The position numbers and the translations under genes are program-made. A stretch of DNA of 63,863 nucleotides, filler included, from Octopus bimaculoides (taxonomy: Eukaryota): NCBI RefSeq assembly GCF_001194135.2. It is 7 parts of 7 records of this genome, joined end to end, with 100 filler letters (N's around TTAATTAATTAA, not from the genome) between each part and the next. Parts side by side here need not be neighbours in the genome. Positions count along the whole stretch, not along the records: positions 30,809 to 38,648 come from NC_068989.1; positions 38,749 to 49,625 come from NC_068994.1; 5 more parts are not named here. One strand, 5' to 3'. Of this stretch, positions 1 to 63,863 are shown one piece after another; the stretch's first letter is position 1, and every line of letters begins with the position of its first letter. The notes under the pieces are model-generated. The model was not told where the DNA came from. It saw nothing but the letters and a program-made list of their open reading frames with translations, and made no database searches.

Positions 1-77
1 ATATATATTTATATATATATATATATATGTATTTATATATATATATATATATGCATACATTTATATATATATATATA

Positions 78-128
<51 letters not shown>

Positions 129-418
129 ATGTATGTATGTATGTATGTATGTATATATGTATGCCCCGCTGTGTATTTGCAGTTTTTCGGAATCAGAGTA
201 CATATCTACCAAACTATTGAAGTATTCGTATGAAGGATCAGAATAAGAGTTCCGTAAAACGAGCGATTACAATATATTCTTATGTATTGATGTGAAACCG
301 TGAATATTTTTTATATTCGTATGCAACCTTGGATAATCATAAATAAATAGATTTATAGTCTAGGTCCGCTCTTGATTACTGCCCCTCATTTGTTCGTCTC
401 TACTAAACCATTCATACA

Positions 419-473
<55 letters not shown>

Positions 474-533
474 TTATATATATATTTACATCTGTGTGTG
501 TATGTGTGTGTGCGCGCGCATGCATGTATGCAG

Positions 534-564
<31 letters not shown>

Positions 565-578
565 AAGATAGATAGATG

Positions 579-624
<46 letters not shown>

Positions 625-709
625 AAGATAGATAGATAGATAGATTGATACATTCATACATACATACATACCTACATACATACATGCATACATAGATAGA
701 TAGACAGAT

Positions 710-759
<50 letters not shown>

Positions 760-767
760 ATAAATAA

Positions 768-819
<52 letters not shown>

Positions 820-820
820 T
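1..820. repeat. Compound microsatellites (TA)n, (TG)n, (TATG)n, (CA)n, (GATA)n
   Basis: Direct reading. Confidence 0.95.
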
Positions 821-1353
821 GCCAGATTAATTCTGATGTAAGCGTACACGTATGTTTGCAAACGTGTGCGACCGCTTTTATCCTCGCCATCACCTTCCCG
901 ACATGTGATCGTGTGTGAATGTCTCTTCTGTCTTGACTATTTTATCATGTCCTAGATGTTTCTCGTTTGAAATTTGAATACATCGATATGTCGATTGTTC
1001 ATATGAATATATTAAAAGCTATAATGATGGGTTAGGAACATAATATTGCTCTCTTTATTGTGGCTTTATACTCTACTTCTATTTATTATTTTACATCTTT
1101 CTTTGTTTCTACGTCTGCATAAGATTATTTTTACATTTAAGATTATATACAAACATACACAGTTTTTATCATTTATTTCTTTCAGTTATCAGACTGCGGC
1201 CATGATGGAACACCTCCTTAAAGAGCTTTTCATTTTACTAAAAATTCTTGAAGACAGTGCCCCAGTATGGCCGCTGTCTAAAGACTGAAGTAAATAAAAA
1301 GTAAAAGATTAAAGATAAACACAGACATGCGCCCGCGCGCACCCCCATACATC

Positions 1354-1424
<71 letters not shown>

Positions 1425-2888
1425 ATAATAATATTAGGGATAAAATCCAAAATTACAGGTAAAAACTCAATTAAAATNNNNNNNNNNNNNNNNNNNNNNN
1501 NNNNNNNNNNNNNNNNNNNNNNNNNNNNNNNNNNNNNNNNNNNNNNNNNNNNNNNNNNNNNNNNNNNNNNNNNNNNNNNNNNNNNNNNNNNNNNNNNNNN
1601 NNNNNNNNNNNNNNNNNNNNNNNNNNNNNNNNNNNNNNNNNNNNNNNNNNNNNNNNNNNNNNNNNNNNNNNNNNNNNNNNNNNNNNNNNNNNNNNNNNNN
1701 NNNNNNNNNNNNNNNNNNNNNNNNNNNNNNNNNNNNNNNNNNNNNNNNNNNNNNNNNNNNNNNNNNNNNNNNNNNNNNNNNNNNNNNNNNNNNNNNNNNN
1801 NNNNNNNNNNNNNNNNNNNNNNNNNNNNNNNNNNNNNNNNNNNNNNNNNNNNNNNNNNNNNNNNNNNNNNNNNNNNNNNNNNNNNNNNNNNNNNNNNNNN
1901 NNNNNNNNNNNNNNNNNNNNNNNNNNNNNNNNNNNNNNNNNNNNNNNNNNNNNNNNNNNNNNNNNNNNNNNNNNNNNNNNNNNNNNNNNNNNNNNNNNNN
2001 NNNNNNNNNNNNNNNNNNNNNNNNNNNNATATATCAGTTGAACAAAGTTAAAACATCGTCTAGCTTTCATGTTTTTTATTAAGGTATTTAAAAAAATATA
2101 AGTTTTTTACAATGTTGAAGTGTGTTAAATATAAAAAAATATTTTGTAATATTCATAAAGTTCAATTAGCACTTTCATACGTTCGTAGTAATCATCAGAT
2201 TTCAAAATGTATTGTCAAGTTGAGTTCTTGACAACTGTAATAAAATGACTGGATTTTGTATCTCTCAGAATGCTCCAGAAAGCCGAATTTTTGGAATACA
2301 GTTTTGATCAATCCGCATGCAACTTAAACGTCACGGTTTGCCGAGCGTACCAATATTACTGGCATAGATCCTACCTTTATTTCAACCAATTAGCATGCGG
2401 TTTACATGTAATGGTTTTATGAGTGAGCAGACTTACCGATCGTTTTCATTTCAGTTGGTGGGAGTCTACTGTAATGTTTTTATATTCATATGTTTTATAT
2501 TCATATATTTTTAAATTCACACCATTAACTGGTTGTTATATTATTGTTGTTATTTCTGCTCAGAACAGGTCTGAACATTTTAATAAACCGTTTCTCTTTT
2601 ATCTTTCTTCCAACCTCACCTGTGCCATGTAGTTTGTGGAAAGGAAAAATTAGAAACATTTTCTGACCACATGTTTCTATATGTTCGCTCAATGGAATTT
2701 GACGAACATTTAACATAATGTTTAACACACTTCAACATTGTAAAAAATATTCATATTTTTTTTAAATACCATAATAAAAAACTTGAAAACCAGACCATGT
2801 TTTTACTTTATTCAACTGTTATATTATTCTATACACATTTACACAAGCTCGAAAACAAATTGTGTGTGTATACACACACACACATACA

Positions 2889-3290
2889 TATTGGGTCATT
2901 CCATAAATAATGTGGTTTTTTACACTTTTATGTTTTTGAAATTAAGATAAATTCTTTTTTAATCTAAAATATACTTTCCTTCATTTTCTACAATGCTCTA
3001 CTATCTATCTGGTAGACTTACAAGGCTCCTTTTCCAAAATTCACTTGTCCGTGACGAAAAGTACTCCTCCAGTACTGATCTGATCTCGTCTACAGATTTC
3101 ATATTTTTTCCATCCAAATGATTTTGAAGACTGCGGAATAAATGATGCATACATACATACATACCTTGATAGAGGATATGTACTAACACACTGAAAGAAA
3201 AGTATGGTTGAGTTCTGGTTCTTGAGTAGTGAGCTCACCTTTTTTTCATGCACTACATGTGATCAGGATATGTGGTGCAATAAAAATCTG
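2889..3290 (-). mobile_element. Decayed mariner transposon, 3' part with putative TIR
   Basis: HLFRSLQNHLDGKNMKSVDEIRSVLEEYFSSRTSEFWKRSLVSLPDR is a typical mariner C-terminus; TA plus TIR-like end at about 2889. Confidence 0.8.
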
Positions 3291-3837
3291 CAAGACGTTA
3301 AAATTTATAGGATGATGAAGAAAATAAGTAGCTTATCTTCACAACCCACGTGGTCAGTCAAAATAATCTGTAAATAAAAAATACAAGAAACATACATTCA
3401 TATCTACTTGTAATGAAACAAATGAACATAACATAAAAGAAGACAACATAGGGAGACAAGATTTAACAAAGGTTTCGACCACATTGAAGCATAATTATTT
3501 TGTTTCAACAAGTTCTGCTCTATTTAATATTATCCAGAATAAATCAAACACGAAAAGGATCCCATAACTTTCAAACGATATCTGGACAAATTTATTTCTA
3601 TGATACTAAACAAGCTACTAATACTTGGATATAAAAAAATATATATTAATCCAGGAATCGAAACCACGGTCTCACAATCGTGCGTGTAACACCCAAACTA
3701 CTAGGCCACACGCTCTCACTTGTACTACATATGTATCACTATTCAGTTTTATTTCATTTTTCTAGCCAATAGGAAAAGAGCCTGTTTCTAACCTAGATCC
3801 CAGTAACCTTAATTGGAATTTCAACATCAACAGCGGG

Positions 3838-4560
3838 TTATGTATGTATGTATGTATGTATGTATGTATGTATGTATGTATGTATGCATGTATGCATGTA
3901 TGTATGTATGTTTGTATGTATGTATGTATGTATGTATACATGCAGATTGGTATGCTTTGTTTTATATGTCCTCTCATGCATATATTTGCATATCTAGACA
4001 TGATCATATGTCCTTAGATGATAAACTTCTGGAAACTTTTACTGATTTTTAGAGTTCCAGTGATGGCTTAAATCTATAGTCTTCGAATCAGTTTTCTCCT
4101 TTTTGGTTTTAAGAAGCCTAATTACTCAAGATTTAGGCAGATTTAGTGCCCCAATAATTTCAGGTATAAACCTGAACTTATAACCTGGATAGAGTATGCA
4201 TGTATGTATGTATGTATGTAAGTATGTACGTATGTATGTTTTCTTTCAACTTTTAATTTTGGAGTAAATTTTCACAAACCACCTTCTTGGTACCAAGGTT
4301 GTGATGGAAAGTATCCTCTTTTTACCATCATTCCTTAAATCTTAATAATGTCTTGCAGATGTTTATATTCCCAGGTATCGTGATCATTTGTAGCATATGC
4401 ATGTATGTATGTATGTATGTATGTATGCATGTATGTATGTATGTATGTATGTATGTATGTATGCATGTATGCATGTATGTATGTATGTATGTATGTATGT
4501 ATGTGTACGCACACAGACACACACAGACACACACACATACACAAACACATTCAATACGCA
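3838..4560. repeat. (TATG)n and (CA)n tracts
   Basis: Direct reading; tracts are separated by unique sequence. Confidence 0.9.
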
Positions 4561-4819
4561 AATACACACATGCGCTCTACAGGTGGGTGTTTGTATGTAT
4601 ATGTGCATAAGGAAAGCAAATATCTGCAAATTGTTGAAGTGCAACATGGAAGGGATACAACAGCTGGTGCAAGGATGGAACATACTCAAGCATGCTTACA
4701 CTAAACACATAGACAAGAGCATATACAAAACTAACATTCACATGCACACACACATATACACATACACACACATACATACACACTCATACTTAACCACATA
4801 GCAATGATGCGGCTATGTA

Positions 4820-5112
4820 GGCGCATCATTGCTATATGGTTAAGAAGTTTGTTGCCAAATAACTAAGAAGTTCCCAGCAACTGCGCGGCACCGCGCGCAT
4901 GTGTGCGTGCATCTTTGTGTTTGTATTTCTTTCTCACCACTTGACAACCCGTACTGGTTTGTTTACGTCCCTGTAACTTAGCGGCTCATAAAAAACAAAC
5001 ATGTAACGGGTTTAAAATAAGTACTAATGCTGATTTGCTCGAGTAATCCCTTCTGTGCTGTACTCCAGCATGGCCTCAGTCCAACCATAAAAGTAAGCAA
5101 ATTGGTAAAAGC
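4820..5112 (+). mobile_element. SINE family B, internally deleted
   Basis: tttacgtccctgtaacttagcgg...tccagcatggcc. Confidence 0.75.
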
Positions 5113-5123
5113 GTAATATGTAA

Positions 5124-5181
<58 letters not shown>

Positions 5182-8100
5182 CAATTAGAAAATAGAGGAG
5201 AATATGTGGTACTCAACGACTTGCAGACAGAGTATTCCGTTGAATTAATTAACTTATTTTGTAACTAAAATGACAAAAACCACAAAATACAAATGCTTAT
5301 GACACACCATGTTATATTAACAATCGAGGTTACAAATATAAAGTACATTAGGAATCTGAGATATATATATATATATATATATATATAACCATATACATAC
5401 ATATATACACACACATATATACATATTTATCTCTCTCACTCTCTACCTATCTATCCATCTTTCTATTTATCTGTCTATATTTTATTATGAGTCGAAATTA
5501 TACTTCCGTATTTTAAACGATCCATGAATGCAGAATAAATTAATTAGAAACTATGTTTAAGGCAAAAAGAAATACACAGCATATAGATAATTTAGTTTCG
5601 TTTACTTTGTGTGCCTGTTTTTCTGTCTTCCTTTTTTGTCTGTCTGTATATCTTTTACCTTCGTCAGTCTGTATGCCTGTCTTTCTCCTACCTTTTCAGA
5701 TATCTTTTCTGATTTTTTTTTCTTTAAGTTATCCATTTTAGATATTTCCCTCTTCCTATTTCATAATCAATAATTCTCACTTAAGCGATAACAAATCCAT
5801 TTAAATCTCACCCCTTCATTAAAAGAATATATTCTTGTAAATTGAAACAAAACGTTTGGATATTTCCATGAGAGATTCTTTTTAGCAATTCAACCTTTAA
5901 GCGATGGCAATGAATGCCGACATTTTGAATTCCTACATTTCGGAGCATTGTGTTTCTGATTTTGAAGAAGTTTTCCAATATTTCTATATTAAGATATTTT
6001 CTGGTTCTTGATTAAAACTCCTTCACCACTAGACAGTTCCAAACTTCTGAATCAATGCACTAATTATAACTATCTGTTTCACACCCGCCCCCAATCAATT
6101 GTCCACTAAAATATCCAGACTTCGTCGCAATAATGACTTGTTACATAAACAGTATTATATAAGTAACAACCAATTTAATTGATGCCAGTATATTTACTGA
6201 TAGTTAAAGATCAGTATGTGTAGAAAGGTGTAAATGGAGCCCCAGTGATATTTCAATTGAAAAAACTGCTATTTTGTAATCCCATACTGTATTGTTGCAC
6301 ATAAAATCTTGTTGCTTTACGTCCCGACAATTTCCACACATTCAAAGAAATAATTTTTTATACCCGCTTAAACGGCTAACATTATGATTTCATTGAATCC
6401 CAATGCAAAGAAAATAATTTTTACACCATGTAACTCAACTCAGAACCTACTACATGTGAAATGATATAATTAAGCTTGATGGAAATCGAGTAATATATTT
6501 TTATCTCTGAGAGATACTGTTATTCTATGTCGCTAATAACATTGAGAAAATTTCTCAAAAGTTCTTTTTTTTATATCGGCACCAGTCTTCAAAATAAATA
6601 TCGAGATGAGATTTAGAGGCCATTGTCAGTAGTATTAATGGCAAAAATGATATAAAATGCTACAACTAAGAAATAAGACCAAGTTGTTTGGTCATTTTAC
6701 TACTGTCTTTTGTGGTTGACCAGATCGAACATTTTTCTGCCGAAACCGACATTACATTCTTTAACGGTCTTTCGGTCGTGAAGCTATGACCACGTCATCA
6801 AGGGAAATGGTAGACCTTATTCAGCGAATAGAAATTCAAGATGCTACTGTTACTGATCATTTATAATATTTTGCCTCACTCACCTTACATATATTTGAAG
6901 TAACAACATTTTGTCAATAATTTGATGAGTCATAGAGCTGTCTGAATTGCAATGACGCATATTTTCATGTTGTGGAATAATTAACACTTTTTGAAATAAT
7001 ATGTAACCAGTTGATGAATGCGTGACAAATCATGGGTACAATGTCTGAGACCATCAAAGTGAGTTTCATTATTTGTCCTAATAGATCATAGGATATATAG
7101 CACCAGCCGATTGTGAAATTAGAATAAGAAAACTTTCAAATGTTTCTGTCACTGAAGTAAATCAATGAAAATTATGAGTTTAATTTTCAGTTAATCATTT
7201 CAGCCAATGAGAAATCGATGCTAAGTAGTGGTAATAAATTCCAGTAGAGCTACAGCTGAATTGGTGAAATACATTCAATAGTGAAATGAATTCAAACAGG
7301 AAATGCCATCAATTCAAATGGTATGCTAAATAATTGTTAACTCTTGTCAATGTGGTACAAGAATACGAAACAACGCATTCACACATGCCTTACATTAACC
7401 TAAAAAGGAATAAGAGAGTAGGGAGAATAGAGGGGGAAAAGAAGATGGGGAGGGGGACTTATAAATCACTGTTATTCCTCTCCCATACATATACATATAC
7501 GCACAGACAACCAAGATGCTAATCTTTTACCTTTCAAACTTTTGCTCGCATAGGGAGAGGAAAGAGCAGGAAGCACATTACAAAACAATAATAAAAATAC
7601 AAAGGAAACAGTTTTAAGGATTAGAAAATATCCGTATCAAATGCAGAATCGCATTCAAATGTCAATGACAACTACTCAACATAGAATGCAATATACAGTT
7701 AGTGGTGTGTATCGTATCGTAAAATAAAACATTTCGGCTGTGGTACAGAGTCACAATGCACTCGGTGTGATGTTGTCATTAAGTGATACACAACTCCCGA
7801 GAGGACTACCGTTCATATATTTAAGCCGATACAATATAATTTTTTAGATTTTTTGCAAACGTTTGTTGTATTACAATTTGCACCGGCCGGCAGTTGAAGG
7901 GTGAATGGGTAATGACTTGGAAGTTGGTATGAGTGAGGGAGTGTGCGTGTGTATGCATGTGAGATCATGTATGTGTCTGTGTGTGCATGTGAGAGAATGT
8001 GAGTGTGTGTATGTGTGTGCTCGTTTCGTTTGCGTCTGCATGTCAGTGGGAAGAACAGCGATTTACAAGAGCCCAGCTAATTCTATCTTTTCTTTAATTC

Positions 8101-8544
8101 TTTACTTTTCTTTCTTTCTCTTTTTCTCCGCTCAAGTTCGATCTAAAGCGTGTGCATGTGTGAGTGAAAGTGTATATATATATATATATATATATNNNNN
8201 NNNNNNNNNNNNNNNNNNNNNNNNNNNNNNNNNNNNNNNNNNNNNNNNNNNNNNNNNNNNNNNNNNNNNNNNNNNNNNNNNNNNNNNNNNNNNNNNNNNN
8301 NNNNNNNNNNNNNNNNNNNNNNNNNNNNNNNNNNNNNNNNNNNNNNNNNNNNNNNNNNNNNNNNNNNNNNNNNNNNNNNNNNNNNNNNNNNNNNNNNNNN
8401 NNNNNNNNNNNNNNNNNNNNNNNNNNNNNNNNNNNNNNNNNNNNNNNNNNNNNNNNNNNNNNNNNNNNNNNNNNNNNNNNNNNNNNNNNNNNNNNNNNNN
8501 NNNNNNNNNNNNNNNNNNNNNNNNNNNNNNNNNNNNNNNNNNNN

Positions 8545-8591
<47 letters not shown>

Positions 8592-8654
8592 CACACAAGC
8601 TATTTAGAATTTCTCCTTTCTTTGAAATGGCTAAATTGCTGAGATTTTTCTTAC

Positions 8655-8763
8655 GACTGATATGCAACGGAATATTTCATTTTGAATTTCCTCTTCCGTT
8701 TTTTTTAGAAATAACATCTCTTTGTTCCGATCCGTAGTTAGGCTTCGTCCGTAAGAGTGTAGA
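8655..8763 (-). CDS. Possible exon with weak prominin-like similarity
   Basis: tttatgcag acceptor and GTC|gtaaga donor; LHSYGRSLTTDRNKEMLFLKKTEEEIQNEIFRCISV loosely recalls YGRT...ISEKVASCKPV. Confidence 0.2.
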
Positions 8764-8794
8764 CTGCATAAACATGATGCAAATATTGTTTTCA

Positions 8795-8983
8795 AATTTT
8801 GACACAAGGCCAGAAGGGATAAGATCATTACATCGACCCTAGTGTCCAACTGGTATTTATTTTATCAACGCTGAAGGGATGAAAGTCGACCTTGGCAGAA
8901 TTTGAACTTAGAAACTAAAGACAGGCGAAATACCGCTAAGCATATTGCTCGGCGTACTGACGATTCTACCAGCCCGCCGCCTT
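8795..8983 (-). mobile_element. SINE family A
   Basis: Reverse-complement match to the family consensus seen elsewhere in the window. Confidence 0.85.
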
Positions 8984-9883
8984 ATATAATGACAATATTG
9001 AAACTGAGAGGTACTTGTCTTCCCAATCAACAACAACTCTTAAAGTAGTTCAATTTATTTGACGCTATTTTCACTTAATCATCAATCGATGATTTACAAA
9101 AATCTTTACTCGTAGTAAAAATCAATATGAAAACTGATTAAATATATTTAGATACTGTCTCTTCTGTTTTGTTTCTTTGTTTGGTTGCTATGAAATATAT
9201 TGAACAATAGCAATAATCTAATAAATATTTAAATATCTTTTGTCTTTATTTGAATGTTTGTAACATTCGGAAAAAAGAAAACATAAATTGTATAGTATCG
9301 AAAACATTGCCATTGTTTCAAAAATGTTTATCGAAATTTCGCTTTTAATTTCCGACTGGAGCCAATTAGCTTCTTATAAGCAACTAATTCTAAGAGAAAA
9401 GTTTGCACGTCACAACATTCCTTTCGACCGTCTACCAATGTAAGGAATCATTTTCGCGGGTAGTCCCAGTTACTACTTTAGTTATTTACTTTTACTTAAG
9501 CATCATTAAGATCAACATCACAACAGTTCGTCTCCTGCCCCCGAAATAGGCTTTATATGTTGTTTATGAGACAAAAATTTAACCCAATATTCTACTCGCT
9601 ATTTTTTATATTTCTATCAACTTCGAGTTCCACAGTTAAAAACGATTTATTTAATAACTCTTAAAGTTTCTAAATTTTTGTGGCGTAAACAACATAGAAT
9701 TGACGCTGGAAAGAAGAAAGCTTCTAAAACGAATGGCGAAAATTTGAGGGATCACTTTGGCTTAAAGACAGAACGACAGTCAAGTTTGCGGAATATACGT
9801 GTTTGAGTCACACGGGCAGTTTCGAAATTCTTTGCATTCAAAGCTTTTAAAGCAAATATTGTATACGCTATTATTTAGAGCAT

Positions 9884-10066
9884 TAAGGCGACGAGCTGGC
9901 AGAATTGTTAGCATGGCGGGCGAAATGCATAGCAGCATTTCGTCTGTCTTCACATTCTGAATTCAAATTCCACCGAGGTCGACTTTGCTTTTTATCCTTT
10001 TGGGGTCGACTAGTCACTTCTCTCAAAATTTCAGGCCTTACGATTTTAGCAGAAAGGATTATTTAT
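9884..10066 (+). mobile_element. SINE family A, internally deleted
   Basis: gagctggcagaattgttagc...gaggtcgactttg...aaaatttcaggcc. Confidence 0.85.
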
Positions 10067-13000
10067 AGCCTTATCCACTTTGAGTTCCACGATTAAAAGG
10101 GCTTTACAATTATCTGAGAAGCAATATTTAGTGAGAACAACAAATAAAATGTAGTCTGTTATCTTCTCTTGTAGTAATTTCCTAATAGTTTTGTCATTTA
10201 TTACACACAAAGATCTCAATGTTTCAGTTGCCTTCATTATTAATCTGAAACCTGATGCCTCTGATTGAATTAATTTGTAGGTGATATAAGGTAACAGTCA
10301 CCTCAAAGCAATCGAACTATTTTATCTGGTTTCCATACCAGTTTCAACAATTCCACTTCACTTATATTGAATTCTCCGCTAGGTTTCGTTTTTTCATTTT
10401 TTCTAAATTGGAATATAATGGCGTCATAAGTGACAAATGTATGTGTTTCAACTAATAAGGATACATAAGTAAACTATTTATTTCCTTGAAAAAGTGAAAC
10501 TGGTTGAGATCGAAGGGAAACAAGTTTGACGTGTTATAGTATAAGAACATTAATTTTCAGTTAAAATATCACCATGACCGTTTTCGTTTTTCTATGTACG
10601 ATTAAATGCACACCATCAATAATATACTGGGATCAGTGAAATCCACAATAATCTCTGTAATACACTAACCTTATGTCTCAGCAACAAAGGATTATAACAA
10701 TAAGGTTTCAACACTGCATTACAGCACTTAATTTTTCAGTAAAACAAACATGTTCTAGTTTCAATTCCCCGCATCATTTACTTTTTCCGTTAATGCTCTT
10801 AGCAATGACATTTAATGGAACAGTATCTCAAATCACCGATGCATTATTACTTGTTTTTTTTAATGGCATCACATCGTTATAAAATAGTTCAATAAAATAT
10901 GGGGAAATATTTTTATTTTAGTAGTTTCTTATTTTCTATTATAATGGTGGCTTTATGTTTGCCACTCATGAAAGTATCCATAAACTCCACCTTTTGTCAA
11001 ATCTCTTTATATGAGCTGATGTAATAATTTAAGCATTATTAATGTAAAAATTGACTGACACTAATTGTATCGACCACAGTAAGATTAAAGACAAATCGAA
11101 TCCCCGTGTAGAGAATAATGGGGCGTAACTAAATCTATCATCACTTTACCGTCACCACCCCAGCCGTTCTTAAGTAAAATATTTAGTAGCTGACCTGCCT
11201 CAATTTTTAGATAATTTATTTATTATTATTAGCATTAATAAAAATAGTTTCCTAATAGTTAGCCTCGTTTCTGGTCATTTTACATGGTAAAGACGAGGTA
11301 AACAGGAGAAAATATGTTTTTATATGCATTAGATACTTTGTTTATTTACAAATAGAATATAGATTTTTATCTCTAACATAATTTGTAAGAGTTATAATCG
11401 ATTGAGCCAAAAGTATGGAACTGCTGGGAACTATATACATAAAACGTAAAGCTGGCTCCGGTAACCTTACGTCTATAGTTACGACCGGTTCCATACTTTT
11501 GATTTAGTTTTAATTTTGATCAAAGAAATTCGTCTAACGTTCTACGGGGTCTCTTATGTTGCCAACAAAATATTAAACATGTCTATTAAAAGAATATAAA
11601 GAAGCAGAAAAAAAGACTTCCGGTGATGTCTGAAGAACATCTGAAGATTTTAACGATTCTCCGATAACATTTGTTTAATTCTATAATATTCTTCTTTCAC
11701 AGATGAAAGAATTTCTGTCCTGAAAGAAATCAAATCGATCCCAAACCCCTATTTCAGATTGTTTATTTAGTTTTAAAGTGGCGTAAGAAGAAAGAGGTTN
11801 NNNNNNNNNNNNNNNNNNNNNNNNNNNNNNNNNNNNNNNNNNNNNNNNNNNNNNNNNNNNNNNNNNNNNNNNNNNNNNNNNNNNNNNNNNNNNNNNNNNN
11901 NNNNNNNNNNNNNNNNNNNNNNNNNNNNNNNNNNNNNNNNNNNNNNNNNNNNNNNNNNNNNNNNNNNNNNNNNNNNNNNNNNNNNNNNNNNNNNNNNNNN
12001 NNNNNNNNNNNNNNNNNNNNNNNNNNNNNNNNNNNNNNNNNNNNNNNNNNNNNNNNNNNNNNNNNNNNNNNNNNNNNNNNNNNNNNNNNNNNNNNNNNNN
12101 NNNNNNNNNNNNNNNNNNNNNNNNNNNNNNNNNNNNNNNNNNNNNNNNNNNNNNNNNNNNNNNNNNNNNNNNNNNNNNNNNNNNNNNNNNNNNNNNNNNN
12201 NNNNNNNNNNNNNNNNNNNNNNNNNNNNNNNNNNNNNNNNNNNNNNNNNNNNNNNNNNNNNNNNNNNNNNNNNNNNNNNNNNNNNNNNNNNNNNNNNNNN
12301 NNNNNNNNNNNNNNNNNNNNNNNNNNNNNNNNNNNNNNNNNNNNNNNNNNNNNNNNNNNNNNNNNNNNNNNNNNNNNNNNNNNNTATATATATATATATA
12401 TATATATTTGTATGTATGTATGTATGAGTATATATCTTTTACTTTGTATCAATTTAATTAAAATATCACAATTGTAGAGTTATGCGAGCCCGTAAAATAC
12501 CCAACAAAATCTATTATAGTATTTAATTTTAAACTGAATTCAAACGGTACCCATGTCAACTTTGCCTTCCCCTCTCCGAGGTGGATTATTATTATTATCA
12601 TTTTTTTTTTTTTTACAAAATGAATCATTCTGCTGTATCCATCCAGCCCCTTGGAAATAAAATTTACCTTCTGCTTTAGAGAGGAAAATCAATATTATAA
12701 TATGAGCCAGCATGAGTTAAAAGAAAATCATCGCAACAACAAAGAGGTTGTAAAGATATTTTGTTTTTGATTTATATTTTAGACTGATTTTGTTTCATCA
12801 TAAATACCACCAACATAAAACAACCACTATATTAGAAAGAAAGAAAGATTTAATAATTTCTCTGTTCCAGACTAATTAAACTTTTCTTACAAGAAGTAAA
12901 GGGTATCATTCAATGTGATATTTCTTTGAAAGTTGTATTCTGCATTCTTTATTCGTTTTTATATTGTGGAAATATATTGGTATTTCAAATGTATGCCAGT

Positions 13001-14329
13001 TATGAAATACAGTCTTGTTTATACGAATAGAAAGATAGTTAAGTGGAAGATACTGTAAAACACCTAAATATCAAGAAGCATGCAGTTTCCACTCTCTATG
13101 TTCAAAATCCTGCGGGGACAAACTCTGCTTTTCATTTCTTAAGGTTAAAATAAAGTAAGTAAATGTTATATACCCAGGTTGTTGCAACCGACTGTACGCC
13201 TCTTCGGTTTTTGAAATTGTGCCAACGTAAGTAATTAGGAAACTGTTCCTCAAAAATTTGTTGAGAAACTTTGGTTCCACTGGACATGTAATAAATGGTA
13301 CTATTCCAGAAAACGCGATTTTCAGCTCACAAACATCTCTCTTATTATTGCTCGACAGAAAGTATAAACATATTTTCGTCAATCTAATATTTGTTTTACG
13401 ATAACTTTGGGTTGTTCTACTACAATATCGAGATTATGTTATAGAACTGACACTAATTATTATAACTATTTTAATACATCCATTTCAATTTCTGGAGAAA
13501 AACCCCATATGAATAAATATGAAGTAGAACTAATCACTTATTCCCAGATAATTAGATAAATTCCATTTTTAAATTTGTTTTAACGAAATACAATTTATAA
13601 TTTTAAGGAAAAGAAAATGAAAATGTGCAACATTCAAATTATTGATGCCAATTAAATTGTTTCAAATGAGACAGACAGTGGATTAGTAGAGTAGTTCGTT
13701 AGTATGTTGGATAAAAATGCCTTGCGTTATTTGCTCCGGTATTCTTCTCTCTAAGTTTGAATCCTACTGAGGCCAAATTTGCTTGTCATTCACTTTAGAA
13801 TCTATAAATAAAGTACCATGAAGTACTGGTTCGATTTCACTCCTCTCTTTCCCATTCTTGAAAAGGCTACGTGAAGGGGTCACAAAGGAACGTTCACATT
13901 GCGGTTCCACCTATCATTGCATCACAGCATTATGAACACGACAGAAATAAGGAAAGACCCGAGATTGTAAACCTGGCTGCAGGCTACATAACCAGGATCA
14001 AGCGCTTGCTTTACTCCTTTCTAAATAGGGCTCAGGGATTTTCATTTATATAATATTGGTTTCTAGGCTCAAAGCACCCTATTTTATTATGAGAGAGGGA
14101 AATTGTACGTTGTTAAGTTTTGTTGTTCTAATCATCGAGAGTTTAGGGTAGAATATAAGGAGGGACAGATAGGAGGGAAAAATATGGTGAAAGAAGAGGA
14201 AAAAGTGCATAGAGTGAGTAATTAGACCTGTACGTAATAGGGATAATAGCAAAAATAGTTAAAGAAAGAACAGTGGATGGAAAATGCATGCAAAACTATT
14301 CCTACTATTTACTATAATGTGGGTGCACG

Positions 14330-15845
14330 GACTAATTTCACAAAAATTCCAAAATATCCGCATTTCTCTATAAGAGAAAAGGAAACACCCAACAGTGTGA
14401 CAAACACAGGAGTACGTCACACATGCTGATCTCAGGAAAAATCCTAGCACGGATCATACTTAATAAGGCTTGTGATATTGTGTCTGGGCTACTTCCCAAG
14501 AATCAGTGTGGTTTCCGAAAATCTTACAGAACAATGGATATGATCTTTGTTACAAGTGAACTTCAAGAGAAATATAACGAACAAAATCACGTCCTCGACT
14601 CTGCATTCATCGACCTGACCAAGGCTTTTGACATTGTAAGCAGATATGACCTCTGGAAAATAATGAAGAAATTTGGGTGCCCAGACAAGTTCATTAGCAT
14701 TATACATTAATTTCGGAATGCCATACAAGCTCGTGTCTTGAATTGTGGAGAATTTTCGGCAACCTTCTCTGTAACAGTGGTGTGAATCAGGGTTGTGTTC
14801 TAGCTCCCACGATGCATTCTCCCTTGTAACACCTGGCATCCAGGAAAGATATAGATCTGATGTTGGTCTTTTTAACATCAGCCACTCAAAAGCAAAGACG
14901 AAAACCAGGATTCTTTTTGCGGACAATTGTGCTCTAAATGTAAATTCTGAAGCAGAGCTTCAACCGAGCTTAGTTTTCTTCAGCTTGCGATAACTTCGGT
15001 CTTACAATCAGCATTAAAAATAAAAAAAAACAATTAAAGGAAAACCTTACGTTGATCCACTATTCCTGACAGTCAACAGTCAACCTTTCCAAGCTGTAGG
15101 GATGATTCATCTACCTTGGAAATACATTGTAAAGGAGATTTTACATCGATGCTGAAGTGAATGCAAATATAGCAAAAACCAGCTCTGCCTTTGGGCATCA
15201 TCGTCACAAATTTGGAAAAGACATGGTCTGACAATAAAAACAAAACTTGAAATATATTAGAGCCGTTGTCGCTATTACGCTAATGTATGTTTGTGAAACA
15301 TGAGCAGTTTACCAAAGGTATGCCAAAAAATTAATTACTTTCATCTGACATGCTTACCAAAAATTCCTAACATCAGATGGCATTATAAAACTCTCAGTAC
15401 AACTGTGCTCGAGAAAGCTAATGTGCCAAGCATGCATGCTTTCCTGAGCAAATTCCAACTGCATTGGAGTAGACATATAGCACGCACGCACGCAGTTGGC
15501 TCTCGGTCACGTGTTGGACCAAAGAAGAAATACAAAGATTTGCTTAAGATAATCTTGAAAAAGATATAGAGCAGTCTACTCGGAACATCTTGTACAGGAT
15601 CGCTCATTGCGGTGTAGTGCTTCGTACTTGAAGATTCACCGCTTTGAATTGATATAACAGAGAAGCTAAGAAGTTGCACGGAAAGCAAGAATTTCCCCGG
15701 GTTCTGCTTGTACATACCCCCATTATACTCGCGGATTTTATGCCAAAATTGCCCCAAAAATCTATCTCAGAACCTCATAACCCCAGAATCCACAAAGTGT
15801 AAAGATGATAACCTGGTTATCCTCAGAAACATGAAAGATGAACCT
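14330..15845 (+). mobile_element. Decayed 5'-truncated RTE-clade (BovB-like) LINE
   Basis: LYKRKGN..CDKHR, GKILARIILN...QCGFRK...DMIFV..LQEK...FIDLTKAFD, ILFADNCAL (FADD relic), QLHWSRH, C-terminal C2H2-like relic; many stops and frameshifts. Confidence 0.9.
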
Positions 15846-17841
15846 ATTAATTGTTCTTAAGAAAATTAGAAACCTAAACAGGGATTGGTTTAAAGAGAAA
15901 TCACGGTTTATATTGGAGAACATAGAATTAGAACAATTTCAAGACTGAAATAAACACATTTCACTAGTCAATGGCAAAACGTCATATGATGACAGAATAA
16001 AACAGAATGCAATCAGATTTCAGACTAAAAAGATATTTATAATATTAGATAATAAACAAGGTTTTGTGAAAGAAGTCCAACTCTAGAAATAATGGCCAAG
16101 TTGTTTCTGATTGGATTGAATATGATATTAATTATTATTGAAAATACATCTATTTTTTCAGTTCAAATTTGTTAGTAAATATACATTTATTTTCTTAATT
16201 GCCATTGAAAGCGCATAACGAAACATGAAAAAAAGAAAATGAAAGACGGACTCAGAGAGAAAGCAGAAGAACGTTATAATAACAATCGTTTCAATGATGG
16301 CTGTAATGTTCATATTTGAGTTATATTTAAAAGCATAATTTCTAGCAAATAAAATTGTATGCACTTTCCAAAATATAAATTTATTTTCTACTTTTAAATA
16401 CCATCATGAAAAATTGCTTTACAGTTATTAAATAATTAAGCCATGATGCTGTACACGGAATATTTACATACAGAAGCACAAAGCACCAACACAGACATAT
16501 GCACACACACACACACACAACACACAGTGTATAGATAGATAGATAGATAGATACATACATACCTATATATACATATCTATATACAATTAATATGTATATA
16601 GTATTATAATATAATACATTGTAATATGTGTGTGTGTTTGCGTGTATGTGTGCGTATATGTGTGTGTGTGTACACATGCGTACACATGTGTGCGCGTTGG
16701 TACGAATTCCATACGTACGCAAATGATTAAATATCATTTACTTTATTTCGGTAGACAGGAAGAATTCGTCTGCCGTACCAATTATTCAGAAATGTCGCCA
16801 TTTCTCCCATCTTCTTTCCAATATGCTCTTTTCTTGCACATCGTCGTTTTAACTTCAGTGAAGTATTAATATATATAGAGAAAGGAGCTAAAAGTGTTTA
16901 AGTGATCGGTAAAGATGAATTATGGAAATAGAAAACATTAGCACTCCGATATATTTGAGGTTATGAAATGAGCTTGAAAGGAAAATTATGTTCACTGTCA
17001 CAAACAGATGCGCATTAAATTTTTGCGATATTTTAAGCAAATGTGAGCACTGATATATATATATATATATANNNNNNNNNNNNNNNNNNNNNNNNNNNNN
17101 NNNNNNNNNNNNNNNNNNNNNNNNNNNNNNNNNNNNNNNNNNNNNNNNNNNNNNNNNNNNNNNNNNNNNNNNNNNNNNNNNNNNNNNNNNNNNNNNNNNN
17201 NNNNNNNNNNNNNNNNNNNNNNNNNNNNNNNNNNNNNNNNNNNNNNNNNNNNNNNNNNNNNNNNNNNNNNNNNNNNNNNNNNNNNNNNNNNNNNNNNNNN
17301 NNNNNNNNNNNNNNNNNNNNNNNNNNNNNNNNNNNNNNNNNNNATATATATATATATATATATACATACATACATTAATATTTACATATGTACGTATGTA
17401 TATATAGTTCACAAAATTCTCAGAAACTTATAGTAACTAACGTCCGTATGTAAATGAAGAAGAAATGTACTCGGGCAAATAGATAGAAATGCACAAGCAC
17501 ACATACCTAGATACATGCGTAAACAATCACATATACACTCATATATATGATTGAGTGTGTGTCTGTGCGTGCGCCCACATGTGTACTCACATAGAAAAAC
17601 AGACGTATACAAATATGTACTCACATGGTATATATGGCTTGAAAGATAGGACAGAAATATACAGCTATTCATATAAAATGTATGCATTATATGCCATTTA
17701 TCAACGCATTCTTCAGCTATTTCTCGTTCTTTTACTCTTTCCTGTATTTTTTGGCTTCTTTCTCTTCGATTTCAGTCTATACGTAGTCTATTTCTACGGG
17801 TATATACACACACAAACACACACACGCATACACACGCGCGT

Positions 17842-17879
<38 letters not shown>

Positions 17880-17959
17880 ATATACATATAACCACGAAAG
17901 AATGAACACTCAACACTGGATGGGTGGATAAATAATCCTTTTTAATAGAATAGTATTAA

Positions 17960-18140
17960 CGGTTCTCTGCTTCGTGGCATTTCGTCCGTCTCCATGGTCT
18001 GAGTTCAAATTCCGCTAAGGTTGACTTTGCCTTTCATCCTTTCAGAGTCGATAAAATAAGTACCAGTTAACATTGATGTCGATGTAATCAACTTAACCTT
18101 CACCCTAAAATGTTGTAGGCCTTGTGCCAAAATTTCAAAG
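17960..18140 (+). mobile_element. SINE family A, head truncated
   Basis: gagttcaaattccgctaaggttgactttgcc...ataagtaccagtt. Confidence 0.8.
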
Positions 18141-18576
18141 TATAAAATTTATGCCTCAATAATAGAACAAAATAGACAACGAAGCGAAAACTTTTCCGAG
18201 ACGATTATGAAGAGTAGAGCGTGTAGAATGCTACAATTCACGCAAAATATAACACAAAACTAAGCCAAAGTGCAGATGCCTAAATCCATTTAAAGAACTG
18301 CGTGTTATTAGGAAAAATAATTTAGATTCCTTAGTCTTCAATAATAAAAACAACAACAAAGCTATTGTGAAGGAACTACATCAATTCTGTAATTAAGTCG
18401 TTGAATAATATTGAACTAAACTAAATTGATTGCTGATTCGTTCAGATCAATATCGTAAAATACAATCAAAACATTTCTCAACAGAAAAAAAAAAAAAAAA
18501 CTTTCCTTAAAAGCATTTGAATTCCAGAAAGTATTTACTACCATAAAGCGACACAGATATTTGTACTATCATAAAA

Positions 18577-18626
18577 GTGACGAGCTGGTAGAATCGTTAG
18601 CACGCCGGACAAAATGCTTAGGGGCT
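18577..18626 (+). mobile_element. SINE family A head only
   Basis: gacgagctggtagaatcgttagcacgccggacaaaatgcttag. Confidence 0.7.
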
Positions 18627-19249
18627 AATTCCTGTCCTTGCAAGAATTAGGAGGAAGCAAAAACAATTATTTGTACCGTTTCACCAGATTATGATCCTCA
18701 AGGAGTTGGTCGTGAGTGCAAGTACGGGAGGTCAGTATAAACTGGGTATTTTAACTGTGCAACGTATATTTTGTGAAGGTGGTCAGAAGGTGAGTGTGCG
18801 TGCGTAAACATGCATGTACAATGTTCCTATAAGAGTGATGTGTAATTTTCTTGATGCTTAATTTTGTATAATGCTGTTCGAATATATACATTTATATGAT
18901 GCCATGCGTGTGCGTGTGAGCATGTGTGTGTGTGCTTGTGTTTGGGTGTGTGCGTGTTTATTTACGTGCCTGTATGGTTATAAGAGGTACGAGTTCATAA
19001 GAAAACTATTAAATGCAGTACCAAATTACCATGTAAGAAAAAGAAAAGTTTGATATCATTTCGTTGTACTGTATGTGTTTGAAGGTGCGCGCGTGTGTGT
19101 GAGGATGCATGAGGCTCAGCTTGATCGTGAGTCTTCGTGTATGAGTTCGTGTGCTCTTGTGTGTGTGTTTGTGTGTCTCTGTAATTTCTTTCGAGTGCAT
19201 GTGCATGTGTTTAAATATGTTGTATTCGTTTTTGTTTTAATGTACGCTC

Positions 19250-19294
<45 letters not shown>

Positions 19295-19297
<3 letters not shown>

Positions 19298-19485
19298 GAG
19301 AATTTACGAAAAAGCAGCAACAGACGAGGACAGGTGGGGTAAACAACAAAAGGGTGTATTAGTTTAACGCTCGGGAATAGAGAAAGTCTTTAACGTTTCG
19401 AGCTACGCTCTTCAACAGAAGGAATACGGAGAAAACAAGGAGAAAAACACGGAGAAAAACAATTTGAATGTCGTGGTCAGCGATC
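19295..19485 (-). mobile_element. Solo Penelope terminal fragment with the same HHR-like motif (19387-19423)
   Basis: Near-identical to the reverse complement of about 40600-40790; abuts (TA)n. Confidence 0.7.
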
Positions 19486-19979
19486 TATGCATTGTATAGC
19501 ATCTTGTTTCGCTGTCCTGAGTACCCAGTGCTTGCCGGGGTTTGTGCTTGAGACCTTTAGCTAATGTATGTGTTTCTTATGCACTTTATGGTCAGTTTAA
19601 TTGAAACTGAATGCTCACGCCGATACGTATACCCTAGCTCAATATTCAAGAGAGTATTAACGAAAGGGGCATGAGCATCCTGAAAACGTCGATTTTATCA
19701 AAGAACCTTTTCAATTCACATACATCATGTATTGAGCACCTTCTATCCTATCCCCCTATCTCCCACTCTCCCACTCTCCCTCACTCTCTATAGAGATAGA
19801 TAGATACATACACACAAACATACAAACATACATACTTTCATACATATTTACATCATTATATATATGTGTGTGTTAAATATATATGTTTTATATTTATGTA
19901 TCTATCTATCTATTTACACAAGTACACACACATATACACATATATATATATATATTCTATTCATGACAATATGCATACA

Positions 19980-20030
<51 letters not shown>

Positions 20031-21018
20031 ATATGTATGTATGTATCTATGTATGTTATCAAATCAAAAACATAAAGATTTGAATTTATTTATGTTGCTC
20101 TGATGCTTTTTCAAAGAGATTCCCTTAGTAATTTGATGCAATAGGCATGCGTGACTTCACTGAAATGTGTACAACGTAAATACAACTAAATATGTATGCT
20201 GGGAATAAAATTATTTTCAGAATCCCAAATTTTAAAAACAAAACAAGATAACACAGTAAGATAATTTTCTCTGCTCTACTTTAAATCTAATTTGTCATCA
20301 TGATTGTCAACGATGCAGCTACTGTCAGCATCAATGTTAGTCTTTCCTCTTCTTTTTTTCCAATACTCTCTCTTGTTATACCCTCCACCCATCTGCATTG
20401 TCACGCAAGCTGTTATTTTATAATGAACTAGTTCTTACTTTTATCTGCCATCCACCCACCGCGGGGAGCATCTTTTGGAGAAAGTATGGACTTGAAGATT
20501 TTTATCTGACAAGACAACAGTTTCCTGTATTCTTCCTTCATTTAGACATAGTATGATTAGTTTTATTCCGAATGTTAAAACAAAGACAGAAGAAAACGAA
20601 AAACAAAATTTGAAATCAAATTGATCAAACAAGCATTACACATCGTTAATGGAAACTGACATTATATTTAATATTGTTGGCGAGTTAGTATACCTTAGTC
20701 ACGTGATTTAATTTAATGATGTTGTGGAATATAAGAGCAAGGGAAATTTCATAACAAGTTTTATTTTTGCAAAGCAATGTTTATTTTTATTCTGACAGAT
20801 AGCCTTAACGAGAATGAAAATATTGATTTGTAAAACTGGTCCAACTGCAGATTTGTAAGGGAACGATATTTCATGATGGAATCGACTGAACATAACGTAT
20901 ATTCTGGTAACACAGAAAGAAGGGAAAATAGTCAGTCTTTGTTGAATATGAAATCAGGAAAGAAGAAAAATGAAACTAAATAATAAAATGTATTTAATAC
21001 GACGCTTTATTTTCTCGC

Positions 21019-21180
21019 CTCAGCACAGCCAACAGGGCGGTCATATCAGTAGCGTTCATATCTCTTCCGAAGTACTCATAAAAGTAAGCTGACTGAATCA
21101 TCGATGAATTGTAACTCATGGTCCTATAGTGTCGAGTTCTTTATCATCTAAAATGAAGGATACAGAATCTATTGCTTTGA
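21019..21180 (-). CDS. Possible further prominin-like exon, with a 1-nt frameshift
   Basis: ctgcag acceptor, then KAIDSVSFILDDKELDTI; a shifted frame continues RTMSYNSSMIQSAYFYEYFGRDMNATDMTALLAVL, loosely like prominin loop 2. Only a GC-type donor is visible. Confidence 0.25.
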
Positions 21181-21306
21181 CTGCAGACCGAAATTTTGGC
21201 AGTGAAAAATATAGGCAATTGAATAGGCATATTTTTAATACTTGTGTAAATTCAGACATTACTTAAACTAAATCTGTGAAGAAACATCTCATTATTTCTG
21301 CCACAT

Positions 21307-21532
21307 AAAGGCGGCTTGACGGTAGAATCGCTAGCATACTGGACAAAATACTTAGTAGCATTTCTTCCGGTTTTACACTCGGAGTTCAAATTCCGCTAAG
21401 GTCAACTTTGCCTTTCATTCTTCCGAGGTCATTAAAATAAGTACCTGTTGAGCAATTGGGTTGATGTAATCGACTACTCACACCCCAGCAAAATTTCAGG
21501 ACTTGTACCAAAATTAGAAAGAATTATTTCTT
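21307..21532 (+). mobile_element. SINE family A
   Basis: Same head, core and tail as 60712. Confidence 0.85.
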
Positions 21533-22379
21533 CCCTGCCTCCAACTTTGCAGGAATATATTAACGGAATATATTTACAAAAGTTACCTCAGAGCTCTAAC
21601 GTGATACATAAAGACGAGAGGAACTAATTACGTATCAGGCATATTTTCTAATGATTGAACAAAGACATGGGTTGGAAATGAAAAAAAAAGGTAAGAAAAA
21701 CAAGCAGTGGGGTGTGCAGCTTAAGATTTATGGCAAGACGGTATTGATTTTGAGAGAAAAAAGAGACTGCATTAAAGTATTGTAATATTGGTTGGATTGC
21801 AGTAAATCTTGATAAGCTAACGTAATTGTTTATGAATTAAATTATAATATTCCTATTTATTTTTGAAATTATGTAACTTAAGAAAAGAAAAGTCTCAGAG
21901 AGAATTATATTCTACGATGGCATCCTATCTAAAAAGGAATACATAAATTATTTTTTCAAGACGGAAAAAAACCCCAGCGTTTTAAACAAAAGACAGATAA
22001 TAGATCAGCTAAATTGAATTTATGCAAAACTGCATTAATAAAGACAGCAAAATTTTAAATTTATTAACACAGATGTGACAAAAACGTGCTATCATAAATA
22101 GAACTAATGGCTATATCAATATTTTTAGGTGTCACAATTGTAAGAAACCTAAATAATACCATCTAATCTATTGATAATTGTTGTTTTCTATTAGTAAAAG
22201 AGGTTAGTATGCACACCCACAACAAACTCACACAGAGAAACATACAGATGTACAAAAACACACATACAAATACAATGCAAAGCTCCCACACAAACAGACA
22301 CACGTACATATACACACACACACAAACACAATATCCCCACACTCGAGCACAAACTCACACACATTCCAAGAAAAAACAC

Positions 22380-22977
22380 GGATCTTTGTGATTTGACGGG
22401 CAACACTTGTTTTCTTAACGAAACACTTTCAAACTTGGGACACTGGTAGAATGTGTCATATAAAACAACTTCTTCTCTTAACCTTCTTAACAAAAAATTG
22501 TACATCGCAAGTTATTTCATGTTAAAGTTGTATTTCTGTAATTTCAACCAATCACTGACGTCTATTCAGCTGAATACTGTTACTGCTGTTCGGTATCAAG
22601 TCTGTTATTCCCTGTTTAATTATATCATTATTCCCTAGTAAGGGTTTAGGGTTTTAGGGTTAGGGTTCTGGTTTTAGAGTTAGGGTTCGGGTTTTAGGGT
22701 TAGGGTTTTAGGGTTAAGGTTGGGGTTAGGGTTGGGGTTAGGGTTAGGGTTAGGGTTATGGCTATGAGCTATAGGTTTAGAGTTAAGGTTATGGCAAAAA
22801 TAATCATAACCCTAACCGTAATCCTAAAACTAACCCTAACTCTAAAACCCGAACCCTAACCCTAAAACCCTAAAGCTAAAACCAGTACAAACGCACGAAC
22901 GATGTTATAAATAAGAGTAACACGGGTAGTTGTTGTTGACAAACAACGGGACTAATTTTATTCAAGGGAAAAGATCC
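22380..22977. mobile_element. Second copy of the telomere-repeat MITE
   Basis: ggatcttt...aagatcc termini; shares acactttcaaactt..ggtagaatgtgtcatataaaac with 46290; TTAGGG-like then CCCTAA-like tracts. Confidence 0.85.
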
Positions 22978-23008
22978 CATGACACTGTTACGGCATTAAT
23001 TATTTTCA

Positions 23009-23142
23009 GGATCTTTTTTAAAACGGGGGCCACATTTTTCATTAACGAAATACTTTGAAACTTGGAACACTGGTAGAATGTGTCATATAAAACATCTTTT
23101 TCTCTTAGTCTTCTAAGAAATCCATAAATTATTCCATGTTAA
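23009..23142. mobile_element. Left end of a third MITE copy, running into a gap
   Basis: ggatctttt...actggtagaatgtgtcatataaaacatc. Confidence 0.75.
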
Positions 23143-23242
23143 NNNNNNNNNNNNNNNNNNNNNNNNNNNNNNNNNNNNNNNNNNNNTTAATTAATTAANN
23201 NNNNNNNNNNNNNNNNNNNNNNNNNNNNNNNNNNNNNNNNNN
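23143..23242. other. 100-bp assembly gap with TTAATTAATTAA linker (similar linkers near 30753, 38693, 49670, 55643, 61947)
   Basis: 44 N, a 12-mer with stops in all six frames, 44 N. Confidence 0.9.
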
Positions 23243-23305
<63 letters not shown>

Positions 23306-24489
23306 TTGTATGTATGTATGTGTGTGTGCTTGTCTGCGTGTGCGTGTAAAGCCTGTAATCTAAAACAATATGTTGCTGGAAGGGAAATGTGATAACCAGT
23401 AATGTAGGAAGACAAGTGGGGAGGAAATACATACTTTGAAATGTAAGACAACAATAAAAATCTATGAAGAGAAGACAAGTAAATAAATATACATATGTAA
23501 AAAACTGAAAGAGAAATAAACAAGCAAACAAATGAACACATGAAACAGCAATAAAATAAAATAAACCAATAGTAAAACTGAAAATAAAAGAACAAGGAAA
23601 ACACGATTCATACATACGTACGTACATATATACACACATACATACACAACACAAAGTAAATTTCTACTTTTTGTTATAGTTCTTATTGTTCTATTTCACT
23701 CCTTTATCTACTTGAAAAGTGTTGATAAAAATAGACTAGCTATATAAATGTGGAGCTTGCCTTCTGTGCACTTCATTGCAGCGTGGGCCTGGCTACAGAA
23801 CAGATCATGAGAGAGAAAATTCTTTGACCGTTGCTAAGAAATTCGTTCGGAAGTTTCCAAAATCAGTGCGTTTGTTCTAGTTTTGTTCGTTTTAGGAGTT
23901 TATTGCCGTTTGGTGTTGTTAATTAACGAAATAATTCTTTTTTTTTTTTGCCTAAATAAATGAAATATGAATGTTTAGTGAGAAGCTGCTGTGACTTTGA
24001 GAGATGAATCGGTAACAATAGACCAACAAACATGCGTTCAACCACAGAACAGGTCAACCGGCTCAAACAGAACTTGAACTCGGTATATATTACCCGGTTA
24101 TCGATATATACCGGGTTCAATTTAAAAACAAAAAAATTTGAATAAAATAAAAAATTAAACAGCAAACTCCTTAACTTTTCCGAGTGAAAGTGGAACAAAA
24201 ATCTTTTCACTGTATAAATAACCTCAAGCAAATAAACATGGTGAGAAAGTGAACTAAGTAAACCCAAAATCCGTACTGTGACCGTTTGACCCAAGCAGCT
24301 ACCAAGTCTCCCTCAGGTTATTGATCTTATAAATAAATATGATCGACAATCTGGATGACAATGTTGTGAATACACTATGTTCGATAAATAAATAAAAAAG
24401 AAGATTGTTGGAAATATATTTCATAATAAATCTGTTGGATGGAATTTGAGCTACAACCAAAATAAGGCGCAACAACAGCGACACACACG

Positions 24490-24562
<73 letters not shown>

Positions 24563-25907
24563 CTATATAGAGAGTATTATTATTTTACAGAATGTACTTG
24601 AGTAGGTGGCGGATGTCTAAGGTCATTAGAGCGTAACAGTGTTACTCTGTTCAAATCTCGTTGAGGTCAAACTTTTCCTTCCGTTCTTCAAGTTCAATAA
24701 TTAAACTACCTTTTAGTGCACTGTGAGGCCTGTAATAATATTTCCTTTCTCTTCCTCTACCTCCTCCTCCTCTAAGAATGAGTTACGTAGTCGATGTTTC
24801 CGTCCAGTTGAGGGCTTCTAAATCGAAGTGATTTACCGCCTGGAAAACATTTGCCCCTCACCTCCTCGAAACGAGCCTGCATTCAACTGAGAAAGCACTA
24901 AGAATACCCACCTGCCANNNNNNNNNNNNNNNNNNNNNNNNNNNNNNNNNNNNNNNNNNNNNNNNNNNNNNNNNNNNNNNNNNNNNNNNNNNNNNNNNNN
25001 NNNNNNNNNNNNNNNNNNNNNNNNNNNNNNNNNNNNNNNNNNNNNNNNNNNNNNNNNNNNNNNNNNNNNNNNNNNNNNNNNNNNNNNNNNNNNNNNNNNN
25101 NNNNNNNNNNNNNNNNNNNNNNNNNNNNNNNNNNNNNNNNNNNNNNNNNNNNNNNNNNNNNNNNNNNNNNNNNNNNNNNNNNNNNNNNNNNNNNNNNNNN
25201 NNNNNNNNNNNNNNNNNNNNNNNNNNNNNNNNNNNNNNNNNNNNNNNNNNNNNNNNNNNNNNNNNNNNNNNNNNNNNNNNNNNNNNNNNNNNNNNNNNNN
25301 NNNNNNNNNNNNNNNNNNNNNNNNNNNNNNNNNNNNNNNNNNNNNNNNNNNNNNNNNNNNNNNNNNNNNNNNNNNNNNNNNNNATATATATATATATATA
25401 TATATATAGATATATATATGAAGAGAGAGAGAGAGAATGAAATTTAGATTTGTGTGTGTGTGTGTGTGTCGCTTGCAGCGATGAGCGTTCAGCAGTTCCA
25501 TGAAAAGAATTACCTGGTCATTGAATTAACGTTTAAATGGCTGAGTATTCCGAAAGCATGTGTACCCTTAATTTAATACTCAGTCAGAACCAACGTGGCA
25601 CAATGTACGACAAAGCCGAACTTTTGGATTAGAAGAAAATCCATTTGACTGATTTCGCGCAGTTTCCGTCCTAAGATTGGAGTAACTTGAGGTTAACAGT
25701 ACATGATTTTTGCGGGGCTTCTTAAACATATATAAAAGGGTAGCAGTAGATTAAGAGAATGCACTTCTCTACGTTCACATACCGTCGAAGTGCATCGTAT
25801 TTCTTTTTGGTTCTCTTGTTGATTCGCCGGGTTAGTTTTACTTCAGCAGATTTGTGATTAAATATAAACCAACGTTTACCGTGCTGTCTACTCTGCAAAC
25901 ATTGGGG

Positions 25908-26277
25908 ACTGTAGGCGTGGCTAGAAGTTTGCTTCCCACCACAAGGTCCGGCTGGGTCCCACTGTGTGGCACCTGTGCAAGCGTCTTCTACTGTAGCCTC
26001 AGGCCGACCAAAGCATTGTGGGCGGACTTCGTACACGGAAACTGAAAGAAGCCTGTCGTACACACATACATGCTCACATACATTTATATACACGCACGCA
26101 CGTGTGTGTGTTCTCCACCACCGCTTGGAAAGCGGTGTTAGTGTGTTTACATCTTTATATTCTAGTGCGGCAAAAGAGAAGAAATTAAATGCTGGGCTTA
26201 GAAGAAATTAAATGCTGGGGTCGATTTGTTCGACTAAGATTCAAGGCGGTGCCCCAGAAACGAGTAAAAGATAAAGA
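25908..26277 (+). mobile_element. tRNA-derived SINE family B, near full length
   Basis: ...cccactgtgtggcacc...aggccgaccaaagc...cggaaactgaaagaagcc, internal microsatellite, ggggtcgatttg...aaggcggtgccccag tail. Confidence 0.85.
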
Positions 26278-27584
26278 TATTATTAAAAGCAATATGTTTT
26301 TAGATGGAAGGAATTTTCCTTTCTTTTTATTGAAAGGAGATTTTGTTATCCCTAGTATATTTAGCCACCATACAGAGGCTTTCCTTCTCGACTTGAAGTA
26401 CAATGTGTTACTAGGATATGCCATAATAGTAAAAATAGAAAAGAAATTCTATAAAAGTTAAGGCTGACATTAAAACTATATAAGGATTGCGATATTACTG
26501 TAGAAGATCATTTAAACTATGAAGTAGTTTCACCATCCTCTACACGTATTTGTCTTTGAAATATATCTTGTAGATTAGTATTTCTTTAAGAATGATGACT
26601 GTGCACAAATAAATGATAAAATAAGAATAAAATAATTATAAAGAAAACTAAAAGAAGAAACTTATACTATGATGGTTTATGTAGCAATTAATTTGACTGC
26701 GCAATTCTAATGGACGAATCCAATTTCTCAAATGAAACAGACCTACACGTTTACTGCATGAATCAGTGCAGCTAAAAGTTGTTTTTTCCTGTTAAATATA
26801 GGTAAATTACTCAGCCTCAGTTTCGAATTAGAAAGTTTAAAAATTAAAAATTGGAAGTGGAATGAAACTTATACATACATAGAAATGGACAGAAAAGTCC
26901 ACCTATTTTACTGATAATCTTTGATCCTGCAGCAATTCGTCTCTACACCGTCTGTGGCCAAGACATTTAACTCTCACATCAATCCAACTGTAAAAAGATT
27001 CATTTCTGCGGTACATTTCCGGAGAATCTACAAATCAAACACTGCAGATATTGAGGAGGATTTATTTAATGTGGAGATGGAGTTTGAGTCATCCCATATA
27101 TATTTTGAGAGGGATTTGCTTCTAACTTGTCTTAAATTCTAACTCATCCAGATGAAGTGGTTAAAGATTTAAATCCAGTTCTCTTTAGTGTGTCTGTGTG
27201 TGTGTGTGTGCGTGTGTTTCATTATTGATTTAGTCAGGTCGAAGGGCATGTCTTCATAGCCTTCGTAGGTTTCCCCTAGAGCCGTGAGATTAACGTGGTT
27301 AAGATTTCTCAGCGTCCGGGAAGGTAAAATAAAAAGAAAACAAGAACGATAAAAACTGGAGAGTAGGAATGTCAACCAGTGATGCTCTAGTGGGAGGGAG
27401 AAACTGGATGGAGTAATTAATATGGGGTGTAAGAGTTGAATAATTATACAGGTGACTCGAAGAGGAGAAACAAGTGTGTCGGTTGTGCCTTGGTAGACGT
27501 GACAAGAGAACAGCAAACTTCCGCAGAGCAAAGGCCAGTTTAGTAGTCGTAGAAAAGGTAAGGAGAAGACACAGCATGCTTAAG

Positions 27585-27760
27585 ATATATTGGTTTCAAA
27601 TTTTGGGACAAGGCTAGCAATTTCGGGAAAAGGATAAATCGATTCCATCGACCCCAGTGTTCAACTTATTTTATCGACCCCGGAAGGGATGACAGGCAAA
27701 GTCAATCTCAGCGGAATTTGAACTCATAATGTAAAGACGGATGAAATGCCGCTAAGCATA
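27585..27760 (-). mobile_element. SINE family A
   Basis: ggcaaagtcaatctcagcggaatttgaactc...gaaatgccgctaagcat. Confidence 0.85.
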
Positions 27761-27777
27761 CACACATATATATTATA

Positions 27778-27915
27778 TATACGACAGGCTTCTTTCCGTC
27801 TACCAAATCCTTTCAGAAGGCTTTGGTCGGCCCGAGGTTATAGTAAAAGACACTGGCCAAGGTGCCACGCAACCATGTGGTTGGGAAACAAGCTTCTTAT
27901 CACGCAGCTACACCC
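27778..27915 (-). mobile_element. SINE family B, 5' half
   Basis: ttccgtctaccaaatcc...ggctttggtcggccc...aggtgccacgc. Confidence 0.8.
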
Positions 27916-28954
27916 ACATACAAATCACAATATATAATGCTTTGTTTTCTAAAAAGACTTCATAACTTTGTAATTAAGGGATATGATATACTTCACGTAG
28001 GTTTAAATTGATAATACTTATTGATCTCACTTATCAATTATATATATATATATATATNNNNNNNNNNNNNNNNNNNNNNNNNNNNNNNNNNNNNNNNNNN
28101 NNNNNNNNNNNNNNNNNNNNNNNNNNNNNNNNNNNNNNNNNNNNNNNNNNNNNNNNNNNNNNNNNNNNNNNNNNNNNNNNNNNNNNNNNNNNNNNNNNNN
28201 NNNNNNNNNNNNNNNNNNNNNNNNNNNNNNNNNNNNNNNNNNNNNNNNNNNNNNNNNNNNNNNNNNNNNNNNNNNNNNNNNNNNNNNNNNNNNNNNNNNN
28301 NNNNNNNNNNNNNNNNNNNNNNNNNNNNNNNNNNNNNNNNNNNNNNNNNNNNNNNNNNNNNNNNNNNNNNNNNNNNNNNNNNNNNNNNNNNNNNNNNNNN
28401 NNNNNNNNNNNNNNNNNNNNNNNNNNNNNNNNNNNNNNNNNNNNNNNNNNNNNNNNNNNNNNNNNNNNNNNNNNNNNNNNNNNNNNNNNNNNNNNNNNNN
28501 NNNNNNNNNNNNNNNNNNNNNNNNNNNNNNNNNNNNNNNNNNNNNNNNNNNNNNNNNNNNNNNNNNNNNNNNNNNNNNNNNNNNNNNNNNNNNNNNNNNN
28601 NNNNNNNNNNNNNNNNNNNNNNNNNNNNNNNNNNNNNNNNNNNNNNNNNNNNNNNNNNNNNNNNNNNNNNNNNNNNNNNNNNNNNNNNNNNNNNNNNNNN
28701 NNNNNNNNNNNNNNNNNNNNNNNNNNNNNNNNNNNNNNNNNNNNNNNNNNNNNNNNNNNNNNNNNNNNNNNNNNNNNNNNNNNNNNNNNNNNNNNNNNNN
28801 NNNNNNNNNNNNNNNNNNNNNNNNNNNNNNNNNNNNNNNNNNNNNNNNNNNNNNNNNNNNNNNNNNNNNNNNNNNNNNNNNNNNNNNNNNNNNNNNNNNN
28901 NNNNNNNNNNNNNNNNNNNNNNNNNNNNNNNNNNNNNNNNNNNNNNNNNNNNNN

Positions 28955-28997
<43 letters not shown>

Positions 28998-30229
28998 CTT
29001 GAATATACATAGCAATGAGATGAATTGAACAGACTCTGTAAAAACTGAATTCTAGCTCTTTAACACCTGTGCCAACATCAAGCATTTTATGCAGTTCTGT
29101 ATATATAGCTATCTATATATCTCTACCCATCTGCACGTCTGTTTGTCTGCTGTCTGTCTGCCTGCCTGTGTGGCTGTCCGTTTGCCTTCCCAATCGCCCT
29201 TCCCTCTCTTTCTACACTCATTAATAGTTGAGATTTTTCTCAACGTCAGTGAATATCAACTGATATACAAAAGTAAACAAAGACAGCCAAAAGGAGACTG
29301 CGATAAGTTTTAAACTTCAAATTAATCGCGTTTTTCAAATAATTCATTGATTTTCCCCTTTGATAACTTTAGATCTGTATTGAGTTGTTGTATCTAGGTT
29401 ATTCTGACATCTTCCTCTGTTTTTTAAATTTTTATTTTCTTCCCCAGAAGTATTACAATTTTCATTTCGTTGATGTTGCTGCTGTAGTTGTGGTGGTGGT
29501 TATTATTGCTGTTGTTGTTGTTATTGCTGCCGCTGCTGTTATCATTCTTTAAGACCAAGTAAACCCTGCTTGGGCACACACTCATAAATATCGTGAACTG
29601 TAACTATTCCGCCGTTTATTAGTATTTTTATAAACATAGCATAACTATAAGTACGCTATCAAATGTGTCTCCTTTCAAAGGGTGTGACAGGAGAGGGATA
29701 TCAGGCTACTATTTCTAGTAGATTCGGTATAAGTTTCGAATTTACATGACCTGTTTTATCATAGTTTGTTCTGCGGTGAATCATCAAATAGAGATGAAAT
29801 CAGTCAGGATTATCACCAAATTTAATCGATGCTGGGAGATTAGTAAATCGGTAGAGCAATGAACTAAATATCTTGGTGTGTTTTGTGGCGTCCCTTTCAA
29901 CTCTGATTTGGGAACCCAGCAATTATCTTTTGTCTAGGATCATTCAAATAAGTAATAAGCTAATCGACGAAATATAGAAGTATGGTCGCCGGCATGGTTC
30001 TATGAGTAAGACGTATCCTTTGCATAGCAGCCCAATTACCACTTCTTAATCCTAAAATCATATATATATGTACATAAAGGGTATCACAGGAAGATTTGCC
30101 CATTGATATTTCTTAATTATTTAAAACAAACTTAAGGAAGGATAATGAAATTTGGCACACACGTTCTAATGTAAATTGTCAATCCATTGCAGTAATTACA
30201 TTTCAAAATGACTACCTTTTGCTTTGATC

Positions 30230-30708
30230 ATAACCTGCAAACAAGTGGTCACGGAGGTGCATGAACACCGCGTCACCTCTGCATCCAACTCGACCCATGA
30301 CGACAGAAGGGCTTTCTTCGGATATGGGATTGATATCTGGACTTGAGCGAGGCCATATCGTCTTGTTCCAAAAACCGGTGAAATGCTCTTTTCACCAACT
30401 CTGTGTCAAACTGGATGTGTGTGAGGAAGCTCCGTCTTGAGTAAAGACGTAACAGTAACCAATGGTTTCAGTGACCCAAACTTCACTGTTAACCTTGATG
30501 CCAGCAGCGATGAAAATCATGCGAGATTTGGACCCACCAGATACAACCGCGGCCCACACCATGAGTAAAGCTAGCTTCTAATGTAAATGACTCCTGCTAC
30601 TTTCGGGAAAGTCTCCTGCATTACATGCATAAAGCCTGTCATTCTGCCTGTTGGTAACTGCCTCCACGGTGAAGATCTCGTCGGACTATGTCAACACTTT
30701 GTTAGCGG
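30230..30708 (-). mobile_element. maT/DD37D-type Tc1/mariner transposase relic
   Basis: SDEIFTVEAVTNRQNDRLY, LMVWAAV, YVFTQDGASSHT, IWPRSSPDINP. Confidence 0.8.
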
Positions 30709-30961
30709 NNNNNNNNNNNNNNNNNNNNNNNNNNNNNNNNNNNNNNNNNNNNTTAATTAATTAANNNNNNNNNNNNNNNNNNNNNNNNNNNNNNNNNNNN
30801 NNNNNNNNTTAATAGTTACTAGGGTAGCAAACATCACACAAAATTTTGGATATTATAATCGGTTAATGGGTAGAAATTCCATGTTAAAGTGATGTATTTT
30901 GAGTTGATATAAAGAATAATAATAAATGGAGCAAAACGCATATAATCAATAAGTTCCTTTA

Positions 30962-31052
30962 ATTTCTACATATGTTTCATAAATTATATGTACTGTACTC
31001 CAAAGAAGTAAGAGATGCTGGTGTATATACATAATTTCATCGTCAGGGAACC
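30962..31052 (-). ncRNA. Hammerhead ribozyme with canonical core in PLE 3' region
   Basis: Minus strand reads CTGACGA, AT-rich stem II (aaattat/ataattt), GAAAC-ATAT-GTA with palindromic acatatgt; stem I has one mismatch. Confidence 0.55.
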
Positions 31053-31854
31053 ATATTAAAAATGCAAGATTTGCGTTGAATACTAAGGTTACGTACGAGT
31101 AATAACACTATATAGCTAAGTTAAATGACCTTAAGAAACAAGATCGCTTGTTTACATGGAGCTGTTTAGGGAGAGAGGCTATGAACGTTATACTAAGAGT
31201 TTAAATTAAAGGAAGAAATAATGAACCGCAGAAAAATGTTAAAGTTAATAATAATTGTGATAAAACGTTATTGTAATTGGAAGGATAAAGGGAGAGAATC
31301 CAATGAATTTTTATATACGACTAATTATGTAAATAAGCGTTTATAAGGAAGGGAAATTATAGATGGATTGTAAATATAATTAGCCATTAATGTTGTATCA
31401 TATTATGTTACGGTAATTAACCTAAATAAATAGCAATACAAGGTACAAAACTATAAAGTGATGAAATAATAAGAATAAACATGCTTACGATACGAAAATC
31501 GATAGTATATACGTAAATATATATAAGTATACTTAAAACTCTACGAATATAACTTTTCGTGGGGTTAAACTTGTTGTACTAATTAGAGAAGGAGAGAGAG
31601 TGTAAACAATTGGCGTCGGAGTTAGATATAATTGTTATTTTAGATAATATTATAATGTTATTCTCATTGGTGTTATTATTATTATAATGAATGTAAAATA
31701 AATTTATTATTATTACTATTATTGTTATTGTCTAAAGTTAAATAAAAATAAATACAAAGTGGGGTGATAGTTCATACCACATTTAAAGTGGCTGTCAACT
31801 AGTGAGTATGTTGGTAGGTGAAAAATATAATAATAACTAAAATTAATAAAAAGG

Positions 31855-32270
31855 ATGAAATTAATGAAACGAGATGAAGGTGTGTTTCCTCCAATGCTGG
31901 CATCTGTATGCTCTGTGTGTTATCTGGTTCACTAAACTTTTCTTGGGGAACAAAATGTGGAATAGCTCCAAGTTACAGAGAGGACAAAAATCTTTACACT
32001 TATCGTAGGATATTAAGGTAGCCAGTATTAACCATTCCAAAGACAATTGTTGATTGCAGTCCTTAAGTTTCCAGATTAACTTACTAAGACCTACCGGTAC
32101 TATTATTTTTTATTCCTATCCCTAAAGGATAAGTAATGGTTAGAGATTCTCCTAGAGACCTGCGACGAAGAGCAACCAATGTAATGCGAGACCTCTTACT
32201 AGACTTTACATTCATAAACCACATTTTTGGTCCTAGCATTGACTTTCAAAAACTTGATTCCTTTACAATT
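31855..32270 (-). mobile_element. Penelope-like GIY-YIG endonuclease relic (second family)
   Basis: NVVYECKV..HYIGCSS..SRRISNHYLSF; GLSKLIWKLKD...EW.....YD...FCPLCNLELFHI....VNQ.....CQHWRK. Confidence 0.8.
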
Positions 32271-32399
32271 AAATTCCGAGATACTAATCTTATTGTTGTG
32301 ATAGTTATTGTTATATTTACTAATGTTGTACTTATTACCTATATTTGTATCTAAATTCACCTCTAGTCAGGTATACCAATTATGATGATAATAATAGTA

Positions 32400-32436
<37 letters not shown>

Positions 32437-34494
32437 TTTTTCCAGTAATACAACACACTTCTGTGGTAGCAATAGTTATTTAAATATACATGTACAAGAT
32501 GCGATGGTGTATTGTCTAGCAGCTATATATTTGAAGTTACTCTTCTAAGATAGATTTGTTTTATCAGTGAAAGCGTTTCACGGTCTTGCAACTCAACTGC
32601 AGTAGCCAACCACTCTTCGCTTTTCATCTTCTGAGTCAACCTGGGTATGATCAAGTCGTTATCCGACTTCCCGTAGCTACATCGTTATCTACACAAATTA
32701 GCGAAAGCACGGTAAAGACAAGTTATAATTTCTTCCGTAAAAATATATACACTGGAAAAGTTTCTGTATAAAAATATGCATGTGCACATACACACACCTA
32801 AGTACATATACATACACAAGCGCATACACACACATACGCACACAGAGTGTATAATTAAATTAATTTGAAAATGTATTTAGATCCCATTCTCGTACATAAA
32901 TAAATCATTACGTTACCTAAATAATGACGTTTCCATACGTCATGATTTTCAAACGTATAGCATATCGGCGTGAATTTTGACGTGTTACAAGAGATTTGGA
33001 TTAAAAAGGGAACGTATATATTCATTTAGTTACTACACGAGCTTTTTTCATTTCAATACGGATGAACTTTTCTGTTTGTTGAGGAAGAATAATTATAAAT
33101 GATTGATTTTCAAATGAATATTTTGAAACAATTTTTTCGATATGCAAAATGATGTGGCTTATATTTTTCAGCAAGTATGTTAGATTGATATTTTCTGGAA
33201 ATTTATTTAAAATATATAAGTCGGCATGCACGTTCTCGATTATTTGTTTGACTGTGGGATTTCAAAATTACTGAGGATTTGACTCAGACATACAAAATGA
33301 CCTTTTTTTATTTCGAGTTAGTCTATTGCATGTAGGAACCTAAATTAATTTTCTTTGCCTGCAGATAATGCAATGATGTCAATTAAAATTAAATGTTTCT
33401 CCCGACGTAAATTCATAAGATGTTCCATCAATATATGTATATATTGCAGCTTTTCTAGATTAATATATGTATATATTGCGGTTTTTCTAGATTGAGATTA
33501 AATTGAGAGTAATTTGCTACCAATCAATAGGTTTTTAGTGATTTGGGTTGTTCCGATTTTTCATTACTTGTTTTAACTTTTTTGTTCTCGACTTTTGCCT
33601 CGAAAACTCGATGATTATTTACGTATTTTGATGGCTGTGTGATGATATATATAAGGTAAAGAATTTGGGAGTACATGAACTGTATTTTATCCTTCGTAAT
33701 TACTTAATATCCAGTCCTGGAAAATTCTACATATATTTCATGCCAGATTAAATGCTATTTGTCTCTAGCCAAAGAGAAGGCGTTTTTGAGAATTACGAAT
33801 CAATTGAAGAATCAATTGTTAAAAAAAGAGTTACAATTCAAAAGATTTAGAATAAAAATATGTGACAAATGTTTTGACTTTATAAACATCTTTCCATGTA
33901 ATGGAAATTCAAATCAAACACAGGTGGAAGGGGTTGAGAAATTATCCATCCGTCTAAAAGTAAAAAAATATATTGTAATTGAACAGTAGAAAACGGAGCT
34001 GTAGTTGATTTGAATTTTTAATCACGACAAAAGTAAATTATTATAACGACAGGACATAACGGTTTATGAAAAGGTAAACACTTACAATAATTTTAAACAA
34101 TGTGGAAAATCGTCGATTCTATTCGACTAGTAAAACTAAAAGAAAAGCCTTTAACAGACAAGAAATGTGAATATATATTGAAGTTTAAGTGGAAAACCAA
34201 GAAACTATTGTAAGACTATTTGCTAATCGAAAATCGATACAACACTACAAACGTATCTATGATATGATCAGCTGTCAGTTACAATAGTGCTTGGTTTAAT
34301 TTGAAGTACATGGATGCGATTGGGGATATATGTTTCTCTTAAATATTTGAATAAAACAGTTTGATATGTCGACAACACAAACTGAAAACACAGAGGCAGA
34401 ATGATGCAATGAACAGTAGATGCTACTGAATTATAGAGAAAACACGATGTAACAGTACAATTTATAAGCAGAGGCAGAACAAATAATATATTGA

Positions 34495-34800
34495 CCAATA
34501 CCAAGTTACAAACCAGCACCAGGTGTCAAGCGGCGGAAGAGACAAATACGAACAGAAGCACACTCGCACGCACACACAAAGAAACAAACACGCACACACG
34601 CACACACACACACACACACATACACACACATACACACACACACACACAAATAGACGCACGCACAGACAAACACATGCATATACTTATAAATGCAAATACG
34701 ACGGGCTTCCATAATTTCCGTCTACCAAATTCAATCACAAGGAGTTATCAGATCCGCCTTGTTTCATAAATCACTACACCAAAGTGCTACACTGTGATAA
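34495..34800 (-). mobile_element. SINE family B, middle part with (CA)n
   Basis: cgggcttccataatttccgtctaccaaattc and gtgtcaagcggcgg. Confidence 0.7.
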
Positions 34801-35228
34801 TGGAGCCGAACAGCGAGTTAACAAAATGAACTTCTTTAATACTCTCAGCATGCTTGTGCATCTATATTTATAAAACAAAGGATGTGTTTAGTACGTATGC
34901 ATTTCTACAGTTTTCAATCGATTTTCACCAAACTCTATACGCGGGAGCTCTGGGCAAAATGTTATAGTCCATGACCATCCATGGAACAAGGATGGTCATG
35001 GACTATAACATTTTGCCCAGAACTCCCGCGTAATGCGAGAAACCGACTGCACTTTTTACATAGCTTTTTTTTCTGTATAAACTGCGGTTCTCAACCGATT
35101 CTCTCTCTTTTACGTCTGCAGTTTTCAAACGATTTTTTTCCTTTTCACTCTTTCTCCTTCTTTATTTCTCTCTTCTCTTTCTCATTTACACCTTCTGCAA
35201 TACTTTTTCTCGTTAAGACTGTCAGTTA

Positions 35229-35277
<49 letters not shown>

Positions 35278-36447
35278 NNNNNNNNNNNNNNNNNNNNNNN
35301 NNNNNNNNNNNNNNNNNNNNNNNNNNNNNNNNNNNNNNNNNNNNNNNNNNNNNNNNNNNNNNNNNNNNNNNNNNNNNNNNNNNNNNNNNNNNNNNNNNNN
35401 NNNNNNNNNNNNNNNNNNNNNNNNNNNNNNNNNNNNNNNTCTCTCTCTCTCTCTCTCTCTCAGCCGTAAATATCTTTGTCTTCACGATATTTGTACGTTT
35501 TCCCTACAGCATGTCTTATTTTCAATTTTTTGCACTCACACTGTTTAAATACAGTATTTACATTTCTCTCTCCCTCTATCGAAAACCGCTGTGATACAGG
35601 CAATAAGCCTTCATTACTAACCAAACAGAATCCGACCACGCCGCTGAGCGTTCATGAGTTAGAAAATTATATCCTAATGAGGCTCAACTTTGTTCACTTA
35701 ACTTATTTTCTTATACAGATTTATACGTTGAAATGAGGTTTGTAATTTCTGTCTACAAATTGGTTTCCTTGTGTGAAATAATATTGTTTCACTTTGTGTG
35801 TGTTTGCGCGTTCGGTACGTACGAGTTAGTAAAGAACACGTTATACCACGACAACGATGACGTCATATATATGAGTGTGTATGTGTCTCTGACTGTATGT
35901 GTTCGGATGTATGTCACTTTAGCTGTGTGTGTGCTTCCGCATCTATCACGTTATTAAACACATGCACATCTACACATAGATATACACATGTGACGACTGA
36001 CATGCGTGAATGTATGTCTATATATGTCTCTTTTAAAATATGTATGGGACTGTATGTGTGATTGTATGTATGAGTATCGTCACATCTTGTATATGAATGT
36101 GTATGAGTCTGTGAATGTGTGTGTGTGTTTGCGCGCACGTTACGTACGTTATTAAACATACACATACATATACATATGTGACGAGAACGGTTGGAGGGGA
36201 AACTCTTGACAAAAGCAATTACGTGGAAGCTCCAACATATATAAAAATACACATCTACCGTTCAATTAACAGTTCATAATTATCGTGGCAGTTGCAAGAT
36301 TGCAAGGTATTTAAATTTGCTTATATTTAGTTAATTTACACTGCATGCACAAATATAGACATACTACATACACGGCATACAAAAATATAGGATTAATGTT
36401 TATTTTTTTCTATGTTCATAAATTTTTGCTTAAAATATTGAAAAAAT

Positions 36448-36900
36448 ATGCCACCAAAGAATAAGCGTAATCTATGTAGAGACACCTATAAAGTAAGTAG
36501 AAGTGCAGAAAACCGAATGGACATAAACACTTCTCTACATTAGCAACGGCGTGCTGCAGCACGTCACATGGAGTCGGAATACAGAAGGGACATAACACTT
36601 TCCAAAGATCATCAAACGCATGATGCAGCACGTGAAATACAGTCTCAAAAAAGAATGGAGATGAGACTCTCTCAAGATCAACAAAAGCAAAAGTACACTG
36701 CAACACTTAATGTTGAATCATTAAAACAACGTTTAGCACGCCAGATTACAAAGAGAGCCAATGGAATAGCTCTCAGAAACACCACTTACAAATTCATTCT
36801 TCACAACACCTGGAACTACTTTCAGGTATGAGGCATCCCGTTATTATAAAAATGATGAATGATTGATTGTGTTCAAATTGGTGTGCTAAACTCAAATTGT
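36448..36900 (+). mobile_element. Possible Helitron RepHel N-terminal relic
   Basis: MPPKNKRNL..., R/E-rich QRRAAARH...MRLSQDQQK, then FRYE...Y..D, resembling Helitron N-termini as I recall them; internal stops. Confidence 0.4.
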
Positions 36901-37013
36901 AGTTTGTGCAAGTCTTTAAAATTAACTCCACAAACTTTTTCTCGTCAATGCTGCACTTTAGCGTATCACCCAACATAACTACAATATATGCATATATAAC
37001 AATATATATATAA

Positions 37014-37049
<36 letters not shown>

Positions 37050-38266
37050 NNNNNNNNNNNNNNNNNNNNNNNNNNNNNNNNNNNNNNNNNNNNNNNNNNN
37101 NNNNNNNNNNNNNNNNNNNNNNNNNNNNNNNNNNNNNNNNNNNNNNNNNNNNNNNNNNNNNNNNNNNNNNNNNNNNNNNNNNNNNNNNNNNNNNNNNNNN
37201 NNNNNNNNNNNNNNNNNNNNNNNNNNNNNNNNNNNNNNNNNNNNNNNNNNNNNNNNNNNNNNNNNNNNNNNNNNNNNNNNNNNNNNNNNNNNNNNNNNNN
37301 NNNNNNNNNNNNNNNNNNNNNNNNNNNNNNNNNNNNNNNNNNNNNNNNNNNNNNNNNNNNNNNNNNNNNNNNNNNNNNNNNNNNNNNNNNNNNNNNNNNN
37401 NNNNNNNNNNNNNNNNNNNNNNNNNNNNNNNNNNNNNNNNNNNNNNNNNNNNNNNNNNNNNNNNNNNNNNNNNNNNNNNNNNNNNNNNNNNNNNNNNNNN
37501 NNNNNNNNNNNNNNNNNNNNNNNNNNNNNNNNNNNNNNNNNNNNNNNNNNNNNNNNNNNNNNNNNNNNNNNNNNNNNNNNNNNNNNNNNNNNNNNNNNNN
37601 NNNNNNNNNNNNNNNNNNNNNNNNNNNNNNNNNNNNNNNNNNNNNNNNNNNNNNNNNNNNNNNNNNNNNNNNNNNNNNNNNNNNNNNNNNNNNNNNNNNN
37701 NNNNNNNNNNNNNNNNNNNNNNNNNNNNNNNNNNNNNNNNNNNNNNNNNNNNNNNNNNNNNNNNNNNNNNNNNNNNNNNNNNNNNNNNNNNNNNNNNNNN
37801 NNNNNNNNNNNNNNNNNNNNNNNNNNNNNNNNNNNNNNNNNNNNNNNNNNNNNNNNNNNNNNNNNNNNNNNNNNNNNNNNNNNNNNNNNNNNNNNNNNNN
37901 NNNNNNNNNNNNNNNNNNNNNNNNNNNNNNNNNNNNNATATATATATATATATATATATATTGAGATGGTTTCTTTTTTGACATATAAGTACACGCACTT
38001 TATAATCGTTCTGCAGTCGTTTATAAGCAGACAGAATGGATTAAGTGGAGCAAAATGTGCTGCTGAAGTAGTCACAGATGTTCGACGAAAGATTTTCGGA
38101 CAATAAATATACGATAAAATATGTACAGCAATAAACGAGTGTTTATTTGGCCAACAAAAAACAAAACAAATGACTATCACGAAATAAAACAATATCTGTT
38201 TCAACAAACATTTTCACCTCAGCAACCTTGCTACATAGACGTATATGTATGAACATATATACACAC

Positions 38267-38311
<45 letters not shown>

Positions 38312-38358
38312 CAAACACACACACACACACACACACCCACATATATATATACATATAA

Positions 38359-38397
<39 letters not shown>

Positions 38398-38748
38398 AGA
38401 TACAGAAATAAATTTATTTCTCAAACGCGTGATAATGCTATAAATAGCGTGATCAGGATAAATGATCCATATAATGCAGAAAAATACGTTGCCGGCCAGC
38501 CATGAGTCTGGCCAGCAACGTATTTAAAGTATTATCACGCGTTTAAGAAATAAATTTATTTGTGTATCTTACGACACATCTTAACGCTTCTAAAAAAGAA
38601 CAAACTGTGTTTACTTTCATCGTAAAAGTTGAATATATACATTTATATNNNNNNNNNNNNNNNNNNNNNNNNNNNNNNNNNNNNNNNNNNNNTTAATTAA
38701 TTAANNNNNNNNNNNNNNNNNNNNNNNNNNNNNNNNNNNNNNNNNNNN

Positions 38749-39202
38749 GAAGCACGATGGCTTTGCTAGGATCTTTAGCACTTTGCAGTGTCGTTCCATT
38801 CTGGCATTGGCGTAGCTTTCAATGCCAAAAGTTGGCACAATTCCTTCCAGGATCTTCCAGATGTATATTATTGCATACCTCTCCTGCCTTCGCTCCAGGG
38901 AGTAGAGTCTTAGCTGTTTCAACCTTTCCCAGTAGCTGAGCAGTTGCAAAGAGACAATCTTCTTTGTGAATCTTCTCTGGATTGCTTCAAGGTCAGCTGT
39001 TAATTTCACACTGGTGGGTGACCATAGCTGTGAGCAGTAATCTAGGCGGCTGAGGACGAATGTCCTCCAGATGACCATCATTGTTTCCTTGTCTCTGGTT
39101 CTTAATGTTCTCAGGATCCAGCCAGCCAGTCATTTGCACTTTGTTGCCATCTTGGTAATGTGCACTTGAAAAGAGATATCATCACTCATGTCGATACCCA
39201 GG
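38749..39202 (-). mobile_element. Inverted copy of the same CR1-group LINE
   Basis: Reverse complement of 39509-39962 with about 37 substitutions in 454 bp (hand count) and no indels. Confidence 0.9.
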
Positions 39203-40265
39203 CACTGTCTTGGGACCACTGCTTTTTATAGTGGCCCTCTCAGATATGCCCTCAAGTGCCCGGATAGTCACCCTTACAAGCTACGCAGACGACACGAAAA
39301 TCTTGCAGAAAATACAGAACCGCAGTGAAGTTGCACATCTGCAGCAGGAGTTGGACTCAATTAACAGATGGGCTGAGGATAATAATATGCAGTTCAATGC
39401 TGAAAAATTCCAAGCCCTGCGCTACGAACGTCCAAAACTGAATATGAAACTTAAAGAGTACACTGGTCCGCAGGGAATTTCAATCCCAGAGCCTAAATTA
39501 GTGGGGGACCTGGGTATCGACATGAGTGATGGTAACTCTTTCCAAGTGCACATTACCAGAATGGCGACAAAGTGCAGACGAGTGGCTGGATGGAGCCTGA
39601 GAACATTCAGAACCAGAGATAAGGAAACCATGATGGTCTTCTGGAAGACATTCGTCCTCAGCCGCCTGGATTACTGCTCACGGCTATGGTCACCCAACAG
39701 TGTAAAATTAACAGCTGACCTTGAAGCAATCCAGAGAAGTTTCACAAAGAAGATTGTCTCTTTGCAACTGCTCAGCTACTGGGAAAGGCTGAAACAGCTA
39801 AGACTCTGCTCCCTGGAGAGAAGGCGGGAGAGGTATGCAGTAATATACATCTGGAAGATCCTGGAAGGAATTGTACCAAATTTTGGCATTGAAAGCTACA
39901 CCAATGCCAGAACGGGACGACACTGCATAATGCCAAAGATCCCAGCAATGCCATCGCGCTTCAGGATCAGTTATTGAAACAGTTTGAGTTTCAGAGGCCC
40001 ACAGCTTTTTAATATTCTCCTAAAGAGCCCGAGGAACTTGTACAAAGTAGATGTAGGAGGTTTTAAATCAAAGCTGGATCTCTTCCTCTCGAGAGTCCCA
40101 GATGAACCTATCACACGGAAAGAGGGGCAAATGAGGGTAGCTACATCAAACTCCATTCTTCACTAAGTGCCACATATTGGAGGAGGCTCTCAGTAATAAC
40201 AGTGTAGCAGAACAGCGGTGCATTAGCATGGCGGCAGCTCTTTTCTAAAACTAAAGAAAAAAAAT
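39203..40265 (+). mobile_element. 5'-truncated CR1-group LINE (RT C-terminal half, 3' UTR, A-rich tail)
   Basis: GTVLGPLLF, SYADDTK, DLGI, LRTFRTRD, VLSRLDYCS, ERLKQLRL.SLERRRER, FRGPQLFN..., one in-frame stop near 39977. Confidence 0.9.
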
Positions 40266-40329
40266 TAACACATATATATATATACAAATATAAATATATA
40301 TACAAATGTAAATATCAATATATATATAA

Positions 40330-40790
40330 TACACGCTCACGTAGTCGCACCAGCTAATCCCGTCTCCACTCATCACACACGAACTTTTGGATTCTACCTT
40401 CTTTCCTTCTGGATCTACTCTTTCTGGACCGTCTGATTCTGAACTTTACACCCTCCGGCTGCACCTCTCCTACCCACGGATTGCACTGGACCCATCTTCT
40501 GATTGGAAATCGCCTCAATATACCACGACGTCTAAAAACTTTTGAACTTTTGAACTTTTGCACTTTTGTAAACCTCCTTTATTACCTTTATCATCTTTAT
40601 TTTTTCCTGACTGAACACTATTCAATTTTTTTTCTCCGTGTTTTTCTCCTTGTCTCCGTATTCTTTCTGTTGAAGAGCGTAGCTCGAAACGTTAAAGACT
40701 TTCTGTATTCCCGAGCGTCATACTAATACATCCTTTTGTTGTTTACACCACCTGTCCTCGTCTGTTGTTGTTTTTTTCGTACATTCTCCC
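40330..40790 (+). mobile_element. Penelope pseudo-LTR / terminal region with hammerhead-like motif
   Basis: Shares sequence with 19295-19485 (reverse complement), lies directly upstream of the PLE coding fragment and contains the HHR fold. Confidence 0.65.
40662..40698 (+). ncRNA. Minimal type-I hammerhead ribozyme with variant core
   Basis: Stem I tcttt/aaaga, core CTGTTGA(A), stem II gagc-gta-gctc, GAAA, palindromic stem III ACGT, GUU cleavage triplet. Confidence 0.55.
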
Positions 40791-40957
40791 NNNNNNNNNN
40801 NNNNNNNNNNNNNNNNNNNNNNNNNNNNNNNNNNNNNNNNNNNNNNNNNNNNNNNNNNNNNNNNNNNNNNNNNNNNNNNNNNNNNNNNNNNNNNNNNNNN
40901 NNNNNNNNNNNNNNNNNNNNNNNNNNNNNNNNNNNATATATATATATATATATATAC

Positions 40958-41820
40958 ACACAATTCACTATGGAACACAGCAGTAAACAACTCCCTTTTC
41001 TTGACATCCTGATTAAAATTTTCAATAACCACATAGAAACAGACATCTTCTATAAACCTACAGATTCTAAACAATACCTATTATTTAACTCATGCCACCC
41101 CAAACACATAAAAATTAATATACCTTATAATCTATCGAAAAGAATCTGTACCATAGTTTCGGACCCCGATACTCGTGAACGAAGACTCCTTGAACTCAGA
41201 TCAATATTAATCAAAAGACATTACCCAATATCTTTAATAAATAATGGAATCAACAGAGCTAAGGAAATAGACATACAGACATTAAGGGAAGTCAACCGAA
41301 ATACTAAACCAGACTTAAAGATACTCCCATACATCTCCACACATAACCCTAGGAACAACGAAGCCTTTAACGTTATCATCCAAAATCTTCCCATCCTCAC
41401 AAGAGATAAAACAATGAACAAAATTTTAGGCTCACACAAAATTATCAAAAGTAAAATGCAACCTAAATCACTGAAAAAATATTAACCAGCACAAGACTGT
41501 ATCCATTAACAACAGAACCAAAAGTAAAAAAATGTGGTCGACCTAATTGTGGAACTTGCCCCCACCTTTTGGAGGGTTCTGAGTTCCACTTTAAACAAGG
41601 GGAAATGTTTAAGATTAAATCAAATTTCACCCGTGCCTCGGAAAAGCTAATCTATGCCATTACATGCTTCGGGTGCAGTAATGACTATATTGGCCAAACA
41701 GGAATATCACTCCGTAGAAGAACTACTCTCCACAAAGAACAAATTCGCCACCCACATTACAGACAGATAAAGGTCAGTGGACACACAGAAAGGTGTGCGA
41801 GGAATCTTAATCCTAATTTC
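40958..41820 (+). mobile_element. Penelope-like element: RT C-terminus, Cys linker and GIY-YIG endonuclease (Neptune-like)
   Basis: LPFLDILI...IFYKPTDSKQYLLFNSCHPKH...IPYNLSKRI; CGRPNCGTCP; LIYAITCFGC..YIGQTG...RR..LH; frameshift near 41485. Confidence 0.9.
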
Positions 41821-42616
41821 NNNNNNNNNNNNNNNNNNNNNNNNNNNNNNNNNNNNNNNNNNNNNNNNNNNNNNNNNNNNNNNNNNNNNNNNNNNNNNNN
41901 NNNNNNNNNNNNNNNNNNNNTATATGTATGTATATATGTATGTATGTATGTATGTATGCATATATGTATGCATGTATATATATATGTGTATATATATGCA
42001 TATAGATATGTATATATATGTATACATATATATGTGTTTATATATATTTGAAGTTAAGCAACAAAAATTCAATAGGTTATAGCAGTACGTACGCTTCGTA
42101 CAAGCTCCATTTATTCATGTAGTGAGAACACTACAGAAAATACAATGAAAATGTACTCCTCAGCTGCATAATGGAATTTCATTTTAGAAAGTCATTTTGA
42201 AGATGTTAGCAAAAAAAACAGAGTTTAAACAGCAGCATAGTCGAGATATGTTTTCTTCTCTTACTCTGGTTTTTTGCAAACATCTTCAAAATGACTTTCT
42301 AAAATGAAAAAACATTATGCAGCTGAGGAGTACATTTTCATTGTATTTTCTGTAATGTTCTCACTACATGAATAAATGGAGCTTGTACGAAACGTACGTA
42401 CTGCTATAACCTATTGAATTCTTGTTGCTTAACTTCAAATTTATTCACCAAATCTCTTGATTTTGTTTTTGGTTTTTATCCTACCAATTTCTGGTACCAC
42501 GAACATTTTAAGTACCACATTTAATCTTTTGATTAAATCTATATTATTATTCTGTGTTTATATATATGTACATATATATATGTATATTTTTATATGTGTA
42601 CATGCTTACATATATA

Positions 42617-42651
<35 letters not shown>

Positions 42652-44274
42652 TCAAAAGAAGACAAAAAGCAATAACAAAAAACAATAACAAAAAACAACA
42701 ACGTGAGGACGTGATACGGATAGTGTTATTAGACGCTCGGGAAAGGAAAGAGAGAATAACACTATCCGTATCACGTCCTCACGTTGTTGTTTTTTGTTAT
42801 TGTTTTTTGTCTTTTTTTTTTAACTTATATATAAAGTATATAGTAGCTAAAAATATATAAGGACTTAGGGGTATATAAATTTAATGCTAAAAATTAAGCA
42901 TTATATATTATATATAGTCACGCTTAGAAGTATATTAAGTTCAATAGTGTTTAATGGAGATAGAATCAAATACTAAACCAATATGGTAATGAGTAAGTAA
43001 ATAAATAAGTAAAAATATACTTAGTATACGTACATATTTGTAATATAGGAGAAACTAACAACCCTAAAATTTATACTGAATTGGTCAAATGGAAAATGGA
43101 AACAAACAAGAATCCGTTGGTCAAAATTTTCGGATAACAGCGTTCAATGAAGTAAGCCTAATGGACGGAAATAGAACAATATAGTATGGAGGGAAGTGAC
43201 GAGAGAGTGGTGAAGAGGAAAATAATTTAGGTGAAAATTATAAAATAAGGAGGGAGTACATCAAATAAAGGTAATAAAATAATTGCTTTTTTTATGAGGT
43301 TGGCTTCGATACCGGAAATAAGAATTTAGTTATTTCCATATATTGAACAATACATATAAACCAAAACCACTTCTCCTTGTTAATAAGTTTATTAACCTCT
43401 TTATTTATTTAAATACATTAACAACAAACTATAGTTCAGTAGTAAATATGGCATTTTATCCCATAAACTATAACTTAATTATATTATTTTTCATTGACGA
43501 ACTTCCACTTTATATTATATAGATTTCCTTCTACGTTACTCTTCTCTTCCCCTCTTCCTTGTTATTTTTTTTCTCTCCAAACTAAATTCTTATTGCCGGT
43601 ATTGAAGCCAACCTCATAAAAAGCAATTATTAGTAAATTCTGACATATTGACACATTTTATCCCTTTATTCGAAAATTTTGATTTACTCCCTCCTTATTT
43701 TATAATTTTCACCTGAATTATTTTCCTCTTCACCACTCTCTCGTCACTTCCCTCCATATTAGATTGTTCTATTTCCGTTACCTAGCCTTACTTCATAGAA
43801 CGCTGTTATTTGAAAATTTTGACTAATGGATTTTTCTTTACATTTTCATTTTTCATTCGATCAATTCAATATACATTTTAGAGGTGTTAGTTTTTCATAT
43901 ATTACAAATATTACGTCAGTATTTACATCGTGATTTTAGGCCAATTCACTGACCTGTTACTCTGGAGTTTCCACGGTTTCTATCACTTTTTCAAATAGGT
44001 CAAACTGACCTAATAGCTGAAGCTCATCTTTCAGATGACGGAAGTAGTGCAGAATATAATGCAAATACATTGTGCGGAAAATAATGATGCGGATAAAGAT
44101 AGAACTCATGTGAATTGCTGAACAAATATACAAATACGATTGATTTGTCTTAAAGCATGCACACACAGGCACTGAAACATTCACTATCACACACACACAG
44201 GATTTCGAACATTCATGCTCAACCCCAACATAGACTTATTGGCGTGTACACATGTAAAAGCAGATACAGACATG

Positions 44275-44338
<64 letters not shown>

Positions 44339-45140
44339 ACCTTGTTTACAACCCATAAAAATACCTGCATAAGAGAAGTACACATACATATAGGCACAAA
44401 GGAAGAAGGTAATGTACGGTCTTGTACGGTTTTGTCGCTCTGCGCGCATCTCGGACAGTCCTGCTTTGGTAATCATCTTTGTCAGTAGAGTTTATCTCGA
44501 ACTCGATTCCAAGAACTTGTCTTCATCGCTCTTACCCACTCCTGTTTCTATATCCATTGCTAAATTATATGTAGCTAAATTGGTACTTCCATCAACAACA
44601 CTGCCCGAGTTGTAGTGGACGATAAGCATGTGACGAGATTACAGATGCAAGGTTTCCAATGTTCGTCTGTTAGTCTTCTTTCGACCCAGGATTGCACATC
44701 CGTCGAAGAGATAAGCTGCAGAAAAGCGTGTCTGTCAAATGGAGACTACACCTACAGTCCAGGAAAATGTGTAGGTGGTACTATTCGTGTCCGCGCGTCA
44801 GGGGCCAGAACATGCCATTTTCGTCGAAAATACACATTCACATACCCACAGAGACACACATACTCACGTACATGCATTTAATATGTCTGTGTGCATGTGA
44901 GAGTGTATTTGTGTGTGTCTGTATATTTCGACAAAACCGGAAAAACGTACATCCTAATACAGTCCCTGCGTTACATTTGTTCCACTGAGTTGTATAATCC
45001 CTTGTCAGCTTTCATAAATGCAATGAAGCATTGATTGACCTATCACTAACGAATATATTGAATAATTCCAAAATAAACTAATAAATACATAACTTAATTT
45101 TGCTAAACTAAGATTTAAAAGCTATGTAAAGTGTATTTAC

Positions 45141-45226
45141 CTGTAGAGATCAGAAGCTGATACGTTTAATTCTAGCGGCACGATATCGCCAAACACTTTT
45201 TTATCTGGAAATGCCGCATCCATTAA
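45141..45226 (-). CDS. PROM1-like: Prominin-like gene, next exon
   Basis: aatttctctttccag acceptor and TAC AG|gtaaat donor; 86 bp, phase 0 to 2, in phase with the preceding exon. Encodes LMDAAFPDKKVFGDIVPLELNVSASDLY(R/S), ending like the prominin LTFEQVY(S)| exon end as I recall it. Confidence 0.7.
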
Positions 45227-45504
45227 CTGGAAAGAGAAATTAAAGTACTTTAACATTATAATGAAAGTTTTGTGAAAATGATCGAAATATAATCTATTAG
45301 TGAAAGGAAGAAAATGATTAGTAAATAAATAAATCATAGATCACATCTCGTTGCATTCAATATGTTAACTATAATTGAACTATTATGTCGTCATACGAAA
45401 AGTATCAAGAGTAATTTGTTCACGGAATATTTCTATTCTTTTAAGCCGAAAATGTACATTATTACTCAGTGAGTTTCTTATGCTTATAAGGAAGTTGCTT
45501 CACT

Positions 45505-45837
45505 TCATTCTAGGAATATTCTTTTCTACTCGAGGCACAAGGCCCGAAATTTTGGGTAAGGGGGCCCGTCGATTAGATCGACCCAGTGTGCAACTGGTAC
45601 TTAATTTATCGACCCCGAAAAGATGAAAGGCAAAGTCGACCTCGGCGAAATTTGAACTCAGAACACAAAGACAGACGAAATATCGCTATGCCTTTTGCCC
45701 GCCGTGCTAACGTCTCTGCCAACTCACCGCTTTCTCATTCTAGGCATATTCTTTTCTACTCGAGGCACAAGGCCCGAAATTTTGGGTAAGGGGGCCCGTC
45801 GATTAGATCGACCCAGTGTGCAACTGGTACTTAATTT
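45505..45837 (-). mobile_element. SINE family A, one full copy plus a tandem partial duplicate
   Basis: 230-bp unit from 45505; the repeat restarts at 45735 and runs 103 bp with one mismatch into the gap. Confidence 0.9.
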
Positions 45838-46289
45838 NNNNNNNNNNNNNNNNNNNNNNNNNNNNNNNNNNNNNNNNNNNNNNNNNNNNNNNNNNNNNNN
45901 NNNNNNNNNNNNNNNNNNNNNNNNNNNNNNNNNNNNNNNNNNNNNNNNNNNNNNNNNNNNNNNNNNNNNNNNNNNNNNNNNNNNNNNNNNNNNNNNNNNN
46001 NNNNNNNNNNNNNNNNNNNNNNNNNNNNNNNNNNNNNNNNNNNNNNNNNNNNNNNNNNNNNNNNNNNNNNNNNNNNNNNNNNNNNNNNNNNNNNNNNNNN
46101 NNNNNNNNNNNNNNNNNNNNNNNNNNNNNNNNNNNNNNNNNNNNNNNNNNNNNNNNNNNNNNNNNNNNNNNNNNNNNNNNNNNNNNNNNNNNNNNNNNNN
46201 NNNNNNNNNNNNNNNNNNNNNNNNNNNNNNNNNNNNNNCCCATATTCGCCGAAAGATGCAAAAAAATTTCAGACAACAGCAAATATTTC

Positions 46290-47348
46290 GAATCTTTTCC
46301 CTTTGAACGGCACATCGAGAAATTAATTTTTTGTAACTAAACACTTTCAAACTTTGGACTTTGGTAGAATGTGTCATATAAAACATTTTTTAGTGATGTT
46401 GAGAAAAGTTTATATTTTCAAAGTTATTTCGTGTTAAAGTTGTCGTATTTCGGTAATTTCAACCAATCAATGACGTGTATTCAGCTGAATAAAATTACTG
46501 CTTTTGTTTGTCAACAACAACTATCGGCGGTGTATATTTCGTTTGTCACTGTTATTTATGACATCGTTCGTGTGTTTGTACTGGTTTTAGCTTTAAGGTT
46601 TTAGGGTCAGAGTTAGGGTTAGAGTTTTAGAGTTAGGGTTAGGGTTTTAAGGTTAGGGATAGGGTTTTAAAGTTAGGGTTAGGGTTCGAGTTTTAGAGTT
46701 AAGGTTAGGGTTAGAATTTTAGGGTTAGGTTAGGTTTAAGTTTTTAGGGTTAGGGTTAGGGTTTTAAAGTTAGGGTTAGAGTTAGGGTTTTAAAGTTAGG
46801 GTTAGGGTTTTAGGATTAGGGTTAGGGTTTAGAGTTAGGGTTAAGGGTTAGGGTTAGGGTTGGAGTTTTAGGGTTAAGGTTAGGGTTGGAATTTTAGGGT
46901 TAGATTTACAGAAAAATATGAAAAAGGAAGAAAATGGAGGCGGTGGGGGAGGAAGCAAAAATGTCTTTCCGAAAATAGTAGCTGAAAAACAGGAAAAAAA
47001 AACTAAAAGCAGTAGAAATGCACGAACGATTGTGGTGGTGCCATGAAGTAAACATGCTTCAGATACACTCGTTTATTCATACAAACGTAACTGAGATGAA
47101 ATATGTCATAAATAACAGTAACAAACGAAATATACACCGCCGGAAATTGTTATTGACAAACAACAGCAGTAATTTTATCCGAAATACGACAACTTTAACA
47201 CGAAATAACTTTGAAAATACAAACTTTTCTCAACAGCACTAAGAGTAAAAGATGTTTTATATGACACATTTTACCAGTATCCGAAGTTTGAAAGTGTTTA
47301 GTTACAAAAAATTAATTTCTCAATGTGCTGTTCAAAAGGTAAAGATCC
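46290..47348. mobile_element. Fold-back MITE with long TIRs and internal degenerate (TTAGGG)n
   Basis: Left end gaatcttttccctttgaacgg pairs with right end ctgttcaaaaggtaaagatcc; about 250-280 bp of subterminal inverted similarity; telomere-like tract at about 46590-46905. Confidence 0.85.
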
Positions 47349-48384
47349 AATATTGCTTTTTGTTCCTCACTATATATTTCATGCTACCTACATTAAACAA
47401 TTTAGCACTAACTCAACTTAGGTAATCTTGTTGGTATCAATTTATCTTTAACTATTGATCGAAATGCAAACGATCAAAAGGTGATTGAATCAACATGATA
47501 TTTATTTATAAGCAAATATTTAAAATACAGAAAATAAGTTAAAAAGAAAGGTTATTTTGTCACATTAAAAAAAAAAACATTCCAAAAGTGAATAAGACAT
47601 TGATAGATATATAAATAATAGTGGATTTTACATTAAAAAAAGAACATGTTAATATTTGCTATAATTCGCTTAGTTATTTATTTGAACAGTTGTTACTTCG
47701 ATCAACTGTATTTCGGTGAACATTCTCTGCGGTCTCACATTATTTGATCAATAGTAAGTAGAAGGGTTTGTGAGAGACTTCGATGTGTTCAATTGCCATG
47801 TAAAGGAGAAAATTCAGCACTTTTTATCCTTGAGAGTGTGGAAGATATAGAAGGTGGTTGTTATACGCTGCTATATTCGAACTAGCATCCGCATCTTTGT
47901 TTTATAGTCAAGTGCGTATTGTATTCGGTTCGCTTGTAAGTTATGAGTTTAATCACTAAATCCGTGATACAATTTATACTCTAGTAAAAGACTAATTAAT
48001 AGAATATCCCTAATATGACAAACGAATGAAAAAAATCTACCACGATGGGTTTAATAAAGAGTTTCGAATTTCCAAAAGGCATCTGAAAAGGGTCAGAGGA
48101 CACAATATAGCAGCAAAGACACTAAGGATAAATTTAGCTTGTGATACTTATTAAGCTTATTATTTAAACTTTTTTTACTGAACCAATATATTTATAATGC
48201 ATTTCATTTAGCACTATATAAATTTCAAGAATTAAGGAGTCAAATAATAAATGAGCAGAAAGTAAAATACTATGAAAGCGATGAGAAAACATGTGTAAAA
48301 ATATAGCAAATTATATTTAACGAAAAGAATTGAAACTGTGTGGCGGTAAAGATACGTATAGTAATATTTCTCTAAAAAACCTAC

Positions 48385-48514
48385 CTTTTCTAAATTTGTG
48401 TCAATATTTCGTATCAAACCGCAGCCGTATCGTTCGAGTACGGAACCCGGTATGTAGGTGATAGTTGTCAATACCATAAATAACCAACCAAAGAAAAACA
48501 TAAAACCAACTGAC
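48385..48514 (-). CDS. PROM1-like: Prominin-like gene, internal exon (TM4 plus start of second extracellular loop)
   Basis: tttttttttag acceptor and AAG|gtaggt donor; 130 bp, phase 2 to 0. Encodes SVGFMFFFGWLFMVLTTITYIPGSVLERYGCGLIRNIDTNLEK, which resembles the prominin-1 segment [33 protein letters not shown] as I recall it (TM helix, G..(V/L)E(K/R)..C). Confidence 0.8.
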
Positions 48515-49189
48515 CTAAAAAAAAAATTACATCGTATTACGTAACTGAAACATCTGTATCATAAAATAATAAAGATAGTTTTAGCTGCATATATGAAGCA
48601 GAATTACTAATAACAAGAAATTTACGAAGGTGGTGAAAGCGGGCTAACACTATTGAGACAGTGTATACAAAATGAATACTATGGCAAATAGGTTAAAGTC
48701 TATGCTTTGCTGTGGAGGTCTTAAAATATTAAAATACACGTAGATTTTTCTCCCCGCACTAGCCGAAATGATTAATATATTTGTCATTGAATGTATTTTG
48801 TTTAGATACATACCTTCTTATTAAACTATTTTGAAATAGTAAGTGCTATTTATTTATTTTATTCATTTATATAAATGATTCCTTCATAATTATTTTACAA
48901 TTTGCCGTATATATGTTTTTACTTATTTACGTATAAAAATATAATTTCTAAATTTTGTGGTTTCTATAATTGTGTTCTTATACAAATTTTATATAGCCTA
49001 TCATCACATTTTGCTCTTTCTTCGTAATTCCTGTATACGGTAGTGGTTATGTTACCTATCCACTGTTAGCTAGTATCAGATTTACTACAAGTAATACTCG
49101 TTTAAACAAATTACTCTAAAGTTGATATATTTTTCATTAAAACGTACGTTACGATATAATGCTTCATTAGTAAGGTCAAGCTATCTAGC

Positions 49190-49420
49190 ATACATTCTTT
49201 GAATTTTTAAATTACAAACTCATCAAAAATAAACTCCTCAACATACGTTCTTCTATGAAAATCATACCCACAACCACAGAGAAATAACCCCCATGACATA
49301 AAGTGGAAAATACTCTTCTTAGCAAAAGCCTATTTCGGCAACAAAACACCTATTCAATTATCACCACCGAATCTCTCGAAATCTAAGCTTCCTATTCATA
49401 ATATTTCATGCAAACATGTT
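49190..49420 (+). mobile_element. Highly decayed Penelope GIY-YIG fragment
   Basis: NNPHDIKWKILFLAKAYFGNKT and LLNIRS motifs. Confidence 0.35.
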
Positions 49421-50134
49421 TATACAAAACTTATATATTATTTAGACACATCAATTTCATGAGCATTCTAACTAAAAAAAACAAAACTTCAATCAATATT
49501 AGTGGACTGAAAATTTACGAGTGTACATGAATTGAATAAGGATAGCATGTGTATACATGTATACTTTTACGTATAGATAAACGTGTGTATATACATATAT
49601 ATCTACATTCACACACACACACACANNNNNNNNNNNNNNNNNNNNNNNNNNNNNNNNNNNNNNNNNNNNTTAATTAATTAANNNNNNNNNNNNNNNNNNN
49701 NNNNNNNNNNNNNNNNNNNNNNNNNCGTAACACGTCACTAGAAATAACTAATTAGGAAGTATCGAAAAATAGTTATAGCTATATAATTTAAAATTAATTG
49801 AAGCTTAATTACGTCAAAGATGATCGAACTGCAGACAAATTTGTGAGACGACAGTAAATTCTTTAAATGTGAAATTAGTATCAAGTTTTAACTACTAGCG
49901 GTACTAAAACTTAATATGCCGCTAATATGTTTTCTATAAATTATACTTAACAGTTCTAAGAAATTATCATAGTCTTTCTCTATCATCATCTGCACACATA
50001 CACACATGCGCGCGCAGGCTCACACACATACATATAGATAGATACATACATAGATAGGTAAGTATATATATAAACATATGCACACACTGTCACACATTCA
50101 CCTCCGTATATATATATAATCTTTCACCTGCTTA

Positions 50135-50597
50135 AGTCAGAAGACAGCGGCCACGCTGGAGTACCACCTGCAAGGGTTTAGGCGAACAAATGTAAACACT
50201 GGATATTTCCTATAAGTTGTATGTAAACTGCAGCCATTATTGGTGGATATTAAATGTCACTTCCAATATAATATTAGCATACTTTGTTATATACATATTC
50301 CTATAGATCTTTTTGAAAAATATCATACTTATTTTATCTGTCTCGTTCTGCCGCGAAGTTACGTGAACATAAACAAACTAACACCGGTCTTCTAGTGGTG
50401 GCGAACAAGCACAAGCACACACAGACATATATGTATATGCGTACCACGGGCTTTCATTGTCCGCCTGCCAAATCATTCACATGGCTTTGGTAGGCCCCAT
50501 CTACATCAAAACTCAATCGCACAAATATGCCATTCAGTGGGATTGGACCGAGAACCCTGTGATTGGGAATAGAGCTTCTTACCACACAGCCACACTG
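50135..50597 (-). mobile_element. SINE family B
   Basis: gcggccacgctggagtaccacc ... cttcttaccacacagccac. Confidence 0.75.
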
Positions 50598-50649
50598 ATA
50601 GACTTATAACAAACATATACATATATATGTTGCTATGTATGTATGTATG

Positions 50650-50689
<40 letters not shown>

Positions 50690-51371
50690 TGGTGAAGATG
50701 CACATCTGGGGTGCTGGCATATATAAACCCCAAGGTTAATGAAGTCTAGTGTAGTATTGGTGAGTATTTGAAACACCACACAACGTTCAGAGACCCACAT
50801 AGGCAATGATATGCCTCTGCACGGATGAGATCAGGCGTGCTCAGGATTTCTTGAAGAGATGAAGCAGTTTCTCTCAAATACAAACTGTATCTCTTTTTGA
50901 TACATTAGTTTATACAAAGTGAAGTGCAGTCGAATCTGACCGTTTTCAGAAAAAAAAAATCCGTAATATCATCATTATACACGCGTGCAGATATCATCAA
51001 CACAGAACATATGGATTTTACCAGAACACAGATGATGTCGCTGATATATTGAAGCATACATTGCAGCAATATAGGTCAAACATATATATTTAATTCTGTT
51101 ATAAACCAGGTACATGCAAGATCACTTAATTTAGTATCGATTTAACATGTATGTAGTCAATAATCACATTATAGAGAAATAAACATTACTACAATTTTAC
51201 CATACTTTCAAAATCGCTTATTATACAGCCGAGGTTTTACTGAGTGTCTTTGAAAACTATGAGATATAGTGATATTACTTGGAAATTATTTTCCTTCTTA
51301 ATGGATTGTTTTCTGAAGTGGGATGCTACTAATAATTTCCGAAGATAACATACAGAATTGTGTGTAAAACG

Positions 51372-51592
51372 TCGAGGAGCTAGCAGATTCGTTGTTACGC
51401 TGGGCAAGATGTTTAGCGGCACTTCGTATATCCTTACGTTCTGATTTCAAATTCTGCCGGGGTTGAATGTACATTTTTTTTGTCATCCGGGGGCCAAAGA
51501 GATAAATGCCAGTAGAGCACTGAGGTGAAGAGGTCGACTTAATCCTACCTTCGAAAATGCTGGCCTTGTGCCAAAGGTTGAAGCCAGTATCT
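51372..51592 (+). mobile_element. SINE family A, diverged
   Basis: gagctagcagattcgtt...ttcaaattctgccg...ggccttgtgccaaa. Confidence 0.75.
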
Positions 51593-51810
51593 ACAAATCT
51601 GTTTTTTTTTTCATTCCTGACAAATAAGTAAGAAACTACGTTCAAATCGCCCCCAGTGATTATTCTTTCTAAGTCTACCACTTATTCTATCGGTTACGTT
51701 TGACGAAGTGAAACGTTACGGGGACGGAAACACACTAACATCAGTTGTCAAGCGATGGTGGATGGGAGGACAAACACAGACACAAAGACTCACACATAAA
51801 CATACATATG

Positions 51811-51848
<38 letters not shown>

Positions 51849-51982
51849 CATACATATACATATATATACATATATATATATATATATCTATACACACATA
51901 CATANNNNNNNNNNNNNNNNNNNNNNNNNNNNNNNNNNNNNNNNNNNNNNNNNNNNNNNNNNNNNNNNNNNNNNNNNNNNNN

Positions 51983-52072
<90 letters not shown>

Positions 52073-52074
52073 CA

Positions 52075-52410
52075 ACATAGTTTAGTAAAAGGATATGCAT
52101 AGAAGGTACACAAAATGAATTGAAACGAAGACTAGCCGCACGCCAACACTCTTTCAAAAATACAAATAAGAATAACTCGACTGGATTAAGTAAATATATT
52201 TGGGAACTTATTGAGAAAGATACTAGATTCGATTTACAAAGGAAAATCCTCAACTCCCCAACTTCGTACAATGTAAAAAACAAGAGATGCCATCTTTACT
52301 TCAAGGAAAAGTTTTTCATAATAGCGGCACAACAACCATTACTTAACTTGAGGGAATAGAGAAGCTAGCCTGCCTGCACAAGTGTAAGTTTACCTTCGCT
52401 AAATATAAAT
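52075..52410 (+). mobile_element. Penelope-like GIY-YIG C-terminal relic
   Basis: KRRLAARQHSFKNTNKNNSTGLSKYIWELIE...SYNVKNKRCHL..KEKF....LLN..E....C.HK. Confidence 0.8.
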
Positions 52411-53361
52411 AGCATTAGCGACCCTTACACCATCTCCAAAAATAACACCCAGAGCCCTGCACCGCAGAAATAATAGTTCTCGATATTAAATGAGGACATG
52501 TATAAACTCTTAAATTAAGCATGATTAATCGCATTACACACCTGGATCCCTTATGGGTGTTCAAATACTAATATCCCTATCCTTTTACCAACATACCCGA
52601 GTTTAAATCCCACCCCACCCATAACAACTAAATACATAATATATATATATTTATTAAACCATTTCTCCTTGACGTAGCCTACTGATCCCGTTTGATAAAC
52701 CAGTTCCTTCAATCATAAACCTAATTTGGAATAGAGGGCATCAGTATTTAACCCCCAATGATTACTACTCCCCTAAGGGAGCCCGTACACGCCATCTCAG
52801 GTAAGGCTCTACTGGCAACTAATTTTACTTAACTGAAACTATTATATATATATATATATATACATATAAAGTTCACTAAAGTAAAATTAGTTGCCAGTAT
52901 AGCCTAGTGGTCATGCCTTATACACGTGTATATCTATAAATATATATATATANNNNNNNNNNNNNNNNNNNNNNNNNNNNNNNNNNNNNNNNNNNNNNNN
53001 NNNNNNNNNNNNNNNNNNNNNNNNNNNNNNNNNNNNNNNNNNNNNNNNNNNNNNNNNNNNNNNNNNNNNNNNNNNNNNNNNNNNNNNNNNNNNNNNNNNN
53101 NNNNNNNNNNNNNNNNNNNNNNNNNNNNNNNNNNNNNNNNNNNNNNNNNNNNNNNNNNNNNNNNNNNNNNNNNNNNNNNNNNNNNNNNNNNNNNNNNNNN
53201 NNNNNNNNNNNNNNNNNNNNNNNNNNNNNNNNNNNNNNNNNNNNNNNNNNNNNNNNNNNNNNNNNNNNNNNNNNNNNNNNNNNNNNNNNNNNNNNNNNNN
53301 NNNNNNNNNNNNNNNNNNNNNNNNNNNNNNNNNNNNNNNNNNNNNNNNNNNNNNNNNNNNN

Positions 53362-53456
53362 GCAAAAGACGAAGACAAATGTATAAACAACACACAGGTG
53401 TATTAGTTTAACGCTCGGGAAAGTGAGAAAGTCTTTTTACGTTTCGAGCCAACGCT
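53362..53456 (-). mobile_element. Third copy of the Penelope terminus, truncated by a SINE
   Basis: gtattagtttaacgctcgggaaagtgagaaagtctttttacgtttcgagc matches 19357-19403. Confidence 0.6.
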
Positions 53457-53622
53457 ATGGCGGGCTTCTTTCAGTTTCCATCTAAGAAATCCACTCACAA
53501 AGCCTTCGTTGGCATTAGGCTATAATAGAAAACACTTGCCGAACGTGCCACGCAGTAGGACCGAACCTGGAATCATGTGGTTGGGAAAGCAAGCTTCTTA
53601 ACACACCCACTCCTGCGCCTAT
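53457..53622 (-). mobile_element. SINE family B, 5' half
   Basis: gggcttctttcagtttcc...gtgccacgcagt...catgtggttggg...cactcctgcgcc. Confidence 0.85.
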
Positions 53623-54297
53623 TAGGAGATTTTTATTTTTTTAATTTCAAATAATGTTGAAATATGTTGTACTGAATATAACACGTGTATCTGGCATTGG
53701 TCATTGGCACTAGAATCTTCGGCAACATGTTTCCATATTTCAATTGACGTAAAGTAGCAAGTCTTCATGTCGGGTCGGTCCAAGCTGATTAGTTCTTGTT
53801 AAAGCTACAGAAATTATAATTAACAGTCTATTAGTGAGTAGTTTCTTTGTCACCAAATCTATTTAAAATTCATTATTCCATTCTACACTATCCAACAATT
53901 CTAGAAATATTTCCTTTATCAAATGGTTGTAGTTTTCTCATCTATGGACAAATAAAACAGTTTTATTCAAGTTGTATTAAAATACAATGGCCATCATTAT
54001 AATGTTAGAAAATCTTTGAATTTCCTGACAATGATTTTCAAGATTTACAGCGTATTTTCGAATTCTTTATATGAAGATAATAATAGACTCCATCAGTAAG
54101 TATCGATTAAACTTCGATATTCTATGAATAGACATACGAATATAGTGCCTCAAACAGAAAAATGCTGGCGCTCTTTATAATTGTAATACAAACAGTAAAT
54201 ATTTTTAATAACCTCATAAACTCATTAACAAAAAACATGTCCAGCGGGATATTGTTGATACATTTAAAATCATAATGATTTATATACTTCCCTCCAC

Positions 54298-54341
<44 letters not shown>

Positions 54342-54364
54342 CATATGCATATATGCGTATAATT

Positions 54365-54399
<35 letters not shown>

Positions 54400-54559
54400 C
54401 ATATATCACAGTCAATAAAACCCAGCCCAGAATTTTGTCGATGTGTGTACCCTCCTGTGGGATATGCAGCCACAGGTAGTTACACAATGGCAGCTGCAAA
54501 CTGGATACACGATCAAACGATCAGTTGAGTTAGTTATAGCCTTCCTTTCCCCACGCTTT

Positions 54560-55598
54560 CCACTTGACTGATTTTTCTTTCATTTTCGTAGGTTTTTGTT
54601 CCCTTGGAGATGGTTTTATCCATTTAAACATGTTTGTGGCCATGATTTCTCATTGTTTTATTTAATGTCACATATCTGGAAAATTCGCCCGTTCTCTTGG
54701 TCGATGGCCCTCTATCACTTCACTGTCGAAGTGCTACTTTGATAGTTTGTTGCCCTACATGTACACGAGATATCTTGACCATCTTAGCTGAGTCTCTGTT
54801 AACACTGCATCTATGCTCGGCATCTTTACATCAAGAAATTTCGTGTTCCAGACGCTATGGCACCATTCGATGGATGCTTAAGATGCGTCGCAGAGAGTGC
54901 TAGTGAATGTAATGTTTTAACATGCTTGAGGTATAGAGTCGCTGACTCGCATCTATACAACAATACACTCAAAACTACTGTTCAGTATGCTGCACACTTG
55001 CTTTCCAATTTCAAGCGCGTTTCATTCTACACATGCTTGTGGAGTCGGCCATAAGAATCACTTGCCCGTGGGGCATTCGATATTGTTAAGGTCCTTGCTG
55101 CCTGTCATCATATCGGACATTTTTGTTGTTGAGCTCTTTGCTGTTATTTCTAGTCCAAAGCACTCGGTGCCAGCTGTCACAGAGTCTATAATTCACTGAA
55201 GGTCATCTTCCGAGTGAGTAACAATTGCACAGTTATTAGCAATACAAGAGGTAACTCACAGATGATTTAGTGGCTTTCGTCCTCTCTATGTCTGATATGT
55301 GAACTGAATATCTGGATCTAAGTCTTTCATGCGAGAGTGAACTAACAGGCACAAAAGCCAGCTGAAAAGTGTTGGCGTAGGAAACTTTCCACATTTACTG
55401 CATTAGTGACGAGGGACTCGTAAATGCCTCTGATTATCTTCACCATCTTGGGAGTTGTTCCGATTCGGGGAAGAATTGTCCACAGTCATTGGAGTGACAA
55501 TGTATCGACAGACTTGATGAGGTGCACAATGACAATGTAGAGATCCATGTTTTGTTCATTACATTCCTCTTGAATTTGTGTTGCAGGTAATATCGTGT
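54560..55598 (-). mobile_element. Second decayed RTE-clade LINE
   Basis: Minus-strand relics ELLY..NCAIVTHSEDDLQ, YGRLHKHV..., VVLSVLLYRCES, MPSIDAVLTETQLRWSR; runs into the gap at 55599. Confidence 0.8.
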
Positions 55599-55698
55599 NN
55601 NNNNNNNNNNNNNNNNNNNNNNNNNNNNNNNNNNNNNNNNNNTTAATTAATTAANNNNNNNNNNNNNNNNNNNNNNNNNNNNNNNNNNNNNNNNNNNN

Positions 55699-55737
<39 letters not shown>

Positions 55738-56844
55738 CCTCACCATCACGAGGCCATCACCACCACCAAATCAAGAACGAAATGATTGGATAATATTTAT
55801 AGTCTTAGTTGGTCACGCTTGGAAATCCAGCTGAAAAGTATAATGACGGTTGCTTCTGAAAAGACCCTATGGGGGGAGATGCTTGAGAATTGTAGCAGGT
55901 TGAGAAAATGAGTGAATGGGTGGATGGATGGAAAAATAGATAGATATTTAAGTAAAATAGATGGGCGAAACAATAAACACGAAACCACTGAATATTATTA
56001 AGGTTTTAGTGCGGCGCTTCATTTTGACGAGGTCACAGTTTTACTCTCTGGACGCGCAATCAAATACTATTTCCTAAGCAGCACACAATTGAGACCAGTC
56101 ATAGACAAATTTTCTGAAGGCACGTCTAGCAAAAAATTACCTTGATGATAAGCCATGTCTCGTGCGACCCACTTTTTGAACAGGGTTACCTGTGCCTGCT
56201 TTAGACAATCAATAACCAATAAAACAACATAACATATACTCTTATATTAGCTACAACCAGTACTATAACACATTCTATCGACAGATTCTATTCTGATCAA
56301 TCATTACCTAATAATGTAATATAACTCACACGGCACAGACTCGACAGCAGCATTTCCTAATCAGGGTACCGTGGAAACACATGAAGAAAGGGAGAACGCG
56401 GTGGGCCGCTGGAAATTCAGAAGAAAATAATGAGATAAATACTGAATATATGCAAACTTATGTGCAGGTTTTCAGTTGTTCTCGCATGTACTTTTCTATT
56501 TGTAATTTTATCGTACACGCATGTATATTTGATATCCTTGCGTCTGTAGATACAAAACGGGTCCTGCGGAAAAATCGACTTCTAAATAATGGAGTGTTAA
56601 GAAATTTGATCTAAACAATGCTTTGCTTCAATCGAAAGTTTTAAAACATTCTTTCTTGGGTTCAGCAAACATTTTAAAAATCAGTTTTAGCGTTTGTTCA
56701 ATCTCTTCCGGAATTTATCTTTATGATAGATAAAGGAAAGGAACAATCAAGATATTTCATAGTTTTTATTAAGGGGTTCTCCGAACCACGGAATGTATTT
56801 TAAGGGTTTCCTGGGGGTGACGTTACCCTGCGCTGCAAAAACTC

Positions 56845-57112
56845 AGCACTGAAACACATACCACTCCTCACACAGCACATAATCTACGTAGCCACCAGAC
56901 AACAAAATGTTGCAACTGCTGAGACACAGCCTCAACACAACATATGAAACACTAAAATAGCAAAAAATTGCAACAAAAATTCCACAGCAAAATGAAACAT
57001 ATGTTGTATACAAACATAGTTCCACATTAAACAATGATATGCATGCGTTAAGTTGAAAGAGGAGGTACAACTGCTGGTGCAGTAAACTGGGTGGAGACTG
57101 TTCAAAATAAGA
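56845..57112 (+). mobile_element. Probable Dong-type 3' end (family X)
   Basis: Degenerate PLL-TAHNLR motif; ends in (AAT)n. Confidence 0.4.
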
Positions 57113-57156
57113 TGATAATAATAATGGCAACAACAACAACAACAACAACAACAACA

Positions 57157-57190
<34 letters not shown>

Positions 57191-57192
<2 letters not shown>

Positions 57193-57272
57193 TAAAACCA
57201 CAGCACATACCCAAGGCACACAGAGCTGCGCTCGGTAGTGAAGTGAAAGCACGTTATAAAATAAAACTACTG
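57191..57272 (+). mobile_element. Short insert between two (AAT)n tracts, probable Dong 3' terminus
   Basis: About 80 bp of non-repetitive sequence flanked on both sides by (AAT)n; family assignment from recall only. Confidence 0.4.
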
Positions 57273-57291
57273 AATAATAATAATAATAATA

Positions 57292-57444
57292 ATCCTTTTT
57301 ACTGAAAGCACAAGGCCTGAAATTTTTGTGGAGAGTGAATAGCCGATTGCATCAACCCTAGTGTTTTACTGGTACTTAATATATCGAACCCCGATAGGAT
57401 GAAAGACAAAGTCGACCTCGACGGAATTTGAACTCAAAACGTAG
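57292..57444 (-). mobile_element. SINE family A, tail in (AAT)n
   Basis: caaagtcgacctcgacggaatttgaactc. Confidence 0.8.
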
Positions 57445-57878
57445 NNNNNNNNNNNNNNNNNNNNNNNNNNNNNNNNNNNNNNNNNNNNNNNNNNNNNNNN
57501 NNNNNNNNNNNNNNNNNNNNNNNNNNNNNNNNNNNNNNNNNNNNNNNNNNNNNNNNNNNNNNNNNNNNNNNNNNNNNNNNNNNNNNNNNNNNNNNNNNNN
57601 NNNNNNNNNNNNNNNNNNNNNNNNNNNNNNNNNNNNNNNNNNNNNNNNNNNNNNNNNNNNNNNNNNNNNNNNNNNNNNNNNNNNNNNNNNNNNNNNNNNN
57701 NNNNNNNNNNNNNNNNNNNNNNNNNNNNNNNNNNNNNNNNNNNNNNNNNNNNNNNNNNNNNNNNNNNNNNNNNNNNNNNNNNNNNNNNNNNNNNNNNNNN
57801 NNNNNNNNNNNNNNNNNNNNNNNNNNNNNNNNNNNNNNNNNNNNNNNNNNNNNNNNNNNNNNNNNNNNNNNNNNNNNN

Positions 57879-57930
<52 letters not shown>

Positions 57931-57959
57931 TAATAATGATAATAATAATAATAATGATG

Positions 57960-57990
<31 letters not shown>

Positions 57991-57998
57991 TAATAATG

Positions 57999-58066
<68 letters not shown>
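57879..58066. repeat. (AAT)n/(GAT)n microsatellite
   Basis: Direct reading. Confidence 0.95.
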
Positions 58067-58067
<1 letters not shown>

Positions 58068-58430
58068 GTTTCAAATTTTGGCACAATGCCAGTAATTTCA
58101 GAGGAGGGAGCTAGTCGATTATATCGATCCCCTGTGTTTAACTGGCACTTATTTTATCGACACCGTGAAAAGATAAAAGGCAAAGTCGACCTCCGCGGAA
58201 TTTGAACTCAGAGCATGAAGACGGACGAAATGCTAAGGCATAACAAACAAAAACTAGAAAGAAAAGGGACAGTCGAGTATATTATCCGCGTTATTTGACT
58301 GGTACTTTATTTTATGAACCCCGGAAAAATGAAAGGCGAAATTAAACTTTTGTGGGGATTCGATCACAGAATGTAGAGATCCAGAGAAAATCCCACGAGA
58401 CATTTTGTTCGTCGCTCAACCGACTGTACG
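58066..58430 (-). mobile_element. Two adjacent SINE family A copies
   Basis: 58066-58240 well conserved; 58260-58430 diverged. Confidence 0.75.
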
Positions 58431-58970
58431 NNNNNNNNNNNNNNNNNNNNNNNNNNNNNNNNNNNNNNNNNNNNNNNNNNNNNNNNNNNNNNNNNNNNNN
58501 NNNNNNNNNNNNNNNNNNNNNNNNNNNNNNNNNNNNNNNNNNNNNNNNNNNNNNNNNNNNNNNNNNNNNNNNNNNNNNNNNNNNNNNNNNNNNNNNNNNN
58601 NNNNNNNNNNNNNNNNNNNNNNNNNNNNNNNNNNNNNNNNNNNNNNNNNNNNNNNNNNNNNNNNNNNNNNNNNNNNNNNNNNNNNNNNNNNNNNNNNNNN
58701 NNNNNNNNNNNNNNNNNNNNNNNNNNNNNNNNNNNNNNNNNNNNNNNNNNNNNNNNNNNNNNNNNNNNNNNNNNNNNNNNNNNNNNNNNNNNNNNNNNNN
58801 NNNNNNNNNNNNNNNNNNNNNNNNNNNNNNNNNNNNNNNNNNNNNNNNNNNNNNNNNNNNNNNNNNNNNNNNNNNNNNNNNNNNNNNNNNNNNNNNNNNN
58901 NNNNNNNNNNNNNNNNNNNNNNNNNNNNNNNNNNNNNNNNNNNNNNNNNNNNNNNNNNNNNNNNNNNNNN

Positions 58971-59247
58971 ACCAGGAAACCCCAAAATGGCTGAAGTTCA
59001 AAAGATAGTGCTCATGGGAACTGCCCATATCCTACGTAAAATACTGTCTATGTGATCTCAAATTTTAAAGCAAACACATAATTTTCTTATGGTTTCTTAA
59101 ACATTCACTAGAACAAAACTGTACAAATCCAAATATATGGTACCCTAGGCATAACACCTACATGAACTTCTAACTTGTTGTCTCTTGAGGTCTCTGGGTG
59201 AGACTTGGATCCAACTTGTACAAATGCAAAACAAAAGTCAAACATAA
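58971..59247 (+). mobile_element. R4/Dong-clade non-LTR retroelement 3' end (family Z)
   Basis: PGNPKMAEVQKIVLMGTAHILRKILSM*, then 3' UTR ending in (AAT)n. Confidence 0.8.
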
Positions 59248-59289
59248 AATAATAATAATAATAATAATAACAATAATAATAATAATATT

Positions 59290-59755
59290 TGAGACCTATA
59301 TACACTGGAAGCTATGCCAATACTATGGAATGGCAGCAGAAAAAAAGATGATAAAGGCATATGCCAGAAAAGGTCTCAGAAAATGACAAAGCAACTATAC
59401 TCGGAGATATGCTAATACAGACAGAGAGATCAAGGCTAATATAACGGATATAGTTATCAAAAATCATCAAGAAAAAAATTGCCTTGTAATCAGCATATCA
59501 ATCCCAGCACAATGTATCTCTAAAAGGAATAGGGAAACTCTCAAAATCCAAAGGTCTGGAAATATAGCCTAAAACTAGAAACAATCCCTATTATAACAGG
59601 TGAATAAGGTATGATTAAAAAAAACATTCAATTACATAACAAAAACTGCAAGACTTAAAAGTATATATAACATATAGAAAATAGCACTACTAGACACCGC
59701 GCACATCCTACGTAAAACACTTTTAACACAATGAAAATAAGAGCACCGCACCAGT
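59290..59755 (+). mobile_element. R4/Dong-clade RLE-domain relic (family Y)
   Basis: YIHWKLCQYYG..., ENDKATIL.DM, REIKAN..DIV..., ETIPII.G, KIALLDTAHILRKTL; starts right after (AAT)n. Confidence 0.8.
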
Positions 59756-60119
59756 GTCTAGTAGAGGTGTTGCAAAAAGTTTGCCTCCTTGGCTCAGCCA
59801 GAATCATCAAGAAACTATTAGATAATTGAAGAGTACAGTTAGCATGGCACCGTAGGTTGCAGGTTACAAACCCGCTATTTATGCAATATTCCAGGAGTTC
59901 CAACAAAACCCGAGTTAAAAAGACTAATTGGTGGCGGGAGTTATCTCGCGTTTGCAATAAATATCAAGTGCGAGAAGCGCACTGAATAAACCAGCTGTAG
60001 GAAATGTCTTCCTGGGGTTAAATGGCAGCATTGTCTCTTAGAGGACAGCCACATTAAAGTGGCCATAGGCAATACTTTTTGGTTCGTATACTACCTCTAT
60101 CTCAAACAGAGAGTTTTCT
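59756..60119 (+). mobile_element. R4/Dong-clade 3' end (family W)
   Basis: LVEVLQKVCLLGSARIIKKLLDN*; downstream sequence ends at (AAT)n near 60120. Full UTR extent uncertain. Confidence 0.6.
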
Positions 60120-60306
60120 TAATAATAATAATAATAATAATAATGCACTGCTCTCTCAATAATAATAATAATAATAATGATAAGACGAAGAAGAAGAAGA
60201 AGAAGAAGAAGAAGAAGAAGAAGAAGAAGAAGAAGAAGAAGAAGAAGAAGAAGAAGAAGAAGAAGAAAGAAAGAAAGAAAGAAAGAAAGAAGGAAAGAGA
60301 AGAAGA
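60120..60306. repeat. (AAT)n, then (AAG)n/(AAAG)n purine tract
   Basis: Direct reading. Confidence 0.95.
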
Positions 60307-60315
60307 ATACGTCTG

Positions 60316-60526
60316 TCTACGTAAAATGTAATCTCAAATTTTAAAACAAACTTATAATTTTCTTATGGTTTCTTAAACATTCTCTAGAACAACACTATGT
60401 GCAAAACCAAATATATGTCACCCTAGGCATAACACCTACATGAACTTCTATCTTGTTGTCTCTTGAGGTCTCTGGGTGAGACTTGGATCCAACTTATACA
60501 AATGCAAAACAAAAGTCAGACATAAA
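60316..60526 (+). mobile_element. Second copy of Dong family Z 3' UTR
   Basis: About 90% identical by eye to 59055-59247; followed by long (AAT)n. Confidence 0.85.
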
Positions 60527-60537
60527 ATAATAATAAT

Positions 60538-60598
<61 letters not shown>

Positions 60599-60637
60599 GT
60601 AATAATAACAATGATGATAATAATAATAATAATAATG

Positions 60638-60708
<71 letters not shown>
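60527..60708. repeat. (AAT)n switching to (ATT)n
   Basis: Switch near 60674. Confidence 0.95.
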
Positions 60709-60711
60709 ATA

Positions 60712-60958
60712 AATGCAGCGAGCTGGCAGAATTGTTAGCATGCTGGGCAAAACGTTTAGCGGCATTTCGCTCGTCGCTACGTCCTGAGTTCAAGTTCTGC
60801 CGAGGTCGACTTTCCCTTTTATCCTTTCGAGGTCGATGAAATGAGTACCAGTTACGTAGTTGGGTCGATGTAATCGACTACCGTCTCCCCCAAAATTTCA
60901 GGCCTTGTACCTATAGTAGAAATGATGATTATTATTATTATTATTATTATTATTATTG
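60712..60958 (+). mobile_element. tRNA-derived SINE family A, full length, (ATT)n tail
   Basis: gcgagctggcagaattgttagc (A box) ... gagttcaagttc (B box) ... gaggtcgacttt ... aaaatttcaggccttgt ... (ATT)n. Confidence 0.9.
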
Positions 60959-61205
60959 GAGTGATAATGATGACAATGATGATGATGACGACGACGACGA
61001 CGATGATGATGTCAGAGACGATAATGAAGACAGTTATGGCGAAGAATCATCATCATCATCACCACCACTACCACTATCATCATCATTACCGTCGTCACCA
61101 AAACGATCGTCATCATCACCATCATCATCGTCATCATCATCGTCATCAGCATTGTCATCATCATCATCATCGTTATCATCATCATCATCATCATCACCCT
61201 CATAA
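60922..61205. repeat. (ATT)n, (GAT/GAC)n, then (CAT/CAC)n compound trinucleotide repeat
   Basis: Direct reading; source of the His-rich and Asp-rich pseudo-ORFs. Confidence 0.9.
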
Positions 61206-61224
61206 ACATCATCGGGATACTCAA

Positions 61225-61412
61225 CATGGTTGCTCAATAAGCTAGAAACAGCAGCCGAAACCCCCTCAAATTCTACCCTGCCGTCCTAACTTTAAAACAG
61301 GATACATAGGACAATGGTGCCTGTTTATATCCAAATAGACGAAAAGGTCGTGGCTGGAAGCACATTGATGATAAGTCTGTACATCTCGACTAACCAGGGG
61401 CTAAATTACAAT
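61225..61412 (+). mobile_element. 3' part of another SINE-like repeat (family D)
   Basis: ctagaaacagcagcc...ccctcaaattctaccct is related to the reverse complement at 29640-29720. Confidence 0.5.
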
Positions 61413-61583
61413 AGTAATCCTCACCACCATCACCGGTATGTAGACACCTGAGTACTTTTCTGGAATGCATACGCTAAATATATACTTTCACATACGCATG
61501 CAGATACATTCACATAAATACATACACGCACTTAGTCTGTCTGTCTGTCTATCTCTGTCTCTGTTTGTCAGTCTGTCTGTCTG

Positions 61584-61654
<71 letters not shown>

Positions 61655-61865
61655 GTATATATATATATATATATATATGTACTGCTTGAAGAGCTGTTAT
61701 CGGCGAAACTTCGAAATCGTAGTTCTCATGCGTTTATATCTAATATGCATACATACATATATATGCATACATACATATATATGCATATATTTGTATGTGT
61801 GTATGTAATATATGTATGTGTATATATGTGCGTTGTATCTATGTACATTTATGTGTATTAATGTG

Positions 61866-61902
<37 letters not shown>

Positions 61903-62139
61903 NNNNNNNNNNNNNNNNNNNNNNNNNNNNNNNNNNNNNNNNNNNNTTAATTAATTAANNNNNNNNNNNNNNNNNNNNNNNNNNNNNNNNNNNNNNNNNN
62001 NNAAGAAGTATTTATAAAGCGAATTTTAAAACATCGAATGGCGCTGGGGGTCCACCAGAATGAAACAGTAATCAAAGGGGTCTACAGGTAACACATGGTT
62101 GGGAGCCACTGAATTAAATGGTTCAATTAACAGAAAAAA

Positions 62140-62305
62140 CTGCACTTAGTGTGGATCTGAGAATCTGCATATTATTTTAATTTACCTGGAGTTGATGTAT
62201 GGTGCGGATTATCATCAAAATGGTTAATTGTACCATTCTGTTTTGAAATTACTGTGACTGGTCCCATTTGCATGAACCTGCTGCGATAGTCTGTTATGCC
62301 AAGGT
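62140..62305 (+). mobile_element. Tc1-like transposase fragment
   Basis: [25 protein letters not shown]...NLL..SVMP. Confidence 0.6.
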
Positions 62306-62980
62306 TCAAGAAGGCCTTAGAGCTACAGAGGATTCGGAAAGAGTTGAATGAATCTAATGGTGATTATGAAGGTACGGCATCTCGGAAAACTCACTCTGAT
62401 CATTCTGATAAGAAAAGAATTCCTGAATTTGTTGGTGAGATCCAAGCCATGACTGACAACGACGCCTCCAAGTCAATCAGGTCCATCGCCAGGGTCATGA
62501 GAGTGTCTGAGTTTCTTATCAGTCAGGTAGCGCATGAAGTCATTCGGTATTGCTCATAAAAGATGAGAAACGGTCAATTTTTGATCCCAAGCCATCGAGT
62601 TCAAGAGGAAAGACCGCACTACGAAGCTTTTAAACAAAGTCAAGCACCCCCTCCAACCGAATATGCTTTGGTTGTTCTGAGATGAGAAAAATGTCTGCCA
62701 GGATCAGATGGTAAATACACAGAACAACCGTTGGCTTGTCGTGTCCGAAAAACATGTACCGACAGTGATAAAAATCAAGCATCCAGTCAACATTATGGTG
62801 TTTTGAGTAGTCACTAGTGATGGCGACGTTATACCTCCATTCATCTTCCCATACGGCCTCAAACTCAACACGGAAGTCGACATAAAGTGCCTGGAGGAGG
62901 TAGTGATGCCCTGGGTCAAGAGGGTGACTGCTGGAAGATCCAATGTCTGGCAACAGAACAAACCATCGATAAACACCACA
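62306..62980 (+). mobile_element. maT-type transposase relic
   Basis: IQAM.DND.SKSIRSIAR..., DEKN.CQDQMVNTQNNRWL, HPVNIMVF.VVTSDGDV.PPFIFP.GL..N, VMPWVKRVTAGR..VWQQ. Confidence 0.8.
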
Positions 62981-62999
62981 AGTATGTGGGGTAATTGTG

Positions 63000-63362
63000 T
63001 GGGCGCAATAGCCCAGTGGTTAGGGCAGCGCACGCGCGGTGGTAGGATCGCGGTTTCGATTCCCAGACCGGGCGTTGTGAGTGTTTATTGAACGAAAATA
63101 CCTAAAGCTCCACGAGGCTCCGGCAGGGGATGGTGGCTGTATTCTTTCACCACAACTCTATCTTCCTGTTTCTGTTGGACCTCTATTTCAAAGGGGCCTG
63201 CCTTGTCACACTCTGTGTCACGCTGAATCTTCCCCGAGAACTACGTTAAGGGTACATGTGTCTGTGGAGTGCTCAGCCAGTTGCACGTTAATTTCACGAG
63301 CAGGCTGTTCCGTTGATCGGATCAAATTGAACCCTCGTCGTCGTAACCGATGGAGCGCCACG
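63000..63362 (+). mobile_element. tRNA-derived SINE family C, full length
   Basis: gggcgcaatagcccagtggttagggcagc...ggtttcgattccc head; body segment also seen at 25515-25625 (minus) and head at 3650-3722 (minus). Confidence 0.8.
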
Positions 63363-63822
63363 ATATATGGTGTAGCTGTCCCAATTATTTACTCTCTGCT
63401 GTAATGTGAAACAACTGACCATCAACAAAAAAAATTTGAATAAAACAGCAAATGAAAAGAACGAAAATCCCAACAAACTACAAGATGTGTTTAAATATCT
63501 CGCAACTGATTTAACAAACGATAACACTGAATTATTGATACATATCAATAATGATAAATAATTAGCCGCCTCTCTACATCGTATTTCTACACTGACTGAG
63601 CTTCTTACATTTTGTCTTTCTTCTTTTTTTTTTTGAAGCATATATCGATTAAACAATTGCTGACCTTCACAATGTTAAGCATAGTTAGCTGTATGGGTTG
63701 TATTTAAATATTTATATGTGGTTATTTCAGATATAATTATCATAGTGTTATGAACAACTCTCATTACAGCTCTATTGATTTGAGAATTACACAATGCCAC
63801 CATTATTAATGGAATGTATATT

Positions 63823-63863
<41 letters not shown>

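What the first reader, a model, noticed from the sequence alone, without database searches (positions are those of the whole stretch)
34938..43917. Cluster of local fold-back inverted duplications, probably inside a prominin intron
Seen: six separate inverted repeats in about 9 kb (34938-35032, 38406-38561, 38749-39962, 42046-42440, 42675-42810, 43031-43917), plus isolated ones at 4789, 24076 and 52804. Arm identity ranges from about 85% to 100%, which suggests events of different ages, and several sit at TE ends. Known: coleoid cephalopods edit dsRNA heavily via ADAR, and long hairpins can yield endo-siRNAs. Inference: a recurrent template-switch or snap-back process (possibly RT-driven, e.g. 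Penelope) keeps generating intronic hairpins here, forming a potential dsRNA, editing or splicing-regulatory hub.
Basis: partly seen in the sequence, partly recalled or inferred. Interest (0 to 1): 0.72.

Follow-up and report, generated by a model that had tools for sequence, protein, structure and literature searches.

The report
Penelope insertion hairpins in octopus prominin
The six mirror repeats are real but lie on two different chromosomes and all sit inside common repeats, so they are most likely ordinary head-to-head insertion scars of Penelope-type and LINE jumping genes (plus one likely DNA copying slip), and no editing or splicing role is shown.

Summary
All six inverted repeats exist, but the '9-kb cluster' crosses a pack joint: two lie on contig C9, four on C14 inside an octopus prominin gene (minus strand). 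Each lies in a dispersed repeat. 42046 and 43028 belong to families whose longer copies carry a Penelope-like (PLE) reading frame. 42664 is a PLE-type end with a hammerhead-like motif. 38396 is a tRNA-headed repeat with the same layout. 38749 is a 5'-truncated LINE joined head-to-head to an inverted copy. 34938 is a local template switch. Inverted 5'-truncated copies are a published PLE hallmark, and this scan found them before on other DNA. Background is about 0.8 inverted repeats per 10 kb (96 in 1.19 Mb). The C9 pair is at background. The C14 tile holds 5, against at most 4 in 140 control tiles. One residue is unexplained: the rest of the prominin gene also has more long, young hairpins than controls (6 against 0.45 expected; 3-4 after discounting, p 0.005-0.03, thresholds set after seeing the data). 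Editing was not testable with the RNA obtained, and no fixed hyper-editing was found.

The parts
34938..35032 (.). 46-bp inverted repeat inside one copy of a dispersed repeat (window 34860 to at least 35268); an inverted copy of the downstream 46-50 bases replaces about 20 bases that the other copies have. On C9, not in prominin.
   Evidence: the repeat continues on both sides; 0 of 5 fetched copies (L130-L132, L161, L162) have the inverted arm
38396..38637 (.). Head-to-head pair of 5'-truncated copies of a tRNA-headed repeat (unit about 306 bp) between (TA)n tracts; the inverted copy lacks the last ~66 bases. On C9.
   Evidence: tandem and inverted copies in L153-L157; Rfam tRNA 33.2 bits, cut-off 29, in L154
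38649..38748 (.). Pack joint; not genomic
38749..40264 (.). 5'-truncated LINE (39201-40264, + strand, RT fragment, A-rich 3' end) preceded without spacer by an inverted copy of its own 39509-39962 part; 2-base overlap at the junction; left arm cut by an assembly gap
   Evidence: (RVT_1 E=1.4e-8)
40608..41820 (+). Fragment of a PLE: repeat end with a hammerhead-like motif (read by eye), gap, RT C-terminal part, CxxxxCxxC linker, GIY-YIG domain; no inverted arm
   Evidence: (GIY-YIG E=4e-4, under the curated cut-off)
42046..42551 (.). PLE 3' end (42227-42551, + strand) with a type I hammerhead core at 42323-42400, preceded by an inverted 5'-truncated copy that stops about 110 bases short of the 3' end; microsatellite on both sides
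   Evidence: longer copies L209 and L214 carry PLE endonuclease-region codons upstream (E about 1e-11 to the L009 element, 1e-18 to P0001)
42650..42826 (.). Two head-to-head stubs of a PLE-type 3' end, (TA)n at the left end and TTATATATA at the right; longer copies carry a hammerhead-like motif just upstream
   Evidence: (1885 candidates; 1 other of 40 scored has the same pair)
42827..43917 (.). Two head-to-head pieces of an old PLE family (73-86% to most other copies): 42827-43331 and 43330-43916, 2-base overlap; the 248-base loop belongs to the arm that stops internally
   Evidence: 0 of 3 fetched copies scanned (L126-L128) have the inversion; a longer copy encodes a PLE RT C-terminal motif; DNA run X3 matches
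45141..45226 (-). Prominin exon (residues 518-546 of P0018); the four C14 repeats lie in the intron that follows it
48385..48514 (-). Prominin exon (residues 476-519 of P0018)
   Evidence: (84% to Octopus vulgaris prominin-1-A)

Best explanation
The repeats lie inside dispersed mobile elements on two chromosomes, and five of the six are likely insertion scars in which a 5'-truncated retroelement was joined head-to-head to an inverted, also truncated copy of itself, while the sixth (34938) is likely a short template switch during DNA copying. Inferred mechanism for the PLE-type pairs: the element's nuclease cuts both strands of an AT-rich target, both 3' ends prime reverse transcription (at either of two start sites, which gives one long and one short outer end), both cDNAs stop early, and their ends are joined over 0-2 shared bases. 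The LINE pair fits either that or a cDNA that folded back and primed on itself. Four such scars lie close together on C14, likely because several elements inserted into or beside each other. Transcribed with the intron, the arms would pair and would be passive ADAR substrates like other repeat hairpins; no selected function is shown.
For: Shown: two chromosomes. All six queries return dispersed families (candidates 478, 1137, 5717, 1431, 1885 and 21). Family of 42046: hammerhead core, upstream PLE codons in 2 of 12 longer copies, inverted arms that end at the same base in all 6 other inverted copies inspected while their inner ends differ. Family of 43028: a longer copy matches the PLE at L017 (E=7e-10) and P0012 (E=9e-7). 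A full PLE in the same gene (L009) has the RWK, DKT and CxCX5C motifs that PMC8557442 (section 11) gives for the Hydra clade, and an inverted end. Junction overlaps of 2 bases at 39201-39202 and 43330-43331. In 38396 and 43028 the loop is on the shorter or internally ending arm, which a simple cDNA snap-back cannot make. Published: inverted 5'-truncated copy, one-sided tail and (TA)n targets are PLE hallmarks (PMC8557442 and PMC3846280, passages); a purified PLE cuts and extends both strands and starts at two sites (PMC11167929, parts 1-2). 34938: the family continues on both sides with about 20 bases replaced, as in the four-point model (PMC5453318, passages).
Against: The tails here (about 110 and 66 bases) are longer than the 30-40 bases published. 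No target-site duplication could be read, because the flanks are microsatellite. No reading frame was linked to the families of 38396 and 42664. The LINE arms are no closer to each other (91.9%) than to dispersed copies (up to 93%), so two separate insertions are not excluded by identity. 43028 also fits a replication template switch of type 3-1-2-4. The local pile-up is not explained by more (TA)n targets: 2.5 tracts per 10 kb in the interval against 5.5 in controls. The excess of long, young hairpins in the rest of the gene is not explained.
Confidence: 0.8

Rival explanations
1. The prominin gene is a real hot spot for young fold-back insertions (for example because it is open in the germ line, or because PLEs re-insert near themselves), without any function of the hairpins.
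For: Tile L010 has 4 repeats of score >=200 and identity >=90%, against at most 1 in each of 140 control tiles; the 19 neighbouring tiles have 6 against 0.45 expected (p=0.0002); all 10 lie between the first and last prominin exons found; the 100-kb flanks have 0 and 1, the C4 prominin paralogue 0. Three of the six neighbours are in PLE sequence.
Against: At score >=50 the neighbours are at background (12 against 10.9) and at >=100 nearly so (6 against 4.0, p=0.24). The thresholds were chosen after the data were seen. Two of the six surround an assembly gap with (TA)n and may be misassembly, and two are in one element: with 4 or 3 events p=0.005 or 0.027 (one gap-centred control repeat was left in the control count). 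Repeats cluster, so a binomial test overstates significance.
Confidence: 0.3
2. The hairpins form a selected dsRNA hub that controls editing, splicing or small-RNA output of prominin.
For: The four C14 repeats are in the transcribed intron and are predicted to fold at -884, -282, -92 and -388 kcal/mol on the minus strand. Octopus has over a million hyper-edited sites (PMC5625713, table passage). One contig of X15 (RNA is a guess, depth 2.9) shows T>C at 43197, which is A>G on the prominin strand, where DNA run X3 has T.
Against: Two of the six are on another chromosome. Such hairpins occur about once per 12 kb. The nearest arm is 1,224 bases from the splice donor. The arms have drifted apart by 5-8% with a mixed spectrum. 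The hammerhead copy on the prominin strand has a change in its core and would be paired up. The single T>C is one low-depth contig and may be an allele or an error.
Confidence: 0.05
3. All are replication template switches or cDNA snap-backs that happened in repeats by chance, not products of two-ended priming.
For: 34938 and the internal inversion of the L009 PLE (C14:24211233-24212022) have family sequence on both sides, as template switches do. Snap-back 5' junctions are seen for R2 (PMC11371274, passages) and fit the LINE and 42046 geometry. PMC3846280 reads PLE palindromes as self-priming.
Against: Outer ends of 42046-type pairs recur at the same base in separate loci, as fixed start sites predict and random switches do not. 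Snap-back cannot give the 38396 and 43028 geometry.
Confidence: 0.25
4. The arms are assembly artefacts.
For: The assembly is gap-rich (55,789 N in 200 kb); PMC8557442 warns of assembly problems with such structures; two neighbouring repeats outside the window surround gaps and are 98-100% identical.
Against: Five of the six have arms that differ by 4-8%; DNA run X3 reproduces 43028-43916 in 0-difference pieces; the same layouts recur at other loci.
Confidence: 0.03

Closest known systems
Complex insertions of endonuclease-bearing Penelope-like elements: inverted 5'-truncated copy next to the 5' end, one-sided tail, (TA)n targets (PMC8557442; PMC3846280; PMC11167929)
   Same: Head-to-head truncated pairs, one arm shorter at the outer end, microsatellite flanks, hammerhead near the 3' end, PLE reading frame in longer copies; Hydra-clade motifs in the related element L009
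   Different: Tails of about 110 and 66 bases, not 30-40; one family has a tRNA head and no reading frame seen; no target-site duplication readable
5' inversions of LINEs: L1 twin priming (as described in PMC4245944) and R2 cDNA snap-back (PMC11371274)
   Same: Inverted piece fused to a 5'-truncated element over a 2-base overlap
   Different: Here at least 454 bases are present twice, which fits snap-back better than twin priming as I recall it; PMC4245944 saw 5' inversions almost only with human L1, none with the L2-clade ZfL2-1; the clade of this LINE was not tested
Short-range template switches, four-point model (PMC5453318)
   Same: 34938: a short inverted copy of nearby sequence replaces a few bases and makes a new hairpin; family sequence continues on both sides
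   Different: The ancestral state is taken from paralogous copies, not from an orthologue
ADAR hyper-editing of repeat-derived dsRNA in animals (PMC5625713)
   Same: Long intronic inverted repeats made of mobile-element sequence
   Different: Editing at these sites is not shown

Membership tests
EN+ Penelope-like element insertion | Sequence continuous with a PLE RT/endonuclease reading frame | tested here: met
   Met for the families of 42046 (L209 and L214) and 43028
EN+ Penelope-like element insertion | Reading frame for the families of 42664 and 38396 | tested here: inconclusive
   None seen in 4 and 8 fetched copies with short or gapped flanks
EN+ Penelope-like element insertion | Inverted 5'-truncated copy directly at the 5' end | tested here: met
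   42046, 42664, 43028, 38396
EN+ Penelope-like element insertion | Tail at one end only, 30-40 bases | tested here: inconclusive
   One-sided extension present in 42046 (~110 bases) and 38396 (~66 bases), longer than published; absent in 42664
EN+ Penelope-like element insertion | Hammerhead motif in the terminal repeat | tested here: met
   Motif scan finds a core with stem II at 42323; variant cores seen by eye in copies of the 42664 family. Rfam gave no hammerhead hit; cleavage untested; none seen in the 38396 family
EN+ Penelope-like element insertion | AT-rich or (TA)n target | tested here: met
   Microsatellite at the outer ends of 38396, 42046, 42664
EN+ Penelope-like element insertion | Target-site duplication | tested here: inconclusive
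   Flanks are microsatellite
Hydra clade of PLEs | RWK, DKT and CxCX5C motifs, C-terminal endonuclease, hammerhead | tested here: met
   Read in L009 against PMC8557442 section 11; the families of 42046 and 43028 are tied to it by similarity only, no tree was built
Non-LTR LINE with 5' inversion | RT domain, 5' truncation, A-rich 3' end, fused inverted piece | tested here: met
Non-LTR LINE with 5' inversion | Far end of the inverted piece and target-site duplication | not testable with these tools
   2,728-base gap
MITE or foldback DNA transposon | Both arms move together with fixed inner structure | tested here: not met
   Most copies are single-armed and inner junctions differ between loci
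Four-point template switch | Inverted copy replaces local bases; ancestral sequence resumes | tested here: met
   34938 against 3 printed copies
Edited dsRNA or endo-siRNA locus | A-to-G clusters in RNA against matched DNA; 21-22-nt reads | tested here: inconclusive
   Only 43028-43916 was laid; one low-depth T>C; no small-RNA data
Hairpin with ADAR edits fixed in DNA (lead from e1-8672752) | A>G excess on one strand in both arms | tested here: not met
   1 of 92 repeats skewed at p<0.05; its left arm has 9 A>G in 122 A, within the family range of 1.5-7.6%, and the right arm has 1 matching change

The most novel reading that the evidence does not exclude
Two-ended Penelope insertions are a main factory of long intronic hairpins in octopus (about 80,000 inverted repeats per Gb, over a quarter ending at a microsatellite), they pile up in particular genes such as this prominin, and they supply much of the dsRNA behind cephalopod non-coding hyper-editing.
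Probability: 0.12. Interest if true: 0.55.

Novelty: already known. Interest (0 to 1): 0.2.

Why it matters
As found, it is an ordinary outcome of retroelement insertion and a warning that pack joints can create clusters. Two points keep some value. The loop lies on either arm, which favours two primed cDNAs over self-priming and bears on the open question of how PLEs build inverted ends. The sampled density (0.8 per 10 kb) and the excess of young hairpins in this gene give a ready test of whether PLE scars feed octopus hyper-editing.

Tried and rejected
Unmasked self-BLAST was swamped by microsatellites. The complexity filter penalised long arms, so counts were redone without it, tile by tile, keeping the best repeat among overlapping ones. 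No RNA holder was listed for 42820-45500, and raw RNA run X21 laid 0 reads from about 6 in 100 of the run: no test. X14 (organism B) covers 43823-44140 with 10 differences but not the junction: age not resolved. Rfam found no hammerhead or other family above its cut-off in 30809-49625. ARAGORN found no tRNA in 4 loci of the 38396 family, although Rfam did in L154. Pfam named none of 9 decayed translated pieces from repeat copies, and a protein search with the L128 piece found nothing at E<=0.001. Fixed hyper-editing rejected. More (TA)n targets in the gene rejected. The prominin exon for residues ~547-573 was not found in the sequenced part of the 14.9-kb interval (3,038 N), so the far end of the intron is unknown. 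P0018 found no prominin exon in 100 kb around the C9 pair. Paper searches listed no survey of inverted repeats or PLE hairpins in octopus; the library lacks most subscription papers.
Full report
Observation. All six inverted repeats are in the sequence, with arms of 32-454 bases and 92-100% identity over aligned columns. The window is a pack of seven stretches, and a joint at 38649-38748 splits the finding. The part with 34938 and 38396 maps to G000:C9 near 26.81 Mb. The part from 38749 is G000:C14:24217931-24228807. A window exon matches Octopus vulgaris prominin-1-A at 84%, and that protein maps 14 exon pieces on the minus strand of C14:24316468-24154609. The four C14 repeats lie after the exon at 45141-45226. 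One exon (residues ~547-573) was not found, so the far end of the intron is open. No prominin exon was found around the C9 pair.

Background. I scanned 160 tiles of 10 kb with one rule (simple repeats masked, spacer up to 1 kb). The 140 control tiles (1,185,982 non-N bases; 90 evenly placed, 50 from C14, C4 and C9) hold 96 repeats of score >=50, or 0.81 per 10 kb; mirror repeats gave 0. Two in the C9 stretch is unremarkable (P=0.11). Tile L010 holds 5, against tile counts of 0, 1, 2, 3, 4 in 71, 47, 18, 3 and 1 controls, but it was picked for this. In the 19 neighbouring tiles, counts are at background for score >=50 (12 against 10.9) and above it for score >=200 with identity >=90% (6 against 0.45, p=0.0002). 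Those thresholds were set after seeing the data. Two of the six surround an assembly gap and two are in one element; 4 or 3 events give p=0.005 or 0.027. In controls, 27 of 96 repeats have a microsatellite at an outer end, against 5% for random placements; only 1 of 96 overlapped PLE coding sequence detectable with my few queries, so most background repeats are unclassified.

Anatomy. 42046-42551: the sense part has a type I hammerhead core at 42323. The family has 1431 candidates. In 6 of 6 other inverted copies inspected, the inverted arm ends at the same base, about 110 short of the 3' end, and runs into AT-rich microsatellite, while the inner junctions differ. Of 12 copies found by a 5'-part query, 2 extend into PLE endonuclease-region codons and 3 show an inverted piece. 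42650-42826: two stubs of another repeat end; 2 of 4 fetched copies are long enough to show a hammerhead-like variant upstream; no reading frame was linked. 42827-43917: two pieces of an old family joined over 2 shared bases; 0 of 3 copies scanned have the inversion; a longer copy encodes a piece like the PLE at L017 (E=7e-10), which matches the L009 PLE (E=2e-32). L009 has the Hydra-clade motifs of PMC8557442. 38749-40264: a 5'-truncated LINE (RVT_1) fused over 2 bases to an inverted copy of its own interior; 0 of 5 copies have it; the arm ends in a gap. The LINE clade was not tested. 38396-38637: a tRNA-headed repeat found in tandem and inverted arrays between (TA)n tracts. 34938: about 20 family bases replaced by an inverted copy of the downstream 46-50 bases; a resemblance of this family to non-autonomous Helitrons is recalled, not tested.

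Reads. One stretch, 42827-44140, was laid. DNA run X3 reproduces it in 0-difference pieces over both outer ends, and over the junction with 102 and 29 letters; loose ends at 43330-43332 show the un-inverted family state in other copies. X15 (RNA is a guess) gave 2 contigs and one T>C at 43197 at depth 2.9, which is inconclusive.

Mechanism. Shown: positions, families, head-to-head layout, junction overlaps, recurring outer ends. Inferred: cutting and priming on both target strands at two start sites, early stops, and end joining. PMC11167929 reports both-strand cutting and extension and two start sites in vitro. In 42046 and the LINE the loop is on the arm that reaches the 3' end, which also fits snap-back (PMC11371274). 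In 38396 and 43028 it is on the other arm, which snap-back cannot give; 43028 could also be a 3-1-2-4 template switch (PMC5453318). Why the pairs pile up here is unexplained; (TA)n tracts are not denser.

Function. The arms are predicted to fold strongly in the pre-mRNA, so passive editing is likely wherever the intron is abundant; this is inference from PMC5625713. Nothing points to selection: mixed drift between arms, 1,224 bases to the splice donor, a core change in the hammerhead copy on the prominin strand. Fixed hyper-editing was tested and rejected.

Papers seen: PMC8557442 (passages, section 11); PMC11167929 (parts 1-2 of 4); PMC3846280, PMC11371274, PMC5453318, PMC4245944, PMC5625713 (passages); 10.64898/2026.07.22.740005 (listing and one word search, nothing used). 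No supplements were read; files S1 and S2 of PMC8557442 may already name these octopus families.

Verdict. Real repeats, a cluster partly made by packing, a known kind of insertion scar, function not shown. Interest 0.2.

Noticed in passing
window 46282-47354 (also 22410-23142): Inverted repeat with 283-base arms around a degenerate TTAGGG array, in the previous prominin intron; the arm family recurs in L046, L057, L122, L168, L182, L192, L193. Class unknown.
   Followed up: partly
L009:2320-5600 (G000:C14:24210320-24213600): Near-full, broken Hydra-type PLE with hammerhead ends, an inverted 5' end, and a 183-base inverted duplication that replaces part of its RT codons.
   Followed up: partly
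L017:6265-7106 (G000:C14:24294265-24295106): PLE RT region with a 5' inversion that overlaps the sense part by 248 bases, loop on the inverted arm.
   Followed up: partly
G000:C14:24168480-24169522 and 24297941-24298533: 98-100% identical arms on both sides of a (TA)n tract and an assembly gap; possible misassembly.
   Followed up: no
L154:2771-3562 (G000:C3 near 129.29 Mb): Tandem and inverted array of a tRNA-headed repeat with PLE-type ends.
   Followed up: partly
G000:C4:53013532-53057944: A second prominin gene on the minus strand; it has no long, young hairpins in 97 kb.
   Followed up: partly
window 35560-36830: By eye, this continues the repeat family of 34860-35268 (L131, L162) and has a ~69-base repeat in an open frame at 36544-36831.
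   Followed up: no
window 45505-45607 and 45735-45837: 99% identical direct duplication of 103 bases next to a gap, within a very common repeat.
   Followed up: no
window 61686: Another hammerhead-like motif on the + strand.
   Followed up: no
L027:1355-1450: 5S rRNA-like match above the Rfam cut-off (42.4 bits).
   Followed up: no
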